Origin: Lophium mytilinum
Lineage: Eukaryota
Direction: 5' to 3'
Assembly (NCBI GenBank): GCA_010093605.1
Contig: MU004191.1
Location: 418,816 to 482,815, forward strand
Length of the DNA: 64,000 nucleotides
The position numbers and the translations under genes were made by a program. How positions within the stretch are numbered: position 1 is the stretch's first letter; each line of letters begins with the position of its first letter. The notes under the pieces are model-generated. The model was not told the DNA's origin. It saw only the letters and a list, made by a program, of their open reading frames with translations, and ran no database searches. Below are positions 1 to 64,000 of this stretch, piece after piece.

Positions 1-2100
1 CGGTTGCTCGGCGCAAAATCCACCTTCGTCCGCCTCTCCTCCACCCACTTCGAGTTCGCCTCGAGCTTCTGCACAACCAATGCGATAGCAGAGTTCACGC
101 GGCCATTCTTGTTCCCCTGGTTCTTCTTCGACATATCCTTGATCCACCGCTTCAGCACGACCATGACGGGCAGCGCGAGCTCCGGGAACGCGATGCTTTT
201 CGCCCAGAGCACGAAGAACTCGGCGAAGAGCTCCGCGACCTGGTCGCCGACGCCGTCTTGGTACGCGCGGCTGCGGAGGTAGGTTTTGGGGGCGCGGATG
301 AGGGTGGAGAAGTCGAGGGATTTCAGCGTGCTGGGCTTGGGGGGCTTCTTCATTTCGGCGGAGTTGAGGACTTCGAAGAGGGCCGGGGCGAGCGGGATGT
401 AGGTTGCTGTGGCCATGGAGACGCGGAGGAGGGCGCGCATGAGCTGGAAGCGCAGGGGGAAATACTGCGCGGTGGGGATGAGGCGCATGGCGCCGGTGGT
501 GACTTGGACGATGGGGTAGATTAGGGGGCGCAGGGGGGATTCTTTGCCGCTTTCGGCTTCGCGGAGGGTTTCGCAGTGGGCGGAGACGACGCGGGACCAG
601 AAGTCGAGGGAGTGGACGTATTGCCAGTTGTAGACGGTTTTGTAGGACTCTTTTTCTTTGTTGGTGATGCTGGATCGGAGGTGGATCGCGAGTTGGCGGA
701 TGAAGTTGAAGCCGGTCGTGTAGCCGATGTTGGCGTCGAGTCCCCAGAGCTCGGCGGCTGTGTTTTTCATCAGATTTATTCCTTGGATGGTGTGGACGGT
801 TGTGTTGCGCGAGCCTTTGACAAGACCCTGGTATGTAGTCTTTAGGACGGCTTCTTTGATTCCGGGGTCACCGATGACGACCATTCTCCGCAGAATCAAG
901 AAAGCAGCGACTCTGGTGACCTCGGTGCTCCCTGTGTCTGACCAGACTGCCACCACTGTCTTGACGACATCTCGGATGAGCTTTTTGAAGGATAGAATGT
1001 ACGGCAGGATCTCGAGTAATGAATCCAGCGTCAATCGCACAGTCGCGGTATCGGAAAGATTCTCCAGAAGATGATGGACTGATGTCGTATGGGACTTGAG
1101 CAGAGGACCTAGAGTGCGGTATTTCTTGGAGTCTGTAGGAACGCGGCTGTGTCGAATTAGCACCGAGCACAAATAAAGCTTAACTTCGGCTCTTACATTT
1201 TGCCAGCTGCTGTCTCTTTCGTTGGCAAATGATGCTTTATGACTTCTGGAACGTGCTTCAGAGCGATAAGTAGTAGCTCATGGTATACTATTATGGATCA
1301 GCAAAAGTAGACACTGTACTCATTCTAAGCCTACCTTCTGAATTGGAGATGGAGTACTTGTACTCTTTCCCATCCTCCTCGTTTAGATGTGATGCTGCTC
1401 GGAAAGCCAACACCACTTCCTTCGTCGCTCGCAGAGAGTGTTTTTCCGTCATTGCTGCACCCCATTTCTTCACCATAGCCTTTGTGACCTCGTCGCTGCC
1501 CTCAGTATCCTTCTTCTGCTTTTTCCTCGGGGTTGTTCCATCCTCATCCTCGCTCAACGCATCGATCTCGGCTAGGTCCGCATCCTCATCGAAGTCCAGT
1601 AGCTCGGCGTCATTCTCCTGGAGGTATTTGTAGAACTCGGGATCCTTGCTCTTGAGAGCTTCCAGATCGCCCTTGTGGGCTCCAATGCCGTCTTCTGACC
1701 CCAATTCAGACCCAGAGTCTTCCGCTTGTGCATCTGACAAGTCTTTGTCTTCTGCTGGGGTTGTGCGCTTCCTCTTTCCAGTCGTCGGCGCAACTCCATT
1801 GGCCTTCGCTGCCGACTTCTTGCCCTTTTTCTTAGGCATTTCTGGGACCTCGAAGCCACCCTGGAAGAAGTCGTCCACGCTCATATCCGCAAACTTGCTT
1901 CCATCCTGATTCTTTTTGGCCTTCTTGGCAGCTTCCTCTTCCTCGACATCGGCGGCGCGTGCATTGTCTTTCGCATTTCGTTCCTGTCGCTTGGCCTTTA
2001 TCTGCTGCTTCTGCTTGGTTTTTGCGAAGTCTTTTCTCCGGCCGAGGACATCCTTAAGGTGATTCTTCTCGAACTTCTTGGTCGACTTCTTGATCGGCAT
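1..2100 (-). CDS. NOC2: Nucleolar complex protein 2 (ribosome biogenesis); spliced, 3' end runs off the window start
   Basis: ORF 1291..2100 starts MPIKKSTKKFEKNHLKDVL and contains MSVDDFFQGGF and LKSKDPEFYKYLQENDAELLDF, typical of fungal Noc2. Two short introns (donor at ~1334, second at ~1197-1147) rejoin a frame that stays open to position 1. Confidence 0.93.
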
Positions 2101-3466
2101 TGTGGGCAGTTTTTGGGTGTATTGTCGGAGGGGTCCACTTTCTGAAGCTGCGACGAAATTTTGTTACTAGCTCGCTTCAGTGCCAAGGCTGGGAATTGCG
2201 GAGATGGACTGCGACGACGCCTCGCGTTTAAAGTCCCGCGACTTAGCATCCTATTCATAACACATTCGAATTGCATGATCGTCCAACATTCTCATACAAT
2301 ATCACAGCACTTCCACGTAGCGAATATCAGCATACAGACATTCTCAAGAGTGGTCTCCCAAAGCCCATGACGCGGAAAGCTCGATGCTCCTCCGCGCATC
2401 AATTCACCTAGGCCCTATTATCACTTCATTCGCTCGAATACATATTGGACGCCAACATCATATGGGACTCTTAATCGTTTCGAGATATTCAAGACACTCT
2501 GACCTAGTCCGCGATCACCCACACTCTGGAAAAAACAAGATCACCATCAAGTCTCAAACATCGACACTCGGAGGCCTCAATATCAACACAAATAGCGGGA
2601 TGTATCGCCATTCTTTGGGCGCCACTCAGACAGAAGAAATTTAGTCTGATCTGTTAAAATGGTATTTCAAAGTTCGTCGTACTTCTACTCCTGATCAAGG
2701 AAATTTGTTCCCAGCGGAGCTACGGCGCTACTTCACCCTCTGTAATTCAAATACAGCAATAATCCGAACCCGATACAAGATATTTTCCCTCCGAAACGTG
2801 GACCGGCCACGTTCGTGAATAGAAGGCCCTTTTGTCAACACGTAGGTGGTGTTGATGTTCCTAGTAGAGCCACTCGGACAAGCCCCTGGTTACCGTGGAC
2901 TCGTCGGCGTTCACCGATATGTCTTCTAAAATCTAGCCAAGCTCTTCGGGCATGGCCTTCTGTAACCCAACACAATGGTATATAAAGTAAGATTTACAGT
3001 CAGAAAACTCAAGATGGCCTCGCTTAGGCCAGCTTTGGTTCTCCTCTCGGCCGGCCCTCCGCGCCGCTTTTCTACCTCGTCTGTATACACAATATACCGC
3101 GGTGAGAGGTCTTCTTCATGATCCTTGTATTGCACTATCGCTTTGTAGAGCGCATTCATAGAGCCTTTTAGGACGCAATGTTGACAGAAAGACCCGGTTC
3201 ATGTTTGGGACCGTATAACAAGTCACACGTCGGCAGTTCAGCACCAGATGGTCAGTCACCAGGATAGCAAAATATCCGGTTCCGAAGAGAAGTTCGACGC
3301 TGCAGGGTATGGGAAGCTCGTACAATATAAAGTAGGCCAAACCAGCGAGGAATCACTCCTCCCCATAAGTCTTACATTTTTCCCTTCATCCAGTGTCCGC
3401 TTGTTTGGGCATTATCCATCCTAACCGCTGGCACTTTACCCAACTCTCATAGTCAATATTGCAACA

Positions 3467-4318
3467 ATGGGCATCCTTAACTTCAGCCGATGGCTGGACG
3501 AAAAGACGGTCAACATGGCCCGGTCGCCATGGCTCTCTCCGATTGCTATTCAGTACTGTAGCGCCTTCTGCGGTTTCATTTGCTCTCTAATGTTTCTGCT
3601 GGGCTTTGTTGCCGCGGACTTCATTTCTCCCATCAAGCCATGGTGGGATGCTAAGCATACGGCGAACCACTACCAAGAACACACGACCCGAGTCCGTGCC
3701 GGTGCTGCCATTCTGATCATATCTGGAATGATCTACCTGCCTTTCTCAGCCGCCATTTCAAACCAGATGCGCCGCCTCCCGAACCTGCACTACATGGTAC
3801 ACCAGCTACAATTGGCGTCTGCGGCTGCAGGCGTCTGGACGTTCATCTTGCCGGGCATCATTTTAGCCGCGACGTCATACCGTCCTGACCGTCCTGTCGA
3901 GATCACCCAGGCGATGAACGACTTTTTCTGGCTATGTGCGCTTATGCCGTTCCCAACCTTCATGGTGCAGAACTTTGCCTTCGCCTATGCCATCATCGTT
4001 GACCCGCGCAAGAAACCCTTGTTCCCCAAGGAGCTCGCCATTATCAACATCCTCGTGCCTATTCTGTTCACTCCAGCAGTCGGCATGCACTGTACCTACA
4101 CCGGCCCCGTGGCCTACAACGGCGCCATGGGCTTCTGGCTCCCCGGAACTATCTTTTGTCTGCAGCTCGTGGTCGACGCGTGGTATCTGTTTCTCTCAAT
4201 TCGCGAGGAGTCGAGGAGCGACCAGGGGGATGTTGCGTATCCAGACAACTATTCAAAGGATTTGGAAAGCGGTAACTCCAACAACGAGCCAGTGGACGCC
4301 TCTGTCAACATTGTTTAG
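3467..4318 (+). CDS. Intronless multi-pass integral membrane protein (283 aa), resembling a conserved actinobacterial membrane protein family
   Basis: Single ORF with ATG in a good context (GCAACAATGG) and about 6-7 hydrophobic segments. Motifs: FISPIKPWW, AAISNQMRR, SYRPDRPVEITQAMNDFFW, PLFP, TGPVAYNG. Confidence 0.8.
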   Translation: MGILNFSRWLDEKTVNMARSPWLSPIAIQYCSAFCGFICSLMFLLGFVAADFISPIKPWWDAKHTANHYQEHTTRVRAGAAILIISGMIYLPFSAAISNQMRRLPNLHYMVHQLQLASAAAGVWTFILPGIILAATSYRPDRPVEITQAMNDFFWLCALMPFPTFMVQNFAFAYAIIVDPRKKPLFPKELAIINILVPILFTPAVGMHCTYTGPVAYNGAMGFWLPGTIFCLQLVVDAWYLFLSIREESRSDQGDVAYPDNYSKDLESGNSNNEPVDASVNIV

Positions 4319-5323
4319 AACTGTGTGTTTTGGGGAGCACTTTCTTTACGCAGCCTCATACCGCAGCATGCTATGTCGTATCCGTAGCGGGTTATGCCGT
4401 CTTGAGTGGCGAGAGCCTTGATAAGGCACCTCGTCTTGTACGTTCCTTTTACACCATATATAAGGGCTCTTGCAGCTGTCTCGTTCTGTGGCGGTATTCG
4501 CGTGGGTCTCTCCAGGTACAATGTAAAATCCTGCACAGCGTACCATTAGCTTCCTTTTAACTGAGTGGCTTTGTGACAATGAAGCCGCCCCTGACAGTGG
4601 TATCCAGCCTCTAAAATCGGCGCTCCAGCAGTAGCATATATGTGCCCAGACTTATGGCCTAGTGCTGTACGATGTAAAGGTCAACGCTAGGGAAATCACA
4701 CTACCTTTTGATTGGTCAGGGGCGTGCCGCCTGGGGCACTCCTTACAGTGGTGTCGAGAGAGCAAGAGCGAAGCTACAGTAGTCGAATACCCGGGTACTT
4801 AGACTTATGACCTGGCACTGTAGAGGCGCTAAGGGAGAGTCCACGCTTTTGCTCACTCGTTACTGTAAGAGGTGGCGGTCGCTTTTACGCGTAAGAGAAG
4901 TTAGGGCGGTAGCGCTCTGGGGACATAATTATACATTCATGTCATGGTTGAAGACGATTTCGGCCAAACGGGCTAGTAACGTGATCGAAAGTCTACGCTT
5001 TCGGGCAATGATTAGGCTTCTCTTGCAGTAAATGTAAAGCTTAAAGGTAATTTTGCTTGTTTTGGCAACAAATCAGTAACACGGGACTTCTTATTCTTGA
5101 CGTATGATCGAGCATTTTGGCCGCGTAGGGAGACGTTTTCGCTTGTTATTGGCACAAAAGTATCTGAGATTCACTAAAGTACAAGACTTTGCAAAAACGA
5201 AGATACAGTAGAACATCATACGCAAAGGGCAAAATACTGGTACCTTTTGGAAGAAGGCCTGACGAGGCGGTGGCTCAACTTGGCAGTCTTTGTGGCACAG
5301 GGCTTGAGAATCAGTCAAAGCGT

Positions 5324-6814
5324 TCAGGTCGTTTTCTGTTTCTTATTTGAGGAAGATGGGCCGGGAGCGTCGTCGTTGTTAGGGCGCTTGGAGCCTTCCT
5401 TTGCGCTTCCTGGGAGGTTTTCCTTTGCTCCTTGGGCGGCGTTCGTAGTTGGACCCGGTTTGATTGCGATGTACATGACCTTATAATTAGCTTCGGAGTC
5501 CGCTGGCGTACGGTTTGAATTGGTTATGTCTATAGGAGCGCCACGTGCTATGGTTGCACGGTCCGGATAACCTGGAGCAACACGTACCAGAGGTTGAGTG
5601 TCGGCGTGAGCGGTAGCTACAGAGAACGAGCATGTCTCCGGATAGTCGTCGGTTCTTCCCGCGGTCTCGTTAGGTCTAACTGGCATTAGAGCTGTCCAAT
5701 GTCCTAATCGCGTCCAATTTATCAGATGAATCTGTCCCCGAGGTGGATCGTTGTCTCCGTATATCCGAACTCCCCAATTCATTGATTTACCGGGTATATC
5801 ATGGGTTGGAACATGTGCAAAGATTTGCACACCGTAAGCGTCTGCGATGAGTTGTAAGGCATGATCCGTGCCCCACGCTTCCCCAAAGAGTTGCTCCACG
5901 ATATCACTATCCTCAACTAGAGCCTGGTACAATCGCGTTCTCAGATAGTTGACCGAGTTACGTCTCGTGTAGTCCCTGCCGAAATTTTCCACGTGCCGAT
6001 TCCCACGCCCGAGACGCCCGTAATTGAAAACGACCGCAGCATCGTACCGGACACGTTGCCATAGTTCTGCATTCCCCCAGTATGCATGCGCAAATGCAAG
6101 CCATAGACATTCGCCACTGCCTCCTGCGTCATGTTGGCGAAATTCACGGTTTCGAGTGCCCCCTGGCCCCATAAACTCCGTCATTATTCCTTGATAACGA
6201 GACCAACCTCTCTCTAGCGCCCATAGATCGGGTTTCAAATCAGCTCTCCATTCTGTTGTGCGTTCCCAATATCTTCCCGGGTCGTTTGAAATGAGGACAT
6301 ATTTTTTCTCCCAGCCTTCGCACTCGCCCTGGGCCGTGTCGAAAAGTCCTTCGATGAAACCGTACCAGCTGTCGCAGTCGTTGTTTCTCTTTGCAACATC
6401 GAAAGATTCTTGGAGCGCAGTTAAGTCCCCTTCGTGGAATGTTCCATCTGTTTCGATAAAGCGGCGGATAGCTAATCCATTGTTCACAGGAGGATACCTC
6501 GTCGACCTCCTGTTCGCGTTGAGATAGTCCAGGAGCGGTGTGATGTAGACCTCTCGGGTAGCGTCTAGGTTGTTGTAATGTTCTTCGATGAATCCGACCA
6601 GGTGGCGCTTCCGATATTTAATTTTCTTGCCGTCTGGTCCTCTTTCCGGTGGTTCGATTCCGCATCTTTTCAGTTCACTTTCGAGCTCGGGGACGGTCAG
6701 TTCGTCGAAACTGGCAACATCCCATCTGGGCTCATTGGGCAACCGAGGTACGCCTCGACTGACAAGGTTGTCTGGCGATGGCCTTTTGGCCTTTTTAGTC
6801 CTTTTAGGAGGCAT
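5324..6814 (-). CDS. Orphan protein with an N-terminal SAP/LEM-like helix-loop-helix and an OTU-like cysteine protease domain (496 aa from ATG 6814)
   Basis: Long intronless ORF. First ATG gives MPPKRTKKAKRP (NLS-like), then FDELTVPELESELKRCGI (SAP/LEM-like). OTU-like motifs: GSGECLWLAFAHAYWG, WGTDHALQLIADAYGVQI, IHLINWTRLGHWTAL. Confidence 0.7.
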   Translation of the reverse strand: MPPKRTKKAKRPSPDNLVSRGVPRLPNEPRWDVASFDELTVPELESELKRCGIEPPERGPDGKKIKYRKRHLVGFIEEHYNNLDATREVYITPLLDYLNANRRSTRYPPVNNGLAIRRFIETDGTFHEGDLTALQESFDVAKRNNDCDSWYGFIEGLFDTAQGECEGWEKKYVLISNDPGRYWERTTEWRADLKPDLWALERGWSRYQGIMTEFMGPGGTRNREFRQHDAGGSGECLWLAFAHAYWGNAELWQRVRYDAAVVFNYGRLGRGNRHVENFGRDYTRRNSVNYLRTRLYQALVEDSDIVEQLFGEAWGTDHALQLIADAYGVQIFAHVPTHDIPGKSMNWGVRIYGDNDPPRGQIHLINWTRLGHWTALMPVRPNETAGRTDDYPETCSFSVATAHADTQPLVRVAPGYPDRATIARGAPIDITNSNRTPADSEANYKVMYIAIKPGPTTNAAQGAKENLPGSAKEGSKRPNNDDAPGPSSSNKKQKTT

Positions 6815-8163
6815 TCCGTCGAAGAGATAGAGCCGTGTCTTCGTGTATGGCTGTTTCCGATGTAGGACTCTCTGTCTAGAATGGTTTGAAATCGTGAACA
6901 GGCAATGAAGCAAGAAAAACGTGAGGATTGTTTAGACAAGGAATGACGGCGAAAGGTCGTTATGAGGCATGATCATGTTTGTTATACGTTCTCTCTTGTT
7001 CGTGAGTTTATAGCTATTTGCGTTGATCTCCATTGTTATTGTGAGGACAATGGCAACAAAGGCTATAAGAGGAGGCTACAATTTCAATTGTGCATCCCAG
7101 GTTTAGCGCGAGAGTTGGTGAAGGCTTGGAGCAAACGGCGGCATGCGGCAGCCTTCACGCGTCAATACACTTCACTCACCTTACCGTCACAGCATTTTCG
7201 AGGTCATTCAAGGTGTTGTTCTCTTATTTCGAGACGGCGGCTTGGAATCGGAAACAATATAATTAGATAAGATGATTTAGGAAATGAATGAACGTCAAAT
7301 TTGATGGTGACATCAAACTTAGACTATATTTGAAGCACCGTAGTCACCTTTGTTCCCTGCAGTCTCAGCTGTTTGCCAGGGCTGATCTTGAACTGGTGAT
7401 GAAGGAAACGTGGCTTTCCGTTACTGCAATTGTTCTCGCTATTGTTCTCGACGTTGTATGAGAGAACAAAAGGAAAAAGGAGTAGTGGGCACCTGAATAA
7501 GACAAAGAAAATCGGACAATGGCATAGTTACTTCTCTTTTTGACCAGAAATCTACCGGTCTTTTGGTCTGAATGTCATCGTTCCTATGGCCACATTTCCT
7601 TGTCTGATTGTCGTGGAACCGGCTCCCGAGGTTTCGCGCGCCAAGCGCAGGCTCACTTACTACCCCTATGAGCGTGCCGAGAGATTCGAAGCATCAATTT
7701 ATGGTGGTTGTATTTTTTGGCGATGAAGTTCAGTGAGGCGGGAGATGGCGGCCCTCAAGAGACGTAGAAGACGAGCGGACTCGTACGGGCCAACGAGCTT
7801 TCGCATTAACCTCATTGGGCGCACCATAAAGCTTTCCTCCAATGCCCTTGACGTTTGACTTCCAGTATTCATCTGATGGACGAGTATCTATGAGCATAGT
7901 GTCAAAGTCTTGTAATTAGTAGTCCAGAAGGAGAGGAACATAGCGGAGTAGGCTTACTGCTCGCAGCTCGAAATGTCATATCACTTGAAGAAATGGTCTG
8001 CGGCAGAGCGATCAAAGCCACAAGTATGTACTTCGTACCATCAAGTAGCCAACTATGAACATGAAGTAGACTTTTACAATGAGAAAATTCGCCTAACGAT
8101 AGCCAAATCACACACAGTCCACTCTAACGACTCCATGATCTAATGCCCACAGTCCTCGGCTTC

Positions 8164-8857
8164 CTAGCAGCTCCGCCACTTGATGTATAGCTGGTGCACG
8201 AAGGAGGCCTTAATCTTTTCAGTGCTGACGATCCCTGACTGGCTGTCACTACTCGAAGTCAGAGCTATCTGCGAGTTGATATTCAGCAGCCCCTGGCTAC
8301 CACAAGGCGACCATGTTGCGATGGCTATATCGTCATGCTTATCGTAATACCCCGTAAATGGCCCATTGATTTCGGCCTCGGTAATTACCTAGGCTGTGTG
8401 TAAGCAAAGTGAACAGTTGAAAGCTGCAAGCATTGGACCCTACCTGAGCAGTTTGGCCGGAGAAGTAATAAAGTGCTGTAATGGAAGCCTGGACCCCAGA
8501 ATCCAGATCGGCGTAGCCTATGTAGTCGGCGCTATACACCGCGTATTGAAAGCCGGCCGAGAAGTCGATGTCGAGGTTGATTTGGCAGAACTTTCTACTC
8601 TCAGTGATGGCAACATTGGGTCCGACCGATGCTGAGAAGTCATCCCCGAATACTAGCGGTAGTATCTTTCCATCGTCTGAGATAGATGCATTGAGGGTCC
8701 CTTGTGGACATCCAGTGCCGCCGTAGGTAATGCCGTTGATGGATATACTGCTTGGAGCAGCAGATGCAGATCGATCGAAGACCTCGGGATAGAGATGTGG
8801 AGCAGGGATGGCGGTAGCTAACGCTGGCGCAAGAAGGGTGAGAAGAGCGACGTACAT
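8164..8857 (-). CDS. Secreted DUF4360-type protein, 2 exons (8857-8444, 8388-8164)
   Basis: Signal peptide MYVALLTLLAPALATA. Motifs YGGTGCPQGT, ESRKFCQINL and YYFSG, and after a GT-AG intron WSPCG...LNINSQ...YIKWRSC*. Confidence 0.85.
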
Positions 8858-9226
8858 GTTTGAATCACCTTGGAAAGTATATGAAGTAAATAGGGTTTTG
8901 GAGGAGGATGTAAGTTCGTTGATGGGAGAAGTTCCTTCTTTAAACACTGGAAATCCAATTAGGTTCACCCATTGTTACTTAACCTTAGTATCACTTTGCG
9001 ACTGGCATCGAGACCGGCCTAAGGGCTTTGGGAAGGTGATGCTCTTTCCGAAGAATGCAGTATGCTAATTGCTTCGCTGTGATTTATAGCACGGTCTATC
9101 GGCCCGTCCATTTCGGGGAACAGATCGGCAGCATTGAGCTGTTGGGGAAAGTTGGGTAATTTGATTTTGATGATAGTATCGTCCCAGGGACAGTTGCTTC
9201 GCTAATGCTGAAATCCGGGGAGATCG

Positions 9227-9390
9227 TGTTGAAATTGGTCACGTGACGTAGGTAGTACATAAGTAATATAATTAATTACATAGTAAGCTATCTATAGGTG
9301 GAGCTATAGCTATATAGCTAGAGCTATAGGGGGCTAGAAAGATTACTATCTAGCTATCTATTTTCTAGCACCTTATACTAAATTTTAATA
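9227..9390 (-). repeat. 3' LTR of the copia element (164 bp)
   Basis: Direct repeat of 17112-17275; starts TGTTGAAATTGG; followed inward by the polypurine tract. Confidence 0.93.
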
Positions 9391-9633
9391 CTCCCTCTTA
9401 ATTAAGAGTATAAGAAAATAGTAGCGCCTATATATAGCCTAAATTACAGCCTATTTTAAGCTCTAGCCTTAGTAAAACTCTTTAAAACCTTATTAGAAAA
9501 GAAGGGAAAAAGCGCTAGGTAGTATATAGAAAAGAATACTAGATAGTATAAAGAAAAGAGCGCTAATATAAGAAAGCTATAGACCTTTATAAAAAGATAT
9601 AAAGAGAAACCTATTTAGTAAGTTATTTAAAGA

Positions 9634-9720
9634 GAGATATTAAAGAGAAACCTTAAGAGATATTAAGAGAAACCTTAAGAGATATTAAAAGAAATCTTAA
9701 GAGATATTAAAAAGAACCTA
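9634..9720. repeat. ~22-bp tandem repeat (GAGATATTAAGAGAAACCTTAA, ~4 copies) inside the copia 3' region
   Basis: Directly visible repeated unit. Confidence 0.8.
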
Positions 9721-9739
9721 TTTAGTAAGCTAAATAAAA

Positions 9740-11082
9740 CTAAAGAGAGCTAATTCTTTCTAATCTTCTATAGTATATACTCTATTAGATATATTAGCTA
9801 TAGCTACTAGCTAGTAGAGAGTATTCTAGATATATTTTTCTTATCTAGAGAAGATCTAGCTACTACTATACTAGATAGTAGCTATTACTCTTTCTTTATT
9901 TACTATATTATAAAAGAAGCGCTAGGCTTTCTTTAGAACTTTTCTCTATCTCTTAATCTACCTATTATCTATATAGATAGGCTCTAGATTATAGTTATAA
10001 ATAACTATAACCTTACTAATATAGTTTATAGTAGTAATTACTACTATTCTCTAGTAGTACTATACTATATTCTTCTATTTACTAGCTCTTATACTAACCT
10101 AGAAGTCTATAGAAGTACTAAAGTACTTAAGCTAGATCTTCTTTTACTAGTAGTTACTTTTCTAGAAGCTTCTAAAGGTTACCCTTTCTTAGTAGATAGC
10201 TCTAGCCTCTCTAGAGTCTTTACCTAGGGCTATTACTTCTCTAATAGCTTTTTTAACCTAGAAAGTTTTAATAATTCTATTCTTAAAGAAGATAATATTA
10301 GAAAAAATAAAAGAAAAGCTATATTTTACTTTAATATATTATAGAAACTCTATAAATTCTATAGAAGATAGCTAAGAAGTACTAGAAATATCTTTAAGTA
10401 GAATAGAGTAGATTTTATCTACCTAGATAATATTATTAGAAGAGGCTCTAATAAGAACCTAAGTAAGTAAATTATTAAAGGCTTATCTTTATAGGCTTCT
10501 ATACCTACTAGCTAGCTCTAGCCTAGGTAATTTAAACTAAGATTTATATAGTTAAAGAATAATATTTAAAAGTAAATTACTTAGTCTAGTATTAGTAGAA
10601 TCTTCTATAATACTAGAATCTAAATCTTTAGAGTCTAGAATTTTAGAAACTATAATTCTTTTAGTACTATAGATAATACTAGTAGAGTTATAGATACTTA
10701 AAGAGAGTAAGTTTATTAGATTCTAGAAAGTAACTAAGTTTAAGAGTAAATAGCTTAGTTTAATATTAGTAGAATTAAATAAGATTTTATTAGTATATAT
10801 ATTAGAGTTAGTAGTATTAATATTAAAAGGAATTTTAGCGCTAGTAATACTAGAGCTAGAGTTATAGGTTATTAAAGGTAGTAATATTTTAGAGTTAGTA
10901 TACTTTATCTATTTTAGGTATAGATTTCTTACCTTCTCTTTACTATACTACTTTAAAATTAGGCGGCCTAAATATTTATAATTAGGGCTTTTAGAATTAA
11001 GAGAAATTTTAGTTCTAGTATACTTAGAAATAAAGTTATAGAGCTTTAAAGAGAATAAGTTTACTTAAAAAAAAGAGAATAT
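9740..11082 (-). pseudogene. Putative RIP-destroyed extra ORF of the copia element, downstream of pol
   Basis: Strong 3-base periodicity (T|A at codon boundaries) in one register over ~1.35 kb. Stops in that frame are TAA/TAG that revert to Q/W/R codons. Possible AAA-ATA (ATG) start at 11082. Confidence 0.5.
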
Positions 11083-11330
11083 TTTAGTAGAAAATAGAGG
11101 TTCTAGCTAAGAGTCTAGTAAATTTAGGCTATATAATAGCCTTCTATAGCGCCTAGGGCAGCCTATTAATATAGGTAGCGGCCTAGGGAGCGGCTAGTAA
11201 TAACAGTGGGTGGCCGGTAGAAAGGTAGCTAGCCCGGCGGCTAGCTAGCGGCTAGCTAGCTAGTAGGCTAGCAAGGCTTAGAGGCGGCTAGAGAGGTTAG
11301 CAAGGCTGGCGAGGCTGGCTAGGCTGGCAG

Positions 11331-11440
11331 GCGGCTGGTACGTAGAGGCAGGCGGGCGGCTAGTACATAGAGGCAGGCGGGCGGCTAGTACGTAGAGGCA
11401 GGTGGGCGGCTAGTACATAGAGGCAGGTAGGCGGCTAGTA
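11331..11440. repeat. 25-bp GC-rich tandem repeat (GCGGCTAGTACRTAGAGGCAGGYGG, ~4.4 copies) just downstream of copia pol
   Basis: Units start at 11331, 11356, 11381, 11406 and 11431. Confidence 0.9.
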
Positions 11441-14400
11441 GTAAGGGGCAGGTAGATAGCTAGATTATATAATCTATCTTATAATATACCTAGCTAGTAG
11501 CTTTTTATAGCCTAAGTATAGTTCTAAAAGCCTTAAATATAATTTTAGATAGCGCCTTAGTAAGTCTATTAGCTATCTACTTAGTAGTTAGAATAAACTA
11601 TAGATTAACTAAGCTATCTAATTACTTTTCTCTTATAAAGTAATACTAGATATTAATATACTTAGTTCTAGTATAGAATTAAAAGTTCTTTACTAGTATA
11701 ATAGCTCTCTAGTTATTACTAAAGATAACTATAGCTTTAAATTCTTTACTATTCTCTATAAGCTTCTTAAGTAGTTATTATAGCTAGATAGCTTTTTTAG
11801 TTACCTATATCTTCTTTATATATTTAGCTTTATATAAAAAGAGTATAATAGTAGATTACTATTTTAATAACTAGCTTAAGGCGCTGCTACTAATATTAAA
11901 TATATAGCCTACTATAGAGCGCTAGGTTTCTATATTACTAGCCTAGTTAGTATTAGTATAGCCTTATAGAGGCTTAAGGTATTCTTAGTATACTAGCTTA
12001 TAGTTAATAGTACTCTTTAGATACCTTATAATATACTTAATAGCTATAGTATAGGCTAGAGCTAGATTTACTATATACTAGCTATAGATAGATACTATAA
12101 AGATAATATCTAGGCGCGTTTTAAGTATAGTATATATAAGTAACCTAATTATACTAGTATACTATTTTCTATTAGCTTTACTAGCTTAGTAGCTATCTTT
12201 ATAGGCTTTAAACTTCTCTATCTATATTAAAGTAGTATTTAGCTTTAAATTATATAGCCTAAATTACTCTAGTACTTCTTAAAGGTATACCTTTTAATTT
12301 AGAATAAAAGTATACTACTACTAGTCTCTTCTTACTTTTATTTCTAGGTAGAAGTAGTATAGGCCTAGGTTAGTTATCTTAAAGTATTTATTAAGCTTAG
12401 CTTTTAGCTAGGTAATCTCTATACTTAAAGGGCTAGTAATTAAAAGGTTATTAATATATATAGTAATATATATATTTTCTTTAGTAAAGATTCTATACTT
12501 AGAGTCTAAGGGGTAAAAGTCTAGCATTTTAAGAAAGCTAGATAGTATTTAGTACTAGATCTAAGGTAATTACTTTAGCCTATATAAGGCCTTTTTAAGT
12601 TAGTAGACCTACTTTCTAGTCTCTAGACCTTCTAGTTAAATAATATAGATTTCCTTATTAATATTACTATATAGAAAAGCTATTTTAATATTTATTTACT
12701 TAATTTCTAGGTTTAAAGTAGCTACTATTATAAAGAGCGCCTTATAGCTTATAGGTTTTACTATAGAAATAAATATCTTATTATAGTTAACTCTCTCTTT
12801 CTAGTAAAAACCTTAAACTACCTATTAGGCTTTATAGTAGAGGATTTTACTACTAGTACTACATTTAATTTTATATATTTACTTACTACCTAGTACCTTT
12901 TTATATATAGGTTAGCTTACTAGACTCTATATTTTATTACTTTCTAGTAAGTCTATTTCTACTTTTATAGCCTTATACTACTATTTTTAGACTTATATAT
13001 CTTAATAAGCTTTTTAGTAGCTATAAGATTCTATTAGTACTACTATACTCTATAAGGCAGTTTTAAGTAGGCTAAATAGTAGGCTATACTATAGTATAGA
13101 GATATTATAGTATATACCTTTATTAGCCTATTTAGATACTTAAAGTACTAGTATATAGTATTTAAAGGCTTCTAAATCTACTAGGTAGATATTTTTATTA
13201 TCTTTATCTTTATCTAGTATAAAGGTTTCTAGAAAGGCTTCTCTATTAAAGTCTATATCTATAGGTAGTATACTAGGCTTATTATTCTATAGTTTAATAC
13301 TTAGTAATAGTAGTATTTCTACTAGTAGTTCTAGGCGCCTTCTACACGCTATAGGCTCTAAGTCTAAGAAAGAATTATTATTCTTATTATTACTATCTCC
13401 TCTACTTCTAGGGCTAGAAGCTTTCTTAGAAGCTAATATGCGGGGTCTCTTTACTAGCCTATTTTCTTTAGCTAGTAGAGTAGCACCTATTATATTTAGA
13501 ACTATTTTAAAGTTATTAAAAGTTTTCTTTATATAGGGCCTATCTTCTAGAAATACTATATTACTAGACTAAATTAAAATACCTTAGGGGTTAATAAGAA
13601 GGTAAATATAAGCTCTCTTATATCTAACTAGCTAGTAGATTTCTACCTAGTTATCTAGAAACTTTTTACGGCGCTTTAGTAGTACTAGTATATAGTACTT
13701 ATACTCTAATATATAGAAATAGCTAATATTTAGCTTATCTTCTATCTATTTCTTATAGAAGGTTATACTAATAATAGTACTTAGAGACTAGTTATAAATC
13801 TTAATAATAGATATAAGAATATATAGCTAGTACTTCTATTCTAGATTACTAAACTATATTATAGAGTTAAGTTTATTTATAAAAATATTATTTAGAACCT
13901 TAGCCTTACTATTTTACTAGTACTAATTACGCCTAGTAGGCTTAATAATAATTCTATAATTTATATAATATTAGTAGAAGCTACTATTCTAGTTTTCTTC
14001 TAACTAGTTAAGTCTAATCTATTATACGCGGCGTTTTATAGTTTTATACCTTTCTAGGAAATTATAGAAGGCTTTAAAGAAGTCTAATTTCTTAATAATA
14101 GAATATACTTCTATAATCTATATAAAATTATTAAGAAAGGTTATCTAATACTTTTCCTTATAGTATTCTAGGTATAGAAATAATCTATAGATATCTATAT
14201 AGATTAGCTCTAAAGGGGCCTTACTTTTTTAAATTAGGTAATTATAAGGCCCTCTCTTTATTCTTTTAAGAACATAGTCCTTATATAGGCACCCTAGGGG
14301 GTTCTTATCTATTCTAATAGTTATCTTAGATAGCTTTTTAAGGCTATCTTTATCTAGATAGGCTATCTACTTATACTAAATAATAAGATTAGGGTTAAAG

Positions 14401-17111
14401 AGTATAAAGGCGGTAAGAGTAAAAGTAGATAGCTTCTAGTATTAAATATTAAAAATATAGAGACTATACTAGTAGAGAAAGTTAAAAGTAGTACCTATAG
14501 TAGTAAGAGTACTACTATTTAGGCTAAAATTCTATAAAGCTTACTTATCTATTAGCTTAGAGATAGAAATTAAATTAGCGCCTATATTAGAGTAGAAGAG
14601 TATATTAGTAAGCTAAAGGCTTACTTCTACTCTATTAATATTATAGCGGAGGTTTAAGGTACTAGTACTTCTAGAGTATACCTAGAATTTTTTAATTCTA
14701 CTAATAGATAGCCTACTATACTTCTAGAGCTTTATAAAGTTACTCTATTATATAGAGTAGATCTAGCTATATCTAGTATTAGTAATATATATCTCTATAA
14801 GAAAGGTATCTACTATACTAGTAGTAATAGCTATTAGGCCTATATAGTAGATTAGTAAAGATTATATTAAATATATAAGAAGTATAGTACTACTACTTTC
14901 TTTAGTAGTAGTATTATCTTTCTCTTTTCTACTCTTTTTCTATTTCTTCTTAGATAGCCTACTACCCCTTTTTTCTTCTACCTTTCTCTTTCTATTCTAT
15001 TTCTTTTTAAATTCCTTCTTAAGCTCTAGATAGAGCTTCTAGTATATAGTAGCTATATAGTAAGTCTTATTATAGTAGCTATAGAGGTTAACCTAAATTA
15101 TTATTTTATTAGAGCTAGCTTTTAGAAAGGTAAAGCCTTTCTTTAATACTAAATTATTTAGATAAGTCTACTTTTATTTCTCTACTATCTTATAAACTTT
15201 AGTAAAATTAACAGCCTTCTTAACTATAGTGCTAGGGCTATCTTCTATATTTTTATTTACTAGCTTAGTAGTTACTATAATAGAGTGCTTAGTATTATAG
15301 ACTTCTACTTATAAGGCCTAGTTAGGCTCTAAACCTCTTAGATACTTATTAATAAAGAAAGGTTTAGAAACCTTTCTATTATTACTAAATAATATAAGGT
15401 TTTTATAGGCTTTATATATCTAGTTAGTATATTTAGTAATATTATTAAACTTAGCTAAGCTTAACTCCTTATACTCTCTTTTAAACTTATTAAAAATAGT
15501 AGCTCTAGTTAGTTAAAATTTCTTCTAGAGAGCTATTATTATTTAGTTTACTATCTTATAATTCTTAATAGTATTCTTAGAGTTCTATCTAAGCTAGTTA
15601 GTAATAATACTATATACCTACTTATTTTTATCTACCTAGTTATTTTACTAGCGTTGCTTTTTAATAGCGTTTAAGTCTATTATTTTACTATTAATAGGCG
15701 CGGCCTTTTAATAAGTAAGGGGCTCTTTAAGCCTACTTCTTATAATATAGTTTTAGATTTCCGCGTTCTACTAAATCTAGTTAAAGAATAACTTAAGGCA
15801 TTATATGCGCTTAAGGCTGCTAGCGCCTTTCTTTTCTATTCTAGATATTCTTAATAGAAGTCTTAGAATAGTAATAGAGAGACTCTTTAGAGCTATAGTA
15901 GAGATAAAGGCGGAGGCGGAGGTAAAGGTAACTAGTATATTAGTAATAATAGTAATACTATATATAATAGAGATAATACTATATAAAATAAAAGGTTAGA
16001 AAAGGATAATAATAAGAATAAGCTATCTAATAAGATTAATAGCGGAGGTAGTTAATAATATAGATAAGTTTTAGAAAGGGAATTAGAATTAGAATTAGAA
16101 GAGGTAAGATAAGCCTATTTTTAAAGCTGTTAATAGGGTTTTAGAAACTTAGATAGAGAAATAGATATAGTAGCTCTTTTTTACTTAAGAGGCTTATAGT
16201 ATTATTAAAAAGTAATAAAACTCTTATTAGTCTTTAAGATATTAGTATCTATATAGTATCTAGTAGAAGAATTTAAATAGAGAGAGCCTAGGGGAGTATT
16301 AACTTTTAAACTAAAGAGCTTAAAGTTACTAGCTTTTAATAGTTCTAAGTTCTTAGTAGTATAGCTAGATATTACTATTAGTAATAGTTTATTAAGAGGC
16401 TTAAAGAAAGTGTCTTAGGGTAGTTCTATAAAGAGTAAAAGTAAGCCTAAATTTTTAAAGTCTTAAATAAGATAAGAAAAATAGTAAAGATTAAAAAAGT
16501 ATAGAAGATAAGCTAGTTAAAGGGGTCTTAGTTAAAGAAACTAAAGTAATAGTAATAATAGAGGAGAAGAAAATATAGTAGTAGGGCTAGTATACTTATC
16601 TACTCTCTAAATTAGCCTTCTAAATTAAAAGGGGCTAGGTAAGTAGATAGCTAGTTTAGAAGTCTATATTATAAGAGGTTAATAAAAAGAAGAAGGTTAG
16701 TATTTTAATAAGGTTAGATAAGTATAAGGTTAGGCTAGTAGCTAGTATACTAAAAGAGGCGCTAGCTATATAAATAATACCTAGCCTTTTCTAGCTCTAT
16801 TAGCTAGCCTCTTAGCTAGCCTCTACTATAGTAGTATTTAGCCTCTAAGGCCTACTATCTACCTACCCCTTTTATTTCTAGCTTCTAATTTTAGGCTTTA
16901 AAAATAGGGCTAGAGGTAACTAGACCTCTCTAGGCTAGCTACTAGGCGCTAATAGTAATAGTATTAGTATAAACTAATAGTAGGCTATATAGTAGAAGTA
17001 GCTATAAGGCTATTAATAGTGCCCTTCTATTAAAATTTTATATTAGAAGTAGAAGCTTTTTAGCTAGATTAAAGGTAACTTAGCTCTAGTTATACTTCTA
17101 GGCTTATAATC

Positions 17112-17275
17112 TATTAAAATTAGTTATATAATATAGGTAGTATATAAGTAATATAATTAATTATATAGTAAGCTATCTATAGGTGGAGCTATAGCTATAT
17201 AGCTAGAGCTATAGGGGGCTGGAAAGATCGCTACCTAGCTACCTATTTCCTAGTACCTTGTACCGAATTTTGATA
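17112..17275 (-). repeat. 5' LTR of the copia element (164 bp)
   Basis: Direct repeat of 9227-9390 differing by transitions; flanked inward by the PBS-like sequence. Confidence 0.93.
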
Positions 17276-17859
17276 GATTGGTGCAGGTATTGAAGCTGCT
17301 ATCCGACAACTAAGGGTCTTGGGAGTTGATTCCCGCCATCTGATTGACTGGAAACAGTCACCCATTACTTGCCTTAATTCACAGCGATGTGTCTTTTAGA
17401 GGAATACGAGACTGTACAAATGCTGTAACAAGGAAAAGAAAAGTCCGCACCGCCAGGAACGCGGACCCGTACCTGTCTCGGGGCCAGATCGAAATAGAAA
17501 CATAACCAGCAGTTAATAAGGTAGCGTGCCCAAGAACCGGTATATCAGCCAAGCGACCACCGTAAAACATACTATGGAATATAGTGATGATGTTCGAGAT
17601 CGCGATAGAAGCGACGAGGGTTGATTGAGCAGCAGGGGCCTGAATGGACCGACGAAACGAGGCAATCAACCTTGACTTAGCCACTTGCCTTGATGCAGCA
17701 GGTGAAGGCGGTCGACTCTCTGCCCTTTCCCATCGTATTGATTTCCTGAACGTCCAGATGTCCAGATGATATTCGAAAGCCTAGAACAAGCCGGTCGAAG
17801 CTTGAGCACATGGCAGAATCTAAGAGCAATGAATCGAGCAGCTCTCGATTCATTTAGAA

Positions 17860-18450
17860 CAACACCTAATTGTAGTATTGTAGCAAGCAGTCAGCGGGGT
17901 AAATGTTTTTAAAGCAGTAATAGGTTTTCGGTCCATGTTCTTGGAATTAGACTGAGAGCGCAGGCGAAAGGCACACGTAGGGTCCATTCTATGGGTATAC
18001 ATGGTAGATTCTAGACCGAGAGCGTAGTGCATATAAAATGTAGACTTCGGGGACTGATGCAGGATTTTAACACAAGTTTAAGGATTTAGGCCGAAAGCGT
18101 AGGTAGAAAGGATGCGTGTAGGGCTCACGCTGCGGGTATAAGTGGTAGATCCTAGACTGGCAGCGTGGCACACATAGCGGGTAGATATATCCCTAGAATT
18201 AGGTAGGCTTTTGGTTTGAGTACAAAGAATCAGACCCAAAGCGTATGTAAAAGACACATGTAGGGTTCACGCTATGGGAGAATCATTACCGAGAGCGTGG
18301 AGTAGACGAAGTGCAATTACCTAGGCCGAGGGTAGGATGTCGGCTTTAGTTCGAGGAACTAAACCGAAAGTGCAGGTAAAAGAGGTACACATCGGGTGTA
18401 TACACAGGGTATAAATAGTAGATGTTAGACCGAGATTGTGAAGTCGAAGA
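17860..18450 (+). repeat. Degenerate tandem array, ~141-bp period, ~4 copies
   Basis: Core GTAGGG(T/C)(C/T)CA...GGGTATA..TGGTAGAT recurs at 17977, 18118, 18260 and ~18391. Confidence 0.8.
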
Positions 18451-18672
18451 GACAGTACAGTATCTTACTATAGACATCCGTAGACGTTCGAATGCTGAAA
18501 ATACGACGAGGCTCTTCAGTCATAGAACGTCTTGTGGTACTCAAACCAAAACTGTTAATACTACATCCCCCTCCCCCGCTCTATCCAAGTCAAGCAGCGA
18601 GAAATGCTCTGTTTTACATCTCCCAGCCATACCTCCTCGGGAGACAAGACGTATATACACACCAACCCGCCC

Positions 18673-20774
18673 TTAGCAAGACCAAACCCCAATCATTCCA
18701 TTCTTCCGTCCCTCAACCATGTACCCGTCCTTGATACGCACTGTCTCAATCGTCGAAAGCACGCCCGCGTCCTCGTCGGCGCCCACGCCCGGCCCGCAGT
18801 TCCAGTGGCGGCCGTCAGTCTTGTCATAGACCTTGACAACGTCCTCGCCGGCGGCGGAGACGATGCGGCGGTCGTCGAACATCATGCTTGTGACGGGCTG
18901 GTCGTAGGCGTAGGCGTCATATATGGAGCCAGTGCGGAGATCCCAAATCTAGGTTTTTGTTAGCTCCAGCGTCGTTATAGTAGTTATGATAGGTCTTCAA
19001 GCACTTACGCGAATACTTCTGTCCAGACTTCCGGTGACAAGATGCACATCGTCGAACTGCAGGCAAGTGACCGGTCCAGTGTGGCCCACAAGACTTCGAT
19101 GGACCTGCCCACTTCGTAGATCCCATAATCGGACCATGCCGTCCGCGGTTCCACATGCTAGTGCTGCGTCGAAAACCTGCAGGGCACCAACAAAGTCGGC
19201 TTCTACGTCTGGCAGACGACCTGTCTGGCGCCATTGACTGCTGTTTGCGTTCAGGGCCGCCGAAGCTTGCGCTGCGGCCCAAAGGACGTCGAGGGTCTGG
19301 ACGCAGCGTCCCTTGACTAGATCCCATTGCCGGAGCGTCTTGTCCGCTGAGCCTGACACAAGGGTGTCTCCACGGAAATTGAGGGCGGTGACTTCATCCA
19401 TGTGAGCTTCCAAGGAGAATAATGGGCAGTCCTGCATTATAGTTGGGGGAGGAGGGGGTGGTGCATCTTCCGAGTTCTCGAATGTCAACCCGTCTTCGTC
19501 TTCTTCGCCCTCTTTGTTTATTCGATTGTCTTGCGGTGCGTATTCTGCTTTGCTGAGATCCCAGAGTCGAATAGAGGCATCCCTGGAGCCTGTTGCCACA
19601 ATATTGTCTTCCACCTGCAAGCACCGCACCGACGAAAGGTGGCCTTCCAAAAGCCCTATACATCTCCCCGCACTAAGGTCCCAAACCCGTACGGTGTCGT
19701 CCAGTGCGGAGGTTACTAATGTTCCCCATGGTACATCGAAATCTAGGGCGGTGATAAGATCATTGTGAGCAGGCAACTCTCTGATCTTCGATCCAGGTTC
19801 CAATTGCTCGTGTAGTATAGGCATATTCACTTTCCTCGCTACACGCCGCCGTTTACTCTTTGGCGAGGAAGGTAGTTTTTCGTATATCGACTCGGACATG
19901 AAGTCCCCTGATGCTGCGTCTGGACTTGAAGCCATGCTAGGGACCTTGTGTGCCAAAGCAGCAGCGTCCTCTAGCTCTTCTTGAAGGTCTTCCAGCCTAT
20001 TATCCACGTCCAAAAGCTCATGCTCCAGATCAGCTTCCTCCATCTCCAAATTACCTAAGCGGTCTAGGACCATCTTGCGCATCGTGTTTAGATTGGCGAT
20101 TTTGTTGTCGATCTCGTGAATCTCAGCCGCACACATGTGTCTTCGCACGCCCATCATCTCCAACCGGTGATTCATACTATTTCTCTCATTTATGAGCTTC
20201 TCGAGCGACGGGGGTAAGTTCGGATCGTCTTCGGCCTCCCCTAATAATTTCTGCCCCCGTGAACGCCCCTGCTTTCTTCGCTGTTGCTCGTCTTCCGGCA
20301 TCGAAGCCTGGAAGCCTTGGAACAGCGAATATACATTATTATCCTCTGGAATGTTGTTAAGGAGCTCGTCGGGGAGGAACGTGAGGGCACGATGTTGTAT
20401 CTCTGGCACGGATATCCTCTGCCGCACCATGTCCCGCGGCGTAGTCTGCGCGAACGAGAAGACCGAGCGTTGCAGCATGGGCCGTCGTAGTTCGCGGTGG
20501 AGGTCGCCGAGAGCGCTTTGGTAGTGTTGGCTCACACTTCCTTCTCCCAGTGGTGCGCCTATCAAGTGCCCAGCAGTGGCGGTGACCTTTCGTCCAAAGG
20601 CTTCGAGCTGGCGGGTCTGCAAAGTTTAGCTAACAGGCACCGCGATTGAGCCTGGCAGGAACGCAGACTGACAGGAAGACCGTCGGTGATGCTGGACTCG
20701 TCGTCGAAGGGGCTCATGGGTCGGGGGCTGATTGATCTGCCTCGAGCCGGCGAGACATCGCGGTCGGTGGCCAT
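18673..20774 (-). CDS. MDV1: Mitochondrial fission adaptor Mdv1/Caf4 (coiled coil + WD40); exons 20774-20673, 20616-19009, 18948-18673
   Basis: N-terminal YSLFQGFQA motif, coiled coil, and WD repeats ([45 protein letters not shown]). Canonical introns. Confidence 0.92.
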
Positions 20775-21068
20775 AACAAAGGCGCTAGAAGGCTGTGCGG
20801 GATGTGTGAAGCTCTAGAAGTGAACGGAGGTCATCCCTGCAGGGTAACGAGAGCGGTATGCCGTGGGTGGCGGAGGGCGGTGGGGATGAAGTCTGGCACG
20901 CGTGGTGGAAATGTTCCTTGGTGTTGATGTGAAGTCGGCTGTGGCTGGTGCGTCATTCCCATTCCCTGCCCGAGTCGGCTTGACCTGCATGCTGACTGCG
21001 AGTCCATACAAGAGGCAACGGCACAGCTCACGATATCAATTGACCTTCTTCACGCCTAGGGGGACAGT

Positions 21069-21983
21069 ATGGACGCGGCTATAGACCTCTCGGATGCCTC
21101 CAAGGCTCTAGACTTGGCTAATATCCGCTTCCAGCTCATGTATGTTCATATATTCCCCTCTACACAGTTCTGAAGATACACAATAAGCTGACTGCGGGTA
21201 GTCGACTTGAAGACACTGTCGTTTTCCACTTCATCGAAAGAGTCCAGTTCCCTCTGAATGGGACCATCTACCAGCCTGGCGGCGTTCACATTCCAAACAG
21301 CGACTTGAGTCTCTTCGACTGGATGCTTCGCGAGCAGGAACGCTTACAGTCCCTCGTCCGTCGGTACCAGTCTCCAGACGAATACCCATTCTTCCCAGAA
21401 GCCCTCCAGACTCCCATCCTGAAGCCATTGAACTACCCACAAATCCTCCACGCAAATAACGTCAACGCGAACAAGAAGCTGAAGGAAAGCTACATCGAAC
21501 ATATTCTCCCTGCGGCCTGTCTGCAACTAGGGAGAGCGGAAAGAGGGGAGGCCCAAGAAAACTACGGCTCTGCAGCTACTTGCGATGTTACATGTCTACA
21601 GGCTCTCTCCAGGCGCATCCATTTTGGGAAGTTCGTAGCAGAAGCCAAGTTCAGGAAGGAGACGGAGCGCTTCGTGAAGCTTATAAAGGAAGAAGATAGA
21701 CAAGGTATTGATGAGGCTATCACAGATGCGAAGGTAGAAAAGAAGGTGTTGGAGAGGTTGCGCTTAAAAGCAAAGACGTACGGTACCGATCCAGACGGGG
21801 GTGTGGACAACACAGTCAAAATCAACGTAGACGCTGTGGTAGCAATGTACAAGGTATTAGACAATGGCTCGAGTAAAAGTAAACAAAGGCTGAATACGAA
21901 TCTAGGATTGGGTAATACCATTGACGAAAGAGGTCGAAGTCGAATATCTCATGGAGCGGCTAAAAGGTACAGAATGGGAGTGA
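21069..21983 (+). CDS. ARO7: Chorismate mutase (eukaryotic AroQ type), 3 exons
   Basis: [70 protein letters not shown] after splicing. Confidence 0.95.
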
Positions 21984-22516
21984 TGGCAGCTTCACCCTTC
22001 TCACGACACTCAATATCAGGAGGGACGAGCATAAGCAGCCCGGTGTCTGCGGATCTCATGCGGCGATTGTGCACGTACTTCATTCGCAATTTTGGGGACA
22101 GACTTTAGGCCTGGATATTTCCTCTCGATCGTTCTAGGTCAGAACAAACTGTGCATTTCCAAATGAGGAGACTATTACAGGAGTATTCGGTGACTAAACG
22201 TGAAGACGGGAGATCCTAGATTTTATATAGATCAAGTGCAGGGGCCATATGGTTGTTTTAGGGTTCAGCGTTAGATCTCTCAAGGTGTAATACAAATCCT
22301 TAGACGCCCCCGTAGTATGCACCTGAAACTCATAGATGAAATCCATAGATGTCTTCTGTTACAGAATCCAGTTTCAACGAAATGCCGTCTTGGAACTCTC
22401 CTGCGTAAACTGTGAAACCGGCGTTTAGAAATTAGCCGATCTGGCCCTTCCCCTATAAATAACGCTGGTGCCCCTTGCCCGTCAACCTCATCAATTCCCA
22501 ACGGCACAGTACCAAG

Positions 22517-23925
22517 ATGAATATAGTACATCAGGCCCTCGATCTCGCGAGTAATCCAAAACACACACGATGGCTATCTCCTCTTCTCCTAGTAGCAGAT
22601 GCTGTTCTTTGCGGGCTGATAATATGGAAAATCCCTTGTTCGTAAACCATCACCAAATACGAAAACCATGCAACTAATAAATGCGCAGATACCGAAATTG
22701 ATTGGACTACATACATGGAGCATATCGAGATCTATCTAAAAGGCGAGCGCGACTACAGAAAAATTGAAGGCTCGACTGGTCCGCTCGTCTATCCCGCTGT
22801 TCATGTTTACATCTACCGTGCGCTCTATGCGCTCACCAATCACGGGACCGACATTCAGCTAGCACAGATCATCTTCGGGTTGGTGTATCTAGTCACTTTA
22901 GCTGTGGTTATGGCATGTTACCGGATGGCCAAGGTTTGAATTCTCATCAAGGCTGTTTCAAGATGCCGCTGACAAGGCTTAGGTGCCTCCATATGTCTTT
23001 CCGCTGCTCATCTTATCGAAAAGGCTGCATAGCATTTTCTTGTTACGATGCTTCAATGACTGCTTCGCAATTTTTGGTCTCTTTCTTGCCGTCTTTGCCT
23101 ACCAAAGGCGGTGGTGGTATGCTGGGTCGTTCTTCTACACCACAGCTCTAGGTGTGAAGATGACCGTGCTACTGCCTCTTCCAGCTATCGGCATAGTTCT
23201 ACTACAAGCTTTGGGCACAACACCAGCTTTCACGCAAGCATTCATCATGTTCCAGGGGGCTGTACGTCACTTGCAATCTCTCTACCTCTCCATATTAACG
23301 TGTGCAGGTCGCCTACGGGTACCCCTTCTTGCATTATCATACTCCCTCCTATCTTGGAAGAGCGTTTGAGTTCACAAGACAGTTCATGTACAAGTGGACT
23401 GTCAACTGGAGATTTGTCGACGAGGAAACATTTCTGTCAAGACCGTTCGCACTGTCACTGCTAGCAGCACACGCGGGTCTTCTAGCACTATTTGCCATCA
23501 CACGCTGGACGAAACCTTCTCAACGACCTTTCAAGGAGTTTTTGTCTCTAATCTGGAACGAGCCCATCGACCAGAACACCATCGGTAGAAGAGTCTCGCC
23601 CCGTTTTGTCATGACTTCCATCCTCACCGCAAACATCATCGGCATGCTTTGTGCAAGATCGCTCCACTACCAATTCTATGCCTATATCGCCTGGGTCACC
23701 CCGTTTCTACTGTGGCGTGCTGGCCTGCATCCGATCCTTCAATATGCTCTCTGGGGTGCGCAAGAGTGGGCGTGGAATGTGTATCCTAGTACTCCAGCGA
23801 GTTCAATGACTGTCGTAGGAGTTCTTGCAACGACGGTTGCTGGGGTGTGGTGGGGTACGAGGAACGAGTTTGAGGACGTTATGACCAACGGTGGGACAAG
23901 GCCTCAGCATGATCATGTCGAGTAA
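22517..23925 (+). CDS. ALG3: Dol-P-Man:Man5GlcNAc2-PP-Dol alpha-1,3-mannosyltransferase, 4 exons
   Basis: [65 protein letters not shown]. Confidence 0.95.
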
Positions 23926-23960
23926 CTTGGAAAGGTTCGAAATGCGGTACGAGCGCCAAT

Positions 23961-24424
23961 TCAATCTTCTTCGTCTGAAACTTCCGGAGGTAGCTTGCCA
24001 ACCGTCGACTCGTCTTCATCACTGCCCTCGAGGTATGACGACTTTTTCGCAAACTCAGCGGGCCTAAGACTGACGTTAGACTATGTGGCAAATCTGAGAG
24101 GCGGTTTACTTGCCAATACTTCTGCTTTCTCCAAGCCCGCTCGTCCCTGACCACGTTGATTATCTCTCCATCCAGCTTGTTCTCCCGGTCAGCCAAGGCA
24201 GTCGTGTCAACTAGCACAAATGACCCTCGCTTTATCCAGATGGTAGAGCGAAAGCGAGCAGGAAGCTCAACCAAGATGGCCTGGCTTGATGGAAGTTCTG
24301 CATTATACAAGTTGTTGCCCGCAGCCTTGACTATTCGTGCAATGGACTCGCCCTCTGTCAGCGTGTCCGGCGGCGTTAACGTCTCTTCAGCTGTCGCAAG
24401 TAGGTTTCTCTTTGGGCGGCCCAT
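23961..24424 (-). CDS. eIF1A-like S1/OB-fold RNA-binding protein (EIF1AD-like); exons 24424-24114, 24063-23961
   Basis: IARIVKAAGNNLY...LVELPARFRSTIWIKRGSFVLV...GEI; the YWPAEF end and acidic tail require a GC-AG intron. Confidence 0.85.
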
Positions 24425-25019
24425 CGTTCACAATATTCGATGTTTGATATTTGATATTGACCCGGTGTTGAGTCTGCAGTTTTTTTGGTGGAGAAGACTG
24501 CAATCCGGAAAGTCTGCCGAGTTCCCGCAAAAAACCCCGCCAATCACCGTGCGTACCCCACTGTATTTACCTTGTAGGGGGTTTAAAGCGCGGAAGTAGT
24601 GCCGAAAAGGGGGACTCCGCTGCAGGCCTTTGTCTGCGTTTGGCGATCGGGGCAAATTCCCACGACAGTCACGCTACTGCACGCTGAATAACTCTGCGGT
24701 TGTATAAGAATCCTACCGCAGGCCCTATCGCGGGTGTCATCGCGCAGCTTCAACGCACCACGAGCGTCATCTTGGTAAGAGTTGAAGCACCTGCAGCCAC
24801 TGATGAGGGGTGCTAAAAGACTCATATCTGGCCCTTGCTGAACTCCTCTTTAGCAATTACTAAGCTCTCGTCGCCCCGTCACCTGCACCTTCAGTGCTAT
24901 CATATAACCTTCGTTTCTTTGCTCCTCTCAATTTGCATCTCACCTCTTTACTCTGTGATATGTCCATGAGATATTTTCTTTCCGACCTACACGTCTGAAA
25001 CAGCCCAAAATTTGCCATC

Positions 25020-26786
25020 ATGTCGACAGGCGCCTTTGGCAGCTTCTTTGACATTCAATCTGCTCCCCCGCCTGCTGCTGTCTACAAGCAAACGCATGGC
25101 ACGCCAGCTCCGACTCCATTGGAGTTAGATGACTACAATTGGGGCGATCGCTACAATGGACCGCGGAGTGGGATGCAGACACCCCACGGGGAACCACAGA
25201 CCCCAATGAGCCCTATCACGCCAAAGTCGCCTAACGAGTTGGAGATGAGTAGACCTCCCTCACCCAAGCGCGACGAAGCAGCGTCCCTCGTGCAAACATT
25301 TTGGAACCCATCAATGAACAAGTGGAGAGTTCTGAGTTGCTGTTTGACTTACTTTGGCAATGGCATGAGTGATAGCGGTATGTTATTCTTAGTGTATTCG
25401 ACGGTTTTATAGCGTGTCTTCGCGAAATATATACCTCAGCGAAATTAGTTTCATCATACTAACTATAGCACAGCACCCGGTGCTTTGATTCCGTACATGG
25501 AGGCTGATTACCGCATCGGCTATGCCGTCGTCTCTATGATCTTCGTCGGCAACGCAGTAGGCTTCATTGTTGCTGCATTCTTCGCCAGCTGGTTCCTGAA
25601 TAAGCTCGGCCGAGCTAAGACGTTGGTGCTATCTGAGTTGTTCTTAATTGCCGGAAACGTCATCATAGTAACAACGCCTCCATTTCCCGTGGTAGTCATA
25701 GCGTGAGTATCATGCCATCCGGTACAAAATGAAGCTCACGGTTCTAGGTTCTTTCTCCTGGGATATGGTGCCGCTATCAACCTTGCGCTGAACAATGTCT
25801 TCTGTGCAAATTTGCAACCGTCCAGCGTCATTCTAGGTGCAGCACATGGATCTTACGGTATCGGAGGTAGGATTCCTATGTTCTACTGCTTTCAACCAAA
25901 AGAGTCACTCACAGATATCTCTAGGCATCGTAGCCCCCATCATTGCCACAACCCTTGTAACCCATGGCCAGGTCTGGTCTCGGTTCTATTTCGTCGTCCT
26001 CGGCATCCGCGTCCTCTGCCTTGCATTCGCCGCATTCTCCTTCTGGCACTACGAGGAAGAAGCTTCTGCAAGACTTCTTTCAGCCTTGGAACAGACCGCC
26101 AGTCGCCAAATTGCCGCCGAGGCCGGCGATCCCACCAAGACACAGCTCATGAAGCAAGCTTTGAAGAACCGCGTGACCCTTATTGGGGCATTTTTCATCT
26201 TCGCCTACCAAGGCGCCGAAGTCTCCGTCTCGGGCTGGGTTATCTCGTTCCTAATCTCCTACCGCGGCGGCGATCCAGCGCGAGTTGGTTACGTGACGTC
26301 TGGTTTCTGGGTACAGCTCCCCCTCCCCTTCTGTGAAATAAAGGCCTCGACAAGCTAACGACATCAATTTAGGGCGGTATAACAGTCGGCCGCTTCGTCC
26401 TCACCCACGCTGCTCCCAGAATCGGCGAACGCCCCTTCGTCGTCGCTCTCACCCTCGGCTCCATCGCCTTACAGCTTCTCGTCTGGCTTGTCCCTAACGT
26501 CATCGGCGAAGCTGTCGCTGTCGGCATCCTCGGCCTCCTTGTCGGCCCCATCTACCCATGTGGCCAGACCGTATTCGCGAGACTGCTGCCACGCGATCTG
26601 CAGACGACGAGCGTTGCGTTTATGAGTAGTGCGGGTAGCTCTGGAGGCGCGGTGGCGCCACTCATGACGGGGTTGGTGGCGCAGGCGGCTGGGACGTATG
26701 TGCTCAATCCAATTTGTATTGGGTTGTATGTTGTTATGATTGTTTGCTGGATGTTGTTGCCCAAGGAGAGGAAGAGGACGGAGTAG
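25020..26786 (+). CDS. MFS transporter (BSC6/fucose-permease-like), ~5 exons
   Basis: NGMSDSAPGALIPYME; HGSYGIGG; FIFAYQGAEVSVSGW; SGFWGGITVGRF; GPIYP; many transmembrane segments; GT-AG introns. Confidence 0.88.
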
Positions 26787-28355
26787 GGCGTGATGCAGAT
26801 GCCGGCTATGGTGGCCTCGAGATTAGGCAGAGATGGGCACTGGAAGCAATCGACTTCTGTCGTCTGCAGTCTGGAACACCTGTTTGAGCAAATTGCGTTG
26901 CAGACCTTTCCTGGCGCGTGGTGGTCGACCGGATATCCTCTCCATCTTGGGCAATTTTGCGATCTCAGGTGATTACATGGTGAATATAAAGTGGGCTGAG
27001 CTTACTAATTAGTGCCCTACCTTATGTTTTCTCACAATCGAGAATGAAGCTACTATTGGATATTCGTGGTCGAAGTAATTTGCATGTTGTGGTGAAGGTT
27101 AGCATCGGACACACCAGTCCGCTGTATCTTCAGGTAGCACTTATTTAGACTCTATTAGTTCTCCGACCAGATACAAGTATGATCTGAATGTAAATGCCAT
27201 GCCGATGCGAGCTATCGACCAGCCGAAGGGATTGACTCCTTATGTAGCGATGAAGTGTAGGTATAAGTGCGTTTATAGCTCTAGCTCTATCTTCACAGCC
27301 GCAATGAACGTACATAGCTATATCCGTACAGATGACTGAATCACGCACCACCTCTTCCGCCGCTCACGCTTTTTGCAGTCACGAATGGTTAGATATCGTC
27401 CAAGAAACCCACTCCGCTTGCACCGGACGAGTCCCACCACCAGTATCTCCGGCACAGGGATCAGCTCTGCTATTACGGCAACAGCTTTGCCACCGTCTGC
27501 CTACTCATTAGAAATCAACTCTGCCGGACGAAATAATCTGGAGAATAGTGAATATACCGAAAATTTATAGAGAGCCGGCCTATACGGTATTGGCTGGTGC
27601 TGCGGATGGGGTCTGATGAGGACATGGATGTCAGCTTCGATCCATGTGGCTTGAGCGGCAACTGGCCGTTAGCGTGGGATTTATGGTTTAAGGTGATGAC
27701 AGGAACAAGGCGGATTTGTGGGGACGGCACGTAGTCGATCAATATGTTTATGGCGGATTTACATGCTCTAATCTCGTAAAGCATACTACCTTTGGTGAAA
27801 TAGGAGCCTTCGAGTACAGGCAACACCTTCTCTACTTCTATACGCAACAGGAAGCCTATCATCGTCTCGACTTCAAGCAGATGAAGCTTGAATGCTACCA
27901 CAAATACCGCCGAGCCCTTCACTCTCACGTCCTCATTCTACCACACTAGTCCCTTATCGGCAACGAGCTCCAGAATGTCAGTTCGCGGGGCACGGCGATA
28001 CACCGGATTTAGGACGCCAAAAAGCCACTACCACACCTCTCTTTTATGCAGGCCACCACGGACCGAAGCATGTAGGACAATGAGCTCATAGTGGGCAGCG
28101 CGCAGCCTAGAGCTATGCAAGCCGTGCAGCGTCGGCGTTAATGGATGAAATCTAGAATGGAGGGGTATATAAGGGGACGGGAAAGGGTCCGAGGTAACCG
28201 GTATCTACATCATACATAGCTTTTCACTCGTCTTTCTTCGGCGTCACGTCACTAGGAACACCATCTGCAATTGTCTCTCAAAACACTGCTGTACTCGCTC
28301 ACTTCATCGTCAATTGCACAACTGGGACGCTTGTAGAAACAAGGGATACTTCATC

Positions 28356-29796
28356 ATGTCTGGAAACCCATTCGGAGACCCTGCGCCGCCGCGCAGCTTG
28401 CTGGACTTCCACCGCGTGCTGTCCACCTCCGCCGGTGTGCGTGTCTCGCCGCTATGCCTTGGGGCCATGAACTTTGGAGATGCCTGGTAAGTGATCCAGA
28501 GAGCTCGTGTTCAGCATATCCAGAGCCCCACCAGAGTATCCACCACCGCGACGTGCAAATGCTCACAACCAGTCAGGAAGGGCATGATGGGCGAATGCAA
28601 CAAGGAGCAGACCTTCGAAATGCTCGACTACTTCTACGACAACGGCGGCAACTTCATTGACACGTAAGTTGCTATCTAAAGTGCTATGCTCAACTCCCTG
28701 CTTCATCCTTCCCGATCCCATTGCCTTATCCAGTGGCCACCCTAACACACACCCCAGCGCCAACAACTACCAAGGCGAAGAATCCGAGACCTGGATCGGC
28801 GAATGGATGGCGGCACGCAAGAACCGCGACCAAATAGTCATCGCGACAAAGTTCACGACCTGCTTCGTGTCGGCGCGCAACCCCAAGCCCGCGCTGATGG
28901 TCAACTACGTCGGCAACAACACAAAGTCGCTGCACCTCTCGCTCGAAGCCAGCCTGAAGAAGCTGCAGACGACCTACCTCGACGTCCTCTACCTGCACTG
29001 GTGGGACTTCACCACGGGCATCGAGGAGCTGATGCAGAGCCTCAACGCGCTCGTGCTGGCGGGCAAAGTGCTGTACCTAGGCGTCAGCGACACGCCGGCG
29101 TGGATCGTGAGCAAGGCGAACCAATGTTAGTGTCATCCCCCTTCCTCCCCCTTATTTCCCAAGAACATGAAACTCCATGATATGAGAAATGGTAACTGAC
29201 GAAACGCTTTTCTCTCGCCCACAGACGCCCGCGACCACGGCTTCCGCCCCTTCTCCGTCTACCAAGGCCGCTGGTCCGCCGCGGATCGCGACTTCGAGCG
29301 CGACATCCTCCCCATGGCGCGCGCCGAGGGCATGGCACTGGCGCCGTGGGGCGCGCTGGGCGGCGGGCACTTCAAAACCGACGCGCAGCGCGAGGCCGCC
29401 GAGGGCCGCAAGTTCGGCAAAGCGTCCGACAAGCACGTCGCCATCTCCAAGAAACTCGAAGCCGTCGCCGAGAAAAAGGGTACCCTCATCACGTCCGTCG
29501 CGCTGGCGTACGTCATGCACAAGTACCCCTATGTGTTCCCCATTGTTGGCGGTCGCAAGGTCGAGCACTTGAAGGGGAATATCGAGGCGTTGGGGCTGCA
29601 GCTGACGGAGGAGGAGATTGATGATATTGATAGTGCGGTGCCGTTTGAGGTCGGGTTCCCGATGAATATGCTGTTTGAGATGACGGGGAAGAAGTACAAT
29701 ACGCGCATGACGTCCGCGGATGTGGGGCTGTCGAATTTTGCAGGACATTACGATGCTGTGCCGCATCAGGCGCATATTCAGCCTAGGAAATTGTAG
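28356..29796 (+). CDS. Aldo-keto reductase (aryl-alcohol dehydrogenase/norsolorinic acid reductase-like), 4 exons
   Basis: VRVSPLCLGAMNFG; GGNFIDTANNYQ; IVIATKF; YLDVLYLHWWD; GKVLYLGVSDTPAW; YQGRWS; PIVGGRKVEHL. Confidence 0.92.
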
Positions 29797-30745
29797 GGGG
29801 GGAACGGGCGTTGAGTGTTTCTGAGCGGAGGTGATGGATGCTCGATTAGATTGAGATGTGTAGATCAAGTAACTCAAGACTTGCATGCTTCAGTTGTGTT
29901 TTTTTGAAGTGCATAATGAAGGGGTGAGAGAACCTTGGAAAACGAACGCTTTGAAGCAGTTCCAACATGGTTGATGTGTCAGCATACTAATATCATGGTA
30001 CTTTATCTCACTAGAATATATTAGATTATAGTAAGCAAACTCGAGCAGCGTGGAATGGCCGTCCTGGGGGCTTCTGGGGGGTAGTTCGGATTGAAATGGC
30101 AATAAACGAAAGGAACAAATGCGCTTGAGGTGAAAAAGTGACCTTTTGTATGATTAGAAAAAAACATTCATGACTTGAAGCATGTAATGAGAGAAGGATC
30201 TTAAATACATGGCCCAAAGTCGGGTTTCTAGCAAATTATTCATTGTATACTCAGGAAAGGCTCGCCCTCGCACAGCAAAAGCTCAGATCGAAGCATGAGC
30301 AGCTTAGCTCCCTGGAGAGAAAAGCAAAGTGGTTGTGTGCACACTGGGTATCGTACTAGCTATGATCTGACCTGTAAGTTACATCAATCTTCGTCCGACC
30401 CCACCTTTGATATCTTGATTCTCGTGCCCCGACATTGGAGATGTCGGCAATATCTCGAACCAGTATCAGTAGTCCGACTTGCTGTATTGATTGAGTGTGA
30501 CAGCTGCTGATCTCTACACTTCTTTCTGGTTCCCATGTTCAATCTCGTCGACGCCAATGTCATCGGAGGGATATAGCTGCATGTGACTACATTGGACCAT
30601 ATGGCTGTCGAGGTCTAATTGCAGTAGTCGTAACAGGCGTAAAGTATAGTTGATCGAAAGGCCCATTTGCCACGACCATACTAGTGTCGTCTTCATGCCC
30701 TTCGCGTTCGTCCAAACTTCCAATATGAAGTAGCCATACATCCCC

Positions 30746-31714
30746 TCAAGTCTTCTTCTTCTTCTTCTTTTTCTTTTTCTTCTTTTTCTTCGACGATCCC
30801 TCCCCAGCGCCCTCTGCATCTACCTTGACAGCCACTAATTGCCTGCCAAACCTCCTCACGGCCTCGGCCTCGAATCCCTCCTTCTCCATCCTGAACAATG
30901 CCATCGTCGCCCTAGCATCCTCCACACTCGAGTGCTCCCCAGTCTGAATCTTGAGTCCTAGTAATTGATCCACTAGCTTTCTCAGCGCAGGCGTCTTCCC
31001 CATGGCCAACTCCTTGAACTTTGGGTATTTTGACGTATCCCTGATATCCCGCTTCGGATGTGCCATTATGAGCGCACTCAGATCGTTCTTCAATGCATGG
31101 CCTACTAGTATCCGCTCATCCAACAACGCAGCCACCTCTTTCTGCACGATATTGAAAGGTCGCGCGGTCTCCAGCGCTAAGGGTGTTATGCCGGACACGT
31201 GCGTGCGGTAGTCGGTGATTGGGACGACGGGCAGCACATACGCGTCGTAGAGCTGGTGGCCGTGGTAGTTGACGAGCGAGACCCGCGCGAGCTGCGAGTC
31301 TTGGTCTGGGGTGGGACCTATGCCGACCATTTCGCAGTCGAGGGCGACATACTTGCCCGGTGTAGCTGTAGCAGAGAGGCCCTCGTTGGGAATGTCTGGA
31401 TGGAGCGGGGAGGGCGTGAGGAGGGCGGCGGGGTTGTGCTGCTCTTTTCGAGGTATGATTGTTGCGGCACCGGGGAAGTTAGAGTGGTAATGGTCGTCCA
31501 TTCTCCGTTTCTTAGGGGGTGGGAGACTGCTGCTGCTGTTGGCAGCATGGGAGTTGTGTTTGTGTATTGGGATGTGCTTCTGGACGCCGTTCCGCTGCTC
31601 GGACGAGCTCTTGCGCTTCAGTGGATTGGCGGGCTTCAGCTGTGACGCCGAGGAGGGTTTTGGGAGAGTCTGTTGAAGCCTCTTCCAGTTACTGGAGAGG
31701 TTTGAAAGATCCAT
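30746..31714 (-). CDS. REX4: RNA exonuclease 4 (DEDDh)
   Basis: [53 protein letters not shown]; Lys-rich tail. Confidence 0.92.
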
Positions 31715-32001
31715 TGGGCGGGTATCATGCTGGCGGCATGGCGGTGTAGAAAGTGTAGCAATCATCAAACGTTCGGACGGTGATGGTGGTCAGTGAATTT
31801 ATTTCTTTCAATGCAGAAGGCTCAGATTTAACGGCCGCCTGTACTCAATTGGATTAGCATCATGGTCCGTGCGCCAAATCACGTGAGCATGAGAGACAAG
31901 GCCGCCTCTCGCGGTCGCAATCCACGAACGACGACGACGACGACTCCATCACACCACGCGACTTGTTCATCTCCACATTTTGACAGCGTGCAAGACTCGC
32001 C

Positions 32002-33865
32002 ATGGCGCCCCGAGAATCATCGCACGAGCCGACGAGCACCCCGGACCCGGTGGAAAAAGGCTTTGCTACTTTGGCCACCTTACGGTACGCATCGATGCGA
32101 CAATGAATCACGACAGATATACTGATTGAGGTGTGTTGTAGGATCGGGGTGAAAGCGTTTGTTGAGAAGGTATGCAGTTTTGTGTTCGATAGACGCGCCG
32201 CAAGAACATCGCGAGCCAACCCAACTTTTCCGCATGAAATTATTTTCTTATGTACTTTATATATTGTCATATTCCTACATTTCTATTGGAATTCCTTTGC
32301 GATGTCCGTCTCGTATCCATATATCGAACTTTCATTTCAACTTCATACGTACCTCGCTCATCTACAGCTTCTAACTCCTCCCAGGATGGCGAGAAACGCA
32401 AGGCAGAAATCCTTTTGCTACGAACCCGACGCGGCAAACCAACCTTCTATGTCCATTATGAAGAGTTCAACAAGCGGCTCGACGAATGGGTTCCCGCCGA
32501 GCGCATCGATCTTACGCGGGAGGTCGAGTGGCCTGCCCCAGAGAAGCCAGACAAGAAGAAAGCTACCAGCGCCGCCCCCAAGTCTCAACCCCCTAAAGCC
32601 GATACCTCTAAAGCTCCCAAGAATCTCAAGCGTGCCCGTTCGAAGCTAGATCGCGAGGTTTCGTCGACCCCTGAAGCCACCTCTGCCAACCTGCCCGGCA
32701 AAGCGCACCGGCCCACCAAAGCCAGCGGCAAGGAGAACAAGGACCACATCGCCATCATCTCGACCGAAGTCGCAGATGGCAGCACGCCCAAGCCAGATGA
32801 CGAGGAAATGGACCTCGTTGACGTGGCCGACGCTGCCGCCGCTGCCAAAGCCGTCCCCTCCGAGATCTACTCGCGTGAGGATGAAATCGAGAAACTGCGC
32901 ACCGGAGGCTCTATGACGCAGAACCAGACTGAAATTTCCCGTGTCCGCAACCTCGATAAGATCCAAATGGGCAAATTCGAAGTCGAGCCGTGGTACTTCT
33001 CACCCTACCCAGTCGACTTCACCGACGCCGACATGGTCTACATTTGCGAGTTCTGCCTGTGCTATTTCGGCGACGAGGTGCAGTTCGTGCGGCATCGGTC
33101 GAAGTGCACACTACTACATCCGCCGGGCAACGAGATCTACCGTGACGACTATTGCTCGTTCTTCGAGATTGATGGCCGCCGCCAACGAACCTGGTGTCGT
33201 AACCTCTGCCTCCTCTCCAAGCTCTTCCTAGATCACAAGACGCTTTACTACGATGTCGATCCATTCCTCTTCTACTGCATGTGTACCCGAGATGAGCACG
33301 GCTGCCACCTGGTCGGCTACTTCTCGAAGGAAAAGGAGAGTGCGGAAGGCTACAACGTTGCCTGCATCCTCACCCTGCCACAATACCAACGGAAGGGCTT
33401 CGGCAAGCTCCTCATCGCATTCTCGTACGAGCTATCAAAGCGTGAGGGCAAGCTCGGTAGCCCCGAGAAACCCCTTTCCGATCTCGGGTTGCTGGGCTAC
33501 CGTGCGTACTGGCAGGAGACGATAGTTGACCTGTTGATTGATGGAAGGGCGGAGGCGAATGTGGAGGATTTGGGAGCTATTGCAGCAATGACGACGAACG
33601 ATGTGTTGCACACGTTGCAGAATTTGAACATGCTACGGTATCATGTAAGTCCAGCCCCTGCTACCCCTTTGCTGCTAGACAGTATGGCTGCTAATCTGAA
33701 ACGCAGAAAAACCAGCACGTCATTGTACTCACGGACGCAGTCCTCGAGCAGCGCGATCGGCAGAAGGCGAAGGAGAAGTTGAAGGGCAAGCGTAGCATTG
33801 ACCCTGAGAAGCTACAGTGGAAACCACCTGTCTTTTCTGCGGCGTCGAGGACGTGGAACTGGTAA
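32002..33865 (+). CDS. ESA1: MYST histone acetyltransferase Esa1 (NuA4), 4 exons including a 28-nt exon at 32142-32169
   Basis: Chromo-barrel [64 protein letters not shown]. Confidence 0.95.
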
Positions 33866-34556
33866 TGATATCATAATTCTCTTTTGTAATGTGTGCTTTG
33901 ATCAGGTTTAGCGTGGCGCTGTTGGATCATTTGGTTGTGAGTGGATGGGATGTGATGGTCAACGTGTACTATACCAGAAGCATTCAGCCACTTCAAGGAT
34001 GTTCATATGAGATGAAAGGATGGAAAATTTTGAGTTCAAAAGCTCCGTTCAAGCGTGCATATCAAGCAGACAGATTCTCCCTGGTTCTCCCTATCAGTTG
34101 CGCTTTCTTGCACCTTACAAGGACACAGTTTTGCTAACGTTGTTCAGCGTTACTTGAAGTGCTCTGATGAGCCTCCGGCAGCCATAGGGAAACTCAAATC
34201 CATCCTACGGAAGAGTCTATTTCTTTCGGGTTCCCCTTTAGGCAGCGGTAGAACGATTTACGTACCTAGGTAAACTGAGCCTTTGGTCGACATCGGCAAT
34301 CTGGAAAGAACCAAGAGGCAAGCTCCAGATTGTTGTTAAGACATTGAAGCACTACGGAAATGTGTCGAATTTGTGCCATGTTTCCATATGTATATTGCAG
34401 CTCTCAACCTCGAATATTTTACAGCAGAAGCTCATACACCGCTCAAATGCTGCACACCATGCCATGCCATCATCCTTTATGCACAAAACCGCCTTCATGC
34501 TTCTTTGCAATCCAATGCTTTACGCCGCCCGATAAGAATAGTGGAGATTTCCGCTC

Positions 34557-35030
34557 TCATTCAACCGTATCCTCCGCTTTGTCCACGGGCTCCCTGCCCA
34601 ACCTCCTCCTCCTTACTGGTTCCACCTTTATAACCATGGGCATCTCGCCCCTCTCGTCCTTCTTAAGTCCGAGTATCTGCCCCACGAGCCCTCCAGGCTT
34701 AGGCACGGGGCACTCCCTTCCCCTCGGCACTCTCCTCTCCTCTCCCAGGACATCGCTCTCCCTTTCCTTCTCATCCCCCATGCCCAATACATTCACGGCA
34801 GCCGTATTCGTGGATTGGGTCTCTGTCCCCGGGATAACGTTCCCGTGCTCATCGCGCTGGCATCTCCTTCGCCGCCGCCGAGGTCGATCCGGGTCTGCGG
34901 CGTCGGCTCGGGCAGCGGGGACCGGGCAGGGGAGGACGTGAGGCGTAGCGACGACAAGGAAGGAGATAGCGAGGGTGGTGGAGAAGAGCGACATTGTCAT
35001 GCGCGAGCGTGGGTGGAGTGCTGGTGGCAT
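34557..35030 (-). CDS. Small conserved fungal protein (N-terminal hydrophobic segment, PCP motif, RECPVPKPGG)
   Basis: 157-aa ATG ORF starting MPPALHPRSR...VVATPHVLPCP; divergent from PPH3. Confidence 0.7.
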   Translation of the reverse strand: MPPALHPRSRMTMSLFSTTLAISFLVVATPHVLPCPVPAARADAADPDRPRRRRRRCQRDEHGNVIPGTETQSTNTAAVNVLGMGDEKERESDVLGEERRVPRGRECPVPKPGGLVGQILGLKKDERGEMPMVIKVEPVRRRRLGREPVDKAEDTVE

Positions 35031-35588
35031 AGTGGGTAGTGTCGAGTAGCGGGGGTTATAGAGGCGGCATTGGTGGACTGGAGTAGAGAGTAAGTGGGCG
35101 AATGGGAGGAAGAATTTAGTGATATTGCACGTACAGTGCCAATTGGGTCACCACGAGGTAAACGGGAGCGGCGGAAGATGAATGAGATTAGGCGGTCTTT
35201 GAGGTGGTGAGAGATCTTTGGTCTCTGCCAAGCAAAGTTGTCGATCTTGAACACCCCTGTCATATCAGATTGGCCGCATGCGACTTCAATCCACCGAGAC
35301 CTCGCTGCAACTTTGACGACATATACAGTGTCTCGTTCCGCCCCCAGACCGCCCGTTACTACTTAGCAGCACCGTCGTCGCGGACTGCCTGCGCCGCCTT
35401 ACATAGCCCTCGGTCTACGCAACTCCGTCACCAATCGCCAATTCTCCAGCGCGTCGCCATTTCCGACCACTACCTCACGAAGCTTGCGGAGACTCGAGCA
35501 ACAACTGGAACACATTTGCCCTTGTATCTAATCGAGCCATAATACTTGCTGAGAGCCCTCTTAGGGCAAGAGTCCCGCGCCCGCTAAG

Positions 35589-37085
35589 ATGAGCATTGGC
35601 GGGAGCGACCTCGACCAGTACGCCCGCCACCCGGAGCTGAATCGCAAATGAAAGGCTAACGGAGGGGTCTAGGGCGATTCGCCAACTTCGCGCATGTCGG
35701 CCGATACCAGAGAGCCAAGTCAAAGAGCTCTGCTACAAGGCGAGGGAGCTGCTGATCGAAGAGGGCAATGTGGTGGGGGTGGATGCGCCGGTGACGGTAA
35801 GAGCTCTGGGAATATTCTTATGAGGCAAGGCTAATAGGTGGTGAATACAGATATGCGGTGATATCCATGGGCAGTTTCATGATCTTATGGAGCTATTTCG
35901 AGTTGGTGGGGACGTTCCTGACACGAACTATCTTTTCATGGGTATGTAGTCGCTACGCTCTTGAGAGAGGACTCAAGCTGATGGCGCATAGGTGACTTTG
36001 TGGACCGAGGTTTCTATTCTCTCGAGTCTTTCCTTCTCCTTCTGTGCCTCAAAGTGCGATATCCAGACCGGATAACGCTCATTCGCGGAAACCATGAATC
36101 CAGACAGATCACAACTGTGTACGGCTTTTACGATGAGTGCCTGCGGAAATATGGGAGCGCGAATGTTTGGAGGTACGCTATACTACAATCTCCGAAATCT
36201 GAGGCATCAGGCTAATTTATTCTCAGATACTGCTGCGAAGTGTTCGACTACCTCGCCCTCGGCGCCCTCGTCTCGGGGGCTGCTACTACCCTCGAACCCT
36301 CCGACGCCCCCTTCGCAGACCTGAATTCCCAAGCCAGCATGCCCGGTCTAGACCAAGACATCGAAATTGAGACCCTCAACGCAAGCGGCGAAGTCATGTT
36401 CCGCTTCGCGCGAAACAGCGAGCAGTCGTCGTCCGCGGCCCCCAGCCAAAACACCTCCAGCTCACCTCTCCCCACCCCCGCACGCACTGGCGCTCCCGGC
36501 ACAGGCGCCTCGAGCTCCTCCTCCGGCTCCACGGGCTCCTCCACTGGCGCCGTTCTGTGCGTCCATGGCGGCCTCTCCCCCCTCATCGACACAATCGACA
36601 AAATCCGGCTGCTCGACCGCAAACAAGAAGTGCCCCACGAAGGCGCTATGTGCGACTTGCTCTGGTCGGACCCCGACGAAATCGACGGCTGGGGTCTCTC
36701 CCCTCGCGGCGCAGGCTTCCTGTTCGGCGCCGACATCGTCAAGTGCTTCAACTACAAAAACGACCTGAGCCTCATCGCCCGCGCCCACCAGCTCGTCATG
36801 GAAGGCTTCAAGGAAATGTTCGACAGCACGATTGTGACGGTGTGGAGTGCGCCGAACTACTGCTATCGGTGTGGGAATGTGGCGGCGATCCTGGAGCTGG
36901 GTGAAGATGGGGGCAATGGCGGGTTCGTGAGTAGGTCGAATGGGGACGTGAACAGGACGCAGGTGCTCGGGGAGAAGGTGCAGGGGAGAGAGGGCCCAGG
37001 GAGGCGGTATAGGGTGTTCGATGCGGCGCCGCAGGATTCGAGGGGGATGCCGGCGAAGAAGCCGGTTGCGGATTACTTCTTATGA
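35589..37085 (+). CDS. PPH3: Ser/Thr protein phosphatase 4 catalytic subunit, 5 exons
   Basis: [41 protein letters not shown], and the PP4-type C-terminus KKPVADYFL. Confidence 0.9.
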
Positions 37086-37582
37086 TTGAGATGGTATGGC
37101 GGTATGGGAGGGGCGTTGGGTTGGATCTGAGGCGTTAAAGAATACCCGTAATGGAAAAGCACTTGAATGAAGGTGTGGTCGGCGTTGAGATCGTTGGTCG
37201 GGTTGGTTGGACATCGTGATTGTACTGACCTCCACGAACGGATGAAAAGGAGGCGAGTGCCAGGGTAGTCGTACTCTGGAAATAGTATTCAAACCAAGGT
37301 AGGCTCTATTTCTGCTTTCACATCCCCTGTCACTCTCTACCAATTTCAATGCATTCTCAGGTATCTAAATGCCAAAGGAACTCTTCACTTCAGGCTATAT
37401 GAAAAGTCGTTTAAGCACTTTAAGCAGTGGCAGACAGGAGTACACAAGCTCCCCTTTTTCTTTACTCTCCAAGGCTACCTCAAATGCCTTTCCACCTCCT
37501 TGACCTCGAGGCCAACCCTCAAAGCCCGCAAATCGATGGCTAGTTCAAACGCTCTCCTTCACACACCTTCCATACCTCAAAC

Positions 37583-38170
37583 TCACCCTCCTAAAGCATC
37601 CATCTTCTTCCCCCCCGTCTCCCGTCTCCACCTCTCCACCTCGGGCTTCAGCACCTCCAACCTCTCCAAACTCTCCCTCCTCCACACCTTCTCCACATCA
37701 TAGTACCCCACAAACGCCCTCTCCCCACTCAACTCCACCCACGGCTGCTTACTCTCAGTGAAGATATGGGCATCCGGCCTCAACGCGTCCGGTTCATCGA
37801 GCGTGCCCACCCGCACGATGCGCGTCAGCGGGCCGTGGAACGCGTAGTTGCTCCACATGACGACGCCACAGTCCAGGCAGCGCGCGAGGGTCTGCCCGGC
37901 GCCGCTGACGGACGGGATGGTGGAGAGGATGGGCTGCGCGGCGGGGGAGGGGGCGTGGCGCACGTGCTGGGCTTCGAGGATGGCGTTGAGGGCGAAGGAG
38001 GCACCGGTTTCGCGCTGGCACCAGCGGCAGTGGCAGCAGTTGACGGCGAGTGGGGCGGCGAGGATTGTGTAGCGGATTTTGCGGCAGACGCAGCCGCCGG
38101 TGAGGGGGAAGAGGGAGGGGAGGGTGGAGTAGTGGGGAGTTGAGGGGGGTTGGGGAGGTGGGGATGCCAT
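37583..38170 (-). CDS. GFA/Mss4-like (glutathione-dependent formaldehyde-activating family) zinc protein
   Basis: TGGCVCRKIRY, CHCRWCQRETG, RCLDCG, VRVGTLD, HIFTESKQPW. Confidence 0.88.
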   Translation of the reverse strand: MASPPPQPPSTPHYSTLPSLFPLTGGCVCRKIRYTILAAPLAVNCCHCRWCQRETGASFALNAILEAQHVRHAPSPAAQPILSTIPSVSGAGQTLARCLDCGVVMWSNYAFHGPLTRIVRVGTLDEPDALRPDAHIFTESKQPWVELSGERAFVGYYDVEKVWRRESLERLEVLKPEVERWRRETGGKKMDALGG

Positions 38171-39395
38171 GGTTGTTTGAGGTCCTGGGGGGATCTGGGA
38201 GGTTTTAAAGGAGTTTGAGGAAGTTGGGGGGTCTCGGGGGATCTTGGAAGACGAGTATGGAAGACTTTCTATAGATTTGATAGAACCGGCGCCACGTGAT
38301 TTACGCTAGGGATCACGTCATCTGATTTGATACACTAGTGAGATGATGGCAGATAAAGTCGACTCACTGGTGGTTGAAGCCATGGTAACAGCATGAAATT
38401 AGAAGGCTTTGGCATTCGGGCTCAAACCATTCATGTCAAAAACGACGCAGCATCACACCCAGGTTGCGGGTCTGATTTGCGAAAGAATGTGAGTTGTCCG
38501 GAAATGTCCAATGTTAATTATCTGGTATATCCGTTCGAGGTAATTTCCCCTAGGTTAGGCGGTCCTCCGCCTCCAGCCTATCATGTCTTTCTACCCGTAT
38601 GTAATCGTCCCTAAACCTCTCTCTAAATGTAGAAACAAATACCGTCCTACCCACTACACTTTTTCGTTCCATCATTTCCACCTAAGTCTCGCTTGATGAA
38701 GGCTTGCGTCCGGCTACACCCTACAGCTCGCGCGCAAAGTTTCTTGCTTAGCCCCTTCGTTGCTCCGGTCGGGTCTCAAGTCAGGATCGTGGTGGTATAG
38801 CGTGCCATTCTGCAGCAATGGCCGGCTTCCGCTGCTTGGGTCTGAAATAGGTTAGACTTGGTCAGCCTTGCTGCCTTTATGTAGGCTGAAATTGCCTTCC
38901 ACTTGGCTTCTACCTACAGCCTCTCTTTGCGTTCCATGACCTAGCGCGGAAACTGAGACGACCTCTGTAAACCTCCTTTTCTGAGCTAATAATGAGCCAG
39001 CTTGAAGATTCATTGGCTAGCGAGCTGTTGATCCCCTTAAAGGCGTCCAGAATCATTACCTCATACAGTTATTTTGTGACTGGATTTTAGCGCTGGGTCC
39101 CCGGACGCAAAGAAAGGCTGTACGCTGTTCACTCTCTGATTAGTCGCGTTAACTCAAAGCTAGCAACTCCTTAACACTGCAGTCATGCACATCCAACACC
39201 AACTCTCCATCCTGAGCCGACCGAACATACTTCCTTGTGGACGCGCGCGTTAAAGTTAACTTACAGAAGGCTCAACCGCTGACGCTACCCCGAAATGCTT
39301 GTGTGCTTGCGTTCCCACGATTTATAGCCAACTTGCTTTGAGCGTGTCTACACAATCGTTTCCGTTGCCACTGTTGTTCTTCGTACGAAAGTCCG

Positions 39396-40617
39396 ATGAG
39401 TTTAGAAGGCAAGCTTGGTTTCGTGCCAGAACCGAATGGCCGTGGAACCAGAGGTTTACTGTGGAGCTGTGTTTTTACCTGGATACTCTGCTTATGGGTA
39501 CTATTCCACATCAACATACCTACGCCCAACGAAAGTACTAGAAAAGTCGCTGGTCCCAAAACATGGTTCTTCTTCTTGGGCATCATCGGGCCAGAGTGGG
39601 TAGCAACAATGGCATTCACACAATTCCGCGATGCGCAACAATTTGTCATCCAAGTTCGAGAACTTCACTCCAAAGCCTACCTACCGAAGCCTTTAGTTGT
39701 ACCAGAAATCACGGAATGTCTACAGATGCTACGCCAGCTCCCGCTCACCCATTGGACACCCACCCAAGGCTTCTACTGTGGTATGGGCGGATTCGCTATC
39801 ATCCCACCGGAGGGTTTACCGAAGCAGTTCCCTGTCAATACCCAGCAGCTCTGCTGGCTTATTGAGAATGGCCATGTCAAACCGCCCACTATCACGTTGA
39901 AGGAGATCAGAGACAAGAGTAAGATGGATTCGCTCCTCAAAGGATTCGCACTTGTTCAGACGCTATGGTTTGCCGCCCAATACATTGCAAGGAACGTACA
40001 GCGGCTCGACACCAGTACACTAGAGGTTATGACAATATCCTATATCGTGTCTACGCTACCGTTCGGTTTACTATGGTGGCGCAAACCATACGATGTCGAT
40101 AGTCCTACATTGCTAGAGCCTCACATATGGCCCTAAGGCACAAGAGAGCGTCTCAAAGAGCTGAGCAAAAAGACAGGCTTTGTGGTTTTCCAAAAAGTCG
40201 ATCTTGTTGAATACGAAAGAATACACAACTCGGTCTTTATCGAAGAGTTGTGGACAGTGAATGATTGGCGACGGACCCCGAACTGCCATGCTTTTTTTTG
40301 TCTGCCTTTATATTAGGTGCAGTTCACTGTGCTGCGTGGAACTACAGCTTTCCAAGCATTATCGAATGCTGGCTCTGGCGTGCATCGAGCTTGATGATCC
40401 TCGTCATTCCAATACTCGGATGGGTGAGTTACTGGGTGCGCGGCGAGGAGACTTTTAACGAAGGCGAAGGATGCATGACTTCTACTTACTTGTTGGAAAT
40501 TTGGGCTATTTTGTTCTACGTCTGGTTTTGATATTTGATGTTTTTCTTGAGTTTCGCGCAATACCAGCTGGTGTTTATAGGTCTGTTGATTGGTCGCTGT
40601 ACATTCCGCGTGTATAG
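39396..40617 (+). pseudogene. Disrupted member of a fungal multi-pass membrane protein family
   Basis: Family motifs P.GRGT..LLWSC, GFYCGMGGF, EIRDKSK.D...K, WWRKPYDV, HCAAWN..FPS..E..LWR and YRSVDW..YIP. Interrupted by TAA (40134-40136), a frameshift near the T-run at ~40291-40299, and TGA (40529-40531). Confidence 0.75.
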
Positions 40618-43189
40618 GTTATGCTTTCCTTCTGCTAAACTAGTTTTATGAATCTCTCGGGTCAATTGGGTTTATTAAAGAAAAAGCTGGATCCTGGTGT
40701 AGAGATGCTTCTTCTACAGCATTGTTGTTCTTAGTGCTGGCACTTTTATAATCTAAACCGGTCAGAAACATGCGTTTATCTGCGGAAGTGCTTCTGTAGT
40801 GCCTCACTATAAATATTCGTATACTTTCACGTTACAGTTTCTAGGTCTCCAATATATTAGTAAAAGCCGATGGCAGCAAATACACCGCCAACTGCGTACA
40901 CTCTTCTAATGCTCTCTGGGGTAGCCTCAAGGGTTTACCCATCGTAGAACGATCTCCTTACTGTCACATTAGTACTTGTTGGCCACGCTCATTTATACGT
41001 GCAAGGGGAGGCGCCGTAAATTTGGTTCGGTGGATTGCGCTTCGGTCAGTTTGGCACTATTAGGAGCCACATATCAATTGGGAAATGAGATTTAATCCAC
41101 GTGATGGTGGTGCCCTTTCACGATGACAAAGCTGTAGAATATCGAAGATCCATAGGTAATATGCTAGAATATAGTCTAGTACCTAAATCCGCATGTCATG
41201 AGGAAGCAGGAAGAGGCTTCGAAAAAGAGTGCACATGCTTGTGTCATAGCATTGTAAGATGATGAATTGTCGATTCTTGAAGCAGGTTGGTTGATGGAAT
41301 CAGGACTCGATGAGATGAAGCGGGGTGATTGTCAAATGGGCTGACGAAACCTTGCATACTCTATCAGTCACGTGTCTTGTTTATGTCAAAAAAAAAACTA
41401 CATAGCAGATGTCAACTTTGAGAGTACTTAGCACGTTCTCTAATTTGGATATCGTTATCAACACACTGTGGTTTACTTCTTTGCGTTATGGCACGCTAAT
41501 CTTTGAGCCTGCTCATACCTACCCGAGGTCAACTCCAACTCCAACTCCTTTCCCCAACTCTCTCTCCACCTCACCGATCTCAAATCCTCCCTCGGTCAAA
41601 ATGCTAATATCAAAAGAGCCCCCAATCCCCCATCCCTGCGAGCGCTTACTTCCCTGTCCCTGTCTCCTCCACCCACAAAACGATCCCTCATCTTTCCCTC
41701 ACACCCTCCTTCTCCGCCAACCCTCGCACAAATCTCAGCACACCGCATCGCCCCGCGCGCCCCAAAGCGGCACCAGCGTACGCAAGGCCGCCCGATCTGG
41801 CCGACCGGGGATAGCGAGAGACGCGCCTTGCCGGGCTGACAATTTCTCTTCTCACGCGCGCACTGCAAAAACGCACATGCGTTGGCATGATAAATTAACT
41901 GCGAGCATTTCCTATTGGCTAGGAAATCCCAAAGCGAAGAAAGAGAGAGTAATGGATTTTACCTGCCTTACAGGATCTGACGCAGCGAAGGTTGGAGAAC
42001 GGCGTACAGAACGGAGAGGCTGGCGTGGCATGCGATGCGAGGAGGTACAGAGACAGACGGGACCGGTCACTTGCTGGACTGCGCGTGAGGGGTGTTGCAC
42101 ACCGTTACGGGTAGCGACGTCTTGACCTACAGCACAGTACCTCTCGAGCTTGTGCTGCTGGATGCTGGTCCTAGTATCCGCGTACTCCTCTTCTTCTCAC
42201 CGGACGCTAGAGCGTCGATAATGTGAGGGAGGATAGAATGCGAAGACCCATCTAGACTTCATGAATGTGCTTCCATCTCGAGGGCTCTCTCACTCTGGTC
42301 CTTGTAAAACTACCAGCTCACTGTGCCTCCACCCCACTAACCCGAGCGCCGCCGGCCACACATATTGATAGCCAGGTTACACACATCACTCATCGAATCT
42401 TCGCTCTGATCTGAGCGCCTTCGGCCACGCCCACGCTGCGCCGTCCACGTACATAAGGCCTGCCTGCTGAAAGCCGCTACCCACCCGGGCGGCCCGCGGC
42501 CGTTGCTCGGGATCTGCGTCTGTCATCTAGGAAGCTCCATGCCATCGCAGTGCCACAAAGCTTGCATCGCGGAGGGCCGGGCCTCGGCAGCAAAAGGCGT
42601 GGTAGCGGGCGGGATTACGTGCGTAAAACGAAGGCGACGCGAGCGATCTGAGGACGGGGAGAGAGAGTTTCAGGGCGCTGAATGTGGTGGTAAGGTCCGC
42701 TTTCTGTGTGAGTGTGCCAGATACCAGCAGAGGAGGGTAGGGGAGAAGGGCAGGGATCGGGAGCAAGAATTGTGCGACTGCTGTGCGAGGTTTCACAGAC
42801 CGAGGGTGTGACGCACTGGGCTATTTTTGGGTCTGACAAGAAATTCTGTTAGATGGGGGGGTTGATTGGTGGGATGGTGGAAGGTTGCGATGGACATGTG
42901 TGGGGATTTGTCGGCATTTCAGGCTGCATGTGGGAGCTGGTTCGGACGTCGCTGAAATGATGTTTTGTTCTCCTGACGCCGCTTTAGCCACGCTGAACGC
43001 TCGCTTGAAGGGCCGAGTGGATGGACCGGGTTAGTTCTCGTCGCCGATGTTGAAGGTCGCCGAAGTCAGGGGTGATATTTATGGTTTACATAGTACCTGC
43101 AAGACCTTAGGCAGAAAACTAAGGTGGAATCCACTCTCTTCTCCGGGACTGAGCTCTTGTGACTGGTCATGAAACTCTTCATGCAGTCT

Positions 43190-44091
43190 CTACGGCCATA
43201 GCTCCTCGGTCGTCCATTGGCCATTAGCACCATATGTGTATCTGTGCCTGCGAGCCGTATTGGGATCGCTTATGTCTGTTTGTTCGACAATGTCGGGGAC
43301 GATAATGACCACGCGGAAATTCTTTCGAGCAGCCTCATTGTGGAGATCTTCCACTTTAGAGCCTAGCTCAAGGTTGTCCTTGTCGTAAGGCTTGTTGACC
43401 GGCTGGCCAGGAGGAGGTCCCTTGAACGACCCTATCCGTAGACACATTGTCAGAAAAAGCCCCAATTGGAACATGTGTGGTCAAACAAACCTCTCATTCC
43501 GGGCGACATATTCCCAAAACTCCCCTCCAGCTCCCTTGCCCAGCTCCACTCCGACTCTTTGCTTTCATCTATGACCCTCATTCTCTTCCCGACCTCACTC
43601 TTCAGGGTTCTGACACCACTTCTTCCCTCGCCATCCCCTTCCTCCACATCCGGTCCGACTACAAACGCTCGACCTTTCAGTCTCCACTGTGTCCCCGTCT
43701 CTTCCGCCCACCACACCGCCTCTACCGGGCCTCCCCCTCCGCTGCCTTGCACCTGCGCCTCGCTCTCGGCGTGTCCCGCACTGCTCATAAACAGATCTTT
43801 CACCTTCTCCATCCGCACATCTGTTGTAAAGGCGGGGCAGTCGGTCTCATAGACCCGTGGATTTCGCTCCGCCTCATTGTGCTTGTTTTCAGGCAGCTCG
43901 GCCCAGAAGCCGCGAAAGATGCAGTAGCGCGCGCGGGGCAGGTAGGGCGTTGGGGAGTTGGAGTTTGGCGGGGCCGGCGTCACGGTGCTGAGGACGAATT
44001 GTGGGGGCTTCATCTCGGACATGTGCTTGTGAAAGAGGGACTTCCATGGTGCGGGTGGGAGAGAGGCCGAGGCGGGCGTCGTGGTAGACAT
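43190..44091 (-). CDS. Pyridoxamine 5'-phosphate oxidase-like FMN-binding protein, 2 exons
   Basis: APWK..F; PRARYCIFRGF; FTTDVRMEK; VEAVWW...TQWRLKG; after the intron GSFKGPPPG...ARKNFRVV...EELWP. Confidence 0.85.
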
Positions 44092-47000
44092 GGTGCGGAG
44101 GAGGAGGGTGAGGCGGGTTGCTGCTGGGGAAGCTATGTTTGCTGTGGGAGTTTTCCTATGCGGAAAGAAGCCTGGGTGTGTAGAATTGGATTAAGCCTAG
44201 AATGGAGGGATTAGGAGCTGAAGGTACCAAGGGGTGGATTAGATGTGGTAGGTGGTTGAAATGGTGACGGCATTGATCGAGCACTTAGAACATTTTGGTG
44301 GAGCTCAGATGCCAAGGACGGAAAATCGAGTGGTCATTGGGGTGTAAATGTCATCTAGATTCGCAGAACTCCAGCGCAGAGGAAATATCTGCCGCTCGTG
44401 AAATACCACAGAGAGGGTTGGGTTTCGTAAGAGGGAAGCGAGCATTGGTGTTGGTGTTGGTGAGGTGAACTATCTGTAGGGTCTCGGCTGTGTTTACATT
44501 TGCGTGCTGCCGTCAAGGATAAGTCAACACATCCTCGGACCATTCAGCTAGAGGTGGTTTCATCATATGGAACGGCTAACAGATTCGCAGTAGAATTCTA
44601 GGTAGCCCTCGTTTAGTGGCAGAAGAGGGTACGCAGACTCACAACGAGGCACTCTGTACTGTACCCCAAAGCGGGCGACGATCTTGATATCCCTTTGTGA
44701 GTCCCCATTTTTGTGCCTTTTTAAAGCACCCAGTCTAGCCTTGCATTAGCGCGTGTCCGGTGTCACCGCTTGTAGGGGGGCCCCTACGAAATCAAGACCT
44801 CCGACATGCCAACGCTAAATGCACAATTATGCACATCGCAAAACTATAGAAGATTACATTTCCGCTATTTAAAACTTCTAAGAAGCTTGCGGAAGGCGAA
44901 ATTATAGTCTTTTTTGTTAGTTTGTGCCTAATCTACTCTTAATCGCATTATTTTTAAGCTTTATCTAGATTTTTAAAGTTTATGGTATCTTGACCATAGC
45001 TTTACGAGGCAGCATGGGCAGTAGATAGTGCGCGTTTGGCGTTAGACGCTAGGAAGCCGAGCTACATTATATCAGGTCTACGGCGTACGCGCACGAGCCG
45101 ACGCTAGCAATTGACTCACCATGGGATGCCAAATTCACGCTAGAAGAGTGGTTGCTTCTACGCGAGGGCTTGATCTGCGAGCTTAAACTCAATGTAGACA
45201 CCAGTAGCAGGAATGCATACAGCAAAATATCCCGTCGCGTTCGGTATCGTTTTGGGAGAGTGGAGGTCCAAGCAAGCTCGAGATCTTCGCACTTAACATA
45301 CGCTTGGCAACGCCTACGCCTCACTTCTCCAGCACTGACCAGCCCCCATCTGACATCGATCAACCTCAGGAGTCTTCGAGATCACGAGATGGAGCACAAC
45401 ACCAGGGTTTGAGACGGCTGACAGCGTCGGATCGGGTTCTCATTCCTCGCACGTTTGAAGTGAGAGATGCTCGAGGGACGCCAGCCCACCCTCGTGCTGG
45501 GCTAAGCACCAAAAGAACCATGTCCCTGCTGTCTCTTACTTGAGGCGCTATCGACTTGCGTATGCACATCCTCCGCACGGCGCGAGCCCGCAGCAGGTAT
45601 CACGAACCGCTTGAAGCAGCAACGGGGGCCGATCTCAGCACAGAGTAGTCAATGCAGCGTTACGGCCCAGTCTGCCACTTCGGCGACCTTCCTGCGGCAC
45701 TGGACTGCGTCCTTGTTGACGTGTACTCGGGGCCTTTGACACAGATGGGTCAGGTGAGTGTATGCTGCTCTGACAGCGAGTCGTTCCGGCCCGGCGCAAG
45801 GGACAATGACTGGCAGCGCCAGTGAGGAGGTCGGATGGAGGTCCGTGAGGGTCGAATGAAGGAGTCGAGTGCTCTCTGCGGCACAGGGAAGCAATACTGT
45901 AGGGACAGCAGAAACGCTCACCGCACAATGAATGTCATATCACTGTCCCCGCTGGAGAACTGACGCCGACCTGCCACTTCGACAGGGCTCCGCGAGAGTA
46001 TGATTCGTCTCATCTGCCAGATATCGAGCACTCGCGCACTGATTGGCGCATCGTCGCGCGGCTTGCCCTCCACCCGCAGCGAAATCTGCGAGGCTGCTGG
46101 ATGCCCACACCCGACAGGTCCGCCCCAAGGCCCGCCGGCGATCTTGAAGCTGGAGGGAGAGGCGTCCGGAGGCGTCGCGCTGCATCTCACTAACGACGCA
46201 TTCTGTGGCCCCCCACAAATGGCCGCGACGGGCTATCCAGGCGATGGGCAGGCCACGGACGCGAGTAGCCTGGAGGTCGCAGCGAGATGGACAATGTTTC
46301 ATCAAACCCCCGGCCGTCCACGTGCATGCTTCCAATTATCGCTCGCAATCTGCCAATCCCTTCATGCCCAGCCGCCAGTGTGCGCAGAGAGGCCTGTCTG
46401 CATTCGGGCGCGCAGACGCTGAAGACGCTGAGGGCAAGCCATCTTTGTCCTCGGTCAAAGGGCCTGCGAGTGCCTCATGGCCCAGCAGCACGGCTCCTCT
46501 GCACCATGCGAGGCTGGACAAGGGCACCTTCGGTCTGCCGCGGCGAGCAGCGCAATGTCGCTTGGTGCGCTGCGCGAGGGTAGGCAACGGGGGCAGTTGG
46601 TTGGTTGGTTGGAGGTTGAGAGTGGGTGGATTTGAGTTTCGAGGTGCATGGCCTTGGAGATGAGGTCAAGCCGCAACGGGAGCCATCGCGACGGCGTGCT
46701 CGGGCGGCCGCTGAGCAGCGCGGGCCGTTCTTCGTGCCCTTTTCGCCCTGCTGCTTGCCAGGCTTGCGCTGCTTTTGCATGACGGATCAAGCCCGGCCCC
46801 AGCAAACAGTCGACATGGGCATCGCTGGCCTGCGCAGTAGCCTGAGGTCTGCCGCTCGCCAACCACATATTCATCTCCCGCCCGCCTCAGTTACCTTTCC
46901 CTAAATACGCCCTCTCCCACCATCGCCGCGCACCCCGAGTGAGTGTGCTGGAGTCTTGTGTAATAATCCCGCATACCTGCCGATACTGCCCAGCCGCTGT

Positions 47001-47274
47001 TGCTCTCGACTCGCACAGCCTGAGCATCCTTGCAACCCCGACTCATTACAACCACCACCTCCGCCATCGTGCTGCCAGCCTGCCTTTAGTGGCTGCCTCC
47101 CTCCTTTTGCGCGCGCTCTCCCACTCGAATCCTACGAACCAGCCGGTCGCAATTGACGACTGCGAATACCTCTCCTTCGCACCCGACGCTCCGCCGTCCC
47201 CTCCCTCCCGTTGATCACCGATCGCCCGGATCCGAGCCGCTCCTGAACGCTTCTCTACCTCCGGGACACGCACC

Positions 47275-48228
47275 ATGGCAAACGCCCAGGAGCCCTTCTC
47301 CTTCCTGCACGAGAACATACCATCATGGTTCAAAAACGTCGATGAGATAGAGGCCAAGGTCGCCAGCCTCCAGTCAGAGATGACAAGGGTGCCAGTCGCC
47401 GCGATAGCAAAGAAGAAGACGGCCTCCACGGAATCAATACCGCTCAACGACGAGAATGCTATTGGGCCGATCCAGGAAGAGGACGACACGTCGGGCGTGG
47501 CCTGGCCAACACAGCTGCAGCTGATGAAGAGGAAGAGGAAGCCAGGCTCGGTACTATCCAGTCACGCGTCAGGCCCCATGAAGTACCGGTCGCGGACCAT
47601 GATCGTCGTATGGTACGATAGCGAGGTGCAGAAGGCGTTTGAGGCCCTCGTCAGGTGTATCGGCACGGGCCGGAACCTCCTCCGGAAAGGAAAGATGGCA
47701 GCAAAGATGGACGCATTAGCTGAAATGGCGAACTCCTTCGATGACGATGGCGATGACGATGACCCAACGGCGAAGATCGGATACAAGCCTCGCGTTTCCG
47801 TCATGCCGAACTTCCGGTCAACAAGGAGGATGGGAGGTCCAGGAGGTCCTGCGGGGGAAGACTCCGGCGCGAAGTTCGATACTGTCGACAAGGAGTTGGA
47901 GAAGGCTCAGAGTCTCTGTGAGCGTGGTGCTCATCAGTTCCTTCGCGACGGCGACTGTCGGACGGAACTCAACGCTGTTCGACAACACTTTGCGGACGTA
48001 CAAAAATTCAGCGAGCAGTACTTGCCGAAGCAATTCAAGGTGAATACAGCAACAGTGGATGAAGTGAAGGTGGAGGCCGCGAAGGAGTTGGAGCCGAAAC
48101 GAGTGCAAGTTCCGACGATTATCGACCGAGTTCCAATGTCATCCAAGGCCATCGAAGTGGACGATGACGATGACGGAGAAGACTGGGTACTATCGCCCAT
48201 TCCGCCGCGCCGCACAGCACGCGTATAA
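47275..48228 (+). CDS. Conserved fungal hypothetical protein (317 aa)
   Basis: Intronless ATG ORF (CACCATGG context) with KYRSRTMIVVWYDSEVQKAFE and LEKAQSLCERGAHQFLRDGDC motifs. Confidence 0.8.
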   Translation: MANAQEPFSFLHENIPSWFKNVDEIEAKVASLQSEMTRVPVAAIAKKKTASTESIPLNDENAIGPIQEEDDTSGVAWPTQLQLMKRKRKPGSVLSSHASGPMKYRSRTMIVVWYDSEVQKAFEALVRCIGTGRNLLRKGKMAAKMDALAEMANSFDDDGDDDDPTAKIGYKPRVSVMPNFRSTRRMGGPGGPAGEDSGAKFDTVDKELEKAQSLCERGAHQFLRDGDCRTELNAVRQHFADVQKFSEQYLPKQFKVNTATVDEVKVEAAKELEPKRVQVPTIIDRVPMSSKAIEVDDDDDGEDWVLSPIPPRRTARV

Positions 48229-49038
48229 AACAACACGTTGCTGATTGCCTGACACTATTTGAGGTGGCCTTGCGAGCTTGGCAGTCAGCCAACCATCTGC
48301 GTTGCTTGCTTCCTGCGATTTAGCGAGTTGGACTTGTGATTTTATGGAGTTATATTGGCGTTTTATCATGGGCATCTCCGGAATGGATGGGGAAACTCGG
48401 ATGCCCTCACGCTCGACACGAACAAATCTTGCATCGATCTCCCGGTTTAGCGTTTCCTGCATGTTCGAATTCTCTGCATTTTCAGGGTCCCCACGGTTTC
48501 GGGTGGGTGTAGCGACTGGATTGAGATTTACAATGCTCTCTGTTCCTTATGGGCCGCCGTGCCCTTTTCACCTTCGCTTGATATCATTTTGTTTCCAGAA
48601 AAGATTGTAATCACATTCGCTACCTAGTCGGAATCTCAACCTTCGTATCACCTTTCATGAGTAGTGCTTCCCGCTGTGTAAACTGATTGCCCTTCTTCTG
48701 TGCATGTCCCTCCATACATTTACCCGTATAGGTCCAAGGATGAACTTGTAGGTACCTAGGCTACTCTGCTGGCGTTGTGCGCGCCTCGTGGCTATGCAGG
48801 GCTGCCACGCGATCGCTCCTTCTTGCCTCGGAAATGTCCGCCACTCAATTCCAACCTCAACTCCTCACCCTTCCCCGTTCCGTCTTCACTACTTCAGCAC
48901 CTCACAACTTGCTCGCTTGTGATGAAGACCAGCTGGTTGCACCAGCTGCAGTGGCTACCTTTGACACCCGCTTGACTGCAAGACACGTCAATTGAACCTC
49001 GCCCAACTCTGTTGCCGAGTCGAACGCTTTGGGAAACC

Positions 49039-50673
49039 ATGCCGCCCGCTCTCAGTGAGTATGATTCTGACGAGTCCTCGGATGGATTGAGCGGTAAGAA
49101 CGGCTACGAGGTAGTAGCAAATGAGATGTCGTATGGAACGGTTTGTGTCTTTAATCGAACTTTACCTGCTTTCTGCTTGCTGACAAGTGGCGCAGAAAGA
49201 GGAATGCTTTAGAGAAGACGACGAGGAAGACCCCAGTGAAGACGAGTCCGAGATACCCTCAGTAGCTCCGACTGCTACTCCGATTCGGACTATTGAGCAG
49301 GAGGAGGAGACAGAGGAGGAACACCGGCTGGCTTGTGACCCTGCTCGAGGCCTATGTCCTGCCTACTGACGAATTCAAACAGAAGATAGATCCCGCCCAA
49401 GACCGCGACGGCAATGTCAGTAACGCCGAGTCTTCAGTGCTATCCATGGCGCCGAATAGTACGCCACCGTCAGCTCAACGGAGCGTGGATGATGATGAAG
49501 ACGATGAGGAGGTACGCAATGTGTTCGAAGCTCTAGAGACCATACATACTAACGCAAATGTATCAGGAGAACTCTTCATCCCCAATGCCACAGCCATCTA
49601 AGTTCCCGGGAAAAAAGAACACAGGAATGCTCGCTGGACTCGACTACCAAAACATCATCTATATTTCAGATGACGAAAACGATTCTACCGATTACGTTAC
49701 ACCCCCGACGTCTTCATACCATACTACCAGGCAGGCAGTTCGTGGAGAACAGAAGGTCGACCTTCAGTACGACGGCAGTTATCATCCCTTGGATGACTAC
49801 CTCAGACCCAAGCAGGCCGCTAGAGTAAGGTCCAGGTATGAAGCAGATGTCAAGCATGAAGACGTGGACTCAGGCTCGGAATCAGACTCAGACCGAGAGA
49901 GCTTGAAATCGGAATCGGGCTCGGAGAGTGAAGAGGAGGATGTGGTCAAGAGCAAAGCAACAAACAAACTCAAAGGGAAAGACATCAAGGTTGAGCGTTC
50001 GCCGACGAGACGTTCTACTCGTGCCCTTCAGCAGTCTCGTGTCATCTACGACGTCAAGGTCCATCCCCAAGATAAGGAATTGAGCGAGCTCGGTATCGTC
50101 ACTGGCCGCAAACGACGGATGGTCGAGAGTTCGGATGACGAGGAGGAAGAGCCCTCGTACCAACGCAAGAAGTCGAAGCCAATTCGAACGTCCTCGCGAG
50201 CTGTGGAGGGACGTGCTGTCAGGTTCCGACCGCAGAATCGCAAGGCACGTGCCCAGCCTGCTGCCTCATCCTATGATGCTTCCCACACCACTGAGTACTC
50301 TGCACCTCATTATTATGCCGAGGGCCTTGATGTCTTTGACATGCCCCCTGGCGAGCGATACTTTCCGCACAAGAATGATGCACTGTTTGACGGACTGCTA
50401 ACTCCAAACGGAGTCTTCAGGATCCATGAGGAGTCGCACGAAGTACAACGCGCTGCCGAAGCAAGTGCGAGCCCCGCTAGGACCTTCATTGATTACGAAA
50501 AGGAGAACATCGACCAAGAGCACATGGATACGGTGATGGATCTAGTTGCAGGCGTGACCATTCAACCGGCGGACCTGTTGAATGGCATGGACAGAGAGGT
50601 CGATATCCAGCTCCTAAGAATTGCTGGAGTCAGCACGCAAGACATTGAGGACCTGGAGGACATGGAGCTATGA
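49039..50673 (+). CDS. Acidic, low-complexity hypothetical protein with YD...HP.D motifs; ~4 exons, internal boundaries uncertain
   Basis: ATG at 49039, introns 49141-49195 and ~49512-49567 with branch sites, and a long final ORF to 50673. Confidence 0.65.
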
Positions 50674-51256
50674 GGAGAGTGGGGAGTAGTATGGACGAGT
50701 CAGCGCGCTTTCGCAGCTGAATACTTCATCAGCTTCCGCAATACTTGAGGTCTAGTTTCAGGCGGCGGGAAGCATTCAATATTTGGTCGCGTCGAAGGAA
50801 TGCGGCGATGCTATACCGTCTTATACATGAGTTCAATCAGCACAGTAGTTAGTTGCAAAATAACGAGATAGCTCCGTCAGATAAATACCAAAAGTGTTTC
50901 AGGGCGCATGCCTCGTACAAACTTGAACCTTAAGATCAAAGCAGTGCAAATCAAAGCAATGAAACGTGAATTTTTACAAGGACTGTAGCTGACCTGAGTT
51001 GTTGTCTGAATACCAAATACTCTTCAAAGAGTTTTGAAGGGTGGCAGAATGAGTGCAACCATGCGTCAAAACGGTGAATACCACACCCAACCTCGAAAAC
51101 ACACACCCAGTCTCGGAAGATCTATTATCTCCTTCTAACCATTGTTTCATTCAATCCTACTAATAATTCAACCATGTCATCCTCTTCTTGATAGGCAAAA
51201 AAACTCCCATCTTCGTTGTAAGGTGAGGAGTTGCATCCGAAAATGCAAAAGAATCG

Positions 51257-51343
51257 TGCTTCCACACGGATTTGAACCGTGGACCTCGGCATGGCAATAA
51301 TGGGATTACTAGTGCCGCGCTCTACCAACTGAGCTATAGAAGC
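51257..51343 (-). tRNA. tRNA-Thr(AGT) with a 14-nt intron
   Basis: Minus strand reads GCTTCTA-TA-GCTCAGTTGGTAGAGC-G-CGGCA-CTAGTA-[ATCCCATTATTGCC]-A-TGCCG-AGGTC-CACGG-TTCAAAT-CCGTG-TGGAAGC-A. All stems pair and a T-run follows. Confidence 0.95.
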
Positions 51344-52711
51344 GTTGGTTGTTTGATGTGAGACTGGCGAAAATGATGTGTATATGTATGTAAAAATTTG
51401 GGCGATACGGTGCTGCGGAATGGGAATTATACTGTGGCAGTTTGTGCGAGACCGAGAATCAACCTGGGATTGGGGAGGGGTGGATTAGGCGAGGTGGCTG
51501 GTATCCTTGCAGGTAATTCGTATTGTTCGTGTTTGTTGGATTGATTGCTTGGAAGACAACGCTGGGCTGGAAGATTAAGAATTGGGAAGCTGGGGGTTTG
51601 GTCTGGTTAGACTTCCTGAGTATTGGGTGACCGTTCTCGAGGGGACTCGTTTTGCGGCTATTGTGAATGGTTTTGAGGTTTGAGGGAGACTTTGATTTTT
51701 GGGGGGTCATGATAGGCTGGCTGAGGAAACCCACTCAGGACTTCTTCAGCGCTCAGGCTTCAACACCACGTCGATTTTCAGCATACCACAGGACCTGCGT
51801 GCGCTAGCTCAGAAACTTCAAGTTCTCACGTTCAAAGGCAGACATGTATACAGTGATCTCAAGCACGTTCATGACAAGACTAACCCACCGAACTACGTCG
51901 ATGATTGAGCATATAGCCGCAATTCGATCTGCGACGCCGCTGACGAATGGAGGACGTGTGTATAGCTTAAACTCGTGAAGTTCATATCCTAGACGAGATA
52001 CTCCGCAAATATTAGCGCAAGCTGTTGACGCAGCCAGGCATCTACGGCTTGTAGTTTTCGTCATGCATCATGACGCCCCTCCCAAAACCACAATATCACC
52101 ATCATACCTCGATATCTCTACAACAGCACTACCACCGCCCTTACTAGACACACACGTCCTCGGAGCAACTGCGGTCGGTTTGTCTACGGCATGCTTTGCT
52201 TAATCAAGCCGCTATTAATCTTCCATGAGTCTTCCATGAATCTTCCGAACTGACAAAGCACCTCCACCCCGCCAGATCCTATTTATCCTCCACCTACCTT
52301 CCACCCTTGAAATTCACAATCCTCGGAAAGTCTCGGCTTTCAAAGGGTCTCGGGATTCACAAAGGTCTCGGCCTCAACGCTGGACTGCTGTCGTCAGCAC
52401 GGGTGACACAAACCCAGCTGTACGGGATACGGCTTCGGAACGTTAGTCCTCCCGAGCGAAACGCGTTCGTGAGATGCACGAAACCCGTGGCAGACGCACC
52501 GCGTACAGCGTATCCTGCATGCCCGCTTGTGACTCAGAAGCGAGGTCATGAGGGCGTAGTTGGCATTCACGCTCTCAGTAGCAAAGTCATCACAGCAATT
52601 CCAAATAATCTTCATCCTCGGCATGGAAGTAATCATGTACATCATCCATATTCGACATATCATACTATCTGTGTCATTGGCCAACGAACGAACGAACCTA
52701 AGATCTCCAGT

Positions 52712-54682
52712 CTACTTGTACACGTGGATAACGTGGGCGTTGCAGAAGCTCAGGAGGCCGGTGTTGCTGGGTGACTCTGTTAGCTTCGAGGAATATGAGG
52801 TGGAAGGATGCCATGGGCGGAACTCACCCCCATTCTCCACCAATACCAGACTCCTTGTGGCCACCGAAGATGGCTTGCGGAGTTGGCTTTTCCCAGCTGT
52901 TGACGAAGACGCTGCCGGCTTCTAGTCGCAGCGCAACCTTCTCGGCTGCGGCGACGTCTTTGCCCCACACACATGCGCCGAGGCCAGTCTGTCCGAGTTG
53001 ATTAGTGGTGTGTCTCAATTAGGCAAACAGACGAGAAAACTTACGTTGGTATCGTTAGCACGGGCAATGACCTCTTCCAAATCAGACCAGGGCTGGGTCG
53101 GCACAATAGGGCCTTCACAAGAAAACGTCAGTAATCACTCCCATCGCTCACATCCTACTCCTATAGCTGCAACTTACCAAACGGCTCCTCGGTGATGATT
53201 CTCGAGTCATTCGGCGGATTGTCGATGATCGTGGGCTGGATGAAGAAGCCCTTGGTCGCCGAGATGTCTGGGGTTCCGGCGGCGAACTTGTACCCCTTGG
53301 CCTTGCTGTCGGCGAAGAAGGTCTTTACTTTGTCGAACTGCATCTGGTTCTGGATGGGGCCGAGCGGGGCCTCGGAGTCCGGCGCGCCCGTCTTGAGGGT
53401 CGCGGTGAACTTGACCATGGCCTCGAGGAAGGGCTTGTAGATGCTTTCATGGATGTAGATGCGCTTGGTGGCGACGCAGACTTGGCCGGTGTTTTGGAAG
53501 GCGCCCATGACGACTTCCGGGGCGACCTTCTCGATGTCGCTGGGGGTGGGGGTTAGTATTGGGATTGTGATTGGAATTGTGATTGGGATTTGAGGGGTGA
53601 GGGGTGGGGCTTACACGTCGGGGAGGATGATTGAGGCATCGTTGCCACCGAGCTCGAGGGTGACGCGCTTCAGGGTCTTAGCACTGGCTTCCATGACTTT
53701 CTTACCGGTGGCAATGGAGCCGGTGAAGGAGATCTTGGCGATGTCCGGGTGAGTGGTGAGCAGGGCCCCGAGTTCGTTGTTGCCACCGACGGCCTGGAGG
53801 ACTCCCGGAGGGAAGACCTGCTGGGCTAGCTCGACGAGCTTCAAGGCGGTGTATGGGGTGAACGGTCTTCCTGAGTTAGCTGCTTGGTGGTACTGGCGGG
53901 ATGGGGTCTGTCTCACGATGGCTTGAGAATGACCGTGTTACCAGTGAGGAGACCGGGGGCAAACTTTCCAACAGCTTGGATAGGTTAGTAGAGTCCAGAT
54001 TGGGGCAACGCGCTCACGAACGTACCTAGGATAAGGGGGACTAGATGCAGTTAGCAAAGGAGCGCGACCTCTGGGAAGGAAACGGGGGCATAAGCTTACA
54101 GTTCCATGGGCAAATAGCTCCTACTACACCCAATGGAGTAAATCGTGTAGTCACAATCTTCTCGTCATCCTCGAACTTCTCCTCTGGAATGGAGAGAGTA
54201 TCTAGTACTGAGTCAGCATGTCGGAAATACATGGCCAGCGGAAGAGCTTTACTCACTGTGGAAGCCAATGAACCCTCCTACTCCTCCGACTTCAATGCCG
54301 GCAAACTTTTTCTGAGCATATCATTAGCTTTTTGATGACTAGCTGCAGCTGACCTGCCTTGGCATCTGCCACTTACTGGTTTGCCCGCCTCCTTGCACAG
54401 AAGCTCCGTGAACTCAGCCGAATGCTGCTCGAAGAGCTCCACGAACTTCTGGAGCAGCTCCTTCCGCTTCTCGACGGGCGTGGCAGCCCAGGCGGGAAAA
54501 GCTTTCTTGCCAGCCGCTACGGCATCATTGAGATCTTGTGAGCTGCCGATTGGGACATCCCAGAGCTCCTCGCCAGTCGAGGGGTTGATGCCGTGGTGGA
54601 TCTCCTTGCTACTGCGTTGCTTGCCATCGACAATGTTGTAGAAGGTGTCGAAGCTGATGGTGGACGTTTTGGACGGAGACAT
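52712..54682 (-). CDS. Aldehyde dehydrogenase, intron-rich (~9 introns)
   Basis: PLGVVGAICPWNFP; ISFTGSIATGK; TLELGGND; FQNTGQVC; EEPFGP; FGGHKESGIG. Confidence 0.93.
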
Positions 54683-54891
54683 GTTTGCTCTAGTGGGGTA
54701 GTGTTTGCGGGGATGAAAGGTGCGGGGAGAGAGAGAGATGGATGAAATGAGCGGGGGGGAAAGGCTTCGGTATTTAAGTGCTGAGACGCGGCAAGAGCTC
54801 TGCGAACACCTGGTGCTGAGGGGCGATACAAGGCTGGAATATAATATCGAGTCAGGGTTGCAGGTCGGGAATTGAGGGGTCTTCCTAGCTA

Positions 54892-55747
54892 CCGTACGGC
54901 GATCGGGGGGTTCGGGGCGGCGGTCTTGCGTGGTGCTAGAAACTCTTCTAGCGAGTAGGGTAACTAGCAACAATCTTAGTAAATTCTTTAGTAAAGGTAC
55001 TTCTTCTTATAGTATTAAAGAGAAATATCTCTCTCTTAAGAGCCTAGCTTATATTTAAGAGTATAAGAGTAGTTCTTCTATTAGAAATAGTATTTTCTAA
55101 AAAAAGATCTTAGATTTTTAAGTAAGTTTTTTCTCTAAGTCCGCCCCAAGTCCGCTCTAAGTATTTCCTTTTTCTAGGTATTTCTCTAAGAATTTCTTAT
55201 CTCTAAGAGTATTAACTATAAATCTAAACTATATAAAGGCTTTTATTTTCTACTTTTCTAATTATATAGAAATCTTCTTTATTAGTAGCATACTTATTAC
55301 CTAAAGTAGAGTAGATAGTATTAGTAAAAAAAGATAAAAAAAATTAAAAAGTTAATTATATTTATAGAACTAGTAAATATATATATATATATATATATAT
55401 ATACTTCTACTACTCCTCCTTCTTCTCTCTAAGGTCCCGGGTTCGAGCCTGGTCCCGGGTTCGAGCCTGCGTAATTTCTTCTTTTTTCTTTTTTTTGGCG
55501 GGGTTTCTAGGAAATACTTAGGGTGGACTTGGGGCAGACTTGGGGCGGACTTAAGGCTAACTTAGAAATTTAAGACTATCTTAAATTTCTAAGGCGCTTT
55601 ATTAAAAGACTCTATCCTTATTCTAAGACTCTCTTCTTATTCTAGGGTGGAAATACGACTCTACTTGATTAGGGGGTGCACTTGATTACAAGGTTTGCAG
55701 GAGGTAGCCTACAGTCTCCCGTCGCTTACCCCCCCATCGCGGTACGG
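54892..55747. mobile_element. Non-autonomous TIR DNA transposon (Tc1/mariner-pogo type MITE), RIP-affected, 856 bp
   Basis: TA|CCGTACGGCGATCGGGGGGT ... ACCCCCCCATCGCGGTACGG|TA (18/20 inverted match, TA target duplication). AT/TpA-rich interior and internal inverted arms at 55136-55169 / 55509-55553. Confidence 0.8.
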
Positions 55748-57159
55748 TATGAGGAGCTAAGACAGCTATGAGGAGTTAAGACTACCGTAGGTCCGGCTTG
55801 ATTTGACTGCCAGGAAGGGCTAGCTCGTATTCTTTTTCTCTGCCACTAGACCTGTTCTAACCCTAGTCTGGGAACACGGGGATGATGTCAGGGCATCGTT
55901 GGAAGAAGCGGTTGCACATGTGCACATGAAGTTCTGCAGTGCGACGGCCCAGAGACCAGACCCCGGGTATGACGAAACAACGGCCCAATCATTTTGCTGG
56001 CAGCCGCCTTCATTAGTGGACGATTAGTACATGCCACATCCGCCTCCAGTAGCCGAAAGATGAGATTAGGAATCTGGGGTACTGATACGGTGATTTGGTG
56101 CTAGAGCTTACTCCAGGCATGGGAATATGGGGGCGGGGAGGGGGGCGGGGGTGGGCAGCTCTCATCGGCCAACTTGAGCTCTGGCGTCTACTTCCTAGTT
56201 AACTTTCGCCACATGCATAGAATTCAAGGCATCTAGGTTCTAGAGCTGAAAATTGGATTGAAATACTCAAGCCGTGAGAAACTCCCAAAAAGGAATTTGA
56301 CTCACGAAGGATCTCGGCGTGGGTCTTTGCCCCGAGTATCAAGACCCGATCCAACTGCTCTGTGTAGCTTACAGAGTTAGTCCGGTCCGCCAGGAGCGAT
56401 TGGATCCGCTGAATCTACCGAAGTCCTGTACCGCGGGGTCCTAGCTATGTAGCTAATCCCCCTTGGCTAGGTCATCAGCCTTCCCAGCGCCGAGGGCGTT
56501 TTGTCGCCGTCGATTAGTGCTTCGGGCCGGAAGCTGATCGCCTGCCATCTGCTTATTCTAAAGTCGTTAATCGAGGATAGCGACTCGGAGCTTAAACATT
56601 CTCCATAGAACTGTAAAGGACACACCGCCCTGTGAGCGTCGAAGAGCATCGCTGAGAACGAGCAGTAACTTGTCGGGAAAGTCGGAACAGGAATTGGCAT
56701 CCCCGAACACTTCAGTGTCCTAGAATGCTCTCGTGCATAGCACGTAGGAGGCCTGAATTCGAGAACGGAAGACGTATGGACGCGAATCCCGGGATATCTT
56801 GAAAATGAGCTGAAAGATCAGAAAAGACGCGACTCACAATACGATGGAGGTTGAAGTAGAGTTCCATTCCCTTCAGCTGGAGCCCACAAGCCTTTGACTA
56901 GTGGGGCCGTCAGTCAGCTCAGAACATGCCACAAGTAGCACAAAGCGAAGGGGATCAATACCATTCATTGGTCCGCTAAAGAGGCCGATCGATGCCTCTT
57001 GTGCTTAGCTCGTACCATCCCTTACTTGCCTTTCAATTCCTTTTCACGCGCAGGGCATTTCTTTCAGGTACTTTTCCCAATAGTCTAACTCTACCTAAAT
57101 TTTCTCCTTTTCCGTGCCATCGAACGACCCTAGCTGTCTAATTGAGGACGATCTGCTTG

Positions 57160-57630
57160 CTGCGCTCTCAGATCTACCATTTATACCCATAGCGTGGACC
57201 CTACATGTACCTTTCCTGGCTACACTTTCGGCCCAATTCCCAGAATTTAGACCAAATGCCTACCCACTTCCAGGATACATCTGTCCGCTAGGTATACCAC
57301 GCTCTCGGACGAAAATCTACCACTTATAGCCATAGTGTGGCCCCAAAGTGAGCCTTTCCTGTCTGAGCTTTCGGTCTAGTTTCTCGAACTTGAGCCGAAA
57401 ACTTGGCTTAGTTGTAGGTATCTATAGTCTGTGTGGTATTCCATACTCTCGGTTTAAGAACTATCACTTATACCCTTAGCGTGGACCCTACGCGTGCCTT
57501 TTCTGTCTACGCTTCCGGCCTAATTTCTAGAGATTAAAACTGAATGCCTGCCTCCCCTTATGTATATACCCTTTGTCTATTCGGCGCTCTCGGCCTAAAA
57601 ACCACTCATTGTAAAAAGTGTGGACCCAAA
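57160..57630 (-). repeat. Degenerate tandem array, ~143-bp period; reverse complement of the array at 17860-18450
   Basis: TTATA(C/G)CC(A/T)TAG(C/T)GTGG(A/C)CCC at 57181, 57324 and 57468, with a partial copy at ~57610. Confidence 0.8.
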
Positions 57631-57985
57631 GAGGCCACGTAGAAAATACATCTACATTCATATGTCTCCTGACACTGCTTTACCGCCATACTGCCGTAGA
57701 CCTACCCTACGTAAAAGAGCCGACAAAAGGGTCGACGAGGTTACCACTTGTCGTGCTTAGAGTAATTACAGTTTGGGCATAATTAGGTATTGTTCTTACA
57801 AAAGCGTGTGCCATAGCCCGGCCCCGGTTGTTTCTCATGGAGTAAAGATGCACGAAAGCGTGGTCTGAATTAGATGATAAAAACGCGTGCACGAAGACGA
57901 TCCTGCACCCACAAAACTCGAAAGTGATGACTTAATCTTTTTACTATATAGAACAGGGGTATCATCTCACATCCCAGCGGGCGAC

Positions 57986-60367
57986 TCAAACCCCCTCCCA
58001 CTCCTCATCCTCGCTGCCCTCCTCTCCCCAATCCAACTTCATAAGTAACCGATCCACCCCACCAACACTCCACGGCTCATACGCCGCACCAACGCCAACG
58101 CTCTCCCCGCCCACCACGCCGGTCCCAGCGCCCCCGCCCATCCTCTCAGCATCCACCTCCCTCAGCCGCCCCACGAGGCCCTTCAAGTCACTATCCACCC
58201 GCTTCCTAGCGCGGTCCAGTTGCAGCGCAACCTCCCGTTCTTCCTTCGGGTAGTCCGCCATCGCATCGACGATGCCGTCGTCTTCGAGGTCGAGGTTCTG
58301 TTGGACGAGCTGCAGCCGGGTGATGTATGCAACCAGCTCATCAACGTGAACCAGGAACTCGCGGAGGGCGGTTGTGAAGAGGAAGTCAGTCAGGAGGAGC
58401 GAGTAGGCGAGCGAGGCGAGGAAGGCACGGTGGGCGGAGGCGAGAGTTTCGGGGTCGTGAGGCGTGGAGGCGCTGTCATGCGCATGTGATGAGCTGGGCC
58501 GCTCGGTTGCGGGGATGTTTATGTTGCGGTTGAGACTCGCCGCGGGTGAGTATGGAGGGGTGAAGATGGCGGATCGGTCGGCGGAGGAGCGAGGACGGTC
58601 GGTTGAAGAAGAGGGCGGGCGCTGTGGTGCGCCTTCGGGCTGCAGGATCCAGTCGCGGAAGTGCTTCCAGCTCTCTTGCACAACTTCGCCTTCGAAGTAG
58701 GCGCCGGCTTCGGAGAGGAAGAAGATGGCTGCGCCGCAGGTTGCCCAAACTTTTCGCATTTCACGGCCGCGGGCGTCGGCTTTTTGGCGGCGCTTTTTTA
58801 GTATGGCTTTACCGGAGGGTGTTGAGCTAAATTGGGGGGCGGGTGGAGCTGGATGCTCTCTTCGGATGGAGCTTTGCCTCCATAGGTCGGCGAGACGGAG
58901 GTGGCCGCGGCGTACTGATAGCAGGTAGGCGTTGATAGAGGAGTATATATCCAGATCAGAGTTTACTATGAAAAGATCTAGTGGAGAGCGAATGTCTAAA
59001 GTGAGAGTGGTGGGTATAGACAGCAAGAGGTCGTTGAAGACGACACTGGATATCTTGGGAGCCGACGACGATGATTCTCGTGCTCGACCAGGTGTGCCTG
59101 GGCGATTAGTGGTAGGTTTGTGTACGCTTAAGTGTACCAGATCCATTGCGAGGTCTAGGGAGTCGTCCGTGTGGTCCTCCTCGCCGCTCAAGCTTGACAG
59201 AACCGACCATGCCCGGGCCAAGACCGCAGTGATCTCTCCTTCTTTTAGTAGGACACTTTGCAAGCCCGGTTTGCGTTGTGAGGCTTGCCCAGGCATATTG
59301 TGTCGTGATCGAATCTTCTCATCAGCCTCCGTAATTAAAGCCACAGCAAACTCACCCCTTCCGAGGAGGAAGAACTCTTGAAGGAGGGATAAGATCTCAA
59401 CAATTTTGGGTAAAGGGAGCAAGTGCTGTAGCATGTTGCGAGACAGGGAAAGGCGAATAGCTGTGATTGCCTCGGAGAGATTGGAGGTTGAGATGGGAGT
59501 TGTGACTTGCGAAAGATGCTGGAGATGTAACGGGAGAAGTTCAAGCTCCGATGCCCTAGATGAGCGTGTAGCAGGGGTCTTTGAAGCGTTCTCAAGAGAT
59601 CGAATTTGATTGAGTGACTTTCCTACGAACAGCATGGACGTTGCTGTTTGTCGGGATACGAACTTCGGAAGGCTCTTGCTGCGTACAACGAAACGGCTTC
59701 CTTCTTCGTCATCTGACCACTGGATGAAGAAGTCCGAGGTCCCAAATGTCGGTAACCGACCATATAGCACCCAGGTCGATAATTGTCGCAGCCATGCAGT
59801 CTCCGCGACTTTACCTAACTCTACCGCGGCCTCCTCGATGTCTGGATAGCCTGTCTGCGCCTCCTGCCGGAGCTTGTCGATTATCCCAGCCCCAGAAGAC
59901 ATGACATCCTCTCTGATAACGCCTTTGACGTTCTTCTCGGTGAGGCCAGGGCGCATCATGAAGTTTTCAAGCTTCCATAGCCACTCCATCAACCTCGTCC
60001 ATTCATCAAACTCGCCAACAATGCCTGCCAACGGCACAATGTTATATGCCCCAACTGTGCTCACATCTCTCTTCAAGATCCTACGCTCCACGTCCAATAT
60101 CTTCTGCTGGAACTTTGCTAGTTGTGAGGATGTAATTGCGGTAGCTACGGCGCGGCATATCGTGGAGGGATGTATCGAGGATATCCGTGAAGCATGTTCG
60201 CGAGTCTGGCGGTGGAGTTTGGACAGAGCTCCAACGGATGACAGAAGCTCTGCCTCTGGCGGAGAGAGTAGGGGAAATGACTTTGTGTCTATCCCTTTGA
60301 TGGTACTTTGGGATTCGAAAAGCGGGGAAGGGTGGCCCGAGAGGGATAGGAGGATTTCGTGGAGCAT
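57986..60367 (-). CDS. GCP4: Gamma-tubulin complex component GCP4 (Spc97/Spc98 family), intronless, 793 aa
   Basis: MLHEILLSLSGHPSPL start; QLSTWVLYGRL; SMLFVGKSL; EFFLLGRGEFA; SPLDLF; DRLLMKLD. Confidence 0.88.
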   Translation of the reverse strand: MLHEILLSLSGHPSPLFESQSTIKGIDTKSFPLLSPPEAELLSSVGALSKLHRQTREHASRISSIHPSTICRAVATAITSSQLAKFQQKILDVERRILKRDVSTVGAYNIVPLAGIVGEFDEWTRLMEWLWKLENFMMRPGLTEKNVKGVIREDVMSSGAGIIDKLRQEAQTGYPDIEEAAVELGKVAETAWLRQLSTWVLYGRLPTFGTSDFFIQWSDDEEGSRFVVRSKSLPKFVSRQTATSMLFVGKSLNQIRSLENASKTPATRSSRASELELLPLHLQHLSQVTTPISTSNLSEAITAIRLSLSRNMLQHLLPLPKIVEILSLLQEFFLLGRGEFAVALITEADEKIRSRHNMPGQASQRKPGLQSVLLKEGEITAVLARAWSVLSSLSGEEDHTDDSLDLAMDLVHLSVHKPTTNRPGTPGRARESSSSAPKISSVVFNDLLLSIPTTLTLDIRSPLDLFIVNSDLDIYSSINAYLLSVRRGHLRLADLWRQSSIRREHPAPPAPQFSSTPSGKAILKKRRQKADARGREMRKVWATCGAAIFFLSEAGAYFEGEVVQESWKHFRDWILQPEGAPQRPPSSSTDRPRSSADRSAIFTPPYSPAASLNRNINIPATERPSSSHAHDSASTPHDPETLASAHRAFLASLAYSLLLTDFLFTTALREFLVHVDELVAYITRLQLVQQNLDLEDDGIVDAMADYPKEEREVALQLDRARKRVDSDLKGLVGRLREVDAERMGGGAGTGVVGGESVGVGAAYEPWSVGGVDRLLMKLDWGEEGSEDEEWEGV

Positions 60368-60785
60368 TGCTGCAGTTGTAGTTGTTCGCTACCTATGCTT
60401 TCCTCTCTGTTTCCGTGTTAGAGGAAGTATACAATATGCGGGACGAGACGCGGTGGTCGACTTACTCGTCATGGATGGGCGGATTTCGTCGCTGGAAACG
60501 CTCTTGGAAGAAAACGATCAAAACACTCAGCAACTCAAACCGGCACATCAGCGGCGGCTCAAATACATGGCCCAAAAAGGCTACTGTTTACACGTTGAGT
60601 GAATTGACAAAGCAGAGGCGTGGGATTGGTGACGATTGTCGGAAGAAGTCGCGACACGCGCTGATCTGCGCAAGCATCCCGAGCCAGCCCCTCAGGCCCC
60701 CCCTCAACACCTCCGGCCCCACCAAGTCACCAATTCACCAATTCACCTCCTTTCCTCCTTCAACACACTTATCAAATTACTGACC

Positions 60786-62161
60786 ATGTCTCGACGAATT
60801 CCAGCCAAAAGCAGGAGCCTCCAACCCCGGAGGCTTCTCAGCCCCCAATTCATCTCCAGGCCCTTCAGCACCGTTCAAGATGTTGTTCCCGGGAGCTCAA
60901 CCGGGCCACCGCAAGCACCAACACCTCAACGTACCTCCGTGTTGCAAGATGCACTTCAATCAACGGCCCCTCGGACCAATTGGACAAAAGAAGAAATCTC
61001 AGAGATCTACAACACTCCATTAATGGAACTATCATATGCAGCGGTAAGAACACATTTCTTCAAGATGCCGAGAGTACCCCGGCAAGCACTATGAACCACA
61101 CATTGGCCCTTTTATTTGCATTTCGGACACTGACAAATACCTCAAAGGCTACTCTCCACCGCCGCTTCCACTCGCCCGCAGCCATCCAGCTCTGCACCCT
61201 GATCAACATCAAAACCGGCGGCTGCAGCGAAGACTGCTCGTACTGCGCGCAATCCTCGCGGCACAACACGGGCCTCAAAGCGACCAAAATGGTCAACGTT
61301 GAGACCGTGCTCGCCGCCGCCCGCACCGCAAAGGAGAACGGCAGCTCGCGCTTCTGCATGGGCGCCGCGTGGCGCGACATGCGCGGCCGCAAGACCAACC
61401 TCCGCAACATCACCGAGATGGTCAAGGGCGTGCGCGCGCTGGGCATGGAGGCGTGCGTGACGCTGGGGATGATTGATGCCGCGCAGGCGAAGGAGCTGAA
61501 GCAGGCGGGCTTGACGGCGTATAACCATAATGTTGATACGAGCCGCGAGCATTACCCGAGCGTCATTACTACGCGTTCGTATGACGAGCGGCTGGCGACG
61601 ATCGAGAATGTGCGGGAGGCCGGGATCAATGTGTGCACGGGTGGCATTTTGGGGCTGGGTGAGAAGGCGAAGGACCATGTGGGCTTGATCCATACGGTTG
61701 CGACGCTGCCTAAGCATCCAGAGTCGTTCCCCGTGAATGCTCTGGTGCCGATCAAGGGGACGCCGTTGGGAGAGAGCAAAGCTATTTCGTTTGATGCAAT
61801 TGTGAGGACGATTGCAACTGCGAGGATGGTGCTGCCTGCGACCATCATTCGGTTGGCTGCCGGCAGGAACACTATGACTGAGGAGAAGCAGATGATGTGC
61901 TTCTTTTCTGGTGGTACGTTGTTCCATAAAATATGAATTCAGATGAAGCATGCTAACTCTTTTACAGCTAATGCCGTGTTCACCGGAGAGAAGATGTTGA
62001 CTACCGCCTGTAACGGTTGGGAAGAAGACAAGGCCATGTTTGACCGATGGGGCCTGCGACCGATGGAGAGCCACGAAACTCTTCAAGGTCAGGAGGAGAT
62101 GAAGGAATCAATTCCTCCTGTGGTCGAGCAGAAGGAGCAAGCATTGGCCAGCGCGCCATGA
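60786..62161 (+). CDS. BIO2: Biotin synthase (radical SAM), 3 exons, mitochondrial-presequence-like N-terminus
   Basis: IKTGGCSEDCSYCAQS; RFCMGAAWR; AYNHNVDTS; VCTGGILGLGE; PESFPVNAL; IRLAAGR; ANAVFTGEKMLTT. Confidence 0.96.
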
Positions 62162-62338
62162 AAATTTGGAGGTGTTTAAAAGTGAGATTTCGCAGCGTAC
62201 ATGAAGCTCCTCCTTGCGGAGTCGAGCATCTGAATATTCAAATACATATACTATATATGCGCTAGCTTTTGATGTCTAGAGAACTGGAAATATGCTCTAT
62301 GTATGCAAAATATTGACTTATTCAAGAGTCCGAGCCCA

Positions 62339-63761
62339 TCAGAGTCGAGCCTTCTCCAAAGCTGGCGGTAGTGCATCGCCAGCAAAGTCACCCCCTTCTG
62401 TTTGTACTCCAACCCAGTCATCAATCCTATCAACCAGCTTCCGAACCTCGTCATAGGTGTTGCCCGAGTGTAGACACACTCGAATTCTCGAGCTGCCATG
62501 AGGTACAGTCGGAGGCACTACAGCGCGCACAACAAACCCTGCATCTTGACAATACTTCGCCAGACTTCTTGGGTGCGGCGTGATAACTGCGAAGATAGGG
62601 CTCTGTGGACACTCTGCCGGGACTCTGAGCAGCGCAGCTGGGCCGTTATTGAATCCGTGTTTGGCTACTAGGTCTTGGAGCATGTCGAATGTTGCTTGAA
62701 TAAGCCACTTCAGGTGCAGCGCAAGCTTGAATCACATAGAACGTTAGGTGCCGTCTTACGAAAACAGATACTCACCAGCTGGACTTACTGGCTCTGTGTC
62801 TCCCCGCTGGAGGAGACTGTAGGAGGCTCGGATGCCAGCGAGGGAAGGGTAGGACATAAAGGTTGTATAAATGAGAGGCCGAGCGTAGTTGAGTAGGTAG
62901 TGACGGACCACTGGCGAACATAACACGATTGCTGAGGACCACCGGTTAGTGAAAATGAAAGGAGCTAGGTACAGATGATGTCCTACCTCCATTGCTAGAG
63001 AGAGCTTTCCCGAAGGTGTGAAGTCTCGCAAAGACCTTGTCCTCAAGTCCGAGTTCACACACAAGGCCCCGTCCAAACGGTCCTACTACCCCCGTAGAAT
63101 GTGCTTCATCAACAACGATGTACCCATTCTTTCGTGGCAGCGCCTGCTCAACCACATCTACGATGGCTTTGAGAGGCAGTAGATCCCCATCCATACTGTA
63201 GATGGCCTCAACAGCAACAAACACACTGCGCCGTCCATCTCTTACCAGCCCATCATTCTCTTCACACTCCTCAAGCACCCGCTTCAGATCCTCAACCGAG
63301 TTGTGCAGGAACGGGAGACACTTCGCCGCCCGACTCAACCGCATACCCTCGTGCACAGACGCATGAATAAACTCATCATGAACAATAACATCGCCCGGTT
63401 GCGGCATGCACGAAAAGAACCCGGCGTTAGCGTCGAACCCAGAGTTGAACAGCAACCCCGACGGGGCCCGATGGAAAGCGGCTATGCTTTTCTCTAGATC
63501 CTCGGCATATGCTGAGTTGCCGTCCAGGAGCCGTGACCCACCACTGCCAAGCTTGCACGTCGTGTTGGAGAGCTCTTGCAGATAGGCGGTGCGGAGAGCC
63601 GGCGAGGTGGAGAGGGAGAGGAAGTCGTTGGAGGAGAAATCAACAGAGCCGGTGGGGGAAACGAGGAGGTTGCGGAGCGTGGATTGGGCACGGCGCCGGT
63701 CTAGGGTCTGGCGGATTGTTTGCTCGATTGGCAATTGGGTTGTGGGTGCATCGTCGTCCAT
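62339..63761 (-). CDS. bioF: 8-amino-7-oxononanoate (KAPA) synthase, 3 exons, C-terminal PTS1 -ARL
   Basis: DFSSNDFLSL; GSGGSRLLDGN; FNSGFDAN; IHASVHEG; YSMDGD; VDEAHSTG; HTFGKA; PPTVP..RIRVCLH. Confidence 0.93.
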
Positions 63762-64000
63762 TTCCGTTAGGTGGTATAGGAGATGTTGGGAGTCAACAAG
63801 GTGTTTACACTCCCGAAAATTTGTTGAGTGCTTGAAAGATGACGGGTGCGGAAGATGACAGTGCCTCTAGTACTGGGAGGAAAAGAGAGAACGCCTTGAT
63901 ACTGCCGTATTCAATTGGGTTGAATTCTGCAGGTAAATAGTTTCGAATAAGAGGCTTGACGGGTGGTTAATGTGGATGCTTCGTTGAGACATGGGATTTA

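Follow-up and report, generated by a model that had tools for sequence, protein, structure and literature searches.

A sense-strand third-gene relic between pol and the 3′ LTR of a RIP-mutated Ty1/copia retrotransposon of Lophium mytilinum

The window analysed here, a stretch of 64,000 nucleotides from Lophium mytilinum to which all positions refer, contains an AT-rich block at 9.2-17.3 kb (GC 0.25-0.33, compared with about 0.5 in the surrounding sequence) that corresponds to a single element. It is a Ty1/copia LTR retrotransposon of 8.05 kb, lying on the minus strand at 9227-17275 and saturated with RIP mutations (Table 1). The hallmarks of Ty1/copia are present, namely two LTRs, a primer site, a polypurine tract and a 5-bp target duplication, and the region upstream of the reverse transcriptase (RT) matches rve-bearing copia polyproteins, which places the integrase before the RT as in Ty1/copia. 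RIP has broken gag-pol with about 112 stops in its true frame. Pfam nonetheless matched RVT_2 at residues 1255-1487 of the gag-pol translation P0004 (E 6.3e-28), and copia polyproteins were found at 22-31% identity in the protein search; no named fungal relative appeared among the approximately 8000 candidates scored in the Pol searches. Elsewhere in the window, two arrays of degenerate repeats with a spacing of about 140 nt (17966-18313 and 57163-57536; D4, D7, I1-I3) resemble one another in inverted orientation and lie 39 kb apart.

Table 1. Features of the copia element, in window coordinates, ordered from its 5′ to its 3′ end
Feature	Position	Strand	Remark
5′ target-site duplication CAATC	17276..17280	-	3′ copy differs by one transition
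5′ LTR, 164 bp	17112..17275	-	direct repeat D2, 87% over 162 nt
Primer-binding site, internal (half-molecule) initiator tRNA-Met type	17098..17111	-	RIP-altered in window copy
Probable upstream (5′) additional frame	15900..16650, limits approximate	-	frame differs from gag-pol
gag-pol, one frame: gag, protease, integrase, RT, RNase H	11490..15880, start approximate	-	
Spacer, GC-rich, length-variable	11149..11489	-	25-mer (4.8 copies) and 9-mer arrays
Third-gene relic, about 450 codons, sense	9740..11082	-	
3′ non-coding tail, length-variable among copies	9400..9739	-	22-mer array 9633-9719
Polypurine tract AAGAGGGAG	9391..9399	-	
3′ LTR, 164 bp, CA terminus	9227..9390	-	direct repeat with 5′ LTR
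3′ target-site duplication CGATC	9222..9226	-	

The element is a RIP-mutated repeat in which RIP is nearly complete. Over 9391-11100 the plus strand holds no TG and a single CA dinucleotide, and the (CA+TG)/(AC+GT) and TpA/ApT ratios are 0.01 and 1.93, against 1.21 and 0.74 in the flanking genes. Any pair of copies differs by 85-89 transitions versus 7-15 transversions.

A DNA search of the genome returned four matches: the window itself, full-length sister copies on contigs C5 and C17 (88% and 85% identical to the window copy) and one match of 56 nt. Both sisters are flanked by perfect 5-bp target duplications of their own, and the three copies are therefore independent insertions. The segment is colinear and in the same place in 3/3 full-length copies, and the repeat analysis of the window found no termini belonging to it; it is therefore not a nested element, the outcome that the first-pass annotation had named as one refutation of a third gene. 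All three copies are dead, their frames closed by stops, and 30/31 stop positions of the extra frame are common to them, compared with 91/125 in gag-pol. Since all frames of the extra region share their stops more often, this is no proof of early gene loss; equally, with 30/31 stops in common, a frame closed across the copies is no argument against a former gene. The other proposed refutation, a de-RIPped consensus without a long ORF, would mislead with these three copies.

Several further observations concern the copies. In the C17 copy (L016, G000:C17:1429900-1437840), transversions reach 48 per 300 nt in gag, versus 0-5 in RT, RNase H and the extra gene. In gag-pol the window copy is nearer to C5, but its extra gene and LTRs are nearer to those of C17, a mosaic affinity that suggests recombination between subfamilies. 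LTR-like matches at G000:C17:452139-452312, C19:468616-468706 and C9:1219453-1219535 are probably solo LTRs or fragments of the same element family, and contigs from two runs of one sample hold variants resembling those of the sister copies.

Pol ends at 11505-11490 and the 3′ LTR starts at 9390, which bears out the unexplained gap of about 2.1 kb noticed beforehand (2103 nt). Translation likewise reproduced the four stops in the first 175 codons of the minus frame from 11082; over 11148-9700 the same frame has 34 stops in 483 codons. These are all TAA or TAG as had been stated, yet the absence of TGA, taken as a sign of RIP acting on codons, is uninformative because RIP removed the TG dinucleotide altogether. 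The proposed start holds in so far as an ATA at 11082-11080 is identical in the three copies, the ATG itself being inferred and seen in none; the 3′ end of the frame lies somewhere between about 9760 and the 22-mer array starting at 9719. Over 453 codons, the three frames of the element strand contain 31/86/52 stops and those of the opposite strand 38/36/89, a six-frame pattern that mirrors the one of gag-pol in matching register (112/266/182 and 130/127/246), and the codon-boundary periodicity described as far as about 9740 is thus above chance. Only one indel, of 18 nt, separates the copies between 11099 and 9740 (1360 columns); the flanking spacer and tail have many non-triplet indels. In the proximal half of the frame, degenerate 52-nt repeats (family D5, at 11007, 10833, 10785 and 10659) are spaced by 174, 48 and 126 nt, all multiples of 3.

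Since RIP makes transitions only, transversions among the copies record evolution before RIP and were used as a test of frame and strand. Fourteen of 18 fall on third codon positions (three copies; binomial p 1.4e-4). Synonymy was counted for transversions in gap-free context, which gives 19 sites from three copies with RIP-altered codons: 10/19 are synonymous in the sense frame, 6/19 in the antisense frame sharing its third positions, and 0/19 in the in-register antisense frame and in each of the three others. For comparison, 52/170 are synonymous in the true frame of gag-pol. The extra gene accumulated 1-5 transversions per 300 nt, a pace comparable to 0-5 in RT/RNase H and set against up to 48 in gag. 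A codon model, for which 2699 RIPed pol codons from other families served as the training set, put the sense frame first (+3.6), as it did the true frames of the RT, integrase and gag controls. The in-register antisense frame scored -8.8 and the rest -32 to -66, among them the antisense frame sharing third positions at -34.8; a mononucleotide shuffle restores CpA/TpG, is invalid as a control for this model and was discarded. With 10/19 synonymous transversions in the sense frame and 0/19 in the antisense, the segment is therefore the remnant of a sense-strand gene of about 450 codons that was under purifying selection before RIP. Its presence in all full-length copies, its strand and its selection uphold the earlier proposal that the ancestral element carried a third gene, and the in-register antisense frame, which could not be excluded by eye, is now excluded.

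The extra frame begins about 410 nt behind pol, in a different frame and across the GC-rich tandem spacer. Among the copies the spacer varies by indels of 2, 50/66, 12, 11, 12/24, 10 and 1 nt; this variation in non-triplet amounts rules out read-through or a fixed-frameshift extension of Pol. We infer a separate message for the third gene, by way of an internal promoter, for which the spacer would be the candidate region, or of splicing.

A second sense frame is probably present upstream of gag. In the 5′ leader from 16207 to 15911, indels among the copies are all multiples of 3 (5/5), and 6/12 transversions are synonymous in the proposed sense frame against at most 2/12 in any of the other five, so that an antisense gene was dropped as a candidate here. 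Pfam found no match to the leader frame. In another copia family of this genome, family B, the leader has indels of 15, 3, 6 and 3 nt, and 8/9 of its transversions lie on one phase.

By eye, the N-terminal 180 or so codons of the third gene are of low complexity, S/T/N-rich, with degenerate in-frame repeats, and the C-terminal 250 or so are more charged. Neither a signal peptide nor a membrane anchor stands out by eye in this translation, whose composition RIP distorts. Homologue searches used the translation with X at stops. Neither Pfam (one match at E 0.81 was disregarded) nor PDB sequences gave a match, profile A1 found none among 1.84 billion representatives at E 0.001, a word-based search with residues 200-476 retained 0 of 3427 candidates at E 1, and in viral contigs 0 of 374 pattern matches were confirmed. 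The remark that no domain is recognisable agrees with these results. Within its own genome, the protein search led back to the three element copies alone (3 matches from 4 candidates). RIP reduces the sensitivity of such searches; the RIPed Pol nonetheless finds relatives of 28-30% identity at E 1e-64. The AlphaFold2 model of the extra protein (pLDDT 26.3, pTM 0.17) is unusable.

The slot behind pol is also occupied in related elements. We examined 13 LTR-bounded copia elements of this genome: ten, in four families, have a gap of 1.7-2.7 kb and three (L048, L053, L054), with the same primer site, ordinary gaps of 167-265 nt; the ten were chosen by RT similarity to the window element, and the 10:3 ratio is no census. 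The long-gap families (L035-L037, L038-L040, L043-L044 and L041) are RIPed, with codon-like periodicity in the slot, for which the codon model prefers a sense frame in families C, D and E and an antisense one in B. In C and E the slot frame ends, by eye, in a charged, coiled-coil-like stretch. Pol identity to the window element is 40-49% in the long-slot families versus 31-39% in the short-gap elements, and this tracking of long slots with Pol similarity suggests a clade. The best slot frames of C, D and E did not align with the third gene (hhalign probability 0.05-0.2%), a dissimilarity that may stem from RIP damage on both sides.

The primer site, GGTTAT(G/A)AGCCCGG, reads GGTTATAAGCCCGG in the sister copies, and the unmutated form occurs at 4/24 sites in the genome. 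At 14/14 positions this form is the reverse complement of the anticodon arm, with exons joined, of a tRNA-iMet-like gene (L180:1479-1612, G000:C1). That gene was recognised by eye and not called by ARAGORN; as read, one intron follows its anticodon and a second insertion precedes the T arm. Drosophila copia and Ty5 likewise use an internal part of tRNA-iMet as primer. The GalEa clade has a hairpin site, CTGATCAGT/CTAATTAGT, in place of a primer site, and the FunCo1 clade a tRNA-Lys primer site, ATTAAGAGTCT, according to the passages on these clades in PMC5445492. Measured against those definitions, the sequence following the LTR in our family is GGTTATAAGCCCGG rather than the GalEa hairpin, and it lacks the FunCo1 site. 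An undescribed copia lineage, as suggested in the first-pass annotation, is therefore plausible, because the primer site is of neither type. The same primer site is found in an un-RIPed miniature LTR element with identical 114-bp repeats about 530 nt apart (L045:355-997, G000:C1), and three further un-RIPed sites (L049, L050, L056) lie in GC-normal DNA. Scanning metagenome contigs for the site gave at least 120 loci. Among those listed, none matched the extra frame (loci with less than 1.5 kb after the site were skipped), and 14 had a pol end and a 3′ LTR, with a gap of at most about 450 nt in 14/14; these are distant elements. Viral contigs, scanned in the same way, yielded 0 matches.

We consider it reasonably probable that the segment is a RIP-killed relic of an accessory gene which the copia element itself carried and needed. 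The copies show that the gene belonged to the element, was coded on the gag-pol strand and stayed under purifying selection while the source elements diverged. It would have had a message of its own, started in the GC-rich spacer or produced by splicing the LTR transcript. The product would have been soluble and about 450 residues long, its N-terminal part of low complexity and its C-terminal domain charged. If so, the protein may have acted on host silencing or on the RNA or DNA of the element, in a slot filled differently by related families; by analogy, we rate this at somewhat under even chances. Anti-silencing genes of plant Vandal transposons are discussed together with additional ORFs (aORFs) of plant elements in parts of PMC11728184. 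A wider view, possible though on the whole unlikely, is an undescribed clade of ascomycete copia elements primed by a half initiator tRNA and laid out as three genes (5′ accessory, gag-pol, 3′ accessory), whose 3′ slot would hold exchangeable orphan genes under purifying selection, different from one family to the next, as for counter-defence; quelling, meiotic silencing or RIP would then be the targets.

Among the alternatives, a recently captured host gene travelling as passive cargo, one of the options raised beforehand, would suit the unrelated slots of the neighbouring families and the varied third ORFs that LTR elements capture (described in portions of PMC5408684). We nevertheless regard it as decidedly unlikely: the synonymous excess among element copies implies selection inside the element, with which cargo fits poorly, the own-genome protein search gave nothing but the element copies, and no relative appeared among the 1.84 billion representatives. 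Quite improbable is an env-like membrane protein serving the passage of particles between cells. Position and strand match the ENV-like gene of plant Sireviruses, those genes are themselves little conserved in sequence (both as given in sections of PMC3414828), and an uncharged run of about 30 residues was seen by eye at P0002 131-162. However, RIP itself lends translations a hydrophobic look, the run holds several N, S and T and a stop, plus a proline in the C5 copy, and with the Pfam, PDB and homologue searches empty and the structure model unusable, nothing beyond position speaks for this earlier suggestion. A gene on the opposite strand, at least in the distal half, similar to brtn of Botrytis Boty, which reportedly lies antisense, is very improbable. 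For 9740-10399 the in-register plus frame has 6-8 stops per copy versus 21 in the sense frame, and in the distal half the codon model, whose absolute score is low, is tied (sense +4.6, antisense +5.0); yet no transversion is synonymous in that frame, and 8/10 in the distal half lie on sense third positions, which would be first positions of the antisense codons. A further rival holds that the segment is a nested element in its own right, or a repeat-derived non-coding spacer to which RIP has lent a spurious periodicity. It draws on the degenerate repeats of the proximal half and on the lack of a homologue, and is scarcely credible given the same place in 3/3 copies, the absence of own termini, a sole other genome match of 56 nt, and the inability of RIP to put transversions on third positions.

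The accessory gene of the element thus remains our preferred reading. Descriptions of fungal copia elements give gag-pol alone; the present case suggests that their accessory genes may have escaped notice, RIP having made them invisible to ORF finders. Should they counter host silencing, they would be transposon-encoded antagonists of fungal genome defence. The limit of the finding is that every copy is dead and that the protein is known only as a RIP-distorted translation without a match. Transversions among RIPed copies nonetheless recover frame, strand and selection without reconstruction of the sequence.

Compared with known systems, the element resembles the GalEa and FunCo1 copia elements of filamentous ascomycetes in having RVT_2 within one gag-pol frame, TG...CA ends, a 5-bp target duplication and short LTRs (164 bp here, 138-311 bp in GalEa). 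It differs in its size of 8.05 kb versus 5.4-7.0 kb for fungal GalEa and in carrying an extra frame behind gag-pol and a probable one before it, whereas GalEa elements consist of a single large ORF (as far as the excerpts of PMC5445492 extend). Sireviruses, the only Copia genus described as often having an ENV-like gene, likewise have a third gene in sense orientation between pol and 3′ LTR, and their ENV-like genes have little sequence in common beyond transmembrane and coiled-coil parts (sections of PMC3414828). Unlike them, our element has a RIP-active fungal host, short LTRs and, by eye, one polypurine tract before the LTR rather than multiple ones, and stop-codon read-through is excluded by its variable spacer. 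As expected of a functional aORF, the third gene is common to independent copies (3/3) and was under purifying selection (10/19 synonymous). We take Athila, Tat, Tekay, Retand and Grande to be plant lineages of the Gypsy type. These are the aORF examples in the text drawn on from PMC11728184, where aORFs are orphan genes placed ahead of gag-pol, behind it or, in some cases, on either side; flanking orphan genes and biased composition are shared with our element, which is a fungal copia. In fungi, brtn is an additional ORF of BcGypsy1/Boty of Botrytis cinerea, again in an LTR retrotransposon, yet Gypsy and not copia (extracts of PMC8365987). The LTR elements of bdelloid rotifers have an ORF3 slot holding unrelated genes in different families, but with known domains (env, GDSL esterase, DEDDy nuclease), whereas none is recognisable here (portions of PMC5408684). 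Surveys of Cochliobolus and Verticillium, in the parts consulted, list copia elements that measure about 5.9-6.1 kb and contain gag-pol alone, and the consulted portion of a survey of 59 fungal genomes mentions no third gene for copia (PMC3248453). In the literature covered, mainly open-access and without the supplement tables of PMC5445492, which may include 8-kb families, no account of a third gene in fungal copia came up; the present analysis adds the strand, frame and selection signal of such a gene.
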